DNA of 64,000 bases from Candidatus Thorarchaeota archaeon. Lineage in GTDB: Archaea; Asgardarchaeota; Thorarchaeia; Thorarchaeales; Thorarchaeaceae. Below are positions 1-64,000 of the stretch, one piece after another. The notes under the pieces were generated by a model. It worked only from the letters and a program-made list of their open reading frames with translations, did no database searches and was not told the origin of the DNA. Numbering within the stretch: position 1 is the stretch's first letter; the number at the start of each line of letters is the position of its first letter. Location: positions 78,373 to 142,372 of the forward strand of contig JBHLRZ010000004.1 of the NCBI GenBank assembly GCA_048882045.1. The letters are read 5' to 3'. The translations under genes were made by a program, and so were the position numbers.

Positions 1-93
1 GGTGATCGAGCGGGAATATCCATACATGATTAATTTGCTCAAGGTTGGGATTGTTATAATCGTAGGATTAAATATCATTGTTGCACTTATGGG

Positions 94-435
94 ATGGTGA
101 AGAAAATGACAACTGTTACAGCAATATCGAAATTTGGTAGAACAGATTTCATCTATGATCCTAAGAAGTGTAACAGATGTGGATATTGCCTTGAAGTGTG
201 TGCATTCAATGTCTGGGATTTGCCTGAAAAGGGTCCTGCTATAGTTGCTAGACCAGAAGATTGTACAAATTGTACTGCGTGTGCGAAAAATTGCTTAGGT
301 CAAGCAATCACTGTTGTTAACTTGGGTTGTGGTTGTATTTGGAATCAAGCAAGTAAACGGAAGGGTAATTGTCAAGAATCAATTGTCGGACCCCTTCTAG
401 ATGACAATTCATCAAGCTCGTCCTGCTGCGAGTAA
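94..435 (+). CDS. 2[4Fe-4S] ferredoxin-domain protein with Cys-rich C-terminal tail
   Basis: CNRCGYCLEVC and CTNCTACAKNC motifs; extra CGC and terminal SSSCCE. Confidence 0.85.
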   Translation: MVKKMTTVTAISKFGRTDFIYDPKKCNRCGYCLEVCAFNVWDLPEKGPAIVARPEDCTNCTACAKNCLGQAITVVNLGCGCIWNQASKRKGNCQESIVGPLLDDNSSSSSCCE

Positions 436-679
436 TTCAAGTTTCTGAGTTTTATCACTTAGTTTTCCTTACACATCAATAATAATCCACATTTCAATGG
501 AAGCACAATGACTGAAAAGAGGAAACATTACTTCAGAGTCAGAACCATCTGAGTTGATTTTAGGACTATTCTTTCTTAGTGATTTTTATCGAACATTTTA
601 GAACACGTGTTCCAAAATCGCATCATTTTAAGGTGATGCAAGCATCTTTTCATTCCACATTCACTGCAAGGTGTAAGGA

Positions 680-1354
680 ATGACTGATACCCTTGGTTCA
701 AAACTGAAGACAGTTGCTGTCTTCGTCCTCCTCGGATTCCTCATGACGCTGGGGCTGACCGCTACGACCCTCCTCAATCCTGGGGGAGGAAACCTCTACG
801 AAATACGACCGATTGCAAGTGTGATTGCTGATCTTGTTGCAGCCACTCCACAAGATATCAGCATCAAGCTCGCAAGTCTGGTCGTTGACAATTTCTTCAT
901 GATTGGCTATTTAGCAATCTTCTACGGGCTCTATCTCCTCACAAAGGAGCAAGAGGAACTCATGGCAAGGGTTGCATTTCTGCTTGGAAGTCTGACTTTC
1001 ATCTCTGACCTGGTCGAGAATGCATTTCAGGTGGCTCTTCTCACAGGAGTTCCTAAAGGTTGGGTACCAGCAGACAATGTCTTCTCATCATTCTGGACTG
1101 TGATGTTTGTGAAGGACATCTCGAGTTACATGGCTGGGTTTACATTCATAGTACTGCTGTTGCTCTCTCTGAGCAATCCTCCTGAGGCAAGAACTGCAAA
1201 GATTGTCTTCGTAATTCTTCTTGGTCTATACGTCGGACTAGGAGTGATAGCGATAATTAATCCCTCCCTCTTGATACTGAGAAATCTCAGCTTCATGCTT
1301 GACCTATTGGTAGCATCAGTGCTCTTCAGACAACTGTCTGGAAAAGTGGGATGA
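680..1354 (+). CDS. integral membrane protein, unknown function
   Basis: 224 aa, about 6 hydrophobic segments; AAGGTGT SD-like site upstream. Confidence 0.75.
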   Translation: MTDTLGSKLKTVAVFVLLGFLMTLGLTATTLLNPGGGNLYEIRPIASVIADLVAATPQDISIKLASLVVDNFFMIGYLAIFYGLYLLTKEQEELMARVAFLLGSLTFISDLVENAFQVALLTGVPKGWVPADNVFSSFWTVMFVKDISSYMAGFTFIVLLLLSLSNPPEARTAKIVFVILLGLYVGLGVIAIINPSLLILRNLSFMLDLLVASVLFRQLSGKVG

Positions 1355-1369
1355 CGAAAGTCTTATTGT

Positions 1370-1789
1370 TCATTTCGTCTTCCTGACTTCTCGAAGTGAA
1401 ACTACTGCGACTAGATTGACAATCGCAAGTGCAATGAAATAGACGCCATTCAGAAGGTCGACTATTGCTGTGAACCAAAAGATTCCAGCAACTAATGACA
1501 ACAACAAAGTAATGATCGAGACTGATAATGCAGCTGAAACGCCCCAGCTTTCTTTTTGCAAAACTCCTCTGATGACAAGCATCTGTAGGAAGGCAACAAT
1601 CCATAAACCACCCCAGACTATGAACCACATGTACCCGGTTTCCAGTATCAATACTGGCAAGACGATGGTTCCCATAATCAAAATTGCAGAGAGAGCTTGT
1701 GCTAGGAGTGCTCTACCAAGGGGAGTCCTGATTTCGAATGTAGGAGTTTCGTTGGACATAGAATCTTGACCTCCTGACTCGATGCTCAT
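1370..1789 (-). CDS. 4-TM membrane protein, unknown function
   Basis: Four hydrophobic helices and basic C-terminus; start may be ATG at 1759. Confidence 0.7.
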   Translation of the reverse strand: MSIESGGQDSMSNETPTFEIRTPLGRALLAQALSAILIMGTIVLPVLILETGYMWFIVWGGLWIVAFLQMLVIRGVLQKESWGVSAALSVSIITLLLSLVAGIFWFTAIVDLLNGVYFIALAIVNLVAVVSLREVRKTK

Positions 1790-1859
1790 CTGGACTCTTT
1801 AACTTAACCCACTGTGTGGTTCATCGTTAGAGTTATATCCATAGATTGAGGTGGTGCGG

Positions 1860-2007
1860 TAACCTACTTGATTGAAGGCGGGAAAAGAACTCAACGAAAG
1901 AAACGGCAGAAAACTAGTTTCAAAGGTCGCCAATGCGAGACACTCGAGAGTAGAGTATCTTACATCTTTTGCAGACTTTCCGCGTCACTTTAGAGTAGGT
2001 AATCAAT
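1860..2007 (+). promoter_or_regulatory. candidate structured 5' leader RNA of metG
   Basis: Nested stems 1862-1868/1994-2000, 1878-1884/1977-1983, 1906-1911/1967-1972 plus inner hairpins; begins about 25 nt after TTATAT (1833-1838). Confidence 0.45.
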
Positions 2008-2019
2008 ATCCAAAGGAGT

Positions 2020-4083
2020 GTGACTAAACTGAATAATTACCCAACCAAAGATCCAGTGCTTGTGACATGCGGACTTCCATATGCAAGTGGTCGGATGCAT
2101 ATCGGTCACCTCAGGACCTACGTGCCTGCCGACGTGTTTGTCAGACTCCTGAAGAAAATGCAAGTAGATGTCACGTTCGTCTGCGGGTCTGACACCCACG
2201 GTACACCTGTCATTGTGCAAGCTGAGAAAGAGGGTCTCACACCAAAAGAGACCTATCAGAAGTACCACAAGATTCTGAAGGACACCTTCCCTCGACTCAA
2301 CATCTTCTTTGATAACTATGGGCACACAGACAATGAGGAGAACCACAACCGGACCACCCAGATTGTCCAGACTCTCGTTGACAACGGACACATCTACGCG
2401 AAAGAGATTGAGACTCCATACTGCGATACATGTGGTCGGTCTCAACCTGACCGTTTTGTACGTGGCGAGTGTCCCTACTGTGGCACAGATGCCCGTGGAG
2501 ATGAGTGTGATCAAGGCTGTGGACGATACATTGAACCAGGTCTGATACTGAACCCACGATGTGCAGTGTGCGGCAATCCAACCCGACCAATCACTAGGAA
2601 ACACCAGTTCCTTCGACTGAGTGCGTTCGAGGACTTCATTGGTGAGTATCTGCTGACTGTAGACGGTACTAAGAATGCGAGGAACTTCGCTTTAGGCTGG
2701 GTCAAAGAGGGCCTGAGAGACTGGTGTATCACTAGAGATCTCGACTGGGGGATCAAGTTCCCAGGTGATGATTCACTCGTCCTCTACGTATGGGTTGACG
2801 CCCCAATTGGATATATGTCGAGCACAGAGCAGTGGGCGAAGAAGATTGGTAAGCCCAATGAGTGGGAGAAGTACTGGAAACCAGGTAATGGACGACTAGT
2901 ACACTACATTGGTCTGGACATCGTTCAGCATCACTGTATATTCTGGCCTGCTATGCTGAAAGGCAGTGAGTATAACCTTCCCTTTGCAATAGTTGCATCT
3001 GGAATGGTCAAGATTGAGGGACACAACTTCAGCAGAAGTCGCGGCTATGTTGTTTGGGTGGAAGAAGACTATCTTGACAGAGGACTGGATCCAGACTATC
3101 TGAGATACTACGTTGCATCATACACCTCTCAGACTAAGGACCTAGACTTCAGTTGGGATGCCTTCTCTGATAAGGTGAACAACGAACTGGTTGCTACCCT
3201 AGGTAACTTCCTCTATCGGGCGATTCACTTCTCACACAAGCACTTCAAAGAAGTGCCAAAGGGAAAGTTGGATTCAAACCTAGAGAAGGAACTTGAAAGT
3301 GCGATCAGTACAATCACTGATGCTATAAACGAGTACGAGCTGAAGAAGGTCGCTGATGAGGTTCTGAGAATCGCATCCGTTGGCAATGAGTACTTTCAAG
3401 CGCAGCAGCCATGGAAGCTCGTGAAGGAGGACAAGGAGAAGACTGGAGAGGTGTTGTTCAATGCCCTTGCATTGTCCAAGGCTTTGGCAATATTCATAGA
3501 ACCATTCCTCCCATCTGCTGCTGAATCAATCTGGGGACAGCTAGGCTTTGAACCGACCCAAGTTCATGAAACCCTCCTCAAGGATACTCTTGTGGTTCCT
3601 GAGGTAGGGACTAAGCTTGGTAAACCAGTCCCAGTGATTTCCAAGATAGAGGAGGACCAGCTAGCTGAACTCAAACAGATCATTAGCGACCGAGTAGCCA
3701 AAGCTAAGGCTGAGCAAACCGGAGAGGTGGAACTGAAATTGGCACCAATTAAAGACACGATATCATTTGATGACTTTCAGAAGATTGACCTTCGTGCAGG
3801 GAAGATTCTGAAGTGTGAGAAGGTGAAAGGCAAGGACCGACTCCTCAAGATCGAGGTAGACATCGGGACCGAGAAACGCACTATGGCGACCGGACTCGGG
3901 CATCTCTATAAACCTGAGGAACTAGAGGGTCTAACAGCCCTCTTCCTGGTCAATCTTGAACCAAAGAAAATTGGCGGCATCGAGAGTCATGGTATGATTC
4001 TCGCTGTGGAGAGAGCTGACAAGGAAGGGACCTGGATTCCTGTCAAGCTCGAAGATCTTCCACCGGGAAGTAAGGCTGCATAG
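2020..4083 (+). CDS. metG: methionine--tRNA ligase
   Basis: LPYASG..HIGH, GSDTHG, zinc-knuckle CxxC motifs, YVWVDAPIGY, C-terminal tRNA-binding domain (DFQKIDLRAG..NLEPKKIGGIESHGM); GTG start with AAGGAG. Confidence 0.98.
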   Translation: MTKLNNYPTKDPVLVTCGLPYASGRMHIGHLRTYVPADVFVRLLKKMQVDVTFVCGSDTHGTPVIVQAEKEGLTPKETYQKYHKILKDTFPRLNIFFDNYGHTDNEENHNRTTQIVQTLVDNGHIYAKEIETPYCDTCGRSQPDRFVRGECPYCGTDARGDECDQGCGRYIEPGLILNPRCAVCGNPTRPITRKHQFLRLSAFEDFIGEYLLTVDGTKNARNFALGWVKEGLRDWCITRDLDWGIKFPGDDSLVLYVWVDAPIGYMSSTEQWAKKIGKPNEWEKYWKPGNGRLVHYIGLDIVQHHCIFWPAMLKGSEYNLPFAIVASGMVKIEGHNFSRSRGYVVWVEEDYLDRGLDPDYLRYYVASYTSQTKDLDFSWDAFSDKVNNELVATLGNFLYRAIHFSHKHFKEVPKGKLDSNLEKELESAISTITDAINEYELKKVADEVLRIASVGNEYFQAQQPWKLVKEDKEKTGEVLFNALALSKALAIFIEPFLPSAAESIWGQLGFEPTQVHETLLKDTLVVPEVGTKLGKPVPVISKIEEDQLAELKQIISDRVAKAKAEQTGEVELKLAPIKDTISFDDFQKIDLRAGKILKCEKVKGKDRLLKIEVDIGTEKRTMATGLGHLYKPEELEGLTALFLVNLEPKKIGGIESHGMILAVERADKEGTWIPVKLEDLPPGSKAA

Positions 4084-4102
4084 TTATCACTACCATTGAA
4101 GA

Positions 4103-4140
4103 TTTCTGCAGAACCAGTTCTGCAGAAACTCCTTTTCTTT
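4103..4140 (+). terminator. hairpin plus T-tract after metG
   Basis: TTTCTGCAGAAC-CA-GTTCTGCAGAAA followed by CTCCTTTTCTTT, between convergent genes. Confidence 0.6.
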
Positions 4141-4157
4141 CTAGACCATGTACGGGA

Positions 4158-4538
4158 TCACTTAGTCATGTACGAGTACAGGAATAGGATGAAGAACAGC
4201 GCATAAAGTCCTGTGAATGCCCAGCCAACGACTGGAAGTGTCATTGTGAGCATATTCCATAGACTCGCAACCAAACCAAGTAGAGTCAACAGAATCTCAA
4301 GTATGACTAGTATCTCTACACGGTCGAAGGATTCCTCTCTGAAGGCAAGCAGTGAAATAATTGCTAGGGCAATGAACATTGACCCAAAAGATCTGTCCAT
4401 AGCAATCTCCACCGGCCATCCCATAGAACCGAAGAAAACATCTGGAACTACGAATAATGCGACTCCAAAGAATATAGTCACCAAAAAGTGTAGTATCCAT
4501 GTGTATTTCAAAACGATCGATACCATAATTTTACTCAC
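4158..4538 (-). CDS. 4-TM membrane protein
   Basis: 126 aa with four hydrophobic segments. Confidence 0.7.
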   Translation of the reverse strand: MSKIMVSIVLKYTWILHFLVTIFFGVALFVVPDVFFGSMGWPVEIAMDRSFGSMFIALAIISLLAFREESFDRVEILVILEILLTLLGLVASLWNMLTMTLPVVGWAFTGLYALFFILFLYSYMTK

Positions 4539-4656
4539 TCCTCCACATCTGACAACCAGTCAAATGTACATATGAAAGATTAGTATCTTGTATAAATGAT
4601 TGACGATTCTATATTACGGAACTCAGATTGAATTAATACAAACCGAAAGAATAATA

Positions 4657-4670
4657 TTAACAATAGTTAA
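4657..4670. promoter_or_regulatory. palindromic operator candidate TTAAC-AATA-GTTAA (copy 1)
   Basis: Identical 14-mer recurs at 10198-10211; lies 10 bp before ATG 4681. Confidence 0.55.
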
Positions 4671-4680
4671 TTATTCATTT

Positions 4681-5703
4681 ATGAGAAAGACTATACTCGC
4701 ATTTGTGATTTTAATTACAATCTCCCTCATGATGCCAGCAATTGCAGCCCATGTCCCCATATCTGCACAGGATGGAGAATCATTAGAAACTGCGTACTTC
4801 ATTGAGGAACCAACAAAGAGTTGGGTTATCTATTCAGAACTTCGTGAAGCTGGACATCCACAATATTTCGCGTTTGAAATGGATGCTGGAACAAGAATCA
4901 GGATGATGCTTTCGATTCCTGTCACCACTGATCCGACGAGTCTTGACCCTTCTATCGCTCTCATGGGTCCTGGAATTACTAACTCAACCTCGATTCCTAG
5001 TTTTCTTGAGATACCAGAATCCGCAGGTGCGATGATTTTAGAGAGTGAGTTGGCAATCCGTGAGTATGAAGGCTTTACACCAACGAGCTTCTACGCATTG
5101 ATCGATGTGGATATACAGGCTCCAACCACTGGAGAGTACTACTTCGCGGTCTACGACGAAAGTGACGAAGGTTCATTCTCTGTTGCGCTGGGATATGTGG
5201 AATCATTCACGCTTGAAGAATGGCTTCTCGTTCCATTCAGTGTAATGACGATTCATCAGTGGAATGGTCAGAGTTTTCTTTCAATCCTTGCTCCAATGAT
5301 TAGCACACTTGTTCTCGGATTTGGATTACTTTGGACTCGAAGAACTGAACTCAAGGAACTAGACAACGGTGTCAGCTGGGTTGGCGCATTAGGTGCACTC
5401 CTTTTCTTTGGGAGTGGTGTCACCATATTCTATCAAATTGTGCTCTCAGCTCTTTTTGCAGTTAACTTCCAGATAATCATCTCTGCTGTGTTCGGAATGC
5501 TTCCCATCTTGCTAGGTGTGTTTACAATACGGTTGGTACTGACTGAGAATTGGCAAAGCATGAGATCAAAACAGATTCGACTGCTTATACTAGGAATAGT
5601 TTCTCCATTTCTTTGGGCAGGTCTACTTATCGGTCCTTCTTTGGTCATTCTTAGTGCAATCTTTGCTATCATCAAAACACGTAGTGATCTCAGCACAAAT
5701 TAA
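4681..5703 (+). CDS. secreted domain plus multi-TM membrane protein, unknown function
   Basis: Signal peptide MRKTILAFVIL..AIAA followed by HVP; extracellular domain; about 5 C-terminal TM helices; ATG 4681 preferred to TTG 4600. Confidence 0.75.
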   Translation: MRKTILAFVILITISLMMPAIAAHVPISAQDGESLETAYFIEEPTKSWVIYSELREAGHPQYFAFEMDAGTRIRMMLSIPVTTDPTSLDPSIALMGPGITNSTSIPSFLEIPESAGAMILESELAIREYEGFTPTSFYALIDVDIQAPTTGEYYFAVYDESDEGSFSVALGYVESFTLEEWLLVPFSVMTIHQWNGQSFLSILAPMISTLVLGFGLLWTRRTELKELDNGVSWVGALGALLFFGSGVTIFYQIVLSALFAVNFQIIISAVFGMLPILLGVFTIRLVLTENWQSMRSKQIRLLILGIVSPFLWAGLLIGPSLVILSAIFAIIKTRSDLSTN

Positions 5704-5715
5704 ACAATTTCGGCA

Positions 5716-5739
5716 GGAGCCTGACAATCAACAGGCTCC
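5716..5739. terminator. hairpin between convergent genes
   Basis: GGAGCCTG-N8-CAGGCTCC. Confidence 0.5.
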
Positions 5740-5766
5740 AAAACGAAATTTCTACAATAAGAACGC

Positions 5767-6726
5767 CTACTTTAGTCGAAACAATGTCCTTCTCGTCACA
5801 CTCTTTTCATAAATAGATCCATCAATTTCTAGAAGTGTCTGCTGTATTGACTCCTTAATCGTGAGAAGTTTTCGAGGAATAATCTCCCGAATTCTATGTT
5901 CTCGGCATGTTGTTTCTTGACTCAAGCCTTCAATCAGGGGTCGTGCTATCGTTGCTCGAACTGGTGTGACCAGTTCTACCCAGTAACTACTCAAACTTGG
6001 CGTGAGTAATGGAATTGGAAATTCGAACCTTTTCACAAGTCCCGCCTCAAAAGCATAGGTAGTCATCAGATCTTGGTAGGTCGTGACCTCTGGTCCTCCT
6101 ATGTCAAAAGTTTCTCCAAGTGTTTCGGATTTCGTAAGACATCCAACAAGATATTGTATGGTGTCTTCAATCGATATTGGTTGTGTCTTTGTCCTGACCC
6201 ATTCTGGAGTTATCATTACAGGCAACCTGTTGACAAGATAACGCATTATTTCGAATGACGCAGAGCCTGGACCGATGATCATAGCCGCTTGAAAGGTAGT
6301 CACAGGTGTCTTACCGCTACGGAGTATTCTCTCGACTTCCTTTCGTGACCTTAGATGTCTACTTAACCGGTCACTCTCTTCACCTAGTCCCCCAAGGTAA
6401 ATTATTCTCTTGATGTCTTCCTCATCTGCTGCTTTAATTGTGTTCTCAGCAGCTTGTCTATCAAGTTCCTCAAAGCTATTTCCTGAGTACATAGAGTGAA
6501 TCAGATAGTATACAATATCGCATCCGGCCAGTGCCTGCTTTAATTGCTCAATGTCTAGCACATCGACCTTCACAGGATTGACCTTTGGATAATCTTTCCA
6601 AGGTTGTTCATCCAGTTTGCTTTTTGTCCGCCAACCAGCACGTACATTATATCCCTGTTCAATCAATCGCTCAACAAGTCTAGAGCCAACATAGCCTGTT
6701 GAACCCAGGACAAGAACCTTGGACAT
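5767..6726 (-). CDS. NAD(P)-binding atypical SDR/epimerase (YbjT-like)
   Basis: VLVLGSTGYVG Rossmann motif, YYLIHSM, IYLGGLG, SRHLRSR, IIGPGSASFE. Confidence 0.88.
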   Translation of the reverse strand: MSKVLVLGSTGYVGSRLVERLIEQGYNVRAGWRTKSKLDEQPWKDYPKVNPVKVDVLDIEQLKQALAGCDIVYYLIHSMYSGNSFEELDRQAAENTIKAADEEDIKRIIYLGGLGEESDRLSRHLRSRKEVERILRSGKTPVTTFQAAMIIGPGSASFEIMRYLVNRLPVMITPEWVRTKTQPISIEDTIQYLVGCLTKSETLGETFDIGGPEVTTYQDLMTTYAFEAGLVKRFEFPIPLLTPSLSSYWVELVTPVRATIARPLIEGLSQETTCREHRIREIIPRKLLTIKESIQQTLLEIDGSIYEKSVTRRTLFRLK

Positions 6727-6748
6727 TCTATTCCCCCCCAAAATGTAT

Positions 6749-7216
6749 CTATTCATTAACTAGCTTCTGTAGTGCATTTTCAAGTGATGTAGATTTCGTA
6801 TCAGAGATTCCTCCTGACTCTCTCCAATAGATTGTGCCCTCTCTATCAACAAGATAGAGATAGAGAGTGTCCTCTGTGAGTATCTCTAATGCCTTCTTAA
6901 AGGGGGTCTTGTCAATGTACAAAGTCACAGTTCGCGCACGGGTGTCTCGAGAGGGAATACCTCCTCTCATCCCTCCATCAATCATTCTCCTGATGAAGAA
7001 GTTCATCTTTCTTATTGTTGGAAGTTCATAGAAATCAAATTGAGGATTGTTTTCCATGAGATGGACTAAGAATGGCACCCAACTATCAACGAGGCTCTGT
7101 TGCCACATCTGAAAGGGGACGAGTAGGATGTTGTATTCTCCCTTTAATTCAGAAGGGATTCTAATCGTCTTCTTGTTCAGATTGTCACCAACCACATCTG
7201 GAAATTTCGCGATCAT
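6749..7216 (-). CDS. thioredoxin-like-fold protein (ATP10-like)
   Basis: FPxVxGxNL, QQxLVDSW, IDGGMRGGIP, YLVDREGxIxW pattern. Confidence 0.6.
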   Translation of the reverse strand: MIAKFPDVVGDNLNKKTIRIPSELKGEYNILLVPFQMWQQSLVDSWVPFLVHLMENNPQFDFYELPTIRKMNFFIRRMIDGGMRGGIPSRDTRARTVTLYIDKTPFKKALEILTEDTLYLYLVDREGTIYWRESGGISDTKSTSLENALQKLVNE

Positions 7217-7301
7217 TACAGCAACTCATAAATTCACAATTGTTATCAATCTTATCAAAGCACTCAAGTCTGAATTGACGGTGTTTACTTGAGGGAAAAA
7301 T

Positions 7302-7748
7302 ATGAACCTGAATCCAGAAGTAAAGAAACGAATTGACAAAGTATTAGATTCCCAAAAGATAGCTGTCCTTGGAACATCAAAAGACGGTGAACCATATTCA
7401 TGTCTTGTAGGGTTTGCTATGACTGAGGATCTGTCTGAACTGGTCTTTGCAACAATGCGTCAGAGACTCAAATACAAGCAAATGCAAGCAAATCCTAGAG
7501 TCACTCTAATGATCGATGACAGAGATGTTCAAAACAGTGACTTCAATGATACGACCTCTCTCACAATTGTTGGTTCCGCTGAAGATGTGATGGGAAAAGA
7601 TCGTAGTAAATATGCAACAAAACTGCTGGAGCAGCATCCTGTTCTTACGGAATTTGTGCAGTCTCCTGGCTGTGCAGTGATTAGGGTCGCTGTCGATAAG
7701 ATCTATGTTGTGAGTGAGTTTGAGTCTATTGTGAAAGTTAGTGTCTAA
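7302..7748 (+). CDS. pyridoxamine 5'-phosphate oxidase-like FMN-binding protein
   Basis: AVLGT..GEPYSCLV, FAT..RLK, NPRVTLMID. Confidence 0.85.
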   Translation: MNLNPEVKKRIDKVLDSQKIAVLGTSKDGEPYSCLVGFAMTEDLSELVFATMRQRLKYKQMQANPRVTLMIDDRDVQNSDFNDTTSLTIVGSAEDVMGKDRSKYATKLLEQHPVLTEFVQSPGCAVIRVAVDKIYVVSEFESIVKVSV

Positions 7749-7759
7749 TTGGAAAGAAG

Positions 7760-8191
7760 CTAAACAGAATCAATTTCTCTTATCCTATTTCTGACGATAT
7801 CAGGAAGTGTTGTTCTCTCAGAGGTCTTGTAATCATATACAACCATCTTGGATTCACCAATGGCAGCAATCCCCTTAGTTTTACTCTCAATGATATATTC
7901 CATAATGAATTGGGTTGGTTCAACAGAAGTCACACGAGCGCCTACCGTTATTGTATCAGGATAAAACAGGGGTTTGATGAATTTGGCTGAGATACTGCCT
8001 AAAATTGGACCTATGGAATTCTTCTCCATTGATTCAAGGAACCCGGCGCTCTCAAAATATCTTATACGGGCAGTTTCAAAGTATCTGAAGAATTTTGTAT
8101 TGTTTACATGATTAAAGGAGTCCATATCTCCCCACGCAATAGGGATCTCGACTTTGAGGTTGAAATCATCCAATGATGCCACGTACAACAC
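7760..8191 (-). CDS. acyl-CoA thioesterase (4HBT/YbgC hot-dog family)
   Basis: WGDMDSFNHVNNTKFFRYFETAR motif. Confidence 0.92.
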   Translation of the reverse strand: MLYVASLDDFNLKVEIPIAWGDMDSFNHVNNTKFFRYFETARIRYFESAGFLESMEKNSIGPILGSISAKFIKPLFYPDTITVGARVTSVEPTQFIMEYIIESKTKGIAAIGESKMVVYDYKTSERTTLPDIVRNRIREIDSV

Positions 8192-8287
8192 TTCCAGAGC
8201 AATCGAAAATGAATATCTTTGATCTGATAAAAAGGTGAAGATATGCCTTTTATTGGAAGAATGCGAATCCTTTAGTACAAGGAAGTG

Positions 8288-8396
8288 ATAGAAAATCGGT
8301 GTGGGCGTCCGTGAGGAAGCATGGTAAACTGACCTTCCATTAGTTTACCACACCCAATGTCTTCTTACTATCGCCCACCCCTTTTGAAGTCCTATT
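8288..8396 (+). ncRNA. long irregular stem-loop, candidate ncRNA or leader
   Basis: Stems 8301-8307/8372-8378, 8311-8321/8358-8368 (G-U pairs favour + strand), 8322-8330/8342-8350. Confidence 0.4.
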
Positions 8397-8438
8397 CTTT
8401 TAGGTGTGACTACTCGGAAATTCGCGAAGGGAAAAGAG

Positions 8439-8999
8439 ATGTCTAACTCTATCTATCTCCTCAGACATGCGGAAACAAATATTGATCTGTCCAGACCAGC
8501 GAGAAACTGGTCAATCTCTCTTGATGGTAAGGAGAAAGCAAGAGATCTCGCATCGACTGAAGTTTTTGGCACCATAGATGGAATAGTTCATTCGAGCGAG
8601 AAGAAAGCCCGACAGACTGCAGACATATTCGCAGAAAATCTTGATATACAGATGTATGAGTTGTCTGGTCTGGATGAGCTTAAACGTGAACATGTGGGTA
8701 TACTCACTGAGACGGAGTATCGATCACGCGTTCGTAGTACACTCACAAACATGGATGAACCAGTTATTGGATGGGAATCAGGAGCGGCTGCACTCGAGCG
8801 GTTTGAGAATGCAGTTAATCAGATCAATATCATGTTCCATCAGAAGAACATTCTTGTTGTATCTCATGGTATCGTCCTGACTGCATACTTCTGTAAGCTC
8901 AAGAACTTCCAAGCGATTGCATATGAACGCTGGAATCAACTGAAGTTCCTAAACTGGGGTATGGTGCGTGATGATCGTGTCCTGATTGACATCGTATAG
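8439..8999 (+). CDS. histidine phosphatase superfamily protein
   Basis: IYLLRHAET, SS..KARQTA, LVVSHG. Confidence 0.88.
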   Translation: MSNSIYLLRHAETNIDLSRPARNWSISLDGKEKARDLASTEVFGTIDGIVHSSEKKARQTADIFAENLDIQMYELSGLDELKREHVGILTETEYRSRVRSTLTNMDEPVIGWESGAAALERFENAVNQINIMFHQKNILVVSHGIVLTAYFCKLKNFQAIAYERWNQLKFLNWGMVRDDRVLIDIV

Positions 9000-9049
9000 T
9001 CACCCAACCTTTTTCTATAGTATTGCATTGCATGGTCCAGTGATGTGAC

Positions 9050-9562
9050 ATGGTAACGATTACCAAGCCAATGATAACCTCCTTTTCCAAATTCAAGTCT
9101 GCTTGGGAGAAGGATGCTGGAAAACCTGAAAATACAATCATGTTTTATCTCATAGCCGCACTAAATGTCGAGAAGGATCCTGACCTCGGTGAAGCTATGA
9201 TGACGGTAGTGGTTTCGAAGAGAGATTGCATGGAATCTGGAGATTCGCCTTCTGGATTCAAGCTTCGGCCAAGTGCAAAGTACTTTGTTGGCCAGTTCAA
9301 GAGGAATCCAAACATTGCTCGTTCCTATGTCGGTGGAACCTACAAGAATGGCTACAAGTATGACAAGAATAACTTGACCATGACTATTGTTTCGAAAAAG
9401 GAGCATGGCAAGGGTCTAAAGATCTTCATTGATAGTGGTGGCAAGGACTTGGACACTCCGGTTCAAGTAGCGCAAAACTCAAGCGGACAGTGGAAGATGA
9501 TTGAGTTTTCATCCATCGCTACTGGTGTTCGTAAGACTGTCGAAGAAGAAGGCGATTTCTAG
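9050..9562 (+). CDS. conserved hypothetical protein
   Basis: 170-aa soluble ORF; PNIARSYVGGTYKNGY and SGGKDLDTPV..GQWK look like conserved motifs. Confidence 0.7.
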   Translation: MVTITKPMITSFSKFKSAWEKDAGKPENTIMFYLIAALNVEKDPDLGEAMMTVVVSKRDCMESGDSPSGFKLRPSAKYFVGQFKRNPNIARSYVGGTYKNGYKYDKNNLTMTIVSKKEHGKGLKIFIDSGGKDLDTPVQVAQNSSGQWKMIEFSSIATGVRKTVEEEGDF

Positions 9563-9563
9563 A

Positions 9564-9590
9564 AAGGGGCATATGCCCCTTCTCTCCTAT
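9564..9590. terminator. palindromic hairpin at gene end
   Basis: AAGGGGC-ATAT-GCCCCTT directly after the stop, then a pyrimidine tract. Confidence 0.55.
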
Positions 9591-9685
9591 TATTTTGATA
9601 TTTCATGGGAAGATTATTTCATAATCAACGAAATGGTTTCTACTGACCAGCTGCCTAATTTGAAGTCCGTTTCTTCTTCTATGAT

Positions 9686-10180
9686 TTACTCGTCGTGAAG
9701 TGTGGTTAAGTTCTGAATTACATCAGGACAGACCTTGACATCATCTGATAGAACATTGATGTAGCGGATGATTCCTTTCTTATCAATAATGAAGAGACCT
9801 CTTTTGCCATAACCTTCACCTGGTGAGAAACAATCATAGCCAAGTGTTACATCTCCAACAGGTTCATGGTCCGACAGCAATGGAAAACCTATCCCTCCGA
9901 GGCTCTGAGACCATGCCTTGTTGGTTCTCACAGTGTCCATGCTGATACCCAAGACCTGTGTATCCAGCTCTTTGTATTTCAGTAGGTTCTCTTTGTAGAG
10001 TAGAAGGTAGTTCTTGCACGAATCATTAAGGTCTCCGGGATTCAATGCTAGAAGGATATTGTATTTCCCTCTGTAATCTGAGAGCTTTACCATATTCCCA
10101 TCTTGATCGGGTAACTCAAAGTCAGGAGCTTCTTCCCCAATATTTAGACAAACCTTTTGTTGACGCAATATCATTTCCAT
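9686..10180 (-). CDS. peroxiredoxin-like protein (AhpC/TSA, AhpE/BCP type)
   Basis: GEEAPDFELPDQDG, PGDLNDSC, VLGISMD, FPLLSD, RGLFIIDKKG. Confidence 0.85.
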   Translation of the reverse strand: MEMILRQQKVCLNIGEEAPDFELPDQDGNMVKLSDYRGKYNILLALNPGDLNDSCKNYLLLYKENLLKYKELDTQVLGISMDTVRTNKAWSQSLGGIGFPLLSDHEPVGDVTLGYDCFSPGEGYGKRGLFIIDKKGIIRYINVLSDDVKVCPDVIQNLTTLHDE

Positions 10181-10197
10181 TCACACACATCAAATAG

Positions 10198-10211
10198 TTA
10201 ACAATAGTTAA
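10198..10211. promoter_or_regulatory. palindromic operator candidate TTAAC-AATA-GTTAA (copy 2)
   Basis: Identical to 4657-4670; 17 bp before the peroxiredoxin start. Confidence 0.55.
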
Positions 10212-10342
10212 ATCATTTTGTATTAGTGATTCCTCTTCAGATTTCCATCACTAATCAATACTTACAGCTGGCGACCATGAGCATACTAGGATTGGAAGCA
10301 CATTTCCCAATTCTTATACAGAAACTCTACAGAGATAATTCG

Positions 10343-11032
10343 ATGTGCGGTCGTTTCTCCCTTCTGACATATGCAGAGAAACTAGCGGAGCGTTTCAATG
10401 TTCAGGAGGTCATTGACAGACCTGATCCCATTTACAATATAGCTCCATTGCAGATGGTGGCGACTGTTGTACAGAGGGAGACCCGCCAGTTGGTCCTGAT
10501 GAAGTGGGGTCTCGTTCCATCTTGGGCTGATGACATATCGATAGGAAACCGTCTTATCAATGCCCGTGCTGAGTCCATAGCTACCAAGCCATCATTTCGG
10601 GCGGCCTTCAAAAAGCGGCGCTGTCTGATCATATCAGATGGATTTTATGAATGGCAAAAGGTGGGCAAGGTCAAAAAACCTATCCATGTCCGATTGAAGA
10701 ATCGTGAGCCATTTGCATTCGCGGGACTCTACGAGTATTGGAACAAGACCAAATCAGGAAAATCCCTCCAGACATGCACAATCATTACAACTTCTCCAAA
10801 CAGGCTCATGAAGTCAATACACCACAGGATGCCTGTCATTCTGCGTCCAGAGTTTGAGGACAAGTGGCTCAATCCGGAAGCAAAAGCCGAAGAGCTAGAG
10901 GCAATGCTTCAACCTTACCCTGCTGAGGAGATGGAAGCCTTCGAGATCTCCAAGTATGTGAATAATCCTCGAAATCAAGGGCCTGAGTGTATCCAACCTG
11001 TAGATGAAACAATTCAGACAACCCTCCTCTGA
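10343..11032 (+). CDS. SRAP/HMCES/YedK abasic-site-protecting protein
   Basis: MCGRF N-terminus (catalytic Cys2 fixes the start at 10343), YNIAP, WGLVPSW, INARAE, GFYEW, HHRMPVIL. Confidence 0.95.
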   Translation: MCGRFSLLTYAEKLAERFNVQEVIDRPDPIYNIAPLQMVATVVQRETRQLVLMKWGLVPSWADDISIGNRLINARAESIATKPSFRAAFKKRRCLIISDGFYEWQKVGKVKKPIHVRLKNREPFAFAGLYEYWNKTKSGKSLQTCTIITTSPNRLMKSIHHRMPVILRPEFEDKWLNPEAKAEELEAMLQPYPAEEMEAFEISKYVNNPRNQGPECIQPVDETIQTTLL

Positions 11033-11069
11033 ATTTCGTATTGCGGCCCAATGGGAATGGCGTGTCCTC

Positions 11070-11120
11070 AGGGGAATGTAGGGAATTTGACCTCGTGATA
11101 TTCTCCTCTGTTCTTTTTCC
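11070..11120 (+). terminator. hairpin plus T-tract after SRAP
   Basis: AGGGGAATGT pairs with ATATTCTCCT, then TGTTCTTTTTCC. Confidence 0.5.
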
Positions 11121-11315
11121 AATATTTGATTTTAATCAATGATGTAGAAGTTTCTGGGCTCATTTCACCCTACCAGATGTAAGCATAATACTTATATAAT
11201 GTAATACTATTACAAATTACATGATAACCGTAAGAGTTCGCATGGAACAATGACGGTTCGAGGAGATAGATGGCTGTTGAACCAGCAAACTGATGAAAAA
11301 TGGAGGTGAAGTGTA

Positions 11316-11417
11316 ATGGCACTCGCAAAAGGAAACTGGAAGAAGTTGAACAACGCCAAGAAGGCTTGGTCTACTGAAGCACTGGCTCATGCATGGCTCC
11401 ACAATCACCGTGCGTAA
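11316..11417 (+). CDS. 33-aa basic small protein MALAKGNWKKLNNAKKAWSTEALAHAWLHNHRA (not in ORF track)
   Basis: GGAGGTGA SD just upstream, TTATATAA at about 11192, downstream hairpin 11452-11478. Confidence 0.6.
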   Translation: MALAKGNWKKLNNAKKAWSTEALAHAWLHNHRA

Positions 11418-11451
11418 AGATCTAGGCATCAGCCAAGTGATCAATCATAAT

Positions 11452-11491
11452 GGGAGTGTCCGTATCATGCGGACTCCCTCCTCTCATTTTC
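11452..11491 (+). terminator. hairpin plus pyrimidine tract after the 33-aa ORF
   Basis: GGGA-GT-GTCCGTA-TCA-TGCGGAC-TCCC then TCCTCTCATTTTC. Confidence 0.5.
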
Positions 11492-11537
11492 GTACCTGTT
11501 ATATATCACCGCACATATCCTTGACTGAGGGTATATT

Positions 11538-11813
11538 ATGGCTGAAATTGATGCGCCACCAAGCAGTCGACCGCCGCCTCGGAGTTCTAGTACAAGTGAT
11601 ATGAGTGGTGGGGGACTCGCAAAAGCTGCAGGAGGATGTTGTGTGACCTTCTGTTTGTGTGTCTTTGCTATCTCATTCCTATTAGTAGGAATGACAGCAT
11701 TCTACTATCCATCAATCGGATTCATGTTCACTGGAATTGGTCTACTTCTCCTGTGTGCAGGATTGGCAGCAGCACGATGGGAGTGGGGTGTTCTCAAGGG
11801 CTCAAGCGGATAG
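11538..11813 (+). CDS. small 2-TM protein with Pro/Ser-rich N-terminus and Cys cluster (paralog 1)
   Basis: MAEIDAPP..GL.KAAGGCCVTFCLC; paralogous to 11878-12135. Confidence 0.75.
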   Translation: MAEIDAPPSSRPPPRSSSTSDMSGGGLAKAAGGCCVTFCLCVFAISFLLVGMTAFYYPSIGFMFTGIGLLLLCAGLAAARWEWGVLKGSSG

Positions 11814-11877
11814 TTATCTTGGGTATTTCAGCTGTCATTATATTCTTCCACTGCTCTCTGCTTCTGAGGGGATATTC

Positions 11878-12135
11878 ATGGCTGAGATTGAAGCTCCTTC
11901 CGGACATCAACCTCCAGAAAACCGCTCTGGTGGGAGTAGTGACCTGAGTACAAAAGGACTCGTGAAAGCAGCCTGTTTTTGTTGCTTCGTGTATTATGGA
12001 ATAGGTCTTATCATCGTTAGTCAATGGATGGAATTTTCCATTTGGTCTGGACCCCTATTATTGATTGGAATTTTGTGTTGTGTTGCAGGCCCTTTACTAG
12101 CCATAAACGAATGGAAAGTATTCAAGAGATCTTAG
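11878..12135 (+). CDS. small 2-TM protein with Pro/Ser-rich N-terminus and Cys cluster (paralog 2)
   Basis: MAEIEAPS..GL.KAACFCCF..EWKVFKRS; same CTGAGGG-ATATT-ATGGCTGA start context as paralog 1, which fixes the start at 11878. Confidence 0.75.
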   Translation: MAEIEAPSGHQPPENRSGGSSDLSTKGLVKAACFCCFVYYGIGLIIVSQWMEFSIWSGPLLLIGILCCVAGPLLAINEWKVFKRS

Positions 12136-12180
12136 GATTTTTCTCGGGGATTTTATACTCTTTACCCTGTACAGAAGGGC

Positions 12181-12513
12181 ATGGAGGCTCAAGTCACCGA
12201 ACATACTTCGGGCTACATTATCTATGACGCCCGAAGACTTCCTGAGGCTGATACAGTCTATGAGGCAGCGACCAAGATAGCAGATGAGATCATGGAGGGC
12301 ATCGAGCGGCTGACTTTTTCGAACACCATTGAAACTGCCACACTCTTCATAACAGGATCTGGTGCTCAACTCATACTCTTTGCACGGTCATTTGATGAGA
12401 ACCTCATAGCTCCAGCATTTCGGACTACTCTAAGGAGTGTTTCATATGATTCAGACACTGGTTACATCCAACGATATGTGATTCCAATCCTCGATGTTGA
12501 ATCCACATCGTAA
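12181..12513 (+). CDS. hypothetical protein
   Basis: 110-aa soluble ORF with no recognised motif. Confidence 0.65.
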   Translation: MEAQVTEHTSGYIIYDARRLPEADTVYEAATKIADEIMEGIERLTFSNTIETATLFITGSGAQLILFARSFDENLIAPAFRTTLRSVSYDSDTGYIQRYVIPILDVESTS

Positions 12514-12583
12514 TCTACGTACATCAGTAAATATATCTAACAACTGATGGTCGCTTGAATATTCGACGGTGTTGGTGTTTGAA

Positions 12584-13633
12584 ATGGAGATTGAGCTAAG
12601 ACCATTTGATCCTTTCAAAGCAACCAAAGAAGAATGGAAGGCATTCCATGAGTACCGGTACAAGAGATACCCAGAAGCACATCCGGATGATCCAATCACA
12701 GCAGATGATGTTGTTGAAAAGAACCTTCGGTTCTTGAGAGAAGAGGAATATATTGAGACACACAGTGTTCATCAAAAGGGTGTTTCAGACGAGTGGATTG
12801 GTCTTGTACGCGTGAGTGTTATGAAAGAGTCCTCGCCATCATATGAGGAAAACAAGCATTTTTGCTATGTATACAATCTAGCTCTTCTGACTCCGTATCG
12901 AGGGAAAGGAATTAGCAAACAGCTTCTGGTTGTAGTTCTTGAGTTTGCTGAGAGATACAAGAAAAGAATGATCATTGGCGAAACTTCTGAGGATGACGGT
13001 AAGAAATTCATCAAGAAACTGAAAGCCGAGGAGGCTCTTTCTGGTTTAGAGAGTCGTTTAGACCTGACAAAACTGGATTGGGACATGGTGAATGAATGGG
13101 CAAGAGAGGGGCCAGTTAGGTCTCCTGAATCCAAACTGGAGTTCTTCCAGGATTGTCCAGATGATATCTTAGAAAAGTATTGCGAGATATATACCGAGGT
13201 TGATAACCAAGCTCCAAGACAGAATCTGGATGTTGGTGACTACATAATCACACCTGAGCTTCGTCGAAAATATGAGAAGTATCACAAGGATGTTGATGCC
13301 ACGTGGTTGACCGCCATTACTCGAGAGTCCAATGGTGATATCTCTGGCATGACAGAGGTCCTATATCGTCCTTCCAAGGACCCACTCATCTCTCAACACC
13401 TCACTGGCGTTTCAGACAAGTATCGTAGTACAGGGAAAGGTAAATGGCTCAAGGCTGTCATGCTTCAAGAAGTCTGTAGGCGCTTTCCATCTGTCACGAC
13501 AGTCGTCACCGGAAATGCTACTACCAATGCTGCTATGCTCTCAATCAACAAAAGGTTGGGCTTTAAGGCTCACAGAGAGTCGATTATGGCTCAGATGAAG
13601 ACAGAAGATCTTGAGAAGTATCTTGCTAGGTAA
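12584..13633 (+). CDS. tandem GNAT-family N-acetyltransferase
   Basis: Two acetyl-CoA motifs (YRGKGIS and TGV..KYRSTGKG) and NATTNAAMLSINKRLGF. Confidence 0.88.
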   Translation: MEIELRPFDPFKATKEEWKAFHEYRYKRYPEAHPDDPITADDVVEKNLRFLREEEYIETHSVHQKGVSDEWIGLVRVSVMKESSPSYEENKHFCYVYNLALLTPYRGKGISKQLLVVVLEFAERYKKRMIIGETSEDDGKKFIKKLKAEEALSGLESRLDLTKLDWDMVNEWAREGPVRSPESKLEFFQDCPDDILEKYCEIYTEVDNQAPRQNLDVGDYIITPELRRKYEKYHKDVDATWLTAITRESNGDISGMTEVLYRPSKDPLISQHLTGVSDKYRSTGKGKWLKAVMLQEVCRRFPSVTTVVTGNATTNAAMLSINKRLGFKAHRESIMAQMKTEDLEKYLAR

Positions 13634-13731
13634 TTTCGCCAAGTCACTTGACAAGACCCTCATCGCAAATTTGACAATCTTTAAACAGCTTCAATCGAAA
13701 TCACAAGAGGAATCATTATCGTATTCAATAG

Positions 13732-15429
13732 GTGGTGGGCTTCTTGAGGAGAGCATTGGCAATAATACTCTCACTGGTCATTTGTAACCTGTTTGTCCCA
13801 CTTGTTGCTCTATCGACTCAACCAACAACAGAACTATCACCATCGACTTCAGTTCTTTCTGAAGAGTTGACATTTTCTACATACTTTGGTGGCAGTGAAG
13901 ATGATACTATCCATTGTGTTGTTGCTGATGACTACGGGAACATCTACATTGCAGGTGCCACTTCGTCGAATGACATCCCTTCAGGTGGTGCCCTAAAGAG
14001 ACCGTACGCGGGGAATGGTGACTACTATGTGACAAAGGTGAATGCAACTGGCCACATAGTCTACACAACGTATATTGGCGGGGCGATGTGGGAAGGATAC
14101 GCAAGTCTACATCCCAGCGGAGGTTGTTGGATAGATGTTGATGATATTGGTCGAGTCTACATGACTGGTTATACAGTGAGTGAAGATTTTCCAGTTGTGA
14201 ATGCTTGGGATGACACTTATAGCGGTACTACTGATGCCTTTGCACTAAGACTCAGCGCTACTGGTATAATTCAGTACTCAACATACCTTGGTGGCAATGG
14301 TCAGGATGTTGGAACATCCATTTCTGTTGATGACTTTGGAAATGCGTATGTGACTGGAACCACAGAGTCTACTGACTTTCCAGTTCTGAATGCTTTTGAT
14401 GACCATCAAAGTGGGGATCGAGATGTGTTCATTTCGAAACTAGATTCAACAGGTCAGCTGAGCTATTCTACATACATTGGTGGCGGACTTTCTGAGAGCT
14501 CACGAACTGGCGGTTCAACTGTCGATGGGAGTGGTAATGCATACATTGTTGGGAACACTAACTCGTTAGATTTTCCCACAGTGAATGCATATGACGATTC
14601 TTGTGAAGGTATTTCTGGCGACCTCTTCTTTTGTAAGATCAATACAACTGGTCACCTATTAGCGAGTTCATTTTTCGGTGGATCGGCAACTGATGACCAT
14701 GGAAACATTGCTGTTGATAGTGCTGGAAACATCTACATCTCGGGTCATGGGTCAGGGAATTTTCCAAAGACTCATACCCTCACAACAAATCACAACATGT
14801 TTGTGGCTAAGTTTGATAGTAGTGGCGAGAATCTGATTTACTCTGCAGCCTTTGGCGGTTACAACGCTGACAATCCATATGGTCTGGAAGCCGATGATGA
14901 TGGTTGTGTGTTTCTTACTGGATCTACATACTCGTCGGACTTTCCTATGGAAAATGCCTATGATGATTTGAAAGGAGGATATATGGACAGTTTTCTGGTG
15001 AAACTGTCGAGTGGCGGTGACCACATTCTCTTTTCTTCGTACTTTGGTGGGAATTCTGTGGAGTATGGGCTATCACTCACGAAAACCAATTCCAGCTATG
15101 TCTATCTCGCTGGGATTACGAACTCAACAGATTTTCCATTGGCATCACCAATTGATTCGACATCACAGAATGTTGAAGGTTTTCTACTCAGAATTGAGGA
15201 TGTATGGTCAGATATTCCACCTACATCTACAACCTCTACGACTACAACTTCGACCACTACCACCATTACAACAACCTCGCCTTCTACTACGACGACTCCA
15301 ATTTCAATCTCCACCTCAGGTGTAGGATTATCTACAGTGGTAATTGACGGTCTTTTGATCGCAGGAATTGGGGTTGAGGTAGCAATCATAGTCGTATTTC
15401 TTTCACGTCGTCAACGCGACAGACATTGA
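13732..15429 (+). CDS. SBBP beta-propeller repeat surface protein with Thr-rich linker and C-terminal TM anchor
   Basis: Repeated YSTYxGG..D..G..YxxGxTxSxDFP units, signal peptide, poly-Thr linker, TM plus RRQR. Confidence 0.9.
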   Translation: MVGFLRRALAIILSLVICNLFVPLVALSTQPTTELSPSTSVLSEELTFSTYFGGSEDDTIHCVVADDYGNIYIAGATSSNDIPSGGALKRPYAGNGDYYVTKVNATGHIVYTTYIGGAMWEGYASLHPSGGCWIDVDDIGRVYMTGYTVSEDFPVVNAWDDTYSGTTDAFALRLSATGIIQYSTYLGGNGQDVGTSISVDDFGNAYVTGTTESTDFPVLNAFDDHQSGDRDVFISKLDSTGQLSYSTYIGGGLSESSRTGGSTVDGSGNAYIVGNTNSLDFPTVNAYDDSCEGISGDLFFCKINTTGHLLASSFFGGSATDDHGNIAVDSAGNIYISGHGSGNFPKTHTLTTNHNMFVAKFDSSGENLIYSAAFGGYNADNPYGLEADDDGCVFLTGSTYSSDFPMENAYDDLKGGYMDSFLVKLSSGGDHILFSSYFGGNSVEYGLSLTKTNSSYVYLAGITNSTDFPLASPIDSTSQNVEGFLLRIEDVWSDIPPTSTTSTTTTSTTTTITTTSPSTTTTPISISTSGVGLSTVVIDGLLIAGIGVEVAIIVVFLSRRQRDRH

Positions 15430-15569
15430 ATTCAAATAATTGCTTCATGAACTGAACTTTTCATTCTCTTCTCATTTGTTGGCTTCATAAGACACTACCA
15501 TAGCCGATGAATGAAGAGGAGGTTTCATATGTGTGCTATAGTCTCAATTAGCTCAGGATGTCCATCATC

Positions 15570-16697
15570 ATGAATCTCGAAATCTTTGAGCTTGAACGGA
15601 TGCAGTCCGAGTTTGAACATGTTGTGAAGTACAACCTCTCTGAGAGTGGCGTTGAACCTCTTCGGATAAAGGACCTCCTCCACTCCGATGAACTGATGGT
15701 GAAGTTTCTGAATCTCCAACTTGTGTATTCACAGACGAATGGAACAATCCCTCTTCGGGAGGCAATCGCTGGAGATTACGACGGGATTGGTGCCAACCAC
15801 ATCCTCGCTACTAATGGTGGGGCTGAAGCCAACTTTGTGGTGTCTTGGTGGTTGACACATGAGAATCCTGAATCAAGCGAGTTCGTATTCATGGTCCCCA
15901 ACTACATGCAGATCGGTGGAATCTGGAAGAACCTCGGAAGGAGGGTTAGACAATTCCCCCTGCGGATGAGGGATGGAGAGTGGGTCCCTGACATTGAGGA
16001 ACTGAAGTCTGTTGTTTCAAAGAAGACTGCTGCCATAGCGATCTGTAATCCAAACAATCCAACTGGAGCGATTGTGAACGAAAAGAATCTGAAAGCAATC
16101 GTTGACGTAGCTTCTGACAACGGTTCATGGGTTGTTTCAGACGAGATTTATCGGGGTGCAGAGATACATGATGAACGTACTCCTTCCATACAGGGTCGCT
16201 ATGAGAGGGTCCTAGTCACCTCCAGTCTCTCGAAGGCATACGGACTCCCCGGCTTACGCCTAGGGTGGGTGGTCTGTCCAACGGAGGACATTGCACACCA
16301 GCTATGGACCTACTCTGACTACACATCCATCTGTCCATCCACTCCCAGTAATTGGCTGGCAACCTTAGCTCTTGATCCAAAGTTCAGGAGTGGTATCGAG
16401 GACAGAGCTCGGAAGATAATCAGAGAGAACTGGGAGATTGTTAGAGAATGGCTGGACACACATGGGTCCCTCTTTGAGTATGTGCCGCCCAAGGCTGCAG
16501 CAATCTGCTTCATCAAACAGAACACGGGCTTAAGTTCGTTGGAGCTCGTCCACCGTCTCATGAAGGAGAAGAGCGTCCTCATTTCTCCTGGAGAACACTT
16601 CGATATGCCTGGGCATCTCCGAATAGGTTTTGGTAGTGAGCCAGAGTACCTAAGACATAGTCTCAGCTTGATCAGTGAACTATTGAATGAACTGTAG
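15570..16697 (+). CDS. PLP-dependent aminotransferase class I/II
   Basis: CNPNNPTG, DEIY, SLSKAYGLPGLRLGW. Confidence 0.93.
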   Translation: MNLEIFELERMQSEFEHVVKYNLSESGVEPLRIKDLLHSDELMVKFLNLQLVYSQTNGTIPLREAIAGDYDGIGANHILATNGGAEANFVVSWWLTHENPESSEFVFMVPNYMQIGGIWKNLGRRVRQFPLRMRDGEWVPDIEELKSVVSKKTAAIAICNPNNPTGAIVNEKNLKAIVDVASDNGSWVVSDEIYRGAEIHDERTPSIQGRYERVLVTSSLSKAYGLPGLRLGWVVCPTEDIAHQLWTYSDYTSICPSTPSNWLATLALDPKFRSGIEDRARKIIRENWEIVREWLDTHGSLFEYVPPKAAAICFIKQNTGLSSLELVHRLMKEKSVLISPGEHFDMPGHLRIGFGSEPEYLRHSLSLISELLNEL

Positions 16698-16701
16698 TGT
16701 T

Positions 16702-17382
16702 CTATTGATTGGGTCGAGGAATCTCAAAGGGAACATTACATCCCTGACAGACAACTACTTTCTCTGCACTCTCAGCCCGTATCTTGACAAGCATGTCGAC
16801 TCCACACTGAGGACATGTGCCAACTATGCCCTCTTCAGTAGCAACCGACTTCGTTGCTTCAGCGAAATTCGAAAAGCCGTATGCTAACCATCTCCCAACG
16901 TATCCATCGATGATAGAATAGATTACGATCCTTGGAACCGCCACAATCAGAAAGGTCACGAGGTCTAGATTCGGGAATAGCCAATCAATGGCCATGTTTG
17001 GAAGACCAAATATCACCAGAAGAATGATGAGTACTGTCCCATGTCCTGTATAACTCTTGAATCCTCCAGGGGGTGTTGCATTCCAAAAAGACCTAGATAA
17101 AACAGCATTGATTAGACCAGCTACAAAGAAGACCAATACGAGGAGCACAACAAAGAACAATACCAACACGACATACCCGACCAGCTCCCCTGCAGCTACT
17201 GCTATGGCACCTACAATAATCGTTTCAATTAATACGATAACTGCAAACATCAGAGTTGCAAGGGTTCCAATGATCGCATAGAAGAGTCCATGCATGAAAT
17301 ACTTCGGTAAATCTTGGATGAACGTTCGTTCCTTCTGTGCCAAGTCCTTCTGACCTCCTCGGTCCCTTGACTTGGCAGGCAT
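16702..17382 (-). CDS. multi-TM protein with C-terminal zinc ribbon
   Basis: About 4 TM helices, then CPQC...CQGC. Confidence 0.75.
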   Translation of the reverse strand: MPAKSRDRGGQKDLAQKERTFIQDLPKYFMHGLFYAIIGTLATLMFAVIVLIETIIVGAIAVAAGELVGYVVLVLFFVVLLVLVFFVAGLINAVLSRSFWNATPPGGFKSYTGHGTVLIILLVIFGLPNMAIDWLFPNLDLVTFLIVAVPRIVIYSIIDGYVGRWLAYGFSNFAEATKSVATEEGIVGTCPQCGVDMLVKIRAESAEKVVVCQGCNVPFEIPRPNQ

Positions 17383-17688
17383 CTCCTCAAGATAAATCTT
17401 GGTGAAGAATCACTACAAATGCTTCATGAAATATAGCTTCTGCAAAAGGTTTGAATTTTGCTTTTTCATTGCAAAAACAGCACCTATTATTGATTAAAAA
17501 TGATTAATATTGGTTATTTTTCGATTTTAAGCATAATTTCGATTTTTTTGGAAAGACAAAGCACGTATATCCCTCCAATACACTTTCGGAAATATGATAC
17601 GCTTAATCCATACTCAGGCTAACTGCTTTGAACCTTTTAGACAATCATACTCTTGCAGTCAGATTTGATTGTGGGATGTAAGAAGAAA

Positions 17689-17814
17689 ATGTCGACAGAG
17701 GTGAAGAAGTCCAGAACCAAGAAGACTCCCATGAGGGAGGATCAGCTCGATGAAGAGGATCGAGAGATCATACGCCTCTTGGAACTGGCGAGAATCTACT
17801 ATGATGGTCCGTGA
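17689..17814 (+). CDS. 41-aa small protein MSTEVKKSRTKKTPMREDQLDEEDREIIRLLELARIYYDGP (not in ORF track)
   Basis: Coding-like purine-rich ORF directly upstream of and co-oriented with the TPR gene. Confidence 0.5.
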   Translation: MSTEVKKSRTKKTPMREDQLDEEDREIIRLLELARIYYDGP

Positions 17815-17854
17815 ACCAAATCATAGAGTGTGAGAATATGGACGTGGAAATAAC

Positions 17855-18382
17855 TTGTCGGAGACGGATACGAAAGATGAGAATCTACTAGGTCACTTCC
17901 AAGAAGCAATGTTGCGAGCATCAGGACCAGCCATCCACAGAGCGTTAGATGAGAAACTCGATGACGCCCAGGCGATAGATGCAGAGTACGCATGTCTGAT
18001 GTCAATGATGCTCGAGCCCAAGAATCCCACGATGTGGAATGCACTCGCTTTAGTTCAGATGATATCGAGTAAACCTGACGATGCGGAGGATTCTATCAGA
18101 CGGTCTCTCGAGATTGATACCTCTAACTCATGGACCTGGACTATCTGGGGGGACCTTCTCAAGAATGAGAATAGAATCATTGAATCGGAAAGAGCATACA
18201 GGATGGCCGTGGAACTGGATCCAGTGAACGAGCACGCACTGAGGCAATTGGTCTTCATCACTGACTCACGAGAGGCGCATCCTGAAACTCTCACACTACT
18301 CGAAACTCTGCTTCCTCAACTTCCTGAAGACCAGGAACTCTGGGACATCTACTCAAGGTGCCTTAGAAGGATGAAGAAGTGA
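17855..18382 (+). CDS. TPR-repeat protein
   Basis: W..L..A....RSLEIDT and W..WG..L...A.R.AVELDP repeats. Confidence 0.82.
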   Translation: MSETDTKDENLLGHFQEAMLRASGPAIHRALDEKLDDAQAIDAEYACLMSMMLEPKNPTMWNALALVQMISSKPDDAEDSIRRSLEIDTSNSWTWTIWGDLLKNENRIIESERAYRMAVELDPVNEHALRQLVFITDSREAHPETLTLLETLLPQLPEDQELWDIYSRCLRRMKK

Positions 18383-21196
18383 TCACTCTGAATGCCTGAA
18401 ATCATCCGCTAGGTTCGAGTTCAGACCTCGATTAGTAACATAATAGGTGGTAGTAAATGCGGATGTTAGACTCAGGATTAGTATACCTGCGAGTAGAGGT
18501 AGAGGAAGGACCAGGTAGACAGGTAGACGAGACCAGACAATCTCAGTCGTCACTCCCAGGAAAGCCAATGGGATCTGGAGCAGCAGTGATGACAGTAGGA
18601 ATCCAATCAATGATCCAATCAACATTCCTAGGACCATACTCACTCCTGTATCGACAAATACAGCTGATATTATTGACGAGTTGGACGTGCCAAGTGCCCT
18701 CAAGATTGAGAATTGCTTCTGTAATCGACGGGTCTTCACTACTGAGATTATCATAAGACCCGCAGTGAGATACATGAGCGAGAACAGAGTGTTGAGAGTA
18801 TAAACACCGTAGATGGACTGGCCAGTCCTCGAGTCCAGTATTGAATCAATCTCCGACTGGGATGACACCAACTCATCAGTAGTGAAGTTGGCCACACTCC
18901 TGATGTCTTCCATCACCTTGGTAGAGTTTGCAGTTTCATGCAGGTCAACATAGATCTTGTTCACTGTCGATGTGTTGCGGATGTTTTGGATGTAGTCAAT
19001 ATTCATGATTACGAAGTCTTGAACATCAGGTTCTCCAGGGAAATAGTTTGTACCTCTCTGTTCATAATCTGCAGACATCACATCCACGATAGTACAGTCA
19101 ATAATGAAGCTCAATCCAGAAGTTACAGTGACTATCTTCACAGAATCATAGTATAATGGATTTCCTCCCGCATATTGCTCTATAGGCTTGAATGAGCTGA
19201 TGATATTCGTATGGTTCTCTGCCAGTAGTGAAATCCTGTCAACTGGGTTCCTACTCATAGTGAAGTACGGCAGCAAGAATACAGTTTCAGCCCAGGTGTC
19301 TGGATCGATTCCATAAATGGGAAGTGAAATGTTCACTAGTACAGGATCTTGATTCTCAAGCGCCTGGAGGAACTGTACGAACGAGTAAGTTTTCAAAAGA
19401 GCACTGGTGTTGTTTACACCTTCGATAGCATTGATTTGATCGACAATGTCATTTGTAACATTCCTCAGATTTTCATCAACATTGATTACAATGTCTGCTC
19501 CTACCATGAAACTAAACAACTCCTCCATATGATTTGAACCTGTTGAAGATGATACAACAGAGAAGAGACCTGCAGTGAAGACAAGTCCAATGAACATGAC
19601 GCCCATTGCTTCACTTTTCTTAGCCAATAGGGCATTCCTCGACATCACACGGGCTCCTATAATACGTGATGTGTTTCGGGTAAGACCTAACAACTTGGAT
19701 TTGATGAAGGAGGTTGGCAAGGAAAGAATCCTTGACAGAACAACAATGAAAATCCCAAACATTGTGATAACCAAAACTGCAAACAGAGCGAATCCAGTTG
19801 GAGAAACTCCACCAGTTCCAAGTGACGTCAGTAATGGAGTGATGAGAAGTCCGGATACAATGAATGCTACCACTTCCATGATTGGTGGACGGAGTATTTC
19901 CTTACCAGCAAGGGCTTGTTTCTCTACAACTGAGTGAGCTTCATCTGGTGTCATGAGTAGTGCGTTGACTGCAGAAGGTAGTGAAATGGCAAAACCGACT
20001 ATGAATGAGAATACAAAGACGATTATGATGGAACTAGGCTCGAGGAGAAGGTTGAAGCTGGCAAGATTATCTGGAGTAAAGACTAAGAGCTGTCTTACTC
20101 CACCAGAGAGTATTGCAGCAAGAGTTCCAGTTGCAACCGCTCCTATACTCCCTATTATTCCAGTCAAGAAAGCACTCGATATAATCCAAGTGAAAGACTG
20201 CCAACCTGATGCTCCTCTAGTTATCAGAGTGCCCGTGTCACGTCTTCGCTGATCCTCCGTCAACCTCGAATTATAAACAAGAAGCATCACTCCCATTACG
20301 ATACTTGGAATCGAGAACGACAGTGAAATTATCGTCATTGTGGATGCCCAGGAGTTGTATCCATAAACTATTCCCAGAATCTCGAATTCAGCCACTCTCG
20401 CATAAGGTAGAGTGCGTTGCTCGATTCTTGCCTTGACTTCGGAAAGAGATGACTCAACATGACTTGGACTGCTATGGGTGATGAAACTCGAATCAAATAT
20501 AGTCCATATACTATAGAACACCTCATTAGATGTTTGAAGTCCTACATTGTTGAATTCGGACACCAGACCTGCCCGTGTTGTGATCATCCGAAGTGACGTT
20601 ATTGGATTCCCACTGACGTCCCGACGACTGCTGAAGGTGTTAGTTCTGAACAGCCCAATGACCTTGTAGCTTGCATTGTATCTCTGTAGTGTGAAGTTTT
20701 CATCGAGTGCTATGATGTCAGCAACATAGTCATCGCCAATTTGAAGGTGGAGATATTCTGCCCAATCATATTCAATATAGCATGTGCTTTCATTGAGCTC
20801 GGATTCTACTGAAATGAGTTGAATTGCATGTGGAAATACTTGGAAGATAGAATTATCCACACCGATATAGCTATACTTTCGAAATCTACTCTCAGGGTAA
20901 CTATGGTCCCACCCCTCAATGAAGGCAACTATCTCTGTGTCGGAGACAAGCTCCTGTTCTCTGACGATACTATCAATATCCTCGATGGAAGCAGTAGATG
21001 AATCATAGAATTCAGGCGTACACTGAACCTCCATATCTATTGGAATGTCTTCAGTCATTTCTTCAAGCACATTTGTGCTAGTACTGTCCATGTAGAACAA
21101 AACTCCCCCAAGAACTCCAGCTGACAATGAGAACATGAGTAGAGTCGCTAAAACCTGAGGACTATGTGAAGCAAGACGTGATAGTAGAAACATCAT
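18383..21196 (-). CDS. large FtsX/MacB-family ABC permease (subunit 2)
   Basis: Two FtsX cores (RRRDTGTLITRGAS; KQFSILRALGTS) with large extracellular domains; ATGA overlap with the upstream gene. Confidence 0.85.
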   Translation of the reverse strand: MMFLLSRLASHSPQVLATLLMFSLSAGVLGGVLFYMDSTSTNVLEEMTEDIPIDMEVQCTPEFYDSSTASIEDIDSIVREQELVSDTEIVAFIEGWDHSYPESRFRKYSYIGVDNSIFQVFPHAIQLISVESELNESTCYIEYDWAEYLHLQIGDDYVADIIALDENFTLQRYNASYKVIGLFRTNTFSSRRDVSGNPITSLRMITTRAGLVSEFNNVGLQTSNEVFYSIWTIFDSSFITHSSPSHVESSLSEVKARIEQRTLPYARVAEFEILGIVYGYNSWASTMTIISLSFSIPSIVMGVMLLVYNSRLTEDQRRRDTGTLITRGASGWQSFTWIISSAFLTGIIGSIGAVATGTLAAILSGGVRQLLVFTPDNLASFNLLLEPSSIIIVFVFSFIVGFAISLPSAVNALLMTPDEAHSVVEKQALAGKEILRPPIMEVVAFIVSGLLITPLLTSLGTGGVSPTGFALFAVLVITMFGIFIVVLSRILSLPTSFIKSKLLGLTRNTSRIIGARVMSRNALLAKKSEAMGVMFIGLVFTAGLFSVVSSSTGSNHMEELFSFMVGADIVINVDENLRNVTNDIVDQINAIEGVNNTSALLKTYSFVQFLQALENQDPVLVNISLPIYGIDPDTWAETVFLLPYFTMSRNPVDRISLLAENHTNIISSFKPIEQYAGGNPLYYDSVKIVTVTSGLSFIIDCTIVDVMSADYEQRGTNYFPGEPDVQDFVIMNIDYIQNIRNTSTVNKIYVDLHETANSTKVMEDIRSVANFTTDELVSSQSEIDSILDSRTGQSIYGVYTLNTLFSLMYLTAGLMIISVVKTRRLQKQFSILRALGTSNSSIISAVFVDTGVSMVLGMLIGSLIGFLLSSLLLQIPLAFLGVTTEIVWSRLPVYLVLPLPLLAGILILSLTSAFTTTYYVTNRGLNSNLADDFRHSE

Positions 21197-23964
21197 CCTA
21201 CCTCCACATATGGACTGGATTCAGTCCACGCACTGTTTAGTGCTTCGCTGAGATCGACTCTTGAACTGAGAATAGCAATCACCGTGATGAATATTGCAAC
21301 GCAGAAGATGAAGAACAATAGAATGACGCTCATCAATAACACTGGAGTGATGATTGTTACAGGCGAAGGATACACGTAGGTCACTCCACCATAGGTTCGT
21401 ATAGCCGCAAGGAGTGAGTTCACTGTCAGCACGGGAGTGAAGAGGCCAAGCAACATGACACTCATAATGAATAAGACAAGCATTTCTGCAGCCTGTGTCT
21501 TCACTACGAGATTTCTCTCGGCTCCCATAGATCTGAGAAGAGCAATCTCACGTTTCCTTGCCTTGACGCCCTCTATGGCATAGATGACAAAAGCCCCAAA
21601 GATAGCTCCTACACTGAGCATTGTGAACAGTGTATCAGTCGAACGGTCCACAACGTAGATATCTTGTGAGATGTATGTTAGAAGTTCATTTAAGGCTGAC
21701 ACCCATCCATCCTCCTCCAGGACATCAGACCATCCATTTGTGAGAAGTTCTTTAGCAATGAGAGTTGCATTCACTATTTCTTCCACTCTCATGCAATAGA
21801 TATTCTCAACTTCTTCTTCAAAGGACAGGATGATATCAATATCCTCTCGATTTACCCACACCTGTCCTGATCCAACCTCATATGTCCATTCGATTCCTGG
21901 GTATGGATTGGATCCTCCCGAAAAAGTCAGTGTATCTGGTAGAGCATCAACGACTCCAATAATAGTGAACTCTAGAGCTTCCAGTTCAGTTTCATTCCTC
22001 CAAAATGCCCTAAGAACACCGCCAGTTGAGAGACCGTACTTCTCTGCGACATCCTGTGTAACTATTGCTCCTGTTTGTGATAGCTCGAGCTGCTCCAACA
22101 AAAGGCCTAGACCTGATTCGTTTAAATGGTTTCCAACTGAATCATAACCGACTCTGGAATATTCCGTTGGGTTCAGACCTACAAACTCGAAAGTACCTTC
22201 GGTTCCAGTTGAAAGAGGCAATGACACCTTACTCAGAATACTACCCGAGGCTGAGGGCAAACCTTGTGTCATGTTGCCAATAAAAGACTCCCACTGATCT
22301 GACTCATCTGAATCCAAGTGAAATGCCAAATCCCCTCCTATCGCAAACCTCGACTGGTTTAGTCTCGTATACGGCAAGGTTGCATCATTGATTGCATAGT
22401 TCCATCCAAGACTCATTGCCAGTACTAAAACAATGATGAGTGAGCCAGATGACGCGGTGGTTTTGCCTATTCTCCTGATTCCGACAGTTGCTGGAATATT
22501 GCCGACCAAACCGCTGAATACTCTAGAAAATAGGTGAGCACCTCTCCTCATGGCCTTGATTGCCAAACTGGTCATTCCGAAGAACAATGTGAAGGGTAGA
22601 ACACTTAGGACAACATATAGAAATGGATCACGTGTCACTATCGTTCCTGCCAGATTGAGTGCCACAAGAAGCAAAATACTCAAAGCTAGGAGTGAAGCGT
22701 CACCACGTACGAAGCTAAGTGCCTTGGTTATCCTCGCCAGTCTTCCTGTACTCTCTCGACTAGTAATCTTCAATGCACTTCGGAGTTGATGAATCAGCAG
22801 TATGATTGCAGGAAGTGCAACTCCCGCAATGACAGAATACACAATACTGTCAATGGAAATCAACAACGCGTTAGTGAATAGTCTCTGGTAATCGATAATA
22901 AAAAATCCATTTGATGCAATTGCAAATCTACTGGCTACTACCCCCACTGCAAATCCGAGTGGGACAGATAGAACAGCCAAGCTGATGATCTCCAAATTGA
23001 CTAGTAGTCCAACTCGAAAACGTGAGGCTCCTCTTGCTACTAGCATATTGATTTCATAGGTTCTTTCATTCCAGATGTGGTTGACTGCCAAGTAGAGGAC
23101 AGATAGCTCGAGAAGAAGAACTCCACCACTTCGAAGAGTCTGTGATGAACGAAGGTCCGTCAAATATTCCAAATAGTCCTCGATCCCGTCACCAAGTAAA
23201 TTGACGACAGTATAGGTTGGCCTGCCTCCTCGATTGTAATAGGTGTCGAGCATCCTGATCTGTTCATTGATTTCATAGAGATGGTTCAGTGAACCAGCGG
23301 GGTCATATGGCACTACGTCACCTCTGTCAACATCTGCATAGATGAAGCTGAACGACATTAAGGACCTCAATGATTCATGGAACAACACATGGCCGCGGGT
23401 GTAGTAGTATGAGTTTTGAAAGCCAGTTTCTCCATGTTCGAAAATACCTGTAACAATAGCAGGTTCATATGATGGGTCGAACGGGTTCAAAGATTCATAT
23501 GAGTAATTGACCTGATCTCCCACACTCACATAGAGCAAATCTGCTACAAGAACTGAAATTGCAATTTCTGAAGCATTTTCAGGAAACTTGCCTTCCGCGA
23601 GTGTGAAAATAGTTGGATAGGTGTCTGTGAATCCTTCACTATATTCCATTCCATACGTATTTACCTGCCAACGGAGTCCCAGCGACCTCGATGCAAGGTA
23701 GGCGAATGTCCCTTTGATCGGTTCTGCGTTACTTATTCCCGGTATCCCTCGAAAGTCATCAATCTCGCTATCAATCCCATCTCCAATCGCAACCAATGCT
23801 ACTGGCCCAACATCACACTCAGAATTCCATACCTCCATAGAGTATGAGTCAACATACACCATTACACCTGCGATTATCGCTGATGACAACATGAAGCATA
23901 GAAGGGCCACTAACTTCCTTCTCTTTCCTTGAAATGCTTCATAGTCAACAGGAATTGATACCAC
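21193..23964 (-). CDS. large FtsX/MacB-family ABC permease (subunit 1)
   Basis: ERTYEINMLVARGAS and RKREIALLRSMGA cores. Confidence 0.85.
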   Translation of the reverse strand: MVSIPVDYEAFQGKRRKLVALLCFMLSSAIIAGVMVYVDSYSMEVWNSECDVGPVALVAIGDGIDSEIDDFRGIPGISNAEPIKGTFAYLASRSLGLRWQVNTYGMEYSEGFTDTYPTIFTLAEGKFPENASEIAISVLVADLLYVSVGDQVNYSYESLNPFDPSYEPAIVTGIFEHGETGFQNSYYYTRGHVLFHESLRSLMSFSFIYADVDRGDVVPYDPAGSLNHLYEINEQIRMLDTYYNRGGRPTYTVVNLLGDGIEDYLEYLTDLRSSQTLRSGGVLLLELSVLYLAVNHIWNERTYEINMLVARGASRFRVGLLVNLEIISLAVLSVPLGFAVGVVASRFAIASNGFFIIDYQRLFTNALLISIDSIVYSVIAGVALPAIILLIHQLRSALKITSRESTGRLARITKALSFVRGDASLLALSILLLVALNLAGTIVTRDPFLYVVLSVLPFTLFFGMTSLAIKAMRRGAHLFSRVFSGLVGNIPATVGIRRIGKTTASSGSLIIVLVLAMSLGWNYAINDATLPYTRLNQSRFAIGGDLAFHLDSDESDQWESFIGNMTQGLPSASGSILSKVSLPLSTGTEGTFEFVGLNPTEYSRVGYDSVGNHLNESGLGLLLEQLELSQTGAIVTQDVAEKYGLSTGGVLRAFWRNETELEALEFTIIGVVDALPDTLTFSGGSNPYPGIEWTYEVGSGQVWVNREDIDIILSFEEEVENIYCMRVEEIVNATLIAKELLTNGWSDVLEEDGWVSALNELLTYISQDIYVVDRSTDTLFTMLSVGAIFGAFVIYAIEGVKARKREIALLRSMGAERNLVVKTQAAEMLVLFIMSVMLLGLFTPVLTVNSLLAAIRTYGGVTYVYPSPVTIITPVLLMSVILLFFIFCVAIFITVIAILSSRVDLSEALNSAWTESSPYVEVG

Positions 23965-24042
23965 TAAGAATCGCCTTTTGGATGTGCTCTCACAATCTAC
24001 GAAACACTGACGATTTGTTTCCGTCTAATAAAACACACTCTC

Positions 24043-24171
24043 TCAGCCTTCCCAGGAAGACATGCTGATCGAATTCGTAAGTTCTTTGATTTCCTGTAAA
24101 TGTTGCTCGGAATTGAGAACAATGTCTAATGTGGTGCCTAATAAGGTCCTATCAGAATCTAACTGTCCCAA
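24043..24171 (-). CDS. possible 42-aa small protein (M)GQLDSDRTLLGTTLDIVLNSEQHLQEIKELTNSISMSSWEG
   Basis: Open frame with TTG start after AGGAGA, filling the gap upstream of the permease operon; no motif support. Confidence 0.25.
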   Translation of the reverse strand: MGQLDSDRTLLGTTLDIVLNSEQHLQEIKELTNSISMSSWEG

Positions 24172-24277
24172 TCTCCTGAATGGTCAGTTATACTAATCTC
24201 AATCTTGAAGATGTCTATTCAATCAATCGAACCTCCTTAGACGCATTTTGGGCTTCTATGGACACAAGTGAACTGAT

Positions 24278-25030
24278 GTGTTAATTCCAGGTTTTCAGAC
24301 TGCAGACAAACTTCAAAGAACGATATGCAAGACAGGAACGCCAATCCTTGACGGTCTCCTTGGGGGTGGATATGAAACCGGTCTCACATATCTGTTCTAT
24401 GGACACGAGTTGCTGCATAGTGTCATCCTTCGTTCTGCAGTCCAAGCTCAATTACCTGTGATGAAAGGTGGGTTCTCAAGTCCTTGTATCATGATTGACA
24501 GCTCGAACATGATTGATACAGTAAAACTGAGAGACATCTCATTCCAGCTCGGTCTTGAGCCTGAGAGTGTCATGGATGCAATCCACATATCTCGCGCTTT
24601 CAATGCTTCACAGACTTTCGACCTCGTCATCAACCATCTGGACGAGTTCATGGAAAGCGTTCCAGCAAAGATGCTGATTCTACCGGGACTTGTCGACCTC
24701 TTCAACAGTGAGGGTCTTGACAGTGAAGCGACACGTCAGATGGCTCATATGGCTGCGCGTGTAAATGCGTTCACTCTGAAACACAATATTGTGACGCTGA
24801 TATCCACTCGAGAACCATTGGGTTATGGAAAACAACCATCAGTCGGAAAAGCGCTCACAAGCTCTACTCAGGTTCATGTACTGGTGGATCAGACTCCGAT
24901 GCGCAATCTGTATTCACTGACAAAGCATCCAAGTCTCTCGTCCCGAATAGAATCTGTTGCCCGTACCGGTTCCGTATTTGGCGTGACCCTCCCACTTGAA
25001 TACTTCTTTGAAGATGAATCTACTACTTGA
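24278..25030 (+). CDS. RadA/Rad51-fold protein with degenerate ATPase motifs
   Basis: TG..LDGLLGGG and ISRAFNASQ retained; Walker A (YGHELLHS) and Walker B (LILPG) lost. Confidence 0.8.
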   Translation: MLIPGFQTADKLQRTICKTGTPILDGLLGGGYETGLTYLFYGHELLHSVILRSAVQAQLPVMKGGFSSPCIMIDSSNMIDTVKLRDISFQLGLEPESVMDAIHISRAFNASQTFDLVINHLDEFMESVPAKMLILPGLVDLFNSEGLDSEATRQMAHMAARVNAFTLKHNIVTLISTREPLGYGKQPSVGKALTSSTQVHVLVDQTPMRNLYSLTKHPSLSSRIESVARTGSVFGVTLPLEYFFEDESTT

Positions 25031-25080
25031 GTGATTTGCAGCATTCTGGACCGTACCCCTCTCCAGTAGTCCTCTACCTC

Positions 25081-25785
25081 TTACCTGCTCATCGAAACGG
25101 ACCTGTTCATACTGCTGATGAATAGTTCTAGCCCTGTATCGACCTTGGCAACACCCAGTCCGCCCAGGTACGGTTCTCTGTCCTCGAATTTCAGTGCTCT
25201 CTCAAGAAGCATCCTCTTGGCACTCAGAAGTGCGAGATCATGTGTGATGTGAATGAAAATGATTGGCTCCTTAGCAGATATCAACCTCTCAATGGTGTCT
25301 GCCATGAACCTGACTCGATAGTCCTCAAATGGTTCGATTCGATTCTCAAATTCTCCATCAACCCACCTATTGACATAATCTGTCACATTCTCTCCATTAG
25401 GATGTAGGTCATTCCAAACATCGTGATCCAAAATCTGTGGCGCAACTAGGGTAGGAAGAGGACTGATGTCAATTACCTCTCCTCCATTCTCAGAATATCC
25501 ATCTGCAATACCTTCTGCAGTTTCGTGGCAACGAGGTATAAAACTGGTGTAGATGTCCATAGGCCTTCCTGGTCTAATTCGTTTTCCAACTTCAACTGCA
25601 ACCTGCCGACCAAGCTCCGTGATTCCTGCGCTAGCCATATCCTGATGGTTTCGAAGTGTTTCCCTGTGTGAATGTCTAAGAATAAGCATCAAAGAACTGT
25701 TTGAGCTGATATTCGATGCCCAGTCGAGAATGTTTCTGACATTAGTAATCCAATCTTCAGTGTCCCAGCTTTTCTTGATGTCCAT
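25081..25785 (-). CDS. histidine phosphatase superfamily protein
   Basis: ILRHS, ITELG, TS..PRCHETA, ITHD. Confidence 0.82.
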   Translation of the reverse strand: MDIKKSWDTEDWITNVRNILDWASNISSNSSLMLILRHSHRETLRNHQDMASAGITELGRQVAVEVGKRIRPGRPMDIYTSFIPRCHETAEGIADGYSENGGEVIDISPLPTLVAPQILDHDVWNDLHPNGENVTDYVNRWVDGEFENRIEPFEDYRVRFMADTIERLISAKEPIIFIHITHDLALLSAKRMLLERALKFEDREPYLGGLGVAKVDTGLELFISSMNRSVSMSR

Positions 25786-25802
25786 TGTAATTCCTCAAAC
25801 GT

Positions 25803-26222
25803 TCAGAGGTGTTCACGTATTCCTGCCTCGATGACTCTGAAGCAGTTGGGACAGGTCAGCTCACTTGAACCTACCCATTCGACTTGATTCATTTCCAGTT
25901 TGTATTTGCAATGGGGACAGTATACAGGTACAGTATAAACAGAACCCTCTGCATAGTCACCAGTTTGATACATAGGCTGAGTATAGGTTTGTCTCATCAT
26001 TACACTGTCACTGGTTGTTCTCTGAGTTGTGTTGCACACTACCATAGATACTATGATTATGAGGGTCATGATTCCAAAGGTTCCAATCAAAGTTGGCCAG
26101 AGGATTGGCCACACATACTCCAGGATCCCAAGTGTTTCAAACATGATATACATGATGAAGAGTATTCCAGCCATTACAATGGCTATGCCACAGATGATTC
26201 TGGCTGCTATATTACTAGACAA
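25803..26222 (-). CDS. 2-TM protein with C-terminal zinc ribbon
   Basis: Two TM helices, then CPHC...CPNC. Confidence 0.78.
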   Translation of the reverse strand: MSSNIAARIICGIAIVMAGILFIMYIMFETLGILEYVWPILWPTLIGTFGIMTLIIIVSMVVCNTTQRTTSDSVMMRQTYTQPMYQTGDYAEGSVYTVPVYCPHCKYKLEMNQVEWVGSSELTCPNCFRVIEAGIREHL

Positions 26223-26538
26223 ATGATCACAGTGCAGTTGACTGTGTTTTATCCTATAAAGGTTCAGAGGATGTGGATACCTGCGACTATTAGTTTTGAA
26301 CTTTCTCGGAAGAACCGAGCTTCAGAGATTAATAGGAGCACTCACGCTCCAGACAGGTCGATGTCACAGATCTGTTTAGTTTCGACCATCTCTCTCGGGC
26401 GTGTGAGTTCACTAGGAAGAACTTTCACTCCTCACAAAATCCTAGTATCACACCCTTCATTTGAGAACAGTCGAGGCGTGGCAGGTACCGTAAAGGTTAC
26501 TTACAGTCAGGTATGTGCGTCCAGGAAGGCTGGAGCAG

Positions 26539-28521
26539 ATGAGTGATTTCAAACTAGAGGCACCATTCAAACCCACAGGTGATCAACCACAGGCGATAGA
26601 GAAACTAGTGGAAGGTCTTGAGAGTGAACTCCAGCATCAAACACTTCTTGGTGTTACAGGCTCTGGTAAGACTTTTACAATGGCAAACGTCATTGAGGCT
26701 TACAATAAACCTACACTTGTCATCTCACATAACAAGACATTGGCTGCGCAGCTCGCATCTGAATACAAGCAATTCTTCCCTGATGCAGGAGTCGAATACT
26801 TTGTTTCATACTACGACTACTATCAGCCAGAAGCCTATGTTCCCAGTAAGGACATGTACATCGAGAAGGAAACAGACATCAACCAGGAGATTGAGAGACT
26901 TCGACATTCTGCAACTCATTCTTTGAGATCCCGGAGTGATGTCATTGTAGTAGCATCTGTTTCCTGTATATACGGTGTAGGTGATCCGAGTGAGTATGAC
27001 TACTTCAGGATGTACATTGAACGGGGAGGGCAAATTGACCGACGTGAAATCTTGGAACGACTCGTCGCCATGCAATACGAGCGAAATGACATGGAGATCA
27101 AGCCTGGTGTCTTCCGGGTGAGGGGAGATGTCATAGATGTCTATCCCGCTGCTTCAGAGAACAGCTATCGAATTGAGCTCGACGGTGACAAAGTGTACCG
27201 GCTCACTATGCTGGAAGGTCTTACCTCAAAGAAGCTGTATCAACCAGACTGGATTGAATTGTATCCAGCAAAACATCACATAGCCCGTCATGAAACCGTT
27301 ATCGACGCACTGGAACCGATAGAGCAAGAGATGCTTGAGAGGGTTGAGTGGTTCAAGAAGCAAGGGAAGATGGTGGAAGCAGATCGACTGAAGCGAAGAA
27401 CTCTGTATGATATTGAGATGCTTCGGGAGATTGGAATGTGTTCTGGCATAGAGAATTACTCTCGGTTCATTGATGGTCGAAGTGTAGGTGAGAAGCCATA
27501 CACTCTACTCGACTACTTCCCGAAAGATTTCCTCATGATTATCGATGAGTCTCACATGACCATTCCCCAGGTTCGAGGGATGTACAACGGGGACCTTGCG
27601 CGAAAACAGAATTTGGTAGACTATGGATTTCGACTCCCCTCAGCGATTGACAATCGTCCATTGAAGTTTCCAGAGTTCGAGAAATACATGAAACATGTCA
27701 TCTTCACAAGTGCAACTCCGGGACCATACGAGAAGAAGGTAAGCAAACAGATTGTCGAACAGCTACTGAGACCCACTGGTCTCTTGGATCCTGACATAAC
27801 TATCAAACCTGTGATCGGTCAGGTGGACCATCTCCTAGGTGAGATACAGACCACCGTGGGAAAGGGTGATAGAGTCCTCGTGACTACCCTCACAAAGAAG
27901 ACTGCTGAAATGTTGAGTGAGTATCTTATTGAGGCAGGAGTGAAGTCTAGATATCTGCATTCAGACATCGGTACAGTGGAGCGTATCGAAATCATCCGTC
28001 AGCTACGTCAGGCGAAGTTTGATGTCCTTGTTGGTATCAACCTTCTTAGAGAGGGGCTGGACCTCCCAGAGGTCGGACTAGTTGCTATCCTCGATGCAGA
28101 CAAGGAGGGCTTCCTGAGGACAGATTGGGCACTCATCCAGACCATGGGTCGGGCAGCACGAAACGCGAATGGCCGAGTCATTCTATATGGTGACCACACG
28201 TCGAAGGCTATGCAGACTGCAATAGATGAGGTCAACCGACGCAGGTCATATCAAGAGAAGTACAATAAGGAGCATGGAATCACACCTGCGACCATTGTTA
28301 AGGATATTCAGGACATTGCCCAAGGCATCACAGTGCGCCAAGAAAGTGCTCAGACAAAGCTCGAGGATTTCGATCCTATCGAGATGGATGACCTAGCTGA
28401 TTACATCATTGACCTTGAGGAAGAGATGAAGGAAGCAGCAAGGAACCTTGAGTTTGAGAAGGCTGCAAGACTACGTGACAAGATTGCATCATTACGAAAG
28501 AGGGTAGAGGGTATCAGATAG
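26539..28521 (+). CDS. uvrB: excinuclease ABC subunit B
   Basis: PTGDQPQAI, GVTGSGKT, HNKTLAAQL, FVSYYDYYQPEAY, IDESH, GINLLREGLD, C-terminal UVR motif. Confidence 0.99.
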   Translation: MSDFKLEAPFKPTGDQPQAIEKLVEGLESELQHQTLLGVTGSGKTFTMANVIEAYNKPTLVISHNKTLAAQLASEYKQFFPDAGVEYFVSYYDYYQPEAYVPSKDMYIEKETDINQEIERLRHSATHSLRSRSDVIVVASVSCIYGVGDPSEYDYFRMYIERGGQIDRREILERLVAMQYERNDMEIKPGVFRVRGDVIDVYPAASENSYRIELDGDKVYRLTMLEGLTSKKLYQPDWIELYPAKHHIARHETVIDALEPIEQEMLERVEWFKKQGKMVEADRLKRRTLYDIEMLREIGMCSGIENYSRFIDGRSVGEKPYTLLDYFPKDFLMIIDESHMTIPQVRGMYNGDLARKQNLVDYGFRLPSAIDNRPLKFPEFEKYMKHVIFTSATPGPYEKKVSKQIVEQLLRPTGLLDPDITIKPVIGQVDHLLGEIQTTVGKGDRVLVTTLTKKTAEMLSEYLIEAGVKSRYLHSDIGTVERIEIIRQLRQAKFDVLVGINLLREGLDLPEVGLVAILDADKEGFLRTDWALIQTMGRAARNANGRVILYGDHTSKAMQTAIDEVNRRRSYQEKYNKEHGITPATIVKDIQDIAQGITVRQESAQTKLEDFDPIEMDDLADYIIDLEEEMKEAARNLEFEKAARLRDKIASLRKRVEGIR

Positions 28522-31409
28522 TGAAGTCATTGACCAACGACAGAGGCAGCGGTTCTCCAGATGTTCCATTGGAGGGTCCTCAGTCCATACTAGTCGTTGG
28601 TGCTGCGGAAAACAATCTTCGCCACATTTCATGTGAGATTCCGAAGAACAAGTTCACAGTAGTTACCGGGGTTTCAGGTAGTGGAAAGAGCAGCCTGGTG
28701 TTCGACACGATCTTCGCTGAGGGTCAGAGACGCTTCGTTGAGTCTCTCTCTGCCTATGCACGTCAGTTTCTTGGCATGCTAGAGAAACCTAAGGTCGACT
28801 TCATGTCAGGACTCTCACCATCGATCTCGATTGACCAGAAGAGTGTTGGACGCAACCCTCGCTCTACCGTTGGTACAATCACAGAAATCTACGACTATCT
28901 ACGTCTGCTCTACGCAAGAGTAGGTACTCCTCACTGCCCGAAGTGTGGTAAGAAGATCGAACCACAGACCTCGCAACAGATGGTCGATCGCATCCTCCGG
29001 TTTCCTGAAGGGACGAAGATAGTGATACTCGCTCCAATCGTCCGTGGTCGGAAGGGAGAGTATCGAAGGGAATTCAGAGACCTGATCAAGAAGGGATTCA
29101 TTCGAGCTAGAGTTGATGGGGAGCTCGTGGAACTCGAGGACGGAATGTCTCTTGACAGATACTTTGAGCACACCATAGAGGTAGTGGTAGACAGACTTCG
29201 AGTGAAGAAGGATGACCGCAGCAGGATATCGGAAGCTGTCGAGACCTCTCTCAACATGGCAGATGGTGTTGTCTCTGTCGAGAGGGATGGCGGCACTCTT
29301 ACGTTATCGGAGCAGTTCGCCTGTGTGGACTGTGGAATCAGTCTTCCGGAGATGGAACCTCGTATCTTCTCTTGGAACACACCACAGGGAGCATGCACTA
29401 ACTGTACAGGTTTGGGAGTGGTCCGGGAGTTTGATCCCGACCTGTTCATCAAGAATCCTAATCTTTCATTGAATGAGGGTGCGATGATTCCTGACAACTG
29501 GGTACTTCGTAGGAAATTGTTTCACAAGGTGGCTGAGAAGTACGGTTTCACCCTCGATATGCCCTGGAAAGACTTCACCGAGGAGCAGAAGAATATTGTA
29601 TTCTACGGGACTACTGAGAAGTATGATGTCACATGGGAAGGTGGCAACGAAGAGTATGAGGTAAAGTACTCAGGTCATTACAAGAGAGCATTCGAGGGAT
29701 TCGTCATCCGTGCTCAGAGGACCTACAAGAATACAAAGTCCGAGTATCGTCGTCGACAGATAGAACAGCTCATGTCCACACAGAAATGTCCAGTCTGTAA
29801 GGGTCATCGTCTGCGGCCAGAGTCTCAGGCTATAACGATAGGAAATCGCTCGATCTCTGAGATCGGATCTATGTCAATCAAAGATCTTGGTCAGTTCATA
29901 GAAACCGCAAAGATTCCAAAGCGGTTCAGACCGGTCTCCGAGCCGATAATCAAAGAGATTCTCGGTCGCATAGGTTTTCTCCAGGATGTCGGGCTCGAGT
30001 ACCTGACACTGGACAGGCCCGCTCCGTCTCTTGCAGGCGGCGAAGCCCAGAGGATTCGTCTCGCCAGTCAGATCGGTTCGAACCTTGTCGGTGTGACCTA
30101 CGTCTGTGATGAGCCTAGTATCGGACTTCATGCCCGTGACAACCAGCGACTCCTGAACTCGTTGATGAATCTAAGAGACCTCGGCAACACAGTATTGGTC
30201 GTGGAGCATGACGAAGAGACGATCAGGAGTGCAGACTATGTCATCGACCTTGGCGTCGGTGCTGGTGCTGAGGGCGGGGATGTTGTCGTTGCTGGTGAAC
30301 TTGATGATGTGTTGAATTCAGAAACGTCAATCACTGCAAAGTACCTCCGAGGTGATGAGAAGATACCTGTACCTACGGAGCGCCGAAAGTCGAATGGCAG
30401 GTTCATAGAGGTACGTGGTTGTCGCCACAACAATCTGAAGGATCTCAACGTGAGGATACCTCTGGGGCTGTTTGTGGCAGTAACAGGAGTGTCCGGTAGT
30501 GGGAAGAGCTCTCTGGTCGTCGAGACACTGCAACGGGAACTAGCCCGCAGATTCCATCATGCTGAAGCAAAGCCCGGCGAGCATGATGAAATTGTTGGAA
30601 TCGAACAACTGGACAAAGTCATTGTGATTGACCAGAGTCCCATCGGGAGAACCCCGAGAAGTAATCCAGCTACATATGTCGGACTCTGGACTCCACTCAG
30701 AGAACTCTATGCGAGTCTTCCTGAATCGAAGATTCGTGGATACAAGCCCGGTCGTTTCTCGTTCAATGTCAAGAGTGGTAGTTGCCCAAAGTGTAAGGGG
30801 GCTGGTGTAGAGATCATCGAGATGCAGTTCCTCCCTCCTGTTCAGGTAACATGTAGCGAGTGTAAGGGTCGCCGTTACAACAGGGAAACCCTCCAGGTCC
30901 GATTCAAGGGGAAGAATATCTCCGATGTTCTGGATATGAGGATAGACGAGGCCCGTGAGTTTTTCGAGGGAGTGCCTTCGATCCATCGGCGTCTGTCAAC
31001 TCTCTGCGACGTGGGCATGGGATATGTGAAGATGGGACAGCCCGCTACAACGTTGAGTGGCGGAGAAGCTCAGAGGATCAAACTGAGTAAGTTCCTGTCA
31101 AGACCTGCTACCGGACAGACACTGATTTTATTAGATGAGCCCACGACAGGTCTCCACTTTGCCGACATCAAGAAGCTCCTTGAGGTTCTCCACCGCCTGG
31201 TTGACCTCGGAAACAGTGTGCTTGTTATAGAACATCAACTGGATGTTGTGAAGACTGCTGACCATGTCATCGACTTGGGACCTGAGGGTGGGGATGAGGG
31301 TGGTTACATTGTTGCTCAGGGCACTCCGGAAGAGATAGTCGCAGACAAAGCCTCATACACAGGCAAGTACATGTCAGAACTTCTGCAAGAGGGAGGGGCT
31401 GAGATGTGA
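28521..31409 (+). CDS. uvrA: excinuclease ABC subunit A (copy 1)
   Basis: Two ABC NBDs (GVSGSGKS twice), AEGQRRFVESLS, zinc modules, UvrB-binding domain, QSPIGRTPRSNP. Confidence 0.97.
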   Translation: MKSLTNDRGSGSPDVPLEGPQSILVVGAAENNLRHISCEIPKNKFTVVTGVSGSGKSSLVFDTIFAEGQRRFVESLSAYARQFLGMLEKPKVDFMSGLSPSISIDQKSVGRNPRSTVGTITEIYDYLRLLYARVGTPHCPKCGKKIEPQTSQQMVDRILRFPEGTKIVILAPIVRGRKGEYRREFRDLIKKGFIRARVDGELVELEDGMSLDRYFEHTIEVVVDRLRVKKDDRSRISEAVETSLNMADGVVSVERDGGTLTLSEQFACVDCGISLPEMEPRIFSWNTPQGACTNCTGLGVVREFDPDLFIKNPNLSLNEGAMIPDNWVLRRKLFHKVAEKYGFTLDMPWKDFTEEQKNIVFYGTTEKYDVTWEGGNEEYEVKYSGHYKRAFEGFVIRAQRTYKNTKSEYRRRQIEQLMSTQKCPVCKGHRLRPESQAITIGNRSISEIGSMSIKDLGQFIETAKIPKRFRPVSEPIIKEILGRIGFLQDVGLEYLTLDRPAPSLAGGEAQRIRLASQIGSNLVGVTYVCDEPSIGLHARDNQRLLNSLMNLRDLGNTVLVVEHDEETIRSADYVIDLGVGAGAEGGDVVVAGELDDVLNSETSITAKYLRGDEKIPVPTERRKSNGRFIEVRGCRHNNLKDLNVRIPLGLFVAVTGVSGSGKSSLVVETLQRELARRFHHAEAKPGEHDEIVGIEQLDKVIVIDQSPIGRTPRSNPATYVGLWTPLRELYASLPESKIRGYKPGRFSFNVKSGSCPKCKGAGVEIIEMQFLPPVQVTCSECKGRRYNRETLQVRFKGKNISDVLDMRIDEAREFFEGVPSIHRRLSTLCDVGMGYVKMGQPATTLSGGEAQRIKLSKFLSRPATGQTLILLDEPTTGLHFADIKKLLEVLHRLVDLGNSVLVIEHQLDVVKTADHVIDLGPEGGDEGGYIVAQGTPEEIVADKASYTGKYMSELLQEGGAEM

Positions 31410-34264
31410 CCGGCTACATCAAGGTGCGAAAGGCTGAGGAACATAACCTCAAGTCAATCGATGTAGACATTCCTCGAGATCGGCTTGTGGTTGTTACAGG
31501 ACCCAGTGGTTCTGGAAAATCTACGCTTGTGTTTGATACCGTGTTCGCAGAGGGGCAGCGACGCTATGTGGAGAGCTTGTCTTCCTATGCACGAAGGTTT
31601 CTTGGACGCCTCGACAAACCAAAGGTGGACAAGATCACTGGTCTTCCTCCAGCCATATCGATCGAACAGAAAGGACGCACAAAGAACCCACGTAGCACAG
31701 TAGCAACGAGCACTGAGATCCAGGACTACCTTCGACTGCTATACGCCAATATTGGCATCGCACATTGTGTCCAGTGTAAGAAACCTATGGAACAGCTCAC
31801 TGCTGAGTCAGCAGCCAGACTTCTTCTTGATGAGAATGGAGGACAAAGGATTCACATACTCGCCCCTGTCGTGAGGGGTGATACCGGGAATCACGAGGAG
31901 GAATTGGACGGTCTCTTCAAGAATGGATTCGCCAGAGTCCGAGTAGACAGTGAGATCCATGACATCGACGGTCTCCACCTGGATGCTCGGAAGAAACACG
32001 ATATCGAAGTTGTCGTTGACAGGCTCGAACTCAGTCAGAAGAATAGAGAGCGACTCATCGGGTCCCTGGAGACCGCACTTGAAACTGGAGAGGGAGCAGC
32101 CATCGTCGCTCGGGAAGGTATGCCTGACTTGCTCTTTGCAGAATCACTGATGTGTCCGAAGTGTGGAATTCAATATGATAAACTGGGACCGAAGGCCTTC
32201 TCACATAACAGACCAGATGGAGCATGTCCCACATGTAATGGTCTTGGAGTGACAATGGCTGTCGACCCAGACTTAGTGATACCTGACAAAGACATGACTG
32301 TTCGAGAGATCAGTAAGAGAGTCAACAGAGCGGAGAAACCATGGTTCTTGAAGCGGCTCCAGAAATTGGGTGAACAGAAAGGCTTTACATTGGACACAAA
32401 ATACAGGGACTTCACAAAGGCTCAGGTAGATGTGTTCATGTGGGGGAAGCCGAATGTCATGCTTCAATATGTGATGGAGGGCGATGAGTCATATTGGGAA
32501 ATAGAACGAAAATGGATAGGGCTCATTCCGTGGTTGGAACGACTCTTTGAAAACTCAAAGAGCAGCGACAAACAGTGGTATCAGTGGTGGGCACGGAGAA
32601 TTGCAAACGAGTTCTCTCGAAAGAGTACCTGTGTGTCCTGCAATGGTCGTCGTCTGAAACCTGAGAGTCTTGCAGTCACTGTTGGGGGTCGCTCTATTGA
32701 TACTATCACTTCCATGACCATCGAACAGGCTGTTGAGTTTTTCAACACCATCGAGCTCTCAGAACGAGACCTCAAGATAGCACAGCTTGTCCTCAAAGAG
32801 ATAAAGGCTCGACTGAAATTCTTGATCTCTGTAGGCCTCGAGTATCTCAATCTGGACAGAGCTAGTATGACTCTCTCAGGAGGAGAGAGTCAGAGAATCA
32901 GACTCGCAACGCAGATCGGTTCTGCACTGACTGGAGTCCTCTATTGTCTTGATGAACCATCAATTGGTCTCCATCCGCGAGACATCAGTCGCCTCATCGA
33001 TACGTTCTATCACCTTCGATCACTCGGGAACACCGTGGTCGTAATCGAGCATGACAGAGACACCATCACGGCTGCAGACCATCTCATCGACTTGGGGCCG
33101 CTGGCGGGTCGACATGGTGGAGAAGTGGTAGCAGAAGGGTCTCCTAGAGAAGTTCTGACACACCCAAAGTCTCTGACTGCCCAGTACTTGGCTGGAGAGA
33201 AACAGATTCCCATCCCCGAAGAACGGCGTAAAGGAAACGGTCACAACATCACTATTCACAACGCACGTACGAACAATCTGAAGGGCATCACAGTCAGGTT
33301 CCCATTGAACAAGATGATCTGTGTGTCTGGAGTTTCGGGTGCTGGGAAGAGCTCCCTGACGTATGATACACTCTACAAGGCACTTGCTCGGGACATCAAT
33401 GGAGCAAGCACAAGACCTGGTCCTTATGATTCAATAGATGGGATTGAAAATCTCGATAGGCTGGTCTTGGTAGATCAGTCACCGATAGGCCGGACACCCA
33501 GAAGCAACCCAGCAACCTACACGAAGACCTTCGGAGAGATTCGTGAGCTCTTCGCAAAGATGCCTGAGGCGAAGGCTCGCGGATTCAGTCCTGGACGATT
33601 CAGTTTCAACACACGCGAGGGTCGATGCGAGAAGTGCAAAGGCAGTGGAGTGCTTCGAGTTGAGATGCACTTCATGTCGGATGTGTTCATGACCTGCGAT
33701 GTGTGTCACGGAGAACGATTCGACCGAGAGACCCTCGAGGTAAGTTACAAGGGGAAGAACATCACCGAGATCCTCGCGATGACCATAGATGAAGCTCTTG
33801 AGTTCTTTGCTGACATCCCGAAGATTGCAGACAAGCTCACTACACTTGTCGACGTAGGATTGGGCTACCTCCAGTTGGGTCAACCAGCCACCCAGCTCAG
33901 TGGTGGAGAAGCACAGAGGATGAAGCTCGCATCAGAGCTCTCTCGGAAGGCAACTGGGAAGACATTGTATCTCTTGGACGAACCCACAACTGGGCTGTCC
34001 GCCTCTGATGTCCATGTCCTGCTCAGAGTGATTAATCGGTTAGTGGATGCAGGGAACACAGCCATCATTGTGGAACACAATCTTGAGGTCGTCAAGACAG
34101 CAGACCATGTCATCGACTTAGGTCCGGAAGGTGGAGATGCTGGTGGTGAGGTGATCGCCGAGGGCACTCCCGAAGAGATCTGTGAAGTCTGGAAGTCGTA
34201 TACAGGGAACCACTTGCGTGATGCCCTCTTCGGCCCCAACGTTCGGCGGGGTCAACTGAACTAA
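31406..34264 (+). CDS. uvrA: excinuclease ABC subunit A (copy 2)
   Basis: Full-length with GPSGSGKS and GVSGAGKS, AEGQRRYVESLS, UvrB-binding region, QSPIGRTPRSNP; GTGA overlap with copy 1. Confidence 0.97.
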   Translation: MTGYIKVRKAEEHNLKSIDVDIPRDRLVVVTGPSGSGKSTLVFDTVFAEGQRRYVESLSSYARRFLGRLDKPKVDKITGLPPAISIEQKGRTKNPRSTVATSTEIQDYLRLLYANIGIAHCVQCKKPMEQLTAESAARLLLDENGGQRIHILAPVVRGDTGNHEEELDGLFKNGFARVRVDSEIHDIDGLHLDARKKHDIEVVVDRLELSQKNRERLIGSLETALETGEGAAIVAREGMPDLLFAESLMCPKCGIQYDKLGPKAFSHNRPDGACPTCNGLGVTMAVDPDLVIPDKDMTVREISKRVNRAEKPWFLKRLQKLGEQKGFTLDTKYRDFTKAQVDVFMWGKPNVMLQYVMEGDESYWEIERKWIGLIPWLERLFENSKSSDKQWYQWWARRIANEFSRKSTCVSCNGRRLKPESLAVTVGGRSIDTITSMTIEQAVEFFNTIELSERDLKIAQLVLKEIKARLKFLISVGLEYLNLDRASMTLSGGESQRIRLATQIGSALTGVLYCLDEPSIGLHPRDISRLIDTFYHLRSLGNTVVVIEHDRDTITAADHLIDLGPLAGRHGGEVVAEGSPREVLTHPKSLTAQYLAGEKQIPIPEERRKGNGHNITIHNARTNNLKGITVRFPLNKMICVSGVSGAGKSSLTYDTLYKALARDINGASTRPGPYDSIDGIENLDRLVLVDQSPIGRTPRSNPATYTKTFGEIRELFAKMPEAKARGFSPGRFSFNTREGRCEKCKGSGVLRVEMHFMSDVFMTCDVCHGERFDRETLEVSYKGKNITEILAMTIDEALEFFADIPKIADKLTTLVDVGLGYLQLGQPATQLSGGEAQRMKLASELSRKATGKTLYLLDEPTTGLSASDVHVLLRVINRLVDAGNTAIIVEHNLEVVKTADHVIDLGPEGGDAGGEVIAEGTPEEICEVWKSYTGNHLRDALFGPNVRRGQLN

Positions 34265-34276
34265 TACATGATCGGC

Positions 34277-34717
34277 TTAGTAAAGCTGGATGAACGTATA
34301 GACAAAGACAATCAGGAATATTATGACCATAACGGAGATCATGGCTCCCAGAGTCCTTGAGTAGTTCTTCGGGTCGAGCTGCCCCTCTTGGTCCATTTTC
34401 TTTGCCATCGGGTACAGTTTCCAATAGAAGGACATGATTGACATCATCAGTGCAAAAAGGACCCAGACCTGGACCTGTTCGTTCGCAAAGATGAGGATCA
34501 CAGTCAACATGGCCAAAAAGATCAACTTTGTACCAGCAACCCAGTTCACCAGATAGTTTGTAAAATTGTGTATCTCTGTGTCTTGCTTGGACTTCTCCCA
34601 GGCTGTGAAGACTCCTACACTATTGAACATCTTAGAATCCTTTCTGAAGTAAAGTGCGAGAACGTTCGCGAATTCAAGGAACATGAATGCAATTATCACA
34701 ATTACAAGTAGACTCAT
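34277..34717 (-). CDS. 4-TM membrane protein
   Basis: 146 aa, hydrophobic segments, YLVNWVAGTKLIF motif. Confidence 0.75.
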   Translation of the reverse strand: MSLLVIVIIAFMFLEFANVLALYFRKDSKMFNSVGVFTAWEKSKQDTEIHNFTNYLVNWVAGTKLIFLAMLTVILIFANEQVQVWVLFALMMSIMSFYWKLYPMAKKMDQEGQLDPKNYSRTLGAMISVMVIIFLIVFVYTFIQLY

Positions 34718-34772
34718 AGTGAAGGACTCGAATATTGCTCGATATATTATAACTGGTCATCAATGGAAATCA

Positions 34773-34891
34773 ATGATTTTTCAAAAACCGCGCGTTCTGC
34801 GTTCGATTTATCGAGACGCGTCTCGCATAATGAGACCTCGCAGAAAATCAACTGCCACAAAATGCTCGGAAACACTTCCGAAATGCATTTT
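34773..34891. other. cluster of inverted repeats in an intergenic region
   Basis: Perfect palindrome CGAGACGCGTCTCG (34812-34825), TTCTGCG/CGCAGAA, and AAAATGC-TCGGAA-ACAC-TTCCGA-AAT-GCATTTT. Confidence 0.4.
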
Positions 34892-35062
34892 TCAGCAATA
34901 GACAAGTGAGGACATCATACACATATGGTATATTAACCACTCGCGAGAGACTTTTTCCTGGTTGTCCATGTTTGGACCACCGTTCGCAGACGGCCGCCGG
35001 GAGGTCGACGCACACACATGATACGCAGAGATGAGTCAAACGACTCAACGCCAACATCGGCA

Positions 35063-35533
35063 ATGACTACAAAGAACACCAGCACGATATACGAAACTGA
35101 CCTCAGAAGAAGACTAGCTACTTTTCCAAGGGACGTCCTTGCATGGTTTGCACTAGGGAAATATCTCCGTTCCGTTGGTAGACTGCAAGAGGCTGAGGAG
35201 TCACTACGAAAGGCAACCTCCCTCAATCCAGGTCCACTACCATTCTGGGAAGAGCTTGCTTTGACTCTTGTTGACCTTGGTCGGATTGACGAGGCTTATG
35301 CAATCTGCGACCAGAATCTGAGGAAGAAAGACGATACAATAGTGAAAAGACTAGAGGAGCTCAGGAAGCTGGAGCGGTCAGCAGGTGCGGACTATCCTGA
35401 AGAGACCTCTCCCTGTGTTGCGTGTCCTGAATACACATACTATGGTTGCTCTAGGGGATGTGAATGTGATGCGATTGTCAGATGGCGCTCAGCCATCTCT
35501 AATACACGCCCAACTTCGACTCATAGAACCTGA
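35063..35533 (+). CDS. TPR protein with C-terminal Cys cluster
   Basis: AWFALG..G...EAEESLRKA..LNP TPR; C-terminal CVAC-x7-C-x3-CEC. Confidence 0.75.
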   Translation: MTTKNTSTIYETDLRRRLATFPRDVLAWFALGKYLRSVGRLQEAEESLRKATSLNPGPLPFWEELALTLVDLGRIDEAYAICDQNLRKKDDTIVKRLEELRKLERSAGADYPEETSPCVACPEYTYYGCSRGCECDAIVRWRSAISNTRPTSTHRT

Positions 35534-35616
35534 TGTAGCTCGGTTGTACCTTCCGAATCACTGATTTATGGTATTCTTATCAAGACAATACTATACTGAC
35601 TTGTGGAAGGAAACTG

Positions 35617-37428
35617 ATGTCGGATCTCAGAGCTCTCGTCCAAGACTTACCCGATGCACCTGGCGTGTATCTATGGAAGGACGAGAAAGGGAAAATCCTC
35701 TACATTGGCAAGGCAAAGTATTTGCGTCGAAGAGTCGGGTCCTACCTCCGAAAGACTGGACTCTACCGCAGATTGGGAGAGATGATGTTTCACGCTCGAG
35801 ATCTCGAAACAATTGTGACTAACACTGAGCGCGAAGCGCTCGTTTTGGAACAGACGCTCATAAAGAAACATCAACCTAGATACAATATTGCCCTCAAGGA
35901 TGATCGACGTCACGCATGGATTAGAGTGGACTTGAAGAAACGGATTCCAACATTTGAGATTACTCGCGAAGCTGAGAAAGATGGAGCAACCTACTATGGT
36001 CCATATGGCAGCACAAAGAGGCTCGAACGCCTCATGGACACTATAAGAAAATCCATTCCGGTTGCTATGTGTAGGGATCCTGAAAAGGTGAAACGTGCTT
36101 GCATGGACTACCACCTTGACAGATGCACTGGACCCTGCGAGGACCACATTGATCTACCTGAGTATAGGGAACTAGTTGAACAGATGAGCTATTATCTCGA
36201 GGGACGCCCGGATGATCTACGGAGGTCTCTAAAGAAGCAAATGGAGAATGCATCAGCTGCAATGGAGTTTGAGAAAGCAGCAGAGATGCGTGACCGTCTT
36301 ACAGACCTTGAGGTTTTGATGAGTCGCCAAAAAGTAGTGCGTTTCGAAGGTGCAAACAGTGATATTCTTGGAATCTCGCGAACAGAGCAAGCAGCTCTGA
36401 TCAATATGTTGATTGTACGAAACGGACGATTGATTGGAGTTGACAACTTCTATTTTGAGATTGATTTGGACACACCAGACTCTGAAGTAATTGAGGCTTT
36501 CATAGAGCAGTTCTACTTCACGATTCCACGTCTTCCGGATCAGATAATCATTCCCACAAAAATCTCTCAGATGAAGAACCTCAGCACTTGGCTGAGTGAT
36601 GTAAATAGCCATCCAGTGAAAATTATGCTCCCCGATGATGATAGAACTTCTGAACTCGTAGAGATGGCTAAGAAGAATGCTCATCGAGCTCTTCGAAAGA
36701 TGTTGATTCTTGGACACAGTGACGAAGAGATTGTGCATCCTGGTGTAAAGCATTTGAAGGAGGCTTTGGGTCTTGCAGTTGTTCCAATGCGCATCGAAGG
36801 CTTTGATATCGCCAACATACAAGGCACAGACCCAACAGGCTCGTGTGTTGTCTTCAAGAATGGAGAACCATACAGCAAGCGTTACCGAATGTTCAAGGTT
36901 CGGATCAAGCAGACTCCTGACGATTATGCTATGATGCACGAAGTCGTCTATCGGAGATATTACGGAGTACTTGAGCGGAAGGATGTACTTCCGGATCTCA
37001 TCCTCATTGATGGCGGAAAGGGACAGCTCAATGTCGCGTTGGAAGCATTATCCGAATTGGGACTTGACTATGTTCCAGTCGTAGCGGTCGCAAAGCGTGA
37101 AGAAATCCTGTATACACGAGATGCTCCTGAAGGTATTGTACTCGATCTTGGATCCCAGGGACTTCACCTGATTCAGAACATCCGAGACGAAGCTCACAGG
37201 TTTGCACAACGGTATCACCATAAACTCAGAGAAAAGAGATTCACAGGTTCTATACTAGAAGAAGCCCCTGGCATCGGTCCAAAGAGGAGGTCAGCACTAC
37301 TTCAAGCTCTGGGTAGTTACGACAATGTGAAGAATGCTTCAGTGGAAGAGCTTGCAGCAGTTGAAGGGATGTCAGAAAAGACTGCAATGGCTCTAAGAGA
37401 ATGGCTGGACCGAGATGATGCTGATTGA
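35617..37428 (+). CDS. uvrC: excinuclease ABC subunit C
   Basis: GIY-YIG (PGVYLW..LYIGKA), RIEGFDIA, LILIDGGKGQ, IRDEAHRFA, HhH (PGIGPKR). Confidence 0.98.
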   Translation: MSDLRALVQDLPDAPGVYLWKDEKGKILYIGKAKYLRRRVGSYLRKTGLYRRLGEMMFHARDLETIVTNTEREALVLEQTLIKKHQPRYNIALKDDRRHAWIRVDLKKRIPTFEITREAEKDGATYYGPYGSTKRLERLMDTIRKSIPVAMCRDPEKVKRACMDYHLDRCTGPCEDHIDLPEYRELVEQMSYYLEGRPDDLRRSLKKQMENASAAMEFEKAAEMRDRLTDLEVLMSRQKVVRFEGANSDILGISRTEQAALINMLIVRNGRLIGVDNFYFEIDLDTPDSEVIEAFIEQFYFTIPRLPDQIIIPTKISQMKNLSTWLSDVNSHPVKIMLPDDDRTSELVEMAKKNAHRALRKMLILGHSDEEIVHPGVKHLKEALGLAVVPMRIEGFDIANIQGTDPTGSCVVFKNGEPYSKRYRMFKVRIKQTPDDYAMMHEVVYRRYYGVLERKDVLPDLILIDGGKGQLNVALEALSELGLDYVPVVAVAKREEILYTRDAPEGIVLDLGSQGLHLIQNIRDEAHRFAQRYHHKLREKRFTGSILEEAPGIGPKRRSALLQALGSYDNVKNASVEELAAVEGMSEKTAMALREWLDRDDAD

Positions 37429-37483
37429 CCTCCGACAAACAGAAATACTGCCATTATTTCAAATTGTAAGTGAGTTGCATAAA

Positions 37484-37723
37484 ATGTCTGTGACCATATT
37501 CCTCGCTGTCAATGTTCAATCTGGCAAGGAACAAAAGGTTCAGGCGGCTCTCAAAAAGTTTAATGAGGTCACACTTGCTTGTGCAGTATCAGCAGGTCCA
37601 TATGATGTTGTGGCATTGGTAGAGATTCCCTCATTAGAGGAGTACAAGGCATTTTCAATTGACAGAGTTAGTACTATACCCCACATCACTGATTATACAT
37701 CATTCATTGTAATGGATCAATGA
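37484..37723 (+). CDS. stand-alone Lrp/AsnC ligand-binding (RAM) domain protein
   Basis: About 79 aa, GPYDVVALV motif, no HTH. Confidence 0.8.
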   Translation: MSVTIFLAVNVQSGKEQKVQAALKKFNEVTLACAVSAGPYDVVALVEIPSLEEYKAFSIDRVSTIPHITDYTSFIVMDQ

Positions 37724-39072
37724 CTTTCGTTGTTTCCATTCAGGACCTCAACATATGTCCTATTCCTACTTCTTCCATAGATTAGATAGATGAAGAAACC
37801 AATCAGGGCTAGTATCCCACCGAGTTGCAGGACATTGACATTGAGTGAAGGGATGAGCAACAAGCAAATTCCAACTCCAAGGACTGGAAAGAAGGGAAAC
37901 AAGGGAGCTTTGAATGTACCAGGCACACTGAGTCCTCTCCTCCTCAGAATGATCACTGCAAAGTTGACAATTGTCTGTGCAATAAGATATCCAAAGACAG
38001 AGAGCTGCGCCACCAATACTACGTCTGCGGACAGAGCGAACAGACTGACAAGAATGAGTACTAGAATCAGGGCTGGTATTGGTGTCTTCACCTTTTTGTT
38101 GACACTTTCAAAGGATTTTGGTAGGAACCGGTCTCTTCCCATTGAATAGACGATTCTTGCTCCTGCAAGGAACGTGGCATTCAGAGCAGCATAATTGGAC
38201 GCAGCCATACCAGCAAGACCGATGATGAGAGTTCCGGGTATCATAGCTTCAAACACATCTGCAATGGGAGTGAAGGTTTCTGCAACTTGCGCAAATGGGA
38301 CAACTCCAACGATAACAAGTGATGCAGCCATGTAGATTCCTGTACCTATCGCTACGGTAAGGAATATCGCTCGTGGTACGTTCTTTGCTGGCTCCTTGAT
38401 CTCCTCTGATGCCGACGTCACAAGTTCGAATCCTACGAAGCTGATGTAGATGAACGAAACTGTAGCCATGAAGGCTGGCAATCCTGCATTCTCAGCGAAG
38501 AAGGGAATTAGATTAGAAGGCTCGATGAAAATTAATCCAATGGCTACGAAAGAGAATAGGATGAGTGCTTGTGCGATATTCAGTATTCCGAGAACTCCTG
38601 AAACACTCTTGACACTCAATATATTGGTCACAAATGTGATTGCAATAATTACTAGTGCAATTGTCGCTACATATTGTGTTCCTTGAGGGATGAAGACAAC
38701 AAGTGTGTGAGCGACAGCCATGGCATACAATCCACATGCTACTATGTTCCCAATCATCAGGAACCACCCAGTCAGAAATGCTGGAAGCCCTCCCAGTGTA
38801 TCATGAGCAAAGGTATATCCTCCGCCCTGCTTGGGTATTGAACTAGCAATCTCCGCATAATTGATTGCGGTAAACATAGCAAGAATTCCTGTGACAAGAT
38901 ATGCTATGAAGAGTGCTGGTCCAATTATTCCAGCAGCTGTTCCTGATATGACATAGATGCCGCCTCCAAGCATCGCTCCAAGCCCAATGTTAGTTGCTCC
39001 AACAAGACCCAGATGTCGACCAAACTTACCGCTTATCTTCTTCTTCTGGATAATTTCTTGCAATAGGGCCAC
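37717..39072 (-). CDS. APC-family amino acid permease
   Basis: GAMLGGGIY, YAE.ASSIPKQGGGY, FVGFE, EEIKEPAKNVPRAI; about 12 TM. Confidence 0.92.
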   Translation of the reverse strand: MALLQEIIQKKKISGKFGRHLGLVGATNIGLGAMLGGGIYVISGTAAGIIGPALFIAYLVTGILAMFTAINYAEIASSIPKQGGGYTFAHDTLGGLPAFLTGWFLMIGNIVACGLYAMAVAHTLVVFIPQGTQYVATIALVIIAITFVTNILSVKSVSGVLGILNIAQALILFSFVAIGLIFIEPSNLIPFFAENAGLPAFMATVSFIYISFVGFELVTSASEEIKEPAKNVPRAIFLTVAIGTGIYMAASLVIVGVVPFAQVAETFTPIADVFEAMIPGTLIIGLAGMAASNYAALNATFLAGARIVYSMGRDRFLPKSFESVNKKVKTPIPALILVLILVSLFALSADVVLVAQLSVFGYLIAQTIVNFAVIILRRRGLSVPGTFKAPLFPFFPVLGVGICLLLIPSLNVNVLQLGGILALIGFFIYLIYGRSRNRTYVEVLNGNNESH

Positions 39073-39226
39073 CGTGGAATATCGTTACAAAACTCCCGAG
39101 GAATTCGCTGGATGTTTTCCAGCTCCCCATTTTGATTGCCATTTGAAGCTTTTGACGACGGAAAAAACGAAAGTTGTATAAAGTCGAATTACGTTAGGCA
39201 GATTTCATAGTTATGGAGGGATTATT

Positions 39227-39916
39227 GTGAAAAGGGAAGTAGTTTTGATATTACTGACATTTCTGTTGACGTTCATTTCCCCAATTGATGCTGTCTCTGA
39301 CCAAGGGCTGGAATGGGGAATCAAAGAAGGAGTGAGGTATGAATACACACTCAATGTAACTGACAACCGATTCGACAATGTTCTTTTAGATTGTCACTAT
39401 ATCCATAACTTCACTCTACCTCAAATCGAGAACGATGTGACTGCACTAAGGATGGTTTTGCTCAGAGTCCCATTCACCCTAACAAATGGGTCTTTGGTCC
39501 ATCCATATAATGGAGATTTTGCATATGTTGCAATTGGAAACTGGAGTCATCTTACTTCGCTACTACCTGACTCTATATCCTTCTATACAGCGGCAAGCCC
39601 CAGTAATGGTTCATATGAGGTGATTGATACAGATTCATCTTGGGGATTTTTGTTTACATCAGATTACGAAATCTGTGATGTTCCTATTGAGAAATGGGTA
39701 CACGGGTGGATATTGCATCTTGAGTTCTCAAAGGTGGATGGCGTATTGGACTACTCTTTCTTTCAGTGGTTACTTCCTGACTCTGTTGCGGATGTGACAG
39801 TCGAGGTCATTAGGACAGATACGATTTATCCATCTAATCCAACTCTAATAATTGCAGGCGGAGCCATTGTATCCATACTAATCATATCTGTGACATTCAT
39901 GAGAAAACGGAAATAA
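39227..39916 (+). CDS. secreted protein with C-terminal TM anchor
   Basis: Signal peptide, LEWGIKEG start motif, TM plus RKRK. Confidence 0.75.
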   Translation: MKREVVLILLTFLLTFISPIDAVSDQGLEWGIKEGVRYEYTLNVTDNRFDNVLLDCHYIHNFTLPQIENDVTALRMVLLRVPFTLTNGSLVHPYNGDFAYVAIGNWSHLTSLLPDSISFYTAASPSNGSYEVIDTDSSWGFLFTSDYEICDVPIEKWVHGWILHLEFSKVDGVLDYSFFQWLLPDSVADVTVEVIRTDTIYPSNPTLIIAGGAIVSILIISVTFMRKRK

Positions 39917-39992
39917 CGGACAGTTTAAATGTACATTAGCGGCGGTCTGCTTCGCCTGACAAGTAAGATTGTCTGGTAACGATGTGATTCCA

Positions 39993-40172
39993 ATGATCTG
40001 GAAAGTCAATGATAACTGTACTGCATGTGGAACCTGTGCTGATGTTTGTCCAGTTGATCCTACTCTATATGTGATCAACGACAAAGCTGTGTATCAGGTC
40101 GACCGTGCAGACGAGTGTACAGAGTGCTATGCTTGCGTCGATTCGTGCCCTGAAGGCGCGATTGAAGAATGA
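39993..40172 (+). CDS. 2[4Fe-4S] ferredoxin (copy 1)
   Basis: CTACGTCADVCP and CTECYACVDSCP. Confidence 0.93.
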   Translation: MIWKVNDNCTACGTCADVCPVDPTLYVINDKAVYQVDRADECTECYACVDSCPEGAIEE

Positions 40173-40510
40173 TAAGATAGAGCATCTTCTTCTATTCTAT
40201 CAGTCGATTTTATGCTCCTCTTGAAGATTCCTACGGGAATGGGCGTTTCTAGTTTTTTTATCTATAACCCTGAAGTTTAAATGCTGGAATGAGCCGCACC
40301 ACAAATGCGGGACTCTATTTTGAGTCTTGAGAAGAAGTGATTCAGAATGATTTGGAAGGTAACTGACCTTTGTACAGGAGAAGGAACTTGTGCCGATGTC
40401 TGTCCTGTTGACCCAACACTGTTTGTGATTGAAGGCGGCAAAGCCATCTATCAGGTTGATCGTGCAGACGAGTGTACAGAGTGCTATGCTTGCGTCGATT
40501 CGTGCCCTGA
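40104..40510 (+). repeat. 50-nt perfect direct repeat (40104-40153 = 40461-40510)
   Basis: cgtgcagacgagtgtacagagtgctatgcttgcgtcgattcgtgccctga present in both ferredoxin genes. Confidence 0.95.
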
Positions 40511-40532
40511 GGGTGCGCTTGAAGAAGGCTAA
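40347..40532 (+). CDS. ferredoxin (copy 2), probable [3Fe-4S][4Fe-4S] type
   Basis: CTGEGTCADVCP (second Cys replaced by Glu) and CTECYACVDSCP. Confidence 0.93.
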   Translation: MIWKVTDLCTGEGTCADVCPVDPTLFVIEGGKAIYQVDRADECTECYACVDSCPEGALEEG

Positions 40533-40552
40533 AGCAGAACACAGGACCATAC

Positions 40553-40616
40553 TACCATTTCCTGATGTAGGGAAATGGTAAATCGACAAGGGAGTCCATA
40601 ACATGGGCTCCCTGTC
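40553..40616. terminator. two consecutive strong hairpins after ferredoxin 2
   Basis: TACCATTTCC..GGAAATGGTA and AGGGAGTCCAT-AAC-ATGGGCTCCCT. Confidence 0.55.
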
Positions 40617-40636
40617 GCTGACACTTCTCGGTTTTT

Positions 40637-40738
40637 CTAGCGAATCTTATCTGGCTGGTTAAGAATAGAATCGAACTCTTCCTTCAATGATTCATCCACA
40701 AGAACGACTCTAATTTAAGCGATGTCGTCCGATAAAGG
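40637..40738 (-). pseudogene. truncated remnant paralog of the 40783-41055 gene
   Basis: Translates PLSDDIA*IRVVLVDESLKEEFDSILNQPDKIR* versus intact PNTDETAHVRIVLADESLKEFFDSVLGAPYKVR*; in-frame TAA at 40715-40717. Confidence 0.75.
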
Positions 40739-40782
40739 ATGTTCTTGTCAGTGACATTCTCTCTTTGTTTCAATTATAGTAA

Positions 40783-41055
40783 CTACCTGACTTTGTACGG
40801 TGCTCCAAGGACCGAATCGAAGAACTCTTTCAAAGACTCGTCAGCAAGTACTATTCTCACATGTGCCGTTTCATCTGTGTTTGGATCAAATGTGCCAATG
40901 ATTCTCTCAATCTGAGAATCATCATCCAGCATGAGCATTGTTCTTGCTTCATCGATTTCTTCATGCATTCCAAACTTTTCTCTGATTTTGTCAAAACATG
41001 CGCGATAATCTTCAGGTTTGACTCGATAGAACAGCTTCATCTCATGATTCTCCAC
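40783..41055 (-). CDS. hypothetical protein
   Basis: 90-aa ORF; coding status supported by the adjacent degenerate paralog. Confidence 0.75.
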   Translation of the reverse strand: MENHEMKLFYRVKPEDYRACFDKIREKFGMHEEIDEARTMLMLDDDSQIERIIGTFDPNTDETAHVRIVLADESLKEFFDSVLGAPYKVR

Positions 41056-41144
41056 AGGCTCTCCGAATTTTTACTACAGGGGAAGGTATAAGTTATTCAG
41101 TCTGATAGTTTTGTGATAGTTAAGTCGGGAGGACTTTTACTTTG

Positions 41145-42830
41145 ATGAAAAACCACCACAAAATAATCAGTCTGCTTGTGGTCTCTCTGATGCTCTCAGG
41201 AATCTTACCTCTCTTGATTTCACCGGTCGCATCAGTAGACTCTCCACAAAAGGACTATACTCCATCAGCATTTACGTGGCAGACATTCAACAAGAACATG
41301 AATGTCACCACATTCGTGTCTCCTGATGGAAGCCATGATGCACTATGGCATTTCCTGAATTCAGCGAAAGAAAGTATCTACGTTGAGATCTTTGGAGTAA
41401 ACAATCCATACATTCTCGATTTGATACATGAGTTGCATGATACTAAACCAACTCTTGAGATGAAGTTTCTACTGGGTTGGAACAGTATTGGATACTATAG
41501 TCCCAATGACTATGTCGCAAACAACCTGACTCTTCTAGGGTATCCAGTCAAATGGACTAGTGATACAGAGTTCAGCTATGCTCACCAGAAGTTTGTGATC
41601 ATTGATAACAAGACAACCATAGTCCATTCAGGAAATTGGGCAAAGACCAGTTTTCCTGAGGATGGAATGAAAGCCAACAGAGAGTGGAGTATTGCGATGA
41701 CAGACACAGATGTCACTCAGTACTTCAGAGATGTATTCGATTACGATTGGGGTAATGGAATTGACTACGACGCAGGTACTCATGGTACAGGTTCTCCGCT
41801 TTCATACTCTGAAACTAGCAGTACCTATCTCAGACCATTTGCCACTCCTGGCGAGTTCTCTGGACCAATGAATGTCACACCAATATTCAGTCCTGATACA
41901 AGTCTCCAGGGAATCCTGTACTGTATCAATGCAGCTCAGGCAACTCTCGACATTCAGATTCCATACTTCACTAACTGGAATGAAACTGGCAGCGTTGAAA
42001 CTATTCTAGATGCCATCATTGCAGCAAAGAATCGAGGAGTCACAGTTCGTGTGATCTCTGAGGAGGACTATGATTTCATGGAGGTCGCAGCATTATTCCA
42101 TCAGTACCAAATACCTATTGTCTGGCAAGATACAAGATGGTTTACAGCAAATCACAACAAAGGAATTATTGTTGATGGACGAATAGTTCTCATCAGTAGT
42201 ATCAACTATAGTGACAATAGCATTGAAAACAATAGAGAGGCTGGAGTCATTATAGAGAATGAGGATGTGGCTCGTTGGTACCAAGAAGTCTTCGACTTCG
42301 ATTGGGGTATGGCTGACTTTGACCACATCAACAACGTAAATCTGTACTGGAATCCCAACATCCCAACAAGTTCTTCTGAGATCAACGTGACTGTGTATGC
42401 ACATCCGCTCTATTCAACTGGTGTTACAGATGTCAGTCTTGGAGTAAAGATTGGAGATGGTAGTTGGAACAACTATTCAATCACCGCAAATGTGTTTGAC
42501 TCATCCGAGGGTGATCCAGAGAATTACTTCTATGTAATTTCACCTCAGGCTGATGGTACAAACATTACAGTACAAGCTATTGTCACAGCAGGTGGAGTGC
42601 CATATGTCAGTATACCAATGGTGATCAGAGTTCGGGATTCGATTGGTTCAATCATAACGACACCGACAACAACTACAACCACTCCAAGCACAACTCCAAC
42701 GACCACAACAACGCCAACAGGTTCGACTACACCTGATGGGACGACACAGTTACTTATGGAGCTCTTGCCATATATTGCAATTGCAGTAGTAGCTGCAATT
42801 GGTGGACTCTGTATCAAGAAGAGACGGTAA
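41145..42830 (+). CDS. extracellular phospholipase D-superfamily protein, membrane anchored
   Basis: Two HKD motifs (HQKFVIID..SGN; HNKGIIVD..SIN..NRE), signal peptide, Thr/Pro linker, TM plus KKRR. Confidence 0.92.
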   Translation: MKNHHKIISLLVVSLMLSGILPLLISPVASVDSPQKDYTPSAFTWQTFNKNMNVTTFVSPDGSHDALWHFLNSAKESIYVEIFGVNNPYILDLIHELHDTKPTLEMKFLLGWNSIGYYSPNDYVANNLTLLGYPVKWTSDTEFSYAHQKFVIIDNKTTIVHSGNWAKTSFPEDGMKANREWSIAMTDTDVTQYFRDVFDYDWGNGIDYDAGTHGTGSPLSYSETSSTYLRPFATPGEFSGPMNVTPIFSPDTSLQGILYCINAAQATLDIQIPYFTNWNETGSVETILDAIIAAKNRGVTVRVISEEDYDFMEVAALFHQYQIPIVWQDTRWFTANHNKGIIVDGRIVLISSINYSDNSIENNREAGVIIENEDVARWYQEVFDFDWGMADFDHINNVNLYWNPNIPTSSSEINVTVYAHPLYSTGVTDVSLGVKIGDGSWNNYSITANVFDSSEGDPENYFYVISPQADGTNITVQAIVTAGGVPYVSIPMVIRVRDSIGSIITTPTTTTTTPSTTPTTTTTPTGSTTPDGTTQLLMELLPYIAIAVVAAIGGLCIKKRR

Positions 42831-42843
42831 GTAGAATTATATT

Positions 42844-42878
42844 AAGGCCCTGAAAAGGGCCTTTCCCCCTTTCTTTTA
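42844..42878 (+). terminator. GAAA-loop hairpin plus T-tract
   Basis: AAGGCCCT-GAAA-AGGGCCTT then TCCCCCTTTCTTTT. Confidence 0.65.
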
Positions 42879-43469
42879 CTCTGACTTTTCCGCCAACTCT
42901 GCAAACTTGTAGCAACTCTCTGCATCCTGATTCTCTCCACGTTTCTTGTGGAGACCTGCAGCTATTCTGTACGATCTTGCCACAGCTGGCCAATTTTCCT
43001 TTGCATCAAAACAGAGAGCAAGAGCTTTCCATGTTTCTGGATTGTTAGATTCGTACTTTAGTGATTTATTGTAAGCCTCGATCGCTTCATCAATCCTCAA
43101 TAAGCTCTCAAGCGCACGCGCCTTCTTGGACCAAAGTTCTGCACTATCCGGAGCATACTCAAGTCCTAAGTCCGCTGCTGCACTGGCCTCATCAAACGAA
43201 CCGAGTGTGATATATGCCTCTGCCTTGTTTGAATGAGCCCTGAAATCATTTGGAGCGAAATTTATCGCAAGATCGAATGCAATGATTGCATCTGACTGTT
43301 CTCCAATATGGATGTGAGCAAGTCCCATTTCGTTTAACGCATCCAAGTTTTCCGGATTCTGAATGAGTATTTCTCTATAGGCCTCAATCGCTTTCTTGTT
43401 CTGTCCTTGTCGTTTAAGGGAACGTGCCTTTGATAGCATCTGTTCTGCAGTCTGTGCATCTTGCGACAT
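42876..43469 (-). CDS. TPR-repeat protein
   Basis: Several canonical TPR helix pairs. Confidence 0.88.
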   Translation of the reverse strand: MSQDAQTAEQMLSKARSLKRQGQNKKAIEAYREILIQNPENLDALNEMGLAHIHIGEQSDAIIAFDLAINFAPNDFRAHSNKAEAYITLGSFDEASAAADLGLEYAPDSAELWSKKARALESLLRIDEAIEAYNKSLKYESNNPETWKALALCFDAKENWPAVARSYRIAAGLHKKRGENQDAESCYKFAELAEKSE

Positions 43470-43585
43470 AGTACTTTCTCAACTTGTTCTAGTTTTAATC
43501 ATTCTTCTGTCGGATATCGTCAGACACAAGGATTTTAACAGGGCCACTCACTCTCCAGTCCAACCGCAATCATGAGGAAAATCAA

Positions 43586-44152
43586 ATGACTAGCGAGGAT
43601 GACACTTTCTTCGAGGAAGAAGATTACGACGAAGAAGAAGAGGATGAAGAAGAGGAAGAAGAGGATGAAGAGGACGATTTTCCTGATGCGGATGAAGATG
43701 AATATGATGGATATGATGACTATGCCATCGATGGACCATCTCGGCTCACAAAATTCGCTGATGACCCATGGCCTACTACTACATTTCTATTGATGGTCAT
43801 CGGTTTCGGTGTTGTATTTGCACCGTCTGTCTTTTGGGCAGGTGCCAACAGGTACTTCCTTTTGGCGGGATACGTCCTACTCATTCTCTGCGGAGTTGCA
43901 ATCTCTTACTCCCTTGTCACATGGGAGAAAGCCAGAGGTTCAAGACTTCGCTGGGCGGGAATGACTAACTTTATTGTCGTGATTCTCTGTGCTGTGATTG
44001 GTATAGCCGATACAATCAACTGGGTCGTGAACACACAGTCCATTATACCTGGAATCACAACTCCATTGATATCTCTGATAATGGTTCTAGTAGTCTTCTC
44101 CATCTACACTCTATGGATCGTTCAGAAGAACTTCTCCGGCCCTCGACGCTAG
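43586..44152 (+). CDS. 4-TM protein with highly acidic N-terminal tail
   Basis: About 45-residue D/E/Y tract followed by four TM helices. Confidence 0.78.
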   Translation: MTSEDDTFFEEEDYDEEEEDEEEEEEDEEDDFPDADEDEYDGYDDYAIDGPSRLTKFADDPWPTTTFLLMVIGFGVVFAPSVFWAGANRYFLLAGYVLLILCGVAISYSLVTWEKARGSRLRWAGMTNFIVVILCAVIGIADTINWVVNTQSIIPGITTPLISLIMVLVVFSIYTLWIVQKNFSGPRR

Positions 44153-44155
44153 CGG

Positions 44156-44527
44156 GTGCCCAAGATGGATTCAACGACACTGGAAGAGATGATAGTCCTT
44201 ATCAGAGACTTCGTTCAAGAAAGAAACTGGGAACAGTATAACAAGCCTGCCGCACTTGCTGTTTCAGCTTCGATTGAGATGGGTGAGCTTCTAGAGTTGT
44301 TTCAATGGAAGACAGATGAAGATGTGGAGTCTGCCCTTCAGGATGAGGAGTTCGTTGCAGCTCTAGGAGGAGAGATCATTGATGTCCTTGTGTATCTCCT
44401 GCGAATTTGTGACAAGGCTGGCATTGATCCAACACAGGCATTTCTTGATAAGATGAAGAGAAACGCCAAGAAGTACCCAATCAAGGAATGGAAGGGAAAG
44501 GCTCCGAGCAAGCTCAATCGTCAGTGA
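44156..44527 (+). CDS. MazG-like nucleotide pyrophosphohydrolase (dCTPase type)
   Basis: F..ERNWEQY, EMGELLELFQW, EIIDV, N.KKYP. Confidence 0.92.
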   Translation: MPKMDSTTLEEMIVLIRDFVQERNWEQYNKPAALAVSASIEMGELLELFQWKTDEDVESALQDEEFVAALGGEIIDVLVYLLRICDKAGIDPTQAFLDKMKRNAKKYPIKEWKGKAPSKLNRQ

Positions 44528-45308
44528 GTTTCGAGTACAGATTAGGACGGCGGTCATCGATGATATGATTCCTCTTAGTTATCATTTTGTCATCAGCATC
44601 CAATGGGTTGATCTCAACCCAAGCAAGTCCAACCTTCTCTCCATTGAGGGAAGCCATTCGTTGACCTTTCGGACTCGTAATTTGTGAGTGTCCAGAAAAT
44701 GAAACCTCGCGCTCTGTACCTATTCTATTTGCTGTCGCAGTGAAGACACGATTCTCAATTGATCTTGTAATCATGGCGTCTTGGCAATAGGGAAGAACAA
44801 GATTGGCTGGATGCAGGATTACTTGCGCACCTTTCAAAGTCAGGACCCTAGCAATCTCTGGAAACGCCCAATCAAAACAAATCATCACTCCATACTTGTG
44901 GTTCTGAAATTGTACCACAGGAGGTTCATCATTACCCTGTAGGAACCAGCTCTTTTCATTCAAGAATAACTGAATCTTCCGATATGTCGCTAGGTGCTCA
45001 CCATTCGCAAAAACACCAGCAGAATTGTAAAGTCCTTTTTCTGTTCTCTCACAGATACCTGCAACGACCATTTTATCTTGTTCTGACCATTCAAGTAGAA
45101 TCGACGAGAGAGGGCCCTCAGGAATCTCTTCCGATGAAGCAACAGCTTCTTCCTTGTTCTCAAACACATAACCTGAGTTGCATAACTCTGGCAAAACCAG
45201 TACCTCTATGGATCTCTTCTCAGCTTCTTCGAGCAGTCCCCGGATCCTAATTATGTTCTCTTCAACATTGGTGATGACAGGTTCCATCTGCCCAACAGCT
45301 AATCTCAT
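44514..45308 (-). CDS. nitrilase/carbon-nitrogen hydrolase family amidase
   Basis: E-K-C triad (LPEL, YRK, ICFDWAFPE), ENRVF..ANRIG, DRRP. Confidence 0.92.
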   Translation of the reverse strand: MRLAVGQMEPVITNVEENIIRIRGLLEEAEKRSIEVLVLPELCNSGYVFENKEEAVASSEEIPEGPLSSILLEWSEQDKMVVAGICERTEKGLYNSAGVFANGEHLATYRKIQLFLNEKSWFLQGNDEPPVVQFQNHKYGVMICFDWAFPEIARVLTLKGAQVILHPANLVLPYCQDAMITRSIENRVFTATANRIGTEREVSFSGHSQITSPKGQRMASLNGEKVGLAWVEINPLDADDKMITKRNHIIDDRRPNLYSKLTDD

Positions 45309-45357
45309 TGCTATCTCACCTTTCTCTCATGCTCCATCTGTCATGAGTTTCAATTAA

Positions 45358-46218
45358 TCAGAAGAGACCGTTTTGCATAGCAGTTTGACAGTCGCAACTC
45401 GCCTTCTTCGGAATTTTGGCAATCATCTCAAAGGTCAACTTTCTGACTCTCTCGACATTCTCTGACATTGTCTTGAGGACCATTGCATGTGTGACTACCT
45501 CATCAGCATGTACATCGTAATCTGTTGGCATTGAAATATTCACAAAACAAATTCCTGCCTCCCGAGCAAGTGCAGCTTCGGGATACGCGGTCATCCCAAT
45601 GACTTCCCATCCTTGGTTGTGATAGAACATCGATTCAGCTCGTGTTGAGAATCTCGGTCCGTTGATACAGACGTATGTTCCTCCATCATGAACCTTGTAT
45701 TTCACCTCTGCCGCAGTATCCACTGCTACCTTTCGTAGCTCGGGACAGAAGGGCTCAGCGAATGGGAGGTGTGCAATAGTCCCTTCTTCAAAGAAGGTGT
45801 CCTTTCTGACTCCCTTAGTTCTATCGAAAAGTTGGTCTGCAATCACGAACTCTCCAAGTCTGACCTTTTCTGGTTGAAGACTGCCAGTGGCAGCTGGACT
45901 GATAATTCGAGTAACACCAAGAGATTTCATTCCCCATATGTTCGCTCTATAATTGATCATATGTGGAGCGATTGTATGACCTCTACCATGCCTCGCAAGA
46001 AATGCGAATGTCCGCCCCTTGACAGTCCCCAGAATGAAGTTGTCTGATGCTGCACCATACGGTGTGAACACTTTCACTTCGATTGGATTCTCAATTACAT
46101 CAGAGTCATAGTTTCCAGAACCTCCAAAGAGTCCAATCTCAATTGGTAGAAGATTCTGAAGCTCTTCCGATTGACTTCTGTCAACAGGTACTGCTGATAA
46201 TTTTGCTTCGAATGCCAC
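45358..46218 (-). CDS. mtnP: S-methyl-5'-thioadenosine phosphorylase
   Basis: GGSG, TPYG, RHGRGH, INYRANI, GPRFSTRAE, IGMT..PEA.LARE, TDYD. Confidence 0.93.
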   Translation of the reverse strand: MAFEAKLSAVPVDRSQSEELQNLLPIEIGLFGGSGNYDSDVIENPIEVKVFTPYGAASDNFILGTVKGRTFAFLARHGRGHTIAPHMINYRANIWGMKSLGVTRIISPAATGSLQPEKVRLGEFVIADQLFDRTKGVRKDTFFEEGTIAHLPFAEPFCPELRKVAVDTAAEVKYKVHDGGTYVCINGPRFSTRAESMFYHNQGWEVIGMTAYPEAALAREAGICFVNISMPTDYDVHADEVVTHAMVLKTMSENVERVRKLTFEMIAKIPKKASCDCQTAMQNGLF

Positions 46219-46232
46219 TTTCTATATCCTCC

Positions 46233-46898
46233 TCACTTCTTCAGTCTCCAGGCCTTGTCAAGTGGGTACTCGATTTTTCCAAGGAAGCCCATGTGCGCTT
46301 TGATCTTTGAGAGTTGATCATCTGACACAACGATATTGTTGTATTCACGAAGGTGCTTCTTTAGTTCCATCGTACTGAGTTCATCCATCTTCTCGCCCTC
46401 GAAAATCTTTGTTATGAGTGCCGAAAGGTCCTCATAGAAATTCCAAGGCCATATTTCCCAGGCCCATGCCACCTCGACTCCAAAGTAGTCCGGAACGAAT
46501 TTTGAACCAGCGATATGCATGAGAGTTGCACTTTTGACACTGGTCGGTCCACAGTCCTTGACGTGATTGACCGCCATGGTCAGACTCTCGCCAGTGTCAG
46601 TAATGTCATCTACGACGAGAACATTCTTTCCTTTGACATCTCCAGTCAATGGAATTGTCAGTTTCGCTTTTCCATCCTTCGTCGCTGTAACACCCCAATG
46701 ATCGATTTTCACACTGTACAGCTCTTTGATGCCCAAGAGGTCGCATGCAATCCTCGCATGAACCCAACCTCCTCTGGCAATACCGACAACTGCATCTGGT
46801 TTCCATCCAGACTGCTTGATTTTCTCAGCAGTCTGATATGCATAGTTGTAAATGTCATCAAAATCGAGCACATAGCATAGTGGACCCTTTAGTTCCAT
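46233..46898 (-). CDS. purine phosphoribosyltransferase (archaeal type)
   Basis: IARGG, VLVVDDITDTGESL PRPP loop, WEIWPW. Confidence 0.92.
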   Translation of the reverse strand: MELKGPLCYVLDFDDIYNYAYQTAEKIKQSGWKPDAVVGIARGGWVHARIACDLLGIKELYSVKIDHWGVTATKDGKAKLTIPLTGDVKGKNVLVVDDITDTGESLTMAVNHVKDCGPTSVKSATLMHIAGSKFVPDYFGVEVAWAWEIWPWNFYEDLSALITKIFEGEKMDELSTMELKKHLREYNNIVVSDDQLSKIKAHMGFLGKIEYPLDKAWRLKK

Positions 46899-47012
46899 AT
46901 CAATCAGCCACCGAGGTCCCGGTTTTGCGGACTCTGATAAAAGTATACCCCTCTCTCTGTTTTGTCAGGAACAGTAATAGGGAGGGCTCATCTGAGGCTG
47001 TCCCGAATCCCT

Positions 47013-47327
47013 ATGTCAAACGAGAAAGAATGTGTTGGCAAAGAACCGCGGAAAATCGTTGCTCGAGTTGTGAGCCAAGAAGGACATTGTCCAATAGGTC
47101 ACAAGGTCGGAGATACTGTTGAGTTTAACCATTTTGGAGTGAAGGGTGATATTTGCATCAATGCGCTGTTTACAATGTTACCAGTTGTCTACGCAATGAT
47201 GCATAATGCGTATTTCCCTTGGTCGGAAGACCACTGTAAGGAGCTCCATGCTTGTCCTGATCCAAAGAACCCCGTTGTTTTTGAACTGGACAGGTCTCAA
47301 CTGATGCAGAGAAAAGCCTCAGGTTAA
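47013..47327 (+). CDS. TIGR04076-family small Cys protein
   Basis: G.CP.GHKVGD, ICINA, CPD..NPVVFEL. Confidence 0.8.
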   Translation: MSNEKECVGKEPRKIVARVVSQEGHCPIGHKVGDTVEFNHFGVKGDICINALFTMLPVVYAMMHNAYFPWSEDHCKELHACPDPKNPVVFELDRSQLMQRKASG

Positions 47328-47329
47328 GT

Positions 47330-48169
47330 CTACTGGAGTTCTACAGTAAGTGAGTTATACTCACCAGGAGTATACGCGATCCGAACAGAGATTTCATCTC
47401 CATTCTTCACATTTACAGATGGGTCCAATGGCAGGAACAGCTGTTTCCACCCATCCTCCATTTTCAAGATGATGTTCTCATGCAAAATTGACTCAAAGAA
47501 ACCAACAAAACCATGGATGGTTCCATCTTCTACTATTCTGAAGTCGAGAACTTCATCAATCACCTTGGTGGTTGATGACTCTGCGAAATTCAATTCCTTC
47601 AAGATTTTTGCATCTGCTAGGTCTCTTGATGCTTCCGGACTTACAGTCTGTACGACACTCGGGAATCGCAAATCGATAACAGAGAAGCGATCCGTCATCA
47701 GCTGACTCTCAACTGGAACAATGCATATCGTCGCAGATTGAGGAATGAGAAGTCCGCTCTTTTTCATCACATATCTAGTTGCATGATTACATGCTGCCAC
47801 CTGTTGTTCAATAAGCATGATAGATGATAACATCTCACAGATGACCAAGTCTGCTTTCTCTTCACCAACAAATTCTGAGAAATGACACTCCACAAAATCA
47901 GTTCGATCTCCAACTCCGTTCATGACAGCAGCCTTGCGAGCGTAGCTAATCGATTCTCTGCTTATATCTATCCCTGTAACTTTGCGAGCTCCCGCTTTTG
48001 CTGCCATGATTGCTAAAACACCAGAACCTGTTCCTATGTCAACAACATAATCATCGCTCTTCACAATCCTTTGAATTGCGTTCTGGAACTTGGCAAGTCT
48101 TGTCTTCTGCCCAAGCAACGTTGCAGCATGGAGCATTGTGAATGGGGTTGCATATTCTTGGTCTTTCAT
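47330..48169 (-). CDS. class I SAM methyltransferase of protein-arginine methyltransferase (PRMT) type
   Basis: VVDIGTGSGVLAIMAAKAGA, double-E loop CEMLSSIMLIE, LIP, GTIHGFVGFF, GWKQ. Confidence 0.8.
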   Translation of the reverse strand: MKDQEYATPFTMLHAATLLGQKTRLAKFQNAIQRIVKSDDYVVDIGTGSGVLAIMAAKAGARKVTGIDISRESISYARKAAVMNGVGDRTDFVECHFSEFVGEEKADLVICEMLSSIMLIEQQVAACNHATRYVMKKSGLLIPQSATICIVPVESQLMTDRFSVIDLRFPSVVQTVSPEASRDLADAKILKELNFAESSTTKVIDEVLDFRIVEDGTIHGFVGFFESILHENIILKMEDGWKQLFLPLDPSVNVKNGDEISVRIAYTPGEYNSLTVELQ

Positions 48170-48243
48170 CAAATTTTGCCATAACGAATCTTACTTATAA
48201 TACAACTGAGAGCGACCTGTTACCAAGTAAGGCTGGAATTGGC

Positions 48244-49404
48244 GTGTCTGAAGATCCCATCGATTCAGCAATGCGGGCTCTCGAAGAGGGCCGTCCTCAG
48301 GACGCTATAGACATTCTCGAGCCAATCGTCAACAACGACGATGAAGACGTTGACGCACTAGTCTGTCTTGGTATGGCATATGTTCAATCCGAAAACCCTG
48401 AGAAAGCAGTGACTGTTCTTGAACAGGCTGAGGAATTAGTGGAACAACACTATGTTGTCGAGCTCTTTTTAGGTCGGGCTCTCTGGGCTCTTGGAAAGTT
48501 GTCTGATGCAGAGGATAGAATCCGTGAAGCACTCAGACTCGATTCATCTGAACCCGAGGTCTGGCTTGACCTTGGTCGAATAATGTATAGAAACAATCAG
48601 TACAAAGAAGCCATGAAACATCTTGAAAAAGCTCTAAACAGATTTCCAGATGATCTTGGAATTCGGGGACTTTACGCTCTGACACTCTATCGTCTGGGAG
48701 ATTTCACTGCTGCTACTGATGAATGGGGGATTGTTCACAGATTGAACCCGGAACTGATGGCAGCCATCTCCAACTATGCATATCTCTTACTACTACAAAA
48801 CCGCTCATATGAAGCATCTCCCTTCGTTGGACGTGCAAATACTGTTGATCCTAATGACTATCGTTCATTGATACTTCTCGGAGAGCTTCGTTTACAATCT
48901 GAGGAATACGAAGGTGCAATCGATTGCTTCAACAAAGTCTTAGATCAAGATCCCAGTAACATTGAGGCACTCTCGAGACTTGCTTATCTCGCCCATGTTG
49001 CAGGCGAAGAGAGTAAACTCAGTATCTTCTTAACCCGAGCTGAAGCTGAGTTGGGGAGGGACCCAGAATCTTGGAGAGGCATGTGTCAGCTCTATTCTCT
49101 TCTGGGCATGGATGATGACTACATCGATTGTCTTGCTCGTTGGACTCAGGCGGACAAAGGAACCGCTGCACCATGGGTCTTGCTGGCTAAAGAATATGAC
49201 TGCATTGGTAAACTAGAACAGTCCAGAAATGCTTGGCGACGTGTGTTTGAACTTCGTGGTTATGTAAAGATCTATTGCTCCGGTTGCGAGGAAGAAATCA
49301 GGATTCCTTATGATCCAGTCAAGGGATTCGATGTGTATCAGGACATCCCATGTGGAAGATGCGGGACAACAATTATCATGCCCATAGGTCTAGCAGTAAC
49401 ATAA
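48244..49404 (+). CDS. TPR-repeat protein with C-terminal zinc ribbon
   Basis: Many TPRs, then CSGC...CGRC; GTG 48244 avoids overlap with the divergent gene. Confidence 0.85.
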   Translation: MSEDPIDSAMRALEEGRPQDAIDILEPIVNNDDEDVDALVCLGMAYVQSENPEKAVTVLEQAEELVEQHYVVELFLGRALWALGKLSDAEDRIREALRLDSSEPEVWLDLGRIMYRNNQYKEAMKHLEKALNRFPDDLGIRGLYALTLYRLGDFTAATDEWGIVHRLNPELMAAISNYAYLLLLQNRSYEASPFVGRANTVDPNDYRSLILLGELRLQSEEYEGAIDCFNKVLDQDPSNIEALSRLAYLAHVAGEESKLSIFLTRAEAELGRDPESWRGMCQLYSLLGMDDDYIDCLARWTQADKGTAAPWVLLAKEYDCIGKLEQSRNAWRRVFELRGYVKIYCSGCEEEIRIPYDPVKGFDVYQDIPCGRCGTTIIMPIGLAVT

Positions 49405-49856
49405 TGAATGAACGAAAATACCCTCGTTTTCCTATCCCTGGAGTCGGCGCAATAGTTGTAGGTTCTAAGGGCATTCTATTGGTGAGAAGAGACAAAGATC
49501 CAGGGAAGGGTCTCTGGAGTATTCCTGGAGGAGGTGTTGAGATTGGCGAAACTCAGGAAGAATCCATTGTGAGAGAAGTGGAAGAGGAAACTGGTGTGAA
49601 GTGCGAGATTATCTCTCTGATTAGCACAGCAGACCTTATCACACCCGATGAATCTGGACGCATTGAGTTCCACTATCTCCTAAACCACTATCTGGCTCGA
49701 GCACTGACTGAACAAACCACACCTGAAATACCAGAAGCTGAAGTGGGATGGTTTCATCCTGATGCCCTCCCAGATGATATGGCGAGCTCTAGAATCACCG
49801 ATTTGATACTTTCTGTAAAAGACCGAGTCGAGAAACTCATTTCTGAGTATACTTAG
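49404..49856 (+). CDS. Nudix hydrolase
   Basis: Nudix box GGGVEIGETQEESIVREVEEETG; start overlaps the upstream stop (TAATG). Confidence 0.93.
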   Translation: MNERKYPRFPIPGVGAIVVGSKGILLVRRDKDPGKGLWSIPGGGVEIGETQEESIVREVEEETGVKCEIISLISTADLITPDESGRIEFHYLLNHYLARALTEQTTPEIPEAEVGWFHPDALPDDMASSRITDLILSVKDRVEKLISEYT

Positions 49857-49929
49857 ATGTATCATGAAGAAGCCAAGAAATATAAAAGCTCCCGAATACA
49901 CTGAGAGATAACTTCTGACCAAAGGATGT

Positions 49930-50406
49930 ATGTTTACAATGTTCAGAACTATAATGGCACTCGTTATTGCGTTAGTGGCTGCAGTTTTGATTGGAGCCTT
50001 TCAAATTGTAGGACTCGATCTCGCAGGTATTCAAGCTATCATTGGTAGTGGCGACATTACTGGTGACCTTATGAGTTATGGCGCAACCCTCTTCGGTGTT
50101 TTGCTATTTCCATACACTGCTGCAACAGCGGCGACACCAATATACTCCCCGCTTGTGGCACTTGGTGTAGCTGGTTTCATTGCCGGTCTGATTTCCAAGA
50201 GCGGTGTTCGAATGCTGTTTGTGTCCATTTTTGCAATGGTACTCTTCTTCCTAGGTTTCTACATCTTGACTTATGCTGGAGACCCAACCAACTTCACTGA
50301 GATGTTTAACATCGCAAGAAATATGGTAATTGACATTGGAGTTGCATTCGGTCTACTGTTCATACCAGGTATCATTGGAGCTTCACTAACGTCTGAGGAC
50401 TACTGA
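49930..50406 (+). CDS. multi-TM membrane protein
   Basis: About 5 Gly-rich hydrophobic helices. Confidence 0.75.
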   Translation: MFTMFRTIMALVIALVAAVLIGAFQIVGLDLAGIQAIIGSGDITGDLMSYGATLFGVLLFPYTAATAATPIYSPLVALGVAGFIAGLISKSGVRMLFVSIFAMVLFFLGFYILTYAGDPTNFTEMFNIARNMVIDIGVAFGLLFIPGIIGASLTSEDY

Positions 50407-50424
50407 GTTCTCAATACTTAATCT

Positions 50425-50456
50425 GGGGGCATCAATGCCCCCGACGACCTTTTTTC
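50425..50456 (+). terminator. GC hairpin plus T-tract
   Basis: GGGGGCAT-CA-ATGCCCCC then CCTTTTTTC. Confidence 0.6.
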
Positions 50457-51949
50457 TAATCCTTTCCAAGGCACTCTGCAAATCTAGATGATGCGAGTGA
50501 AAGAAACTCCTCAAGCTGTTCTTTTTGAATGAATGCTCCAGCAGCCATTGGATGTCCTCCAGCTTCCGCGATGAGTCTATCATATTGGCTGTTCAGCTGG
50601 TCTGCAACCTCCACAAAGACTTCTTTGAGGTTTACTCCTCTCTCTACAAGCGATTTGTGAGCCCTCCCTGACAATTTGACCAGGGGGCTGTCATCAGTTG
50701 TGTTTGTACTAATTCCAATTATCGGTCTGTCTATCGGTACTATCATCGATCCTTGAGCCATACCTATGACGATACCGATGATTGTGTCTGGAGTTTCAGG
50801 GTCATTGACAATATACATCCCTTCTCTCTCCTCATAGTGATCAATTTCTAATCGTCTTAATGCCATCGCGAGATTGGTTCTATGTTGATTAAGTAGGTTT
50901 AATCCCTCCCTGAACGCATCCGGGTCATTCATGCATATTCTGACTCCTACCTCTGGACGTTTGTTTCGTCCACATGCATTCAATAGGGTTGAGAATTCCT
51001 TGGCACTGCGCATTTCTGTCTTAGGAGGTCTGTTTGGTAGTACAATTACATCTCCAATTATACCTTGAGCAATTCCTGGATCCGTATAGTTCTCTAGAAC
51101 AATTTCGATGATTCCTTGGATGATTCTCTGTTTCTCCTCGGGTTCTAGATCTACCCAGGTTCTCCATTCGTCATTGGACTTCAGTTCGATATTTCGTTCC
51201 TGTAGGAATGAGTAGCATGCATCCTCAGCTCCGGTTAATCCTGGGAGATACGGATCAGTTGCATATTGTAGTAGATATGGAAGTGGTCTCGTATGAATGC
51301 CAAAGAACGTAAGGTCTCGAACCACAGTTAGATATCCTGAGGCCTCACCAAGTTGAGCAATTTCTTTGTTGAGCCCCACGAAGCCCTTACCATAGTAATC
51401 TTGGAGGTCACCTGTCGCACCGACTATGGCTAGTTCAGACAAATCGATATTACGCTCTGAAATGAAATAGGCAAGAAGGAATGCAGTACCTGAACCTGAA
51501 ATGTCGTAACTCCCACTCAATCCATGCTGAGTTGGATTGATCTCCACAATCCCTTCGACTGGCGTATAGCTGTGATTTGACTCCTCATCAGGAGGAAGAT
51601 GATGGTCTAGAATGATTATTTCACAAAGACCTTCAATCCCCTTGATGTGACTCTTTACCAGTTCAATCTGACCGGTTCCAAAGTCAGTGAAAATCACTAG
51701 GTCTGGTTTGTATTTCTGAATTTCCTCTTCAATCTGAATAATAGACTCTGAATTAATCTGATGGATATTCTTCCACTCGAAATCCTTGCCCTCGCGTTCC
51801 AGTATCTGTACTATGATCGCTAGTGCTGATATACCATCAGCATCAATGTGTGAAAAGGCATAGACTCTTTCCGATTTCTTTATGATTCTTGATGCCTCAC
51901 CAAGCAATTCTCCCATCTTTTCCGGAATTGACTCAAGTAGACTTTCCAT
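50456..51949 (-). CDS. archaeal RecJ-like DHH/DHHA1 exonuclease (GAN/Cdc45 family)
   Basis: HIDADG, DFG, LDHH, GATGDLQ, EFSTLLNACGR, GGHPMAAG. Confidence 0.93.
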   Translation of the reverse strand: MESLLESIPEKMGELLGEASRIIKKSERVYAFSHIDADGISALAIIVQILEREGKDFEWKNIHQINSESIIQIEEEIQKYKPDLVIFTDFGTGQIELVKSHIKGIEGLCEIIILDHHLPPDEESNHSYTPVEGIVEINPTQHGLSGSYDISGSGTAFLLAYFISERNIDLSELAIVGATGDLQDYYGKGFVGLNKEIAQLGEASGYLTVVRDLTFFGIHTRPLPYLLQYATDPYLPGLTGAEDACYSFLQERNIELKSNDEWRTWVDLEPEEKQRIIQGIIEIVLENYTDPGIAQGIIGDVIVLPNRPPKTEMRSAKEFSTLLNACGRNKRPEVGVRICMNDPDAFREGLNLLNQHRTNLAMALRRLEIDHYEEREGMYIVNDPETPDTIIGIVIGMAQGSMIVPIDRPIIGISTNTTDDSPLVKLSGRAHKSLVERGVNLKEVFVEVADQLNSQYDRLIAEAGGHPMAAGAFIQKEQLEEFLSLASSRFAECLGKD

Positions 51950-52024
51950 TTTGCCCAATAGAATGTCCCGTTGGGCATAATATAAGTTGGCCTCTCTCTG
52001 ACAGCGAGTGAGCTGTTGGTAGTT

Positions 52025-52366
52025 CTACTCGGTCACCCTCATCGCTCTGGATATTGCGAGAAAGATAACAAGGAAAACGCTTGCTACAGCAGCAAGTACC
52101 CGAGCGACTTTTTGCCATCGTTTCAAGGGAATCTCAATCTCTCGGAGTTCGTTTGTAACCTTTTTGAGATACACACGCCTCTCGGTATAAAGTGCTTCTT
52201 GGTCGTCGATCTTGGAAGAATACTCACCCCAACTCTGATACAATGGCTCTTCTGGATTTGCTTCAATCCATTCAATGTAAGTTTCTAGAATTTCTTCCTT
52301 GTGTGGCGATGGAAAACCCTCAATTACCTCTCGTACTCGGATTTCCCAATCGTTATCTTTTGTCAT
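52025..52366 (-). CDS. tail-anchored hypothetical protein
   Basis: Soluble helical N-terminus and a single C-terminal TM preceded by KRWQK. Confidence 0.72.
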   Translation of the reverse strand: MTKDNDWEIRVREVIEGFPSPHKEEILETYIEWIEANPEEPLYQSWGEYSSKIDDQEALYTERRVYLKKVTNELREIEIPLKRWQKVARVLAAVASVFLVIFLAISRAMRVTE

Positions 52367-52531
52367 TGTCCATTATGCACCTCATTTTCCCGGCTTTGAG
52401 GACTAATAGGAGTCAATATCTTTGATTATAAATGTTGACTGTTGGGCGCGAAACACTGTTCGCAATATATCTTGCTCATTTTTTGCGTATAAGTCACACT
52501 GACCATGCAAGGATGAAGCGCCGAATGCGCA

Positions 52532-53053
52532 TTATCTCATCTTGGCGAGCTCTTTACTCCACTCTTTGATATCTCCACGGAGCTTTGAAAGGTCGCTTGG
52601 GCTGATAGTATCCACACGACCGTAAGTACGAAGTATTCTTGTCCATCGTTGCATTTTCACAATGAGGGAGCTGGCAACTCCCGCACCTTCAAGAATTCCT
52701 GCGGACTCACTAATCTTTTGCGCAAGATCACTTGCAATGACTCCTTCTCGAACTTGAGTTTCAAGAGTATCCAACACTGCTTGAAGAGATGACACTGCAC
52801 CTCGGTCAGACAGACTGGCAGCTGGTGCGGCTGTGGCTGCTAATACCCCTCCCTTACTCTTGATAATTTCCATCATCTCATCAAGACGTTCCGTGTTGGC
52901 ATTTACAGCAATAGTCAGCTCTGAAGTATTCTCTTGGACATCAGTGATTGCGGAGATGACTTCAATCATTCTATTAAGCATCTGTGTGAGTCTCTCAATA
53001 GCTCCATTGATCTCAGTGAGTTTGGCCCGGACATAGGTGTCTTCTTCGCTCAT
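52532..53053 (-). CDS. coiled-coil protein with a C-terminal helical bundle (possibly Vps28-CTD-like)
   Basis: Heptad repeats at about aa 8-65, Ala/Pro linker, amphipathic helices at about aa 86-173; GGAGAGG upstream. Confidence 0.75.
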   Translation of the reverse strand: MSEEDTYVRAKLTEINGAIERLTQMLNRMIEVISAITDVQENTSELTIAVNANTERLDEMMEIIKSKGGVLAATAAPAASLSDRGAVSSLQAVLDTLETQVREGVIASDLAQKISESAGILEGAGVASSLIVKMQRWTRILRTYGRVDTISPSDLSKLRGDIKEWSKELAKMR

Positions 53054-53224
53054 TGTATAGCCTCTCCATAAAGAGGGCGCCCATCAGGCACGTAATAGCT
53101 GTTCATCAAAGGAACCAAAGATTAAGCTTTCTGTGTTGTTTGGTTTGTCCTTAACAATGTGCATAACCTAATACTAATATTCTACGGAGAGAGGAATCTG
53201 CCCAGCTTTCGAGGTTTGAGTACA

Positions 53225-53575
53225 ATGTATGCAATTAACTACAAGGAACGAAAGGAAGAACCAGTAGAATTTGCTGGGAGTAAGAAGACATTCGTACGCT
53301 GGCTCATAGGTAGAAACACAGGCGCAAAGACATATGCCATGCGACATTTTGACATCAAACCCGGTGGTATCATTCCTCTACACAAACACGAGGAGGAACA
53401 TGAGATTTTTGTTCTTGAGGGTGAAGCAAAGGTTATTGGTGGGGAAGAGGGAGCAATAGCTAAGAAGGATGATGTTGTGTTTGTACCATCCAATCTCCCT
53501 CACGGTTATGATAATACAGAGGGTAAGATATCATTCCGATTCATCTGTGTCATTCCCTTACTCAAGAAGGAGTAG
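53225..53575 (+). CDS. cupin-domain protein
   Basis: PGG.IPLHKH.EEHE...VPSNLPHGY. Confidence 0.9.
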   Translation: MYAINYKERKEEPVEFAGSKKTFVRWLIGRNTGAKTYAMRHFDIKPGGIIPLHKHEEEHEIFVLEGEAKVIGGEEGAIAKKDDVVFVPSNLPHGYDNTEGKISFRFICVIPLLKKE

Positions 53576-53624
53576 GTAGTTTTTTCTTACTGTAGTACAG
53601 CCTCGAACACGGAAGCTGTTACTA

Positions 53625-54434
53625 ATGAATTTAGGAGAGAAGAAGCTCTGGATCTTCGATGTAGACAATACACTGATTCATGATGTCGAACATCCCACGC
53701 CATTTGATGACGCAGTCTCTCTGTGGAATGCATTGGAAAAGAAAGGTGTAGAAATAGCAATCCTAACAAACGTTGGTCGTCTCTCTGCTCGTCAGGTCAA
53801 CCAATCTCTTGAGACAGCAGGATTCAATGTCCCAACTGAGAAGGTATTCACTGCAGGTGCTGCTACGGCTGCGTATATCCATAACAGAAAACCAGGTGCC
53901 CGTTGCTTTGTGATTGGAGAAGGAGGAGCACAGGAGGACTTTGTTGCGCGTGGATTAGATGTTTCAAACAATCCCCCAATTGAATATGTTGCTGTTGGCG
54001 CAGATCGTGGAATGACATTCAAAGAACTGAACTTCGCTACAAAGATGGTCAAAGAAGGAGCAACCCTCCTCTGTATCAGTGGAAGTCGAGATTATCCTGG
54101 AGTCTACCTAGGAGATGAGGACACCTACATTGGTGAACGTTCCATTGTCGCAGCCATAGAACATGCAACGGGGGTCCAATCTGTTGTAGTTGGCAAACCA
54201 CTCCCAGAGATAGTTGTGGAAACAGTCAAAGCATTAGGGTTTGAAGTTGAGGATGCAGTCCTTGTTGGCGACAATCCAGCATCTGATATAGCAGGAGGTA
54301 ATGCCGCTAGACTGACAACGATACTAATACACCGTGACCCTGACAACATCGTTTCCTTCGATTCTGGAGATCTCGACACCAAACCTGACATTACAGTGCA
54401 ATCCCTTGAAGATGTCATTGAGATGTTGCAATGA
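53625..54434 (+). CDS. HAD-IIA (NagD-like) phosphatase
   Basis: FDVDNTL, LTN, GKP, VGDNPASDI. Confidence 0.92.
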   Translation: MNLGEKKLWIFDVDNTLIHDVEHPTPFDDAVSLWNALEKKGVEIAILTNVGRLSARQVNQSLETAGFNVPTEKVFTAGAATAAYIHNRKPGARCFVIGEGGAQEDFVARGLDVSNNPPIEYVAVGADRGMTFKELNFATKMVKEGATLLCISGSRDYPGVYLGDEDTYIGERSIVAAIEHATGVQSVVVGKPLPEIVVETVKALGFEVEDAVLVGDNPASDIAGGNAARLTTILIHRDPDNIVSFDSGDLDTKPDITVQSLEDVIEMLQ

Positions 54435-54444
54435 GGAATCTCGT

Positions 54445-55134
54445 ATGTTTCTGGATACTCCAAATCTACGCATTACGGTTGACAGACCTGGTCTGAGTAT
54501 AGGAATGGTTGTCTTAGAGGATCTCAAGGTGGGTAGTTCAAGTTCATCTTTCGAGTTATACGAGCAGGAAACCTTCGAAGAACTACGTTCGATGATGACA
54601 CTTGATGAAGTAAAGGACGACCCAATCTTTAGGTCGTATAGAGACCTCTATTGGACATTAGGAATGGACCCCACAAAATTAAGAGTTTCAAGCGAAGCTG
54701 TTCTTCGTCGAATATTGAAAGGGCAGAATCTCTGGAGGATTTCTGATGTTGTAGATATCATTAACCTCGCATCTGCGTATCACAAGATACCTATCAGCCT
54801 TATTGACATCTCCAAACTGAAAGGCAATTTGGTCGTTCGAACAGCGGAAAATGGCGAAGTTTTCCAGAGGATTGGTGGAAATAAAATCATATGCAGAGGT
54901 CGTGAAATCGTTATCGCAGATGATGAGAAGATTGTCTGCTTTGGATATGCAACTCATGATTCTGAACGTACAATGATCACTATGGACAGCAAGCGCGTTC
55001 TCATGCTTCTTCTTGGTTCACAGGCTGTAACTAGTCAAGTGATGGATAGCGCATTGCGAACTACCTTAGATATGATAGATGAATGGCTCGACTGCAAGGT
55101 GTCAGAACCAGTGACATTCCGATCAAAGGACTAG
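54445..55134 (+). CDS. stand-alone B3/4 (PheRS-beta editing-like) domain protein
   Basis: YRDLY..GMDPTK.R.SSEA.LRR, VDIINLAS. Confidence 0.88.
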   Translation: MFLDTPNLRITVDRPGLSIGMVVLEDLKVGSSSSSFELYEQETFEELRSMMTLDEVKDDPIFRSYRDLYWTLGMDPTKLRVSSEAVLRRILKGQNLWRISDVVDIINLASAYHKIPISLIDISKLKGNLVVRTAENGEVFQRIGGNKIICRGREIVIADDEKIVCFGYATHDSERTMITMDSKRVLMLLLGSQAVTSQVMDSALRTTLDMIDEWLDCKVSEPVTFRSKD

Positions 55135-57089
55135 AACTCTAGGAATGGCTGACCGAGGACTATCCTCTCAAGGATACTATTCTTGCTAGCGTTCTTGACC
55201 ATTTGCTCGAACTGATTCTTCAAGCGCTTCTCATCCACATAGTCCGGTTCCTTGACTCCCATGCTTTCTATCACTAATCCAAGCATGTACTCGAACTCAT
55301 AGACGAGGTACAAATCCTTCTTTCCTTTCTTCTCTAATTTGACCTTTTTAGCCAGTCCCTGTTTCAGAGCTTCACGAGTTTCGGTCAGGTAAGTGTACAT
55401 CGCCTTCTCGTAGTGGAGATCTCCTCTCTTCACCAGCTCTTGGAGGAAAGGAAGTCCGAAAGTCCTCCGGGCAATTGCTTCTATTCTAGCTACAAATCCA
55501 TTGATGATATCTTCGTACGACACCATTCCGGCCTGCCCACGGGTCGAAAACACCTTTTCATCATCTGCCGCACTCTTGAATTTCGCTTTCTTCGCTGCTA
55601 ATAATTTCTCACGTTCAAGACGAGCGGCTTCATCGGCTTTCTTCTTCTCCTCTTCCAGACGCTTTCGTTCAGCTTCAGTTTTTGCAGCCTCAAGCTTCTT
55701 CTGCCTCTCCAGTCTGGCTTTTTCTCGCTTCTCCTCTTCCTCTTTCTCCTTTGCGAGTCTTTGTGCTTCAAGTTCTTTCAGTATCTTCTCCTGCTCTACG
55801 CGTAGCTTCTGCATGTATTTCTGAACATCTCGTTCAGTGAGCGTGATATGCTGTGTCAGGAGCCATCTGACTCCAATATTGTTGACCTTTGGTTTCATGT
55901 CTGCTGATGAGAAGATGAAATTGGCTGTCTGCTGGCCTGGAAGTCGTGTGATTATTTCCTCGGATTCTTTCTCTCCTGCGATGGGTTCCAGTATTCGCTC
56001 CAGCACCTTGAGAGATTGTTCACTACTTATTCGCCCAGCTGATATTGTGTTGAATTGCTCAAAGGCCTTGTAGTCAATGTCCTTTGGACTCTGGGTAGCT
56101 ATAAGGCACTCGATTCCATACTTTCTTGCTTGCCTGAAGAGGAGTAGGAAGGTTTCCTTTGGACCAGGTGCTCTCATCCCTGCAGGTATGAAAGGCGCTG
56201 CCTCATCTTGGAATATCATCATTCGTGGTTTTTCAGTAAAGCCCTGTCTGAGCATCCATGAATAGAGCTGGTTCAAGACAATAGCTATGAAGAAGTGTTT
56301 CTCTTCTTCGCTCCTCAGAGTCTTGAGGAAGATCACATTGATTGGTGTCTTTCCATTGACCTTCTTTGTCAGATGATCAAAGTCGATGTTGCCTTCTTCT
56401 TTGAAGAGGAGTTGGGATGATCCGACTGTCAGACTCCTGATTCTAGTAGCCAATGTTTGCCTTTCGGAGAACTTCATGAAAGGCTCGAGGTCTACACCTA
56501 CCGTTTCTGGGTCAGCCACAAGCATGTCCGCTAATTCCGAGAGCTCATCAATCTCAGTCTTCTGAGCTTCCCAGATGGTCCTAAGCAGTTCGTAGACTGC
56601 AGCGAAGGCTTTACCTTCCCATGACCTAGATAATCCTGCTACTTTCATGAGAACCTTAACTAAGGTTCTCGCTGAATTATCTAAAAGACGAATGATGTCA
56701 TCCTGATCTGCATCTCTATCAGGTAGTTTCAATGGATTGATTGAAATCGCAAGACCCTTGCTGCTAGCCGGAGTGTAAACTCGGACAATGACATTATCCA
56801 TGTACTCCTTTAATCTCTCTGGAGGTACTCCTTTTGATGCAAGTTCTTTTGGATCTCCTGGGAGCATCAATGAAGCGATATCTCCTTGAGGATCGAAAGC
56901 TAGAACTGGAATCCCTTCCATAGCTGCCTCTTCCAAGATGCATTTCGATAAGACTGTCTTTCCAGATCCAGTTGAACCGAAGACTCCTCCATGTCGTCGG
57001 AGGAGGTCCACACTTATCTCGAACTTCTCTTCAGTCCTCTTCCCTTCTTCATCAAGCTTGAATCCAAGCCATAGCTTGTTATCTGCCAT
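55131..57089 (-). CDS. HerA/FtsK-superfamily ATPase (DUF87/DUF853-like) with a long charged helix
   Basis: RH..VFGSTGSGKT, DPQGD, IFQDEA, RQARKYG, ATQSPKDIDYK; E/K/R-rich segment after the ATPase. Confidence 0.88.
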   Translation of the reverse strand: MADNKLWLGFKLDEEGKRTEEKFEISVDLLRRHGGVFGSTGSGKTVLSKCILEEAAMEGIPVLAFDPQGDIASLMLPGDPKELASKGVPPERLKEYMDNVIVRVYTPASSKGLAISINPLKLPDRDADQDDIIRLLDNSARTLVKVLMKVAGLSRSWEGKAFAAVYELLRTIWEAQKTEIDELSELADMLVADPETVGVDLEPFMKFSERQTLATRIRSLTVGSSQLLFKEEGNIDFDHLTKKVNGKTPINVIFLKTLRSEEEKHFFIAIVLNQLYSWMLRQGFTEKPRMMIFQDEAAPFIPAGMRAPGPKETFLLLFRQARKYGIECLIATQSPKDIDYKAFEQFNTISAGRISSEQSLKVLERILEPIAGEKESEEIITRLPGQQTANFIFSSADMKPKVNNIGVRWLLTQHITLTERDVQKYMQKLRVEQEKILKELEAQRLAKEKEEEEKREKARLERQKKLEAAKTEAERKRLEEEKKKADEAARLEREKLLAAKKAKFKSAADDEKVFSTRGQAGMVSYEDIINGFVARIEAIARRTFGLPFLQELVKRGDLHYEKAMYTYLTETREALKQGLAKKVKLEKKGKKDLYLVYEFEYMLGLVIESMGVKEPDYVDEKRLKNQFEQMVKNASKNSILERIVLGQPFLEF

Positions 57090-57154
57090 GTCGAACACCA
57101 ATCACGATGGTATCTTCACTGAGGTTTTAAGAGCCTTTCCAGTATCACTCAAAA

Positions 57155-57194
57155 TTTGAAAAAAGAGAAAGAATGGATGGAGATGTCTCCATCC
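57155..57194 (-). terminator. hairpin plus T-tract after the 57203-57826 gene
   Basis: Minus strand GGATGGAGA-CA-TCTCCATCC then ATTCTTTCTCTTTTTTC. Confidence 0.65.
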
Positions 57195-57202
57195 TCATCT
57201 AA

Positions 57203-57826
57203 TTACTCGCCTACAGGTTCGTAGCGTCTTCCAAGAAAGATCACTATGCAGACTACGAGAAGAACAGCCATACCAAAGAGAACACCGGATGCCCATCCAT
57301 AAGTGAGTGTGTCTTTGACGACGCTTGCTAGCAAGTAGACTCCAGCCATTATCACACCCAGGATGAGTGAAACAATCATGAACCTGGAAGTCATTTCCTT
57401 GATCTGTCCTGTTTCTGCTCCTTCGGAGATTCTCCTTCCGAAGAAAACAAAGACAAAGAGGAACACGTACGCAATGACAATCATCGTTCCCATGTCAAAT
57501 AGATATCCTTGAATTATGGGATCAATACCTTCAAGGAGACCGTACGTAAGTAGGGTCCCAATTGACATCATGTATACTAGCATGTTGGACATCATCTTGT
57601 CGTCTGGATGTACGTAACCAGTCATCTCTGTGAACGTGTTAATTATAGCAATTAACAGCACCACTGCAAGAACACCAAGAGATACCAACCAGATGTAGAA
57701 TGGGATAAGCAACAGGTCTCCAGTTGCTGAAACTGCATCAAGCAACCACTTGGCTCCTATTGTTCCTGCGAGAAGTGTCAGTCCTATTCCTGAAAGAAAG
57801 TTTCCAATAGTAGTTAGCCTAACCAT
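57203..57826 (-). CDS. 6-TM membrane protein
   Basis: Six hydrophobic helices; GGAGG SD. Confidence 0.78.
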   Translation of the reverse strand: MVRLTTIGNFLSGIGLTLLAGTIGAKWLLDAVSATGDLLLIPFYIWLVSLGVLAVVLLIAIINTFTEMTGYVHPDDKMMSNMLVYMMSIGTLLTYGLLEGIDPIIQGYLFDMGTMIVIAYVFLFVFVFFGRRISEGAETGQIKEMTSRFMIVSLILGVIMAGVYLLASVVKDTLTYGWASGVLFGMAVLLVVCIVIFLGRRYEPVGE

Positions 57827-57955
57827 TTCTCTCTCCTCCTAGAGGTGGAGTAACTGAAAGCCTCTTCTGCTTGATTTCATTTAATTCTTTGCTACGCATC
57901 CATTATTTATTGAAAAACGAGAAACTCTTTATTTCTCTGGGATAATCCATTTGCA

Positions 57956-58597
57956 GTGGAATCTGTGTCAGAGCATAATTCTGATAGAATAATTGTAGCG
58001 AAAGATAACCTGGCCCGATGTCAATGGTGTGGAACGCCAGAGAGTCCATATTGGACAATATCTCGGGATGAGCAGCTCTTCTGTTCTCGGGAGTGTGAAC
58101 TCGCTGCTTCAGCAACAACTAAGCGAATAGGTGGTTGCGTATCCACTTTCTGTGGATCATTATTCCTCATTCCTCTACTTTACTTCATGTTTGTTTTTCC
58201 ATCAAACTTCCTCGGTGCAACGATGGTCTTCCTACTCTTGGGTGTCCCCTTTCTTGCTATCGGAATATATGAGTATACAGAAGGCACAGAAGGTCTGAAG
58301 TACAAGGATCGAGAGGACAGGTATCGCGGAGTTTCACCCATCGTTTGTACATATTGTTCGCACCAGAACCCGCCCAATGTTATGGCGTGTCAAAACTGTG
58401 GTTCAACTCTTGCTGAAGCTCCCTTCGTGAAAGACTCGACTCCCCCATGGTTTATACAAGGAAAATCCAGAGGTGTCTACAGGTGTCCACACTGCAAGGC
58501 CGTCTACTCGTATCGTCAAGCACCAATCTCAAAGGATGGTGAGGTCACTTGTCAGAACTGCTTGAAACCTTTCTTCAGACCAAGAGATGATCAGTAA
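57956..58597 (+). CDS. 2-TM protein with three zinc-binding modules
   Basis: CQWC..FCSREC (TRASH-like), two TM, CTYC..CQNC, CPHC..CQNC. Confidence 0.78.
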   Translation: MESVSEHNSDRIIVAKDNLARCQWCGTPESPYWTISRDEQLFCSRECELAASATTKRIGGCVSTFCGSLFLIPLLYFMFVFPSNFLGATMVFLLLGVPFLAIGIYEYTEGTEGLKYKDREDRYRGVSPIVCTYCSHQNPPNVMACQNCGSTLAEAPFVKDSTPPWFIQGKSRGVYRCPHCKAVYSYRQAPISKDGEVTCQNCLKPFFRPRDDQ

Positions 58598-58602
58598 TCC
58601 AA

Positions 58603-59829
58603 CTATTGCAATACCTCTTCTACCTTCACTGGAGCCGCCTCAGGGAGGAAATATGTTCCAATACATGCGATTGCAATGATGAGCGCAACAAGACCTCCAA
58701 GTCCTGGGAGAAGACCCCAATTTGTGTAAGCAAATGTCCCAGCCCAAGGACCGATTATCATTCCCGAACCAAAGAAGATGCTATAGACACCCATAGTGCT
58801 ACCGCGTGCCTCTTCACTGGAAACATCTGTCAAATAAGCCATTGCGGCTGGTGGGAACGATCCAGCAATGAATCCGAGTGCTGGCAAAACCGGCCAATAA
58901 GCCCAAATGGCTCCGAAACTATCTGCATTTGCAACTAAAAGATATGAAAGAAGTCCGAATCCAATCAAACCAGTAACAATGAAGGGACGCCTTTTCATCA
59001 AATAATCTGATAGATGTCCCATTACTATGATTCCCAACACAAGAGATACACCGAGAATAGCAAAGAGGATTAACAAATCCGTGGCTGTAAGTGAGAAGTG
59101 TACCTCTATTATGTGCTTCACCTGTGATATCATGAGACCATAGAGTGAGATGATAGGTACGTATACGGGAAGCATCATCTGTATTCGCTTGTCACTTGCT
59201 ACTTCTTTCAGGAGCGCGGTCATCCTGAGTTCTTCCGTTTTTGAAACGACTCTTGTTTCCTTTATCAGAAAAATCGCGAGAATTCCGCTGATGCTACATG
59301 CAGCAGCTGCAGCGAACAAAAGCAATTCAGCCGCCAAGCCGAACTCCAATAGGATGATACCAAGTCCGAATCCTCCAGCAAGTCCCATCAAAGTGGAAAG
59401 GTCATAGTATCCCATTAACCTTGCTCTATTGAATTCTGAAGAAGCATCCGCAATCATGGATAATGTGGTGGTAACCTTTGAAGCTGCACCAATACCAAAG
59501 AGGACTGCGAGGATATATGCAAGAAACTCGAAAGTTGCAACTCCGAAAAGGAATGCTGCTATACCAGTCATGAACAAACTTGCGACGAAAATTGGTTTTC
59601 TTCCTATCTTATCACTGTATGAGCCAAAGAATGAAACAGTACTCAACTCTGCAATTGGATAAATTGAGAGTACAATCGCTACACCCAAGTTAGGGGGTGC
59701 GAGAGCGCCACCCATGTAGGCATTACTTGAGATTACAGCAATGGTTACATAGAACGAAGCTCGCATTATCAGAGTTACAAGGTACAGCATCATGAGGGTC
59801 AGGAAATGACCCGATTTTCTAAGACCCAT
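58603..59829 (-). CDS. MFS transporter
   Basis: Motif A GSYSDKIGRK and GHLSDYLMKRR; about 12 TM; start MGLRK at 59829. Confidence 0.92.
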   Translation of the reverse strand: MGLRKSGHFLTLMMLYLVTLIMRASFYVTIAVISSNAYMGGALAPPNLGVAIVLSIYPIAELSTVSFFGSYSDKIGRKPIFVASLFMTGIAAFLFGVATFEFLAYILAVLFGIGAASKVTTTLSMIADASSEFNRARLMGYYDLSTLMGLAGGFGLGIILLEFGLAAELLLFAAAAACSISGILAIFLIKETRVVSKTEELRMTALLKEVASDKRIQMMLPVYVPIISLYGLMISQVKHIIEVHFSLTATDLLILFAILGVSLVLGIIVMGHLSDYLMKRRPFIVTGLIGFGLLSYLLVANADSFGAIWAYWPVLPALGFIAGSFPPAAMAYLTDVSSEEARGSTMGVYSIFFGSGMIIGPWAGTFAYTNWGLLPGLGGLVALIIAIACIGTYFLPEAAPVKVEEVLQ

Positions 59830-59979
59830 TCTAAATTCTCCAAGTGATGTGGGTCTTGGCCACGCGTTAGCGTTTATAAGCTTGGTAGGTCTCATCGTTG
59901 TACTATGGCAAGTAGTAGGATTCCCGGGGATATCAGCACAACAGACCTTGTTTCTCTCATACTGTATTGATTGAGAACA

Positions 59980-60150
59980 ATGAGTGATGAGGATAAGAAA
60001 GAGTGGTTCAAAGCTTGGAATGAGATTAAGGCATATATCCCTCAAGGAATGAGAATGATAACGGAACCAACAAGTGCCTTTGGTACTATTATCATAGTAA
60101 CAGTTGTCGTGGTCTGGTTATGGGGACTATTCGGACTTGTAATCCTGTAG
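59980..60150 (+). CDS. 56-aa tail-anchored membrane protein, SecE/Sec61-gamma-like architecture (not in ORF track)
   Basis: MSDEDKKEWFKAWNEIKAYIPQGMRMITEPTSAFGTIIIVTVVVVWLWGLFGLVIL: amphipathic helix, TEP hinge, TM with GLFG. Confidence 0.6.
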   Translation: MSDEDKKEWFKAWNEIKAYIPQGMRMITEPTSAFGTIIIVTVVVVWLWGLFGLVIL

Positions 60151-60215
60151 TGCATCTCTGCGTATCACGAAGGGTTTAAATCGCTCCTAACAGCGAGACT
60201 CACAAGGTGCCAGGT

Positions 60216-60986
60216 ATGAGTTGGGTTGCTAAGATAATCAATGGAACTCCCGATGAGTTTACTCATGCAAAGCTTGTAAAGTACGGAATCGGTCAACATC
60301 CAGGTCCTAGAATAAAACTGACCCTGAGCAAGACCAGTATCAGATTCAAGGCAGACCTTGATCAGGAAAAGGACCTTCTGAAAGGGTATCTATTAGGCGC
60401 TCCAGAGGGCTCTCATAAAGTGAAAGGTCAACTGATCACATATGTAGATCTGCAGGATGAGTATTCACAGCTGGATATGCCTATCATCTGGAAGAAGTCT
60501 AAAGGGAAAGGCACCCCGGTATTCAAAGCAAAGGTGGATGAGGTCGCTCCACTTAAAGACATCAAGGCACTCTTCGAATTGGATGACCCAACATCATTCT
60601 ATCTTCTTTCAATCAATCCACGGGATGGGACGAAACCTTGGAAGATTGCGACAAAGACCTCTTTCCCAAAGGGAGGTCCAAAAGAAGAAGATGAAGAAAG
60701 TGATGAGAAGGACCCTGTATTTTCAAAGGGGGCTCTCGGAAATACTCCAGAGGTCCTTGATTTCATCTTGACCACTTACATTCCTGACTTCAGAGATAAA
60801 ATAGATCCGAAGACAAAGAACATCTGGATACGGAACAACTTAGAGATTCTGGACATCGAAATTCCAGATGACCCGAGTCTAAATTTCGCGGAGAAACGTA
60901 GGCTCGCTAAGAAACGCGGTAAGTTGATACGTTCTATTACAATTGATGATGAGGATTTCGAGAAGGAATATGAGTTCCTAGCATGA
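60216..60986 (+). CDS. conserved archaeal hypothetical protein
   Basis: N-terminal KII.G..DE..H.KL.KYG.G and C-terminal AKKRGKLIR...ID......EF; TTTAAA upstream. Confidence 0.78.
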   Translation: MSWVAKIINGTPDEFTHAKLVKYGIGQHPGPRIKLTLSKTSIRFKADLDQEKDLLKGYLLGAPEGSHKVKGQLITYVDLQDEYSQLDMPIIWKKSKGKGTPVFKAKVDEVAPLKDIKALFELDDPTSFYLLSINPRDGTKPWKIATKTSFPKGGPKEEDEESDEKDPVFSKGALGNTPEVLDFILTTYIPDFRDKIDPKTKNIWIRNNLEILDIEIPDDPSLNFAEKRRLAKKRGKLIRSITIDDEDFEKEYEFLA

Positions 60987-61048
60987 GTTCAGGAACGTTT
61001 AAATTCCAAACCAATGCGGCCCCTATAAGAAAAGAAGAGGCGAAATAA

Positions 61049-61249
61049 ATGCTCCAAGGATTCGAAGGATTCTACTTTCCAATATCACTCATGTTTGTAT
61101 TCTTCGGCATATTTGCACTAGGTTGGCTATTCGTACACATTGAGCATGGTCGCCACTTTTCAAAGTTCAAGGTTGGTGCCGCTCTATTAATCGGAGCGAT
61201 TTTCCTTGGCTTTGGTCTTCATTTCCTCCTGCTTTCCATAGGTATGTAG
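61049..61249 (+). CDS. small 2-TM protein
   Basis: Two TM helices linked by HIEHGRHFSK; own TTTAAA box. Confidence 0.7.
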   Translation: MLQGFEGFYFPISLMFVFFGIFALGWLFVHIEHGRHFSKFKVGAALLIGAIFLGFGLHFLLLSIGM

Positions 61250-61363
61250 CGTTTCGTTTTTTCATCTCCATTATGAACGAACAACCATTATTTAGTAAGC
61301 AGACTAGCTAGATTCGCTTTCCTTCAGAGGATAGCATGTTTGCAAGACAAGAGGAAATAGCAC

Positions 61364-62551
61364 GTGTTACTTGAGCCCGACCTTCAGAAACTCGCTGTTG
61401 AAAGCCGTCAGAAGTTGATAGAGGAGTTTGCTGAAAAGTACGCCAATCTGAGAGAGCGAGTCAAGCGAGTTCCAGATGCAGACGCTCAAAAGATCTCAGA
61501 AACTCTATCTTGTCCTCTGGAAGTTGCGATGGTTGCATATCTTATCAATATGGATGGCATCATGACAGTGAAGAAGGCAGTCGGCCAACTGAGTGCTGAG
61601 CTTGAAAGGAGAGCCACGGTTGGCGAGGATATCCCCAATCTTCCTGGCAACATCATGGAGTTTGCTCTTGTGGAAGGAAAATGGATTTCTCACATATTTG
61701 GGAGTTTTGTGAGACAGATTGAACTCAAGGCAAGAGAGTTGGCAAACCTCGAGGAAGGAATTGATACTTCCTCAATTGAAGTTGAGAAGGCTCTTTCGAT
61801 AATCTCAACAAGAACAAAGATCTCGGAAACGATTATTGCTCCTGTTCTAGAAGAATGGATGAAAGATCATCCAAAAGCTCACAGCATGGATGTGCTTACT
61901 GCATTTGGACAAGGCATCACCAAGTGGAACAGAAATACGCTAACAGGAAAGTTTCTTCAAGTTCAACGAAGAAACCAAGCCTTATTCCGTGTGCTGAGAG
62001 AGTGTTTAAAGAAAGCTTCTGATTCATTCACAATAGATGCATCAATAAAACGTCTTGACACATTGATTCAAGAACTAGAAAGTCCGTTCGAAGAGATGAC
62101 TCTGAGAGCTATCTCCCATATGCTTCTTCATATTGTTCCTCGTCAGTCAACAGGACGAGGAGACCGCTCTGCATATGTTGCTATTGGTGCTGGTTCTACC
62201 AGGGGTTACAAAGCTGAACCTGACCTGACCTCTCCGTTTGATTTCCTTGAACGTGATGTCAAGCTAGCCAAGAGAAGAAGGGGTATTGAGCGAGAAGAGT
62301 ACCTCAAAGAAAAGATTGCTCGTGTTCTACGTGTATTGAAATATCAGGAGAACACACCCGCAGAATCTCTAGAGAAGTGTTTCTATGAACTAGCTGATCG
62401 ACTTCACCTAGAGAATGTCTTACTCGAAGACGAAATTATTTCGTCGACAGAACAGATTGCCAATGCAATTGAATCAGAGAAAATTAATCTCACAATGAAG
62501 CTAATCTACGATTTTGTCGCAAGCTTCGTATATGGGGAGGAAACTGCTTGA
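61364..62551 (+). CDS. hypothetical alpha-helical protein
   Basis: 395-aa soluble ORF; TTGA overlap with the next gene. Confidence 0.78.
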   Translation: MLLEPDLQKLAVESRQKLIEEFAEKYANLRERVKRVPDADAQKISETLSCPLEVAMVAYLINMDGIMTVKKAVGQLSAELERRATVGEDIPNLPGNIMEFALVEGKWISHIFGSFVRQIELKARELANLEEGIDTSSIEVEKALSIISTRTKISETIIAPVLEEWMKDHPKAHSMDVLTAFGQGITKWNRNTLTGKFLQVQRRNQALFRVLRECLKKASDSFTIDASIKRLDTLIQELESPFEEMTLRAISHMLLHIVPRQSTGRGDRSAYVAIGAGSTRGYKAEPDLTSPFDFLERDVKLAKRRRGIEREEYLKEKIARVLRVLKYQENTPAESLEKCFYELADRLHLENVLLEDEIISSTEQIANAIESEKINLTMKLIYDFVASFVYGEETA

Positions 62552-63324
62552 ATATGTCTCAGAACCCTCTCTACTGGTTGATTGAGATTGAATCCTATGA
62601 CTATAATGTTGGTGTGCTCAAGGGTGTCGACCTGCATGGAAAGGTGCTGATTCTCTCAAGCCAATTATGGTCAATCATCAGAGGTACAAGAGTCTACTCG
62701 ATATTGATAGGACCTGGTATCTTCAAGGGTACTGGAATTAAGGGCAACATCCGAGTGGATGTTCTCGAACCTCTTTCTGCCTTGATGTTCGACCCTACCA
62801 TGATCAGATACGATGAACCGCTTCCTCAAGTCGATATCGTTACTCCTGAAGTGATTGATCCAATTGGTGAGAGAGAGATTGAGGAGATTATAACAGTCAT
62901 TCGAAATCTTATTGTTGAGAAAGGCAACGTTCTGACTGCAGATCCCTTAGCAACGGTGCAGACAGATGCAAATGTGCCTCGGACAGCTCACTATGAAGAG
63001 GTTTACGAACGAATCAATGTTTCACATGTTTCTGGATTGCAACGTGCCAAATTCATTCTCGCTGGAACAAACGGGCCAATGTATAAACCCTTCGTGGAGT
63101 TTTATGAGAGCAAGAAGTTCTGGCATCGTCAGAGGACAAAGATCATGGCTACTCCATTCTTCAAATTTAGTAGCTTTGCTGACATCGATGTCATGTCGGA
63201 TTGGATGATAGTTGAAAAGGCTGGACTGGACACCAAAACAGGAATCGAAGCCATTGGGGATGAGTATGAACACACCCTTGAGATGGTAGACAAGGAGAAG
63301 GACAAGTACATCTTCGAGCTGTGA
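62548..63324 (+). CDS. hypothetical protein
   Basis: 258-aa ORF coupled to the upstream gene; GGAGG SD. Confidence 0.75.
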   Translation: MNMSQNPLYWLIEIESYDYNVGVLKGVDLHGKVLILSSQLWSIIRGTRVYSILIGPGIFKGTGIKGNIRVDVLEPLSALMFDPTMIRYDEPLPQVDIVTPEVIDPIGEREIEEIITVIRNLIVEKGNVLTADPLATVQTDANVPRTAHYEEVYERINVSHVSGLQRAKFILAGTNGPMYKPFVEFYESKKFWHRQRTKIMATPFFKFSSFADIDVMSDWMIVEKAGLDTKTGIEAIGDEYEHTLEMVDKEKDKYIFEL

Positions 63325-63380
63325 TTCAACCGCAAGAGTCTTTTCCATCGTTTTTCGCTCAACGACAGAGGTCATTCTAG

Positions 63381-64000
63381 TTGGAAATAGCTGATGCTGA
63401 CATTCAGAAGAGACTCGCTAAGCCCTATACAGTGGTAATTAGGGTGGGAAAGCAGGATTTCACTGCTAGAGTCGACATATTCTCTGATGTCCTCAGAGAT
63501 CGGCAGCGTTCAATGTTGGGTGGATTGATTGAGTTTGGACGCCGTCAATCAGGTCTCCTTGAGATTACTCGATTCTGGTTCGTTAAGTACAACAAACCAG
63601 TCTATTATCAACAGAAGGAGGCTCATGAGATTCTCAGGAAGGCAGTTCATATCATCATTCCCAAAGAACAGAAGCCAGAATTCTTTAGAGACCTCAAGGA
63701 TTTGCTAAAGCGACTCAATACAAAAGAACCTCGCATCGTTCCTACATGTCAACACTGTCTTCGTGAGGATAGGCTATCAGTTCTGACGAAAAGAAATGCA
63801 GTCAAGATTACAGAGAATCAGGTTACCTGCACGACCTGTGCTCAGAGCGACTTGAAGACTGAATTGAAAACGCTAGGCATCCATCTCTCTCGAGCCATGA
63901 TCAGTCAGCTTGAGAAACAGGTTTCTCGAGTGAAGTCAGTTCCCCGTCTTATTGATATGATGACTCCAGGCTTCGATCCGACTCGTGAACCAGACCTCAC
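63381..64000 (+). CDS. N-terminal part of an archaeal ASH/Ski2-like SF2 helicase (runs off the window; not in ORF track)
   Basis: Open frame from TTG 63381 to the edge; CQHC...CTTC zinc site and PGFDPTREPDL motif typical of this N-terminal domain; helicase core not visible. Confidence 0.7.
   Translation, partial: MEIADADIQKRLAKPYTVVIRVGKQDFTARVDIFSDVLRDRQRSMLGGLIEFGRRQSGLLEITRFWFVKYNKPVYYQQKEAHEILRKAVHIIIPKEQKPEFFRDLKDLLKRLNTKEPRIVPTCQHCLREDRLSVLTKRNAVKITENQVTCTTCAQSDLKTELKTLGIHLSRAMISQLEKQVSRVKSVPRLIDMMTPGFDPTREPDL

Follow-up and report, generated by a model that had tools for sequence, protein, structure and literature searches.

Class I UvrA is the canonical NER damage sensor and normally acts as a homodimer. 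In bacterial excision repair, the initial UvrA2B2 complex is symmetric, but the pre-incision complex in which it ends is asymmetric, with a single UvrB bound to the damaged strand. Recent structural work (PMC11985968) names as an unanswered question how UvrABC repair loses this symmetry and selects the strand. Class I UvrAs (NF001503/TIGR00630; structures 2r6f, 3pih, 3zqj and 9gxk) are encoded by one gene and contain two ABC modules, three zinc modules, a UvrB-binding domain and an insertion domain. Class II UvrAs (Deinococcus UvrA2, 2vf7; DrrC; Ecm16, 7sh1) are second paralogues found beside a canonical UvrA. They have no UvrB-binding domain and do not work in UvrB loading. Fused double UvrAs (NF001885/PRK00635 type, ~1,800-1,960 aa) bring together two different UvrA modules at 1:1 in one chain; divergence is greater in the second module, chiefly in its UvrB-binding domain, and the first is the more canonical of the two. 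Heterodimeric ABC ATPases (e.g., TAP1/2-type transporters) also pair paralogous ABC halves into an asymmetric machine, with one degenerate site. We found no description of a heterodimeric or tandem full-length UvrA pair in the literature that we searched.

The locus analyzed here, from a Thorarchaeota MAG, encodes a bacterial-type UvrABC excision-repair system with two diverged class I-type UvrAs, A1 and A2 (Table 1). It lies in a window of 64,000 nucleotides (the whole stretch of DNA analyzed). Like class I UvrAs, A1 and A2 have uvrB and uvrC as neighbors, but here the usual single gene is replaced by a pair of diverged copies whose tandem arrangement is fixed and overlapping. The reading frames are as the initial annotation had described them: two full-length UvrAs that are 50% identical end to end, the first overlapping uvrB by 1 nt and the second overlapping the first by 4 nt.

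Table 1. Features of the uvrB-uvrA1-uvrA2 locus (positions in the window).
Feature	Positions	Strand	Description
uvrB	26539..28521	+	660 aa from ATG 26539; NF003673, 1009 bits (cut-off 743)
uvrB stop/uvrA1 start junction	28519..28523	+	TAGTG, 1-nt overlap; read from sequence
uvrA1	28521..31409	+	962 aa; NF001503, 1389 bits (cut-off 1147); more canonical class I-type UvrA
Coupling element	31391..31409	+	GGGAGGGG (31391-31398) within the 3' end of uvrA1, then GTGA (31406-31409)
uvrA2	31406..34264	+	952 aa; full-length UvrA; NF001503, 1323 bits (cut-off 1147)
146-aa ORF	34277..34717	-	Hydrophobic/membrane; between uvrA2 and uvrC; from ORF list
171-aa ORF	35018..35533	+	TPR-like, weak NCBIfam TPR-type matches; just 5' of uvrC
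uvrC	35617..37428	+	603 aa; TIGR00194, 547 bits (cut-off 285)

The ATG of uvrB is preceded by a Shine-Dalgarno-like stretch (GGAAGG/GGAG), and an in-frame GTG farther upstream (26515) is a less likely start. A single G (28521) is common to the uvrB stop codon (TAG) and the uvrA1 start codon (GTG). The stop codon of uvrA1 (TGA) and the start codon of uvrA2 (GTG) overlap as GTGA, with GGGAGGGG 8 nt upstream; uvrA1 and uvrA2 are separate ORFs, read in different frames and divided by a TGA. At this locus, uvrC is separated from uvrA2 by the minus-strand ORF and the TPR-like ORF. The minus-strand ORF is foreign to the ancestral operon; in other genera uvrC comes directly or nearly directly after uvrA2. 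Profile searches of the genome found one match to uvrB and one to uvrC, making these the sole uvrB and the sole uvrC. Two further UvrA-family genes are on another contig of the same genome.

Both proteins belong to the UvrA family over their full length. They scored 1330 (A1) and 1274 bits (A2) against TIGR00630 (cut-off 730), and their best matches in the PDB (1186 and 1082 bits) aligned end to end with solved UvrAs. Both contain the two ABC modules, the three zinc modules, the UvrB-interaction domain UvrA_inter (PF17760; 134 bits in A1 and 98 bits in A2) and the insertion/DNA-binding domain (PF17755; 79 and 62 bits). The presence of PF17760 in both rules out a class II identity for either protein, in agreement with the initial annotation, and both align to 2vf7 and 7sh1 over the core only. 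Neither is a fused double UvrA; scores against NF001885 (691 and 707 bits) were far under the cut-off of 3054.

The initial annotation had listed motif deviations in each copy and proposed that these were complementary, with subfunctionalized ATPase, UvrB-loading or lesion-sensing halves. A1 does contain LAGGE and GSCPKC, and A2 does contain GLS, RGDTG and WYQWWARR. The argument from complementary deviations is mostly unsupported. Walker A, Q-loop, signature, Walker B and H-loop are kept in both ABC modules in the A1 and A2 clades, as are the 12 zinc cysteines (CxxC pairs of the three zinc modules), which are also invariant in one of our alignments. GSCPKC is strain-specific, found in 1 of 13 A1 orthologues. 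LAGGE, in signature I, occurs in 9 of 13 A1 orthologues, but also in 5 of 79 bacterial UvrAs and, among single-copy Asgard UvrAs, in 4 of 16. Although fixed in A2, GLS is found in ~25% of single-copy Asgard UvrAs as well. Both LAGGE and GLS are tolerated variants that occur in single-copy UvrAs too. Unlike heterodimeric ABC ATPases, A1 and A2 have no degenerate site. No catalytic motif is degenerate in either protein, ruling out a model of that kind.

We found that the tandem is conserved well beyond this genome. Nine other genera and the sister family have the same order, uvrB-A1-A2-uvrC. In the host family, 60 of 76 genomes had matches, nearly all of them two adjacent matches, A1 followed by A2. 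On intact contigs of genomes from the host family and the sister family there was no A1 without A2 and no A2 without A1; genomes with a single match are accounted for by contig ends. The co-retention and the translational coupling extend across the family. The A1 stop and A2 start overlapped in 24 of 25 complete junctions: 22 had a -4 overlap with an ATG or GTG start, and two had a -1 overlap. The remaining junction (genome G004) has the -4 geometry, and its start codon position reads ATA. Most of the 25 have a GGAGG-like stretch upstream of the A2 start. The tandem is on independent contigs of ~60 genomes, which rules out an assembly or MAG artefact. A2 orthologues are found family-wide (65-92% identity). 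Both A1 and A2 are under constraint: within-clade identity across genera is 0.64-0.83 (insertion domain excluded), and the catalytic and zinc motifs are intact.

There is a real asymmetry between the two proteins, and it lies in A2, which has a diverged UvrB-binding domain, a diverged insertion domain and a changed DNA wedge (Q65R, S82P). In Ct-UvrA, Q65 is part of a DNA wedge that has been tested by experiment, and the dimer contacts of ATP-binding-I include Y55 and S82 (PMC12796330). The canonical wedge Y62-Q65-F66 (Ct-UvrA numbering, PMC12796330) is Y-Q-F in A1 and Y-R-F in 95% of A2 orthologues. Among 79 sampled bacterial UvrAs, position 65 is Q in 92% and R in none, and both Q65R and S82P are clade-fixed in A2 at sites that are near-invariant in these bacterial proteins. 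Arg also replaces N271 in A2, and the Pro at position 82 is at a dimer contact. The most diverged part of A2 is the remodeled, Trp-rich insertion domain (WYQWWARR), with 0.30 identity to the bacterial consensus. In the UvrB-binding region, A2 reads RGDTG and is missing the otherwise invariant Lys of RGRKG. Identity of the UvrB-binding domain to the bacterial consensus is 0.57 for A1 versus 0.46 for A2, and 0.43 for the N-halves versus 0.29 for the C-halves of fused double UvrAs. That is, A1 and A2 show the same pattern as the first and second modules of the fusions. In contrast to the fusions, A1 and A2 are separate polypeptides joined by translational coupling alone.

Among the best 150 library representatives found with A1, 39 were fusions of two full-length UvrAs (~1,860-1,960 aa), including proteins from Heimdallarchaeota, Chloroflexota and Planctomycetota. 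The representative search with A1 returned almost only double-length proteins, which dominate because scores sum over both halves, and no single-length outgroups; bacterial UvrAs were taken from a separate search. A1 and the N-halves of the fusions formed a clade in every analysis (support of 97, 87, 100, and 85 within a 98 clade). The alliance is robust across these trees, and A1 belongs to the lineage of the fusion N-halves. This kinship to halves of natural UvrA-UvrA fusions makes a sensor with two different halves plausible.

The placement of A2 depended on the model. Several derived states are common to A2 and the C-halves at sites with at least 92% invariance elsewhere: the substitutions Q65R and P772S, and the absence of S82, of N541 and of the RGRKG Lys. 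Q65R is present in 95% of A2 sequences, 46% of C-halves and 0 of 79 bacterial UvrAs. It is possible that these common states arose by convergence. With LG+F+G4, the tree of highest likelihood had A1 plus N-halves as sister to A2 plus C-halves (p-AU 0.65 for A2 with C-halves). With LG+C20+F+G4, four trees were compared and the best had A2 beside a long-branch single-copy Asgard UvrA, and the tree with A2 and C-halves together was 12.2 log-likelihood units lower (p-AU 0.41). UFBoot on 60 taxa did not converge. A clean Rosetta-stone claim, with A2 orthologous to the C-halves, did not find firm support, since the topology changes with the model. We also considered a recent lineage-specific duplication, with A1 and A2 as sisters. 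This arrangement was disfavored by 27-34 log-likelihood units, although not rejected (p-AU 0.17 and 0.11). The initial annotation had asked whether A1 and A2 are always co-retained sister clades; co-retention held on all intact contigs, and the sister relationship did not find support.

Our best explanation is that A1 and A2 form a heterodimer that still loads UvrB, in place of the usual homodimer. On the comparative sequence evidence, we put the probability of this reading at about one half (0.5). A1 and A2 would be made in near-equal amounts from the overlapping reading frames and would bind each other through their ATP-binding-I domains. Scanning of DNA and loading of UvrB (probably as A1A2B2) would still be possible, because A1 and A2 keep four ATPase sites, all of the zinc modules and the UvrB-binding domains. 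The presence of one uvrB and one uvrC for both UvrAs argues for this reading, as do the strict co-retention, the overlapping frames, the constraint on both copies, the precedent of the fusions, the likeness of A2 to the C-halves, the position of the substitutions at the wedge and dimer contacts, and the modeled docking of A2 on UvrB (below). The two further UvrA paralogues indicate that paralogue expansion is common here, which counts against it, as do the intact ATPase sites, the lack of charge-swap complementarity between A1 and A2 at known interface pairs, and the model-dependent position of A2 in the tree.

The two halves of such a heterodimer would differ in two places: at the dimer's contact with the center of the DNA and at the site of lesion hand-over. 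A1 would bring a canonical Tyr-Gln-Phe wedge together with a UvrB-binding domain close to the canonical one. In A2, the wedge Gln and N271 are both replaced by Arg, S82 at the dimer contact is replaced by Pro, and the insertion domain is Trp-rich. The outcome would be a built-in asymmetry in a sensor that is symmetric in bacteria. We infer both the pairing of A1 with A2 and what the asymmetry might do. A more far-reaching possibility, less probable than the heterodimer itself, is that the Thorarchaeaceae have an obligate, hard-wired asymmetric UvrA heterodimer, which would correspond in unfused form to the N-C fused double UvrAs known from Heimdallarchaeota, Chloroflexota and Planctomycetota. 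A1 would provide the canonical wedge and UvrB dock, and A2 the Trp-rich insertion domain and the Arg wedge. In that case, one side would be fixed in advance for strand choice or for passing the lesion to UvrB, with no need for symmetry breaking as in bacterial UvrA2B2.

The strongest alternative, which we consider unlikely but worth serious attention, is that A1 and A2 form two independent homodimers that use the same UvrB and UvrC, A1 acting on canonical lesions and A2 on other lesions or DNA structures. Each protein has every feature of a self-sufficient class I UvrA, and the homotypic contacts (Y55 or F55, and F66) allow self-pairing; the contacts Y55-Y55 and F66-F66 would fit either homodimer as well. 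The UvrB-binding domain of A2 was modeled on domain 2 of UvrB much like a canonical one. The score of 0.73, against 0.49 for the best of three controls, passed a mark that 58 of 80 solved complexes attained, as did 2 of 110 mismatched pairs; this pass may reflect mere likeness, since like complexes have already been solved. The runs agreed in at least 97% of contacts, and partner pLDDT was at least 83. Furthermore, bacteria with UvrA paralogues (class II UvrA2, Ecm16) use them separately. These separately acting paralogues, however, have neither the UvrB-binding domain nor translational coupling to uvrA1. The overlap and co-retention of A1 and A2 are also compatible with two enzymes that are merely co-regulated, but a 4-nt overlap fixed over ~15 genera and the lack of any single-copy survivor on intact contigs exceed what co-regulation needs. 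In addition, the closest relatives of A1 are halves of covalently paired UvrAs.

Less probable still is a mixed population, in which homodimers and heterodimers are interchangeable and the pair is kept by dosage or modest specialization, with no obligate asymmetric complex. Most interface residues are the same in A1 and A2 (R54, S58, Y62, A63, F66, L67, G80, L81, P83, I85, L507 and V510), and the sequence forbids none of the three dimers. Clade-specific substitutions fell at 3 of ~14 conserved positions of the published interface list, versus a background of ~9%, too few to claim enrichment. A compensation of one OH for another (F55 of A1 facing P82 of A2) was dropped because it had no mirror in the fusions. 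Against interchangeable subunits, the clade-fixed differences at Q65, S82, F269, N271 and in the insertion domain have been maintained for a long time, and they parallel the differences between the N- and C-halves of the fusions, both of which point to distinct roles. It is very improbable that A2 is a regulatory or accessory UvrA outside incision, such as a DNA-binding protector or a drug-resistance factor like class II UvrA, DrrC or Ecm16: the divergence of its insertion domain and the loss of the RGRKG Lys would fit, but A2 retains the UvrB-binding domain, passes the UvrA equivalog cut-off and is flanked in the ancestral operon by uvrA1 and uvrC, and class II-like modules are already present elsewhere in the genome.

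If the heterodimer reading is correct, then there are two fixed, different UvrA halves, each of which could be mutated separately. This is impossible in a homodimer and would provide a handle on symmetry breaking, for the split form of Thorarchaeota as well as for the fused form found in several other phyla. The host genome has four UvrA-family genes, and there are different fusions in other Asgard families; these Asgard paralogues are all annotated plainly as "excinuclease ABC subunit UvrA". Asgard archaea have gone beyond borrowing UvrABC from bacteria, and maintain elaborate sets of UvrA paralogues.

We found that the uvr locus of the window encodes two full-length UvrA proteins in tandem, A1 and A2, as the initial annotation had described; the ORF list, family scans and alignments all bore this out. 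The genes overlap. One G is common to the TAG stop codon of uvrB and the GTG start codon of uvrA1, and in the GTGA of the A1/A2 junction the TGA of uvrA1 overlaps the GTG of uvrA2, with GGGAGGGG 8 nt upstream. Both proteins passed the curated UvrA equivalog cut-off of 1147 bits (1389 for A1, 1323 for A2) and aligned over their entire length with bacterial UvrAs of solved structure (1186 and 1082 bits, respectively, with the 9gxk sequence). They are 50% identical to each other over their full length. Because family scans found a UvrB-interaction domain and an insertion domain in each, neither is a class II UvrA (the UvrA2/DrrC/Ecm16 type, which has no UvrB-binding domain). The G+C content of both uvrA genes (window 28000-34000) is 0.49-0.52, compared to about 0.43-0.45 in the remaining window, which fits either a foreign (bacterial) origin or a compositional constraint of the protein.

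Features of the uvr locus, of the other UvrA-family genes in the host genome (G000), and of one fusion gene in another Asgard genome (G143)
Feature	Coordinates	Strand	Description
uvrB	window 26539-28521	+	660 aa; ATG start with purine-rich stretch upstream
uvrA1	window 28521-31409	+	962 aa; family scan
uvrA2	window 31406-34264	+	952 aa; family scan
Membrane (hydrophobic) ORF	between uvrA2 and uvrC (window 34277-35533)	-	146 aa; ORF list
TPR-like ORF	between uvrA2 and uvrC (window 34277-35533)		171 aa, Cys-rich tail; ORF list
uvrC	window 35617-37428	+	603 aa; family scan
Third UvrA locus	G000 contig C5:69981-74830 (L039:12981-17815)	-	974 aa; full-length, very divergent
UvrA fusion	G000 contig C5:58928-63859 (L039:1928-6817)	-	1,629 aa; two UvrA-like units
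UvrA fusion	G143 (Asgard family f27) contig C4:105355-110403		1,972-aa open frame; UvrA unit without UvrB-binding domain + full-length UvrA

The host assembly (3.63 Mb, 93% complete) contains one uvrB, one uvrC and four UvrA-family genes: A1, A2 and two on another contig. In the divergent third UvrA the RGRKG motif is deleted, the wedge is T-T-M instead of Y-Q-F, and the signature is LSAGE. A 632-aa double nucleotidyltransferase is encoded directly downstream of it and a beta-lactamase-fold gene lies upstream. In the 1,629-aa fusion, both units are mostly without the UvrB-binding region; next comes the gene for a 345-aa protein whose toroid repeat is squalene-cyclase-like. The library has many other representatives, about 1,600-1,650 aa long, with the architecture of this fusion.

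The pair is conserved. We sampled 301 Asgard genomes, 76 of them from the family of the window, and found strong UvrA matches in 60 of the 76. Almost all of these had two adjacent matches, A1 followed by A2, and A2 orthologues within the family were 65-92% identical. The homologues nearest to A2 are annotated MAG proteins of Thorarchaeota and other Asgard archaea, from 92% down to 67% identity. The order uvrB-A1-A2-uvrC was also found in nine further genera and in the sister family, which belongs to the same order. Two ORFs separate uvrA2 from uvrC in the window; in other genera these two genes abut or overlap. Among 25 complete A1/A2 junctions, 22 had a 4-nt RTGA overlap and two a 1-nt overlap. 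The remaining one (L012, on contig C37 of genome G004) has the geometry of a 4-nt overlap with ATA at the A2 start (AAAATAACT), which could be a non-canonical start codon or a sequence error. In genomes with an apparent single copy, the operon was cut by a contig end, and we saw no intact contig with A1 only or A2 only. Other Asgard families had a single full-length UvrA (50-55% identical to, and about equidistant from, A1 and A2), a full-length UvrA accompanied, at another genomic site, by a class II-like one, or UvrA fusions. A tandem UvrA pair was absent from all 79 bacterial loci sampled.

A1 and A2 had been proposed to form a heterodimer, and their deviations, among them those in ATPase and zinc-finger motifs (LAGGE and GSCPKC in A1, GLS in A2), had been called complementary. 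The ATPase and zinc-finger argument fails on residue counts by clade from an alignment of 210 UvrA units. The Walker A, Q-loop, signature, Walker B and H-loop motifs and 12 of 12 zinc cysteines are kept in both clades. GSCPKC is confined to one of 13 A1 orthologues, that of the window genome. LAGGE, carried by 9 of 13 A1 orthologues, is shared by 5 of 79 bacterial UvrAs and, among single-copy Asgard UvrAs, by 4 of 16. The whole A2 clade is fixed for GLS, but a quarter of the Asgard UvrAs that are single-copy have it too.

The asymmetry that survives these counts lies outside the ATPase and zinc motifs. Identity to the bacterial consensus was 0.57 for A1 and 0.46 for A2 in the UvrB-binding domain, 0.46 and 0.30 in the insertion domain, and similar for the two in the ATPase cores. 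In A2 the invariant RGRKG Lys is gone, and changes have become fixed at sites that elsewhere show at least 92% invariance. We mapped clade substitutions onto the residue lists for Ct-UvrA, in which cryo-EM defined a DNA-probing wedge of Y62, Q65 and F66 and ATP-binding-I dimer contacts that include Y55, S82, P83 and A84 (PMC12796330). In this numbering, A2 has Q65R (95% of orthologues and none of 79 bacteria), S82P (95% of orthologues) and N271R, and A1 has Y55F (85%), A84S and F269W. A2 also has a conserved Trp-rich stretch toward the insertion domain's end. Judging by position, this stretch probably corresponds to the alpha-hairpin of Mycobacterium tuberculosis UvrA that is implicated in lesion hand-off (PMC11985968).

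We modeled the A2 UvrB-binding domain (residues 119-257) in complex with UvrB residues 1-430. The model scored 0.73, compared to 0.49 for the best of three controls; 58 of 80 solved complexes came up to this mark, as did 2 of 110 mismatched pairs. Contact agreement between runs was at least 97% and partner pLDDT was at least 83. The modeled interface comprises UvrB residues 168-232, in domain 2, and the RGDTG residues of A2 are outside it. Because similar complexes have already been solved, this result indicates likeness to them, not that A2 still binds UvrB.

The matches to A1 in the full library were almost exclusively double-length proteins. In 39 of the best 150 representatives, a single chain of about 1,860-1,960 aa held two full-length UvrAs, and hosts include Heimdallarchaeota (1,916 aa), Chloroflexota and Planctomycetota; other double-length matches had a full unit and a truncated one. 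One sampled Asgard genome has a full-length double fusion as a 1,917-aa open frame. Double UvrA fusions (library proteins P0121-P0270; loci L040 of genome G028 and L131 of Pirellulales) are thus both frequent and diverse; further forms had a full unit plus one without the insertion domain, or two class II-like units, and some exceeded 2,300 aa. The unit order of the G143 fusion differs from that of the Heimdallarchaeota type. The first unit (N-half) of the fusions is more canonical and the second (C-half) more diverged. The UvrB-binding domain shows this most strongly (0.43 vs 0.29 identity with the bacterial consensus). A1 and A2 have the same polarity.

A1 grouped with the N-halves in every analysis (support 97 with FastTree, 87 with quick LG+G4, and 85, inside a 98 clade, with C20-PMSF; SH-aLRT 100 with thorough LG+F+G4 on 60 taxa). 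The position of A2 shifted. It grouped with the C-halves in FastTree and in the highest-likelihood LG+F+G4 tree (36 taxa, lnL -45239.8), and was beside a long-branch single-copy Asgard UvrA in the best of four trees compared under LG+C20+F+G4. AU tests under LG+F+G4 and LG+C20+F+G4 rejected no topology: p-AU was 0.65 and 0.41, respectively, for A2 and the C-halves as one clade, and 0.17 and 0.11 for A1 and A2 as sister clades. The residue characters are mixed as well. A2 and the C-halves have in common Q65R, P772S and the loss of S82, of N541 and of the Lys in RGRKG; A43V, M70L and a Lys in the third zinc module are common to A1 and A2 only. The insertion-domain Arg at A1 position 401 is lost in all paired UvrAs and 88-100% conserved in single ones. 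Because the A2 trees depend on the model, the AU tests reject nothing and the characters are mixed, several origins could account for the pair: it may correspond to the fused UvrAs in split form, stem from an N-type copy that joined a resident UvrA, or go back to a local duplication long ago.

Based on these comparisons, the most economical model, to which we give a probability of about one half, is that A1 and A2 would pair as a heterodimer with two competent UvrB docks. Its center would be asymmetric, the wedge contributed by A1 carrying Gln and that contributed by A2 carrying Arg, and coupled translation would supply the halves 1:1. Much of the same evidence also fits two alternatives. A1 and A2 each have an intact, self-sufficient architecture, and they might act as two independent homodimers with different lesion ranges, which we think somewhat unlikely. 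Most interface residues are identical in A1 and A2, in line with a mixed population of dimers, the least probable of the three. Our literature search turned up no paper that describes UvrA as a full-length tandem or as a heterodimer; the UvrA paralogues described are class II.

Follow-up and report, generated by a model that had tools for sequence, protein, structure and literature searches.

Vps28 joins two parts of different standing. Its steadiness-box head assembles with Vps23 and Vps37 and defines membership of ESCRT-I, and its C-terminal domain (Vps28-C) in eukaryotes provides the bridge between ESCRT-I and ESCRT-II. An earlier note on a 64,000-nucleotide stretch of DNA from a Thorarchaeota genome (here, the window) proposed that a short open reading frame (ORF) at 52532–53053 encodes a diverged ESCRT-I-like subunit that has passed as a hypothetical protein. 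The locus raises two questions that are best kept apart: is the C-terminal bundle of this protein related to Vps28-C, and does the protein belong to ESCRT-I?

A soluble protein of two conserved modules

The ORF is real. It lies on the minus strand (52532–53053), appears in the ORF list with a translation of 173 residues plus a stop codon, and contains the sequence strings that had been quoted for it. An AlphaFold2 model built on a 33-sequence alignment (mean pLDDT 82.6) resolves the protein into a long N-terminal amphipathic helix (residues 3–67; 52853–53047, minus strand), a variable, disordered linker rich in Ala, Pro, Gly and Ser (residues 68–81; 52811–52852, minus strand) and a C-terminal four-helix bundle (residues 82–173; 52535–52810, minus strand). 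Residues 3–67 form one uninterrupted helix with the heptad pattern of a coiled coil: 72% of the a and d positions of residues 5–67 are I, L, M, V, F, Y or W (versus 20% elsewhere), a value equalled in just 4 of 5,000 shuffles. Across residues 68–84 the pLDDT falls below 50, and the linker differs in length between homologues. The bundle is built from helices 82–100, 107–123, 128–142 and 152–171, modelled with a pLDDT of about 90 or more.

Within the family, column identity is 0.80 in both the N-terminal helix and the bundle and drops to 0.45 in the linker. Invariant positions comprise T6, Y7, A10, N16, I19, R21, N27 and M29, together with S88, L97, Q100, G104, A107, R136 and W137; K133, D148, D154, L158, D161 and W165 are conserved in at least 90% of members. 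Several of these residues (S88, R136 and W137 in the invariant set, and all six of the latter group) are the positions that the earlier note had matched to Vps28, and its reading of the domain order (heptad coiled coil, flexible linker, bundle) is borne out by the model, the heptad test and column identity. The sequence contains no transmembrane helix. The 173-residue protein is a soluble two-module protein on a flexible tether, with the helix and the bundle both under strong purifying selection.

Vps28-C is the closest structural match to the bundle

A VIA-align search of 48,161 PDB representatives returned yeast Vps28-C as the best match to the target bundle (2j9u_A; Z 11.9, RMSD 2.3 Å, 92 of 94 residues aligned), leading the runner-up, a CheA HPt domain, by 1.5 Z. 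Foldseek, from which VIA-align is independent, placed the Xenopus Vps28 CTD at ranks 1 and 2 among 350,542 PDB chains (2j9w_B and 2j9w_A), with the yeast entries 2j9v and 2g3k further down; TM scores by target for these Vps28 matches are 0.65–0.74 and RMSDs 2.3–3.5 Å, at E values of 0.14–0.9 that are not significant. Eukaryotic VPS28 clusters are also among the nearest models in an ESM Atlas search by shape, and the corresponding search by features gave no usable match. Vps28-C (the C-terminal half of PF03997; 2J9U, 2J9V and 2G3K from yeast, 2J9W from Xenopus) is, like the target bundle, an up-down four-helix bundle of ~90 residues.

A replicate came from the C-terminal 105 residues of a 312-residue paralogue (described below), which are ~20% identical to the target bundle and were modelled from their own 19-sequence alignment. 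Yeast 2j9u_A is again the top VIA-align match (Z 12.3, RMSD 2.5 Å, 93 of 94 aligned), with the next match 2.3 Z below, and 2j9w again occupies Foldseek ranks 1 and 2. A Z of ~12 sits in the range for which VIA-align itself warns that a match may reflect an arrangement common among helical bundles; HPt, Psb27 and designed bundles reach Z 9–10.4 across the two models. Structure prediction followed by a fold search had been proposed as a check on the Vps28 assignment, and its outcome favours the Vps28 CTD, top in both Foldseek and VIA-align.

HPt/CheA P1 forms the second-best structural class (Z 10.0–10.4) and was considered as an identity for the domain. HPt domains carry a phospho-accepting His on helix 2, and the 173-residue family has no invariant His; comparison with Asgard HPt by hhalign gives 0.1–0.6%, and PF01627 (HPt) found none in the 17 genomes of the Thorarchaeal family searched. 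We rejected an HPt identity on the missing profile similarity and the missing His.

Profile comparison singles out Vps28-C

Sequence identity between the bundle and Vps28 is 9–14%, and the target lies below all Pfam and HMM thresholds for Vps28. PF03997 has no match at E ≤ 10 to the 173-residue protein, to its C-terminal domain (CTD) alone or to any of 33 family members, for which Pfam yielded just sub-threshold coiled-coil noise (NPV_P10, DUF948, STX6_10_61_N and others). Searches of the PDB sequences by phmmer and hmmsearch, using the protein itself, a target-family profile (A1) or an alignment of the Thorarchaeal domain that combines the target family, the 312-residue paralogues and two fusions (A4), found no Vps28; the matches that they did return, to haemagglutinin HA2, sigma-1 and designed helical proteins, have E ≥ 1e-3.

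A different kind of comparison, hhalign, sets profile against profile; for it we aligned the last 105 residues of 31 canonical Asgard Vps28 proteins found through PF03997 in other Asgard families (A3). Among all PDB sequences, A3 significantly matches the four entries of the Vps28 CTD (E 8.8e-14 to 8e-7) and no others, and is therefore a genuine Vps28-C profile. Aligning A4 with A3 gives a probability of 92.1% (E 6.1e-7) over 86 columns that run across all four helices and place W137 and W165 on both conserved tryptophans of Asgard Vps28-C. The target family alone reaches 85.5% (E 5.7e-6) and the 312-residue family alone 74.5%; a first attempt with only seven Vps28 sequences had given 50.7%. 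The CTD of a third, 259-residue family has no signal against Vps28-C when used alone (0.5%).

Every control stayed at or below 1.1%. Reversing the template or the query gives less than 1%, and 60 column shuffles score 11.2 ± 2.0 (maximum 15.4) versus 40.5 for the true comparison. Besides the HPt comparison given above, the Vps28 N-domain reaches 0.3%, the N-terminal helix of the target against Vps28-C 0.2%, and an unrelated 410-residue helical family from Thorarchaeota 0.4%. That last family had come up as a Vps28 candidate through a weak PF03997 match (E 0.0016–0.09; 14.4 bits in the genome of the window, where it is the single match of a six-frame PF03997 search), and was discarded on its hhalign result. 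A second candidate, a 173-residue open frame in genome G026 with a weak PF03997 match, proved unrelated when checked. The A3 profile, run against the genome of the window, does not match the target.

The register can be followed residue by residue. The target has two tryptophans 28 residues apart, on helices 3 and 4, in register with both conserved tryptophans of Asgard Vps28-C; eukaryotic Vps28 keeps the first only. Yeast Vps28-C has a V-S...D..L pattern at the start of helix 1 and a D-T in the loop between helices 3 and 4, both of which are also in the target; in the L-F-D-L motif of Vps28, by contrast, the Phe is replaced by Gly in the target. The Vps28 strings quoted in the earlier note are genuine (Xenopus 2J9W, VSLFITVMDKLRLEIR; yeast 2J9V/2J9U, KLIDWIVRINKLSIGDTLTETQIRELLFDL), and its gapless register (K-x3-W, D-T, L-x2-D) agrees with the alignments chained from the target through A3 to the Vps28 entries of the PDB. 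Its suggested profile search against the Vps28 family divides in outcome, positive by profile–profile hhalign and negative by Pfam PF03997. The likeness to Vps28 goes beyond that of a generic bundle, with first rank in the PDB for two models and an hhalign result of 92% (E 6e-7) against clean controls. We conclude that the bundle is probably a remote homologue of Vps28-C.

A Thorarchaeia family with two paralogues

A word-indexed search collected 230 homologues of the 173-residue protein, nearly all of 172–176 residues and labelled Thorarchaeota; 12 clusters were all that an exhaustive phmmer search recovered from 1.84 billion representatives. The family profile is matched over its full length in 73 of the 76 genomes of the GTDB family of the window, and in the one genome of its sister family. 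Among the remaining 224 of 301 Asgard genomes searched there is nothing comparable, all matches being weak (E ≥ 1.8e-5) and partial. The family is confined to Thorarchaeia. Longer proteins carrying the target CTD were absent from the word-indexed search, which is weak evidence on this point.

The CTD profile identifies exactly three genes in the genome of the window, encoding proteins of 173, 259 and 312 residues that all combine the bundle with a coiled coil and a low-complexity linker. As far as detected, no other gene of the genome has a Vps28-C-like domain. Their CTDs align with one another by hhalign at 97% (173 and 312 residues), 96% (259 and 173) and 79% (259 and 312), and positions 10–50 of the A1 profile also match the N-terminus of the 259-residue protein. 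The 312-residue paralogue (L034:8808–9746 on contig 8, plus strand) has a long coiled coil. Around it lies a conserved set of genes (L034:6663–7895, 9900–10703 and 10767–14663) made up of the 410-residue helical protein, a 273-residue gene, a 267-residue protein of unknown type and a 1,298-residue TrmB-HTH giant coiled-coil protein.

The 259-residue paralogue (L036:2800–3579 on contig 3, minus strand) shares the architecture of the target and belongs to a Thorarchaeota-specific family of 292 proteins (220–272 residues). Its gene is flanked by two Ras-family GTPase genes (L036:1771–2367 and 3765–4367; PF00071, 1e-44 and 4e-39). It also adjoins a CBS-like gene of 140 residues.

Two fusions extend the domain to other Asgard families. 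In the first (L037:1205–2356, minus strand; genome G058), a 383-residue Arf-family GTPase (PF00025, 1.9e-24) with an extra N-terminal domain has a C-terminal extension that aligns with the Thorarchaeal Vps28-C-like bundle, both tryptophans included. In the second, from a third Asgard family (L038:790–3777, plus strand; genome G194), a 995-residue TrmB-HTH coiled-coil giant with WxxE-type helical repeats ends in a match to the last two helices of the target (IKEWKEKL).

Relation to described Asgard proteins

Proteins of this general kind have been published. Makarova et al. (2024, mBio, PMC10936438) describe Vps28-C in many Asgard multidomain proteins, often with longin or adaptin-appendage domains, and suggest that such proteins could reach ESCRT-II without a core ESCRT-I. 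Their 'BAR-SB' protein from Thorarchaeota, KXH73277.1, matches 2J9U_A over residues 155–235 with an HHpred value of 84% (PMC10936438, Fig. 6B and Table S3). As in the target, a long-helix region at its N-terminus is followed by a Vps28-C-like segment at its C-terminus. At a length of at least 235 residues, KXH73277.1 fits the 259-residue paralogue family and not the 173-residue family; judged by length, it is probably of the 259-residue type. The 173-residue family is not named in the accessible text and tables of that paper (PMC10936438).

The 173-residue protein falls within the Asgard class of Vps28-C-containing proteins, combining a Vps28-C-like domain (92% by hhalign and top structural match) with a coiled-coil module in a member of the Thorarchaeota. 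The reading that we favour, and hold to be rather likely, is that it is a Thorarchaeia-specific adaptor of the class described by Makarova and colleagues, composed of coiled coil, linker and divergent Vps28-C bundle, and is not a Vps28 orthologue.

The protein is not an ESCRT-I subunit

In Vps28, the C-terminal domain sits on the steadiness-box head; in the target, the bundle sits on a coiled coil. The steadiness box is absent from the 173-residue protein, the N-terminus of which is one 65-residue helix that reaches 0.1% by hhalign against the Asgard Vps28 N-domain. Vps28 is usually encoded alongside other ESCRT genes in Asgard archaea; there are no ESCRT genes within the window. The neighbours encode a purine nucleoside phosphorylase, a phosphoribosyltransferase, a PRMT-like methyltransferase, TPR and NUDIX proteins, a DHH/GAN nuclease, a tail-anchored protein, cupin, HAD and B3/4 proteins and a HerA-like ATPase. 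In 10–11 other genera of the family these genes stand in the same order across more than 14 kb, an arrangement that the sister family has lost. With the entire stretch collinear, gene context gives no functional link: the neighbourhood survey that had been proposed met a collinear housekeeping region. With no steadiness-box head, no ESCRT gene nearby and three paralogous families sharing the domain, the 173-residue protein is not a Vps28 orthologue, nor is it the hidden ESCRT-I subunit that the earlier note had proposed.

Three of the neighbouring genes have features of their own. The HerA/DUF87-type ATPase (55131–57101, minus strand; 656 residues) has a long Lys/Glu-rich coiled-coil insert and, at 78–89% identity across Thorarchaeota genera, is the most conserved gene of the neighbourhood. 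A 280-residue methyltransferase (47330–48172, minus strand), divergently oriented from the TPR gene, has a PRMT5_C-like match at its C-terminus (PF17286, 4.6e-7). The tail-anchored type is represented by a 113-residue protein (52025–52366, minus strand) with a single C-terminal transmembrane helix and no Pfam family, encoded on the strand of the target, 165 nucleotides downstream; read by eye, its gene comes with a TATA-like box (TTTATAA) and a Shine-Dalgarno-like motif (GAGGTG) of its own. The gene keeps its position in 10 of 11 other Thorarchaeota genera sampled, within the collinear region.

The ESCRT complement of the lineage was examined alongside. PF03997 is above cut-off in 194 of 301 Asgard genomes, and in the GTDB family of the window only 3 of 76 genomes have any PF03997 match at E ≤ 1e-4. 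The family encodes a protein of ~260 residues in which a Vps28-N-like hairpin precedes EAP30/Vps22 winged helices, adjoining Vps25 and Vps4; of 61 family genomes, 57 have this SB–Vps22 fusion. The fusion has been published as cog.002769, and residues 1–70 of KXH75178.1 match PF03997 at 99% (PMC10936438). The premise of the earlier note that Thorarchaeota lack a recognisable ESCRT-I is accordingly imprecise: it is ubiquitin that has been reported absent from them (Hatano et al., PMC9192718), and the Vps28 head is present, fused to Vps22.

In the genome of the window, the recognisable ESCRT genes are on other contigs, 46 and 41. The assembly, 93% complete and with the contig carrying the ESCRT cluster cut by its end, yielded neither SB–Vps22 nor Vps25. 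The cluster on contig 46 (L092; 19423–22235) encodes a 521-residue multi-zinc-ribbon protein of the Znr_PH_CC_SB type, with no Pfam match, a 199-residue ESCRT-III and the first 138 residues of Vps4, where the contig ends; contig 41 has a second ESCRT-III gene. On contig 45 of the same genome (L088:1432–3489, minus strand) lies an extra ESCRT-II-like paralogue, a protein of at least 685 residues in which a coiled coil and a beta-rich middle part are followed by a double winged helix of the EAP30/Vps22 type at the C-terminus (PF04157, 24.8 bits); this last part shares 36% identity with the C-terminal half of Thorarchaeal SB–Vps22.

This complement invites a stronger claim about the target, namely that it is the missing C-terminal half of a Thorarchaeal Vps28 and a true linker of ESCRT-I and ESCRT-II, acting in trans with SB–Vps22. 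The phyletic pattern is complementary, with no canonical Vps28 in Thorarchaeota, its head on Vps22 and a near-universal 173-residue family, and in Asgard archaea SB and Vps28_C can reside on two different genes (Makarova et al., PMC10936438). Against this, no locus examined has the gene close to ESCRT genes, the steadiness box is missing, and none of the three paralogous families that carry the domain is singled out; we would also expect an SB fused to Vps22 to make an ESCRT-I/II bridge redundant. Co-folding of the CTD of the orthologue from genome G002 with SB–Vps22 and Vps25 of the same genome returned a score of 0.01 (mark 0.32), which gives no answer either way. On balance we regard this claim as unlikely.

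Other readings of the bundle and the coiled coil

The paralogues open a second route, in which the protein is an adaptor or effector linked to small GTPases, and Rab/Arf-like GTPases or their regulators, not ESCRT, are the docking partners of its bundle. The position of the 259-residue paralogue between two Ras-family GTPase genes speaks for it, as do the Arf-family GTPase of another Asgard family that bears the domain as its C-terminal extension and the occurrence of Vps28-C together with longin domains (Makarova et al., PMC10936438). No GTPase gene lies near the target itself (window ~45.3–61.0 kb), however, and it is the paralogues and a single fusion that supply the link, which leaves the proposal doubtful for the 173-residue protein.

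A more sceptical view takes the protein as a generic coiled coil joined to a four-helix bundle, with a convergent likeness to Vps28-C and a function outside ESCRT and trafficking, for example a structural or scaffold role. Up-down four-helix bundles do recur, as the scores of HPt, Psb27 and designed bundles illustrate, identity to Vps28 is low and every HMM-to-sequence search fails. Yet Vps28-C tops the PDB structural rankings for two independent models, and the hhalign match, which spans the entire domain in a single register and aligns both tryptophans, is confined to Vps28-C, with HPt and all other controls at 1.1% or less. We consider convergence improbable.

Hardly credible, finally, is a SNARE-like or tether coil paired with the co-oriented, tail-anchored 113-residue neighbour: the ~60-residue heptad helix does have polar Asn residues in its core stripe, and the next gene on the same strand, kept in place in most genera sampled, does end in a transmembrane helix, but none of the 33 members matches SNARE or synaptobrevin models at E ≤ 10 (PF05739 and PF00957, by HMMER, the filters of which drop weak matches), the weak syntaxin-6-N matches (15–19 bits, cut-off 29.4) span the disordered linker, the 14-kb collinearity makes adjacency uninformative, the pairing is lost in the sister family, and the neighbour appears to have a promoter-like box and ribosome-binding-like motif of its own. 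SNARE proteins usually carry a membrane anchor at the C-terminus; the 173-residue protein has no transmembrane helix.

A possible mode of action and its meaning

On the preferred reading, that of a Thorarchaeia-specific adaptor with a divergent Vps28-C bundle, each part can be given a putative task. The N-terminal helix would form a homo- or hetero-oligomeric coiled-coil stalk, the linker of ~15 residues would give reach, and the Vps28-C-like bundle would serve as a protein-docking module. By analogy with Vps28-C, through which Vps28 binds ESCRT-II (Vps36/Vps22) or Vps20, its partner may be ESCRT-II or ESCRT-III; the context of the paralogues would suggest small GTPases instead. Oligomerisation, the binding partner and any role in ESCRT function or membrane remodelling are inferred.

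A bolder extension, which we offer as speculative and think unlikely to hold as it stands, is that Vps28-C was detached from ESCRT-I in this lineage and redeployed on three coiled-coil stalks as interchangeable couplers acting in trans, each conveying other upstream signals, for example from Rab/Arf-like GTPases, to ESCRT-II/III. If true, this would be a prokaryotic functional analogue of the diversity of ESCRT-0 and adaptors, with the 173-residue protein as the minimal coupler.

The kind of protein analysed here had already been published (Makarova et al. 2024), and the gain is a well-characterised family with its paralogues, with no new principle. As a soluble protein of 173 residues with two parts predicted to be well folded, the target offers a tractable way to look for archaeal partners of Vps28-C. 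Eukaryotes have no closer known relatives than Asgard archaea, and how the ESCRT modules of these archaea came together is relevant to the origin of eukaryotic membrane trafficking. In Thorarchaeia, Vps28-C is found, as far as detected, only on short coiled-coil proteins, and the Vps28 head is on Vps22.
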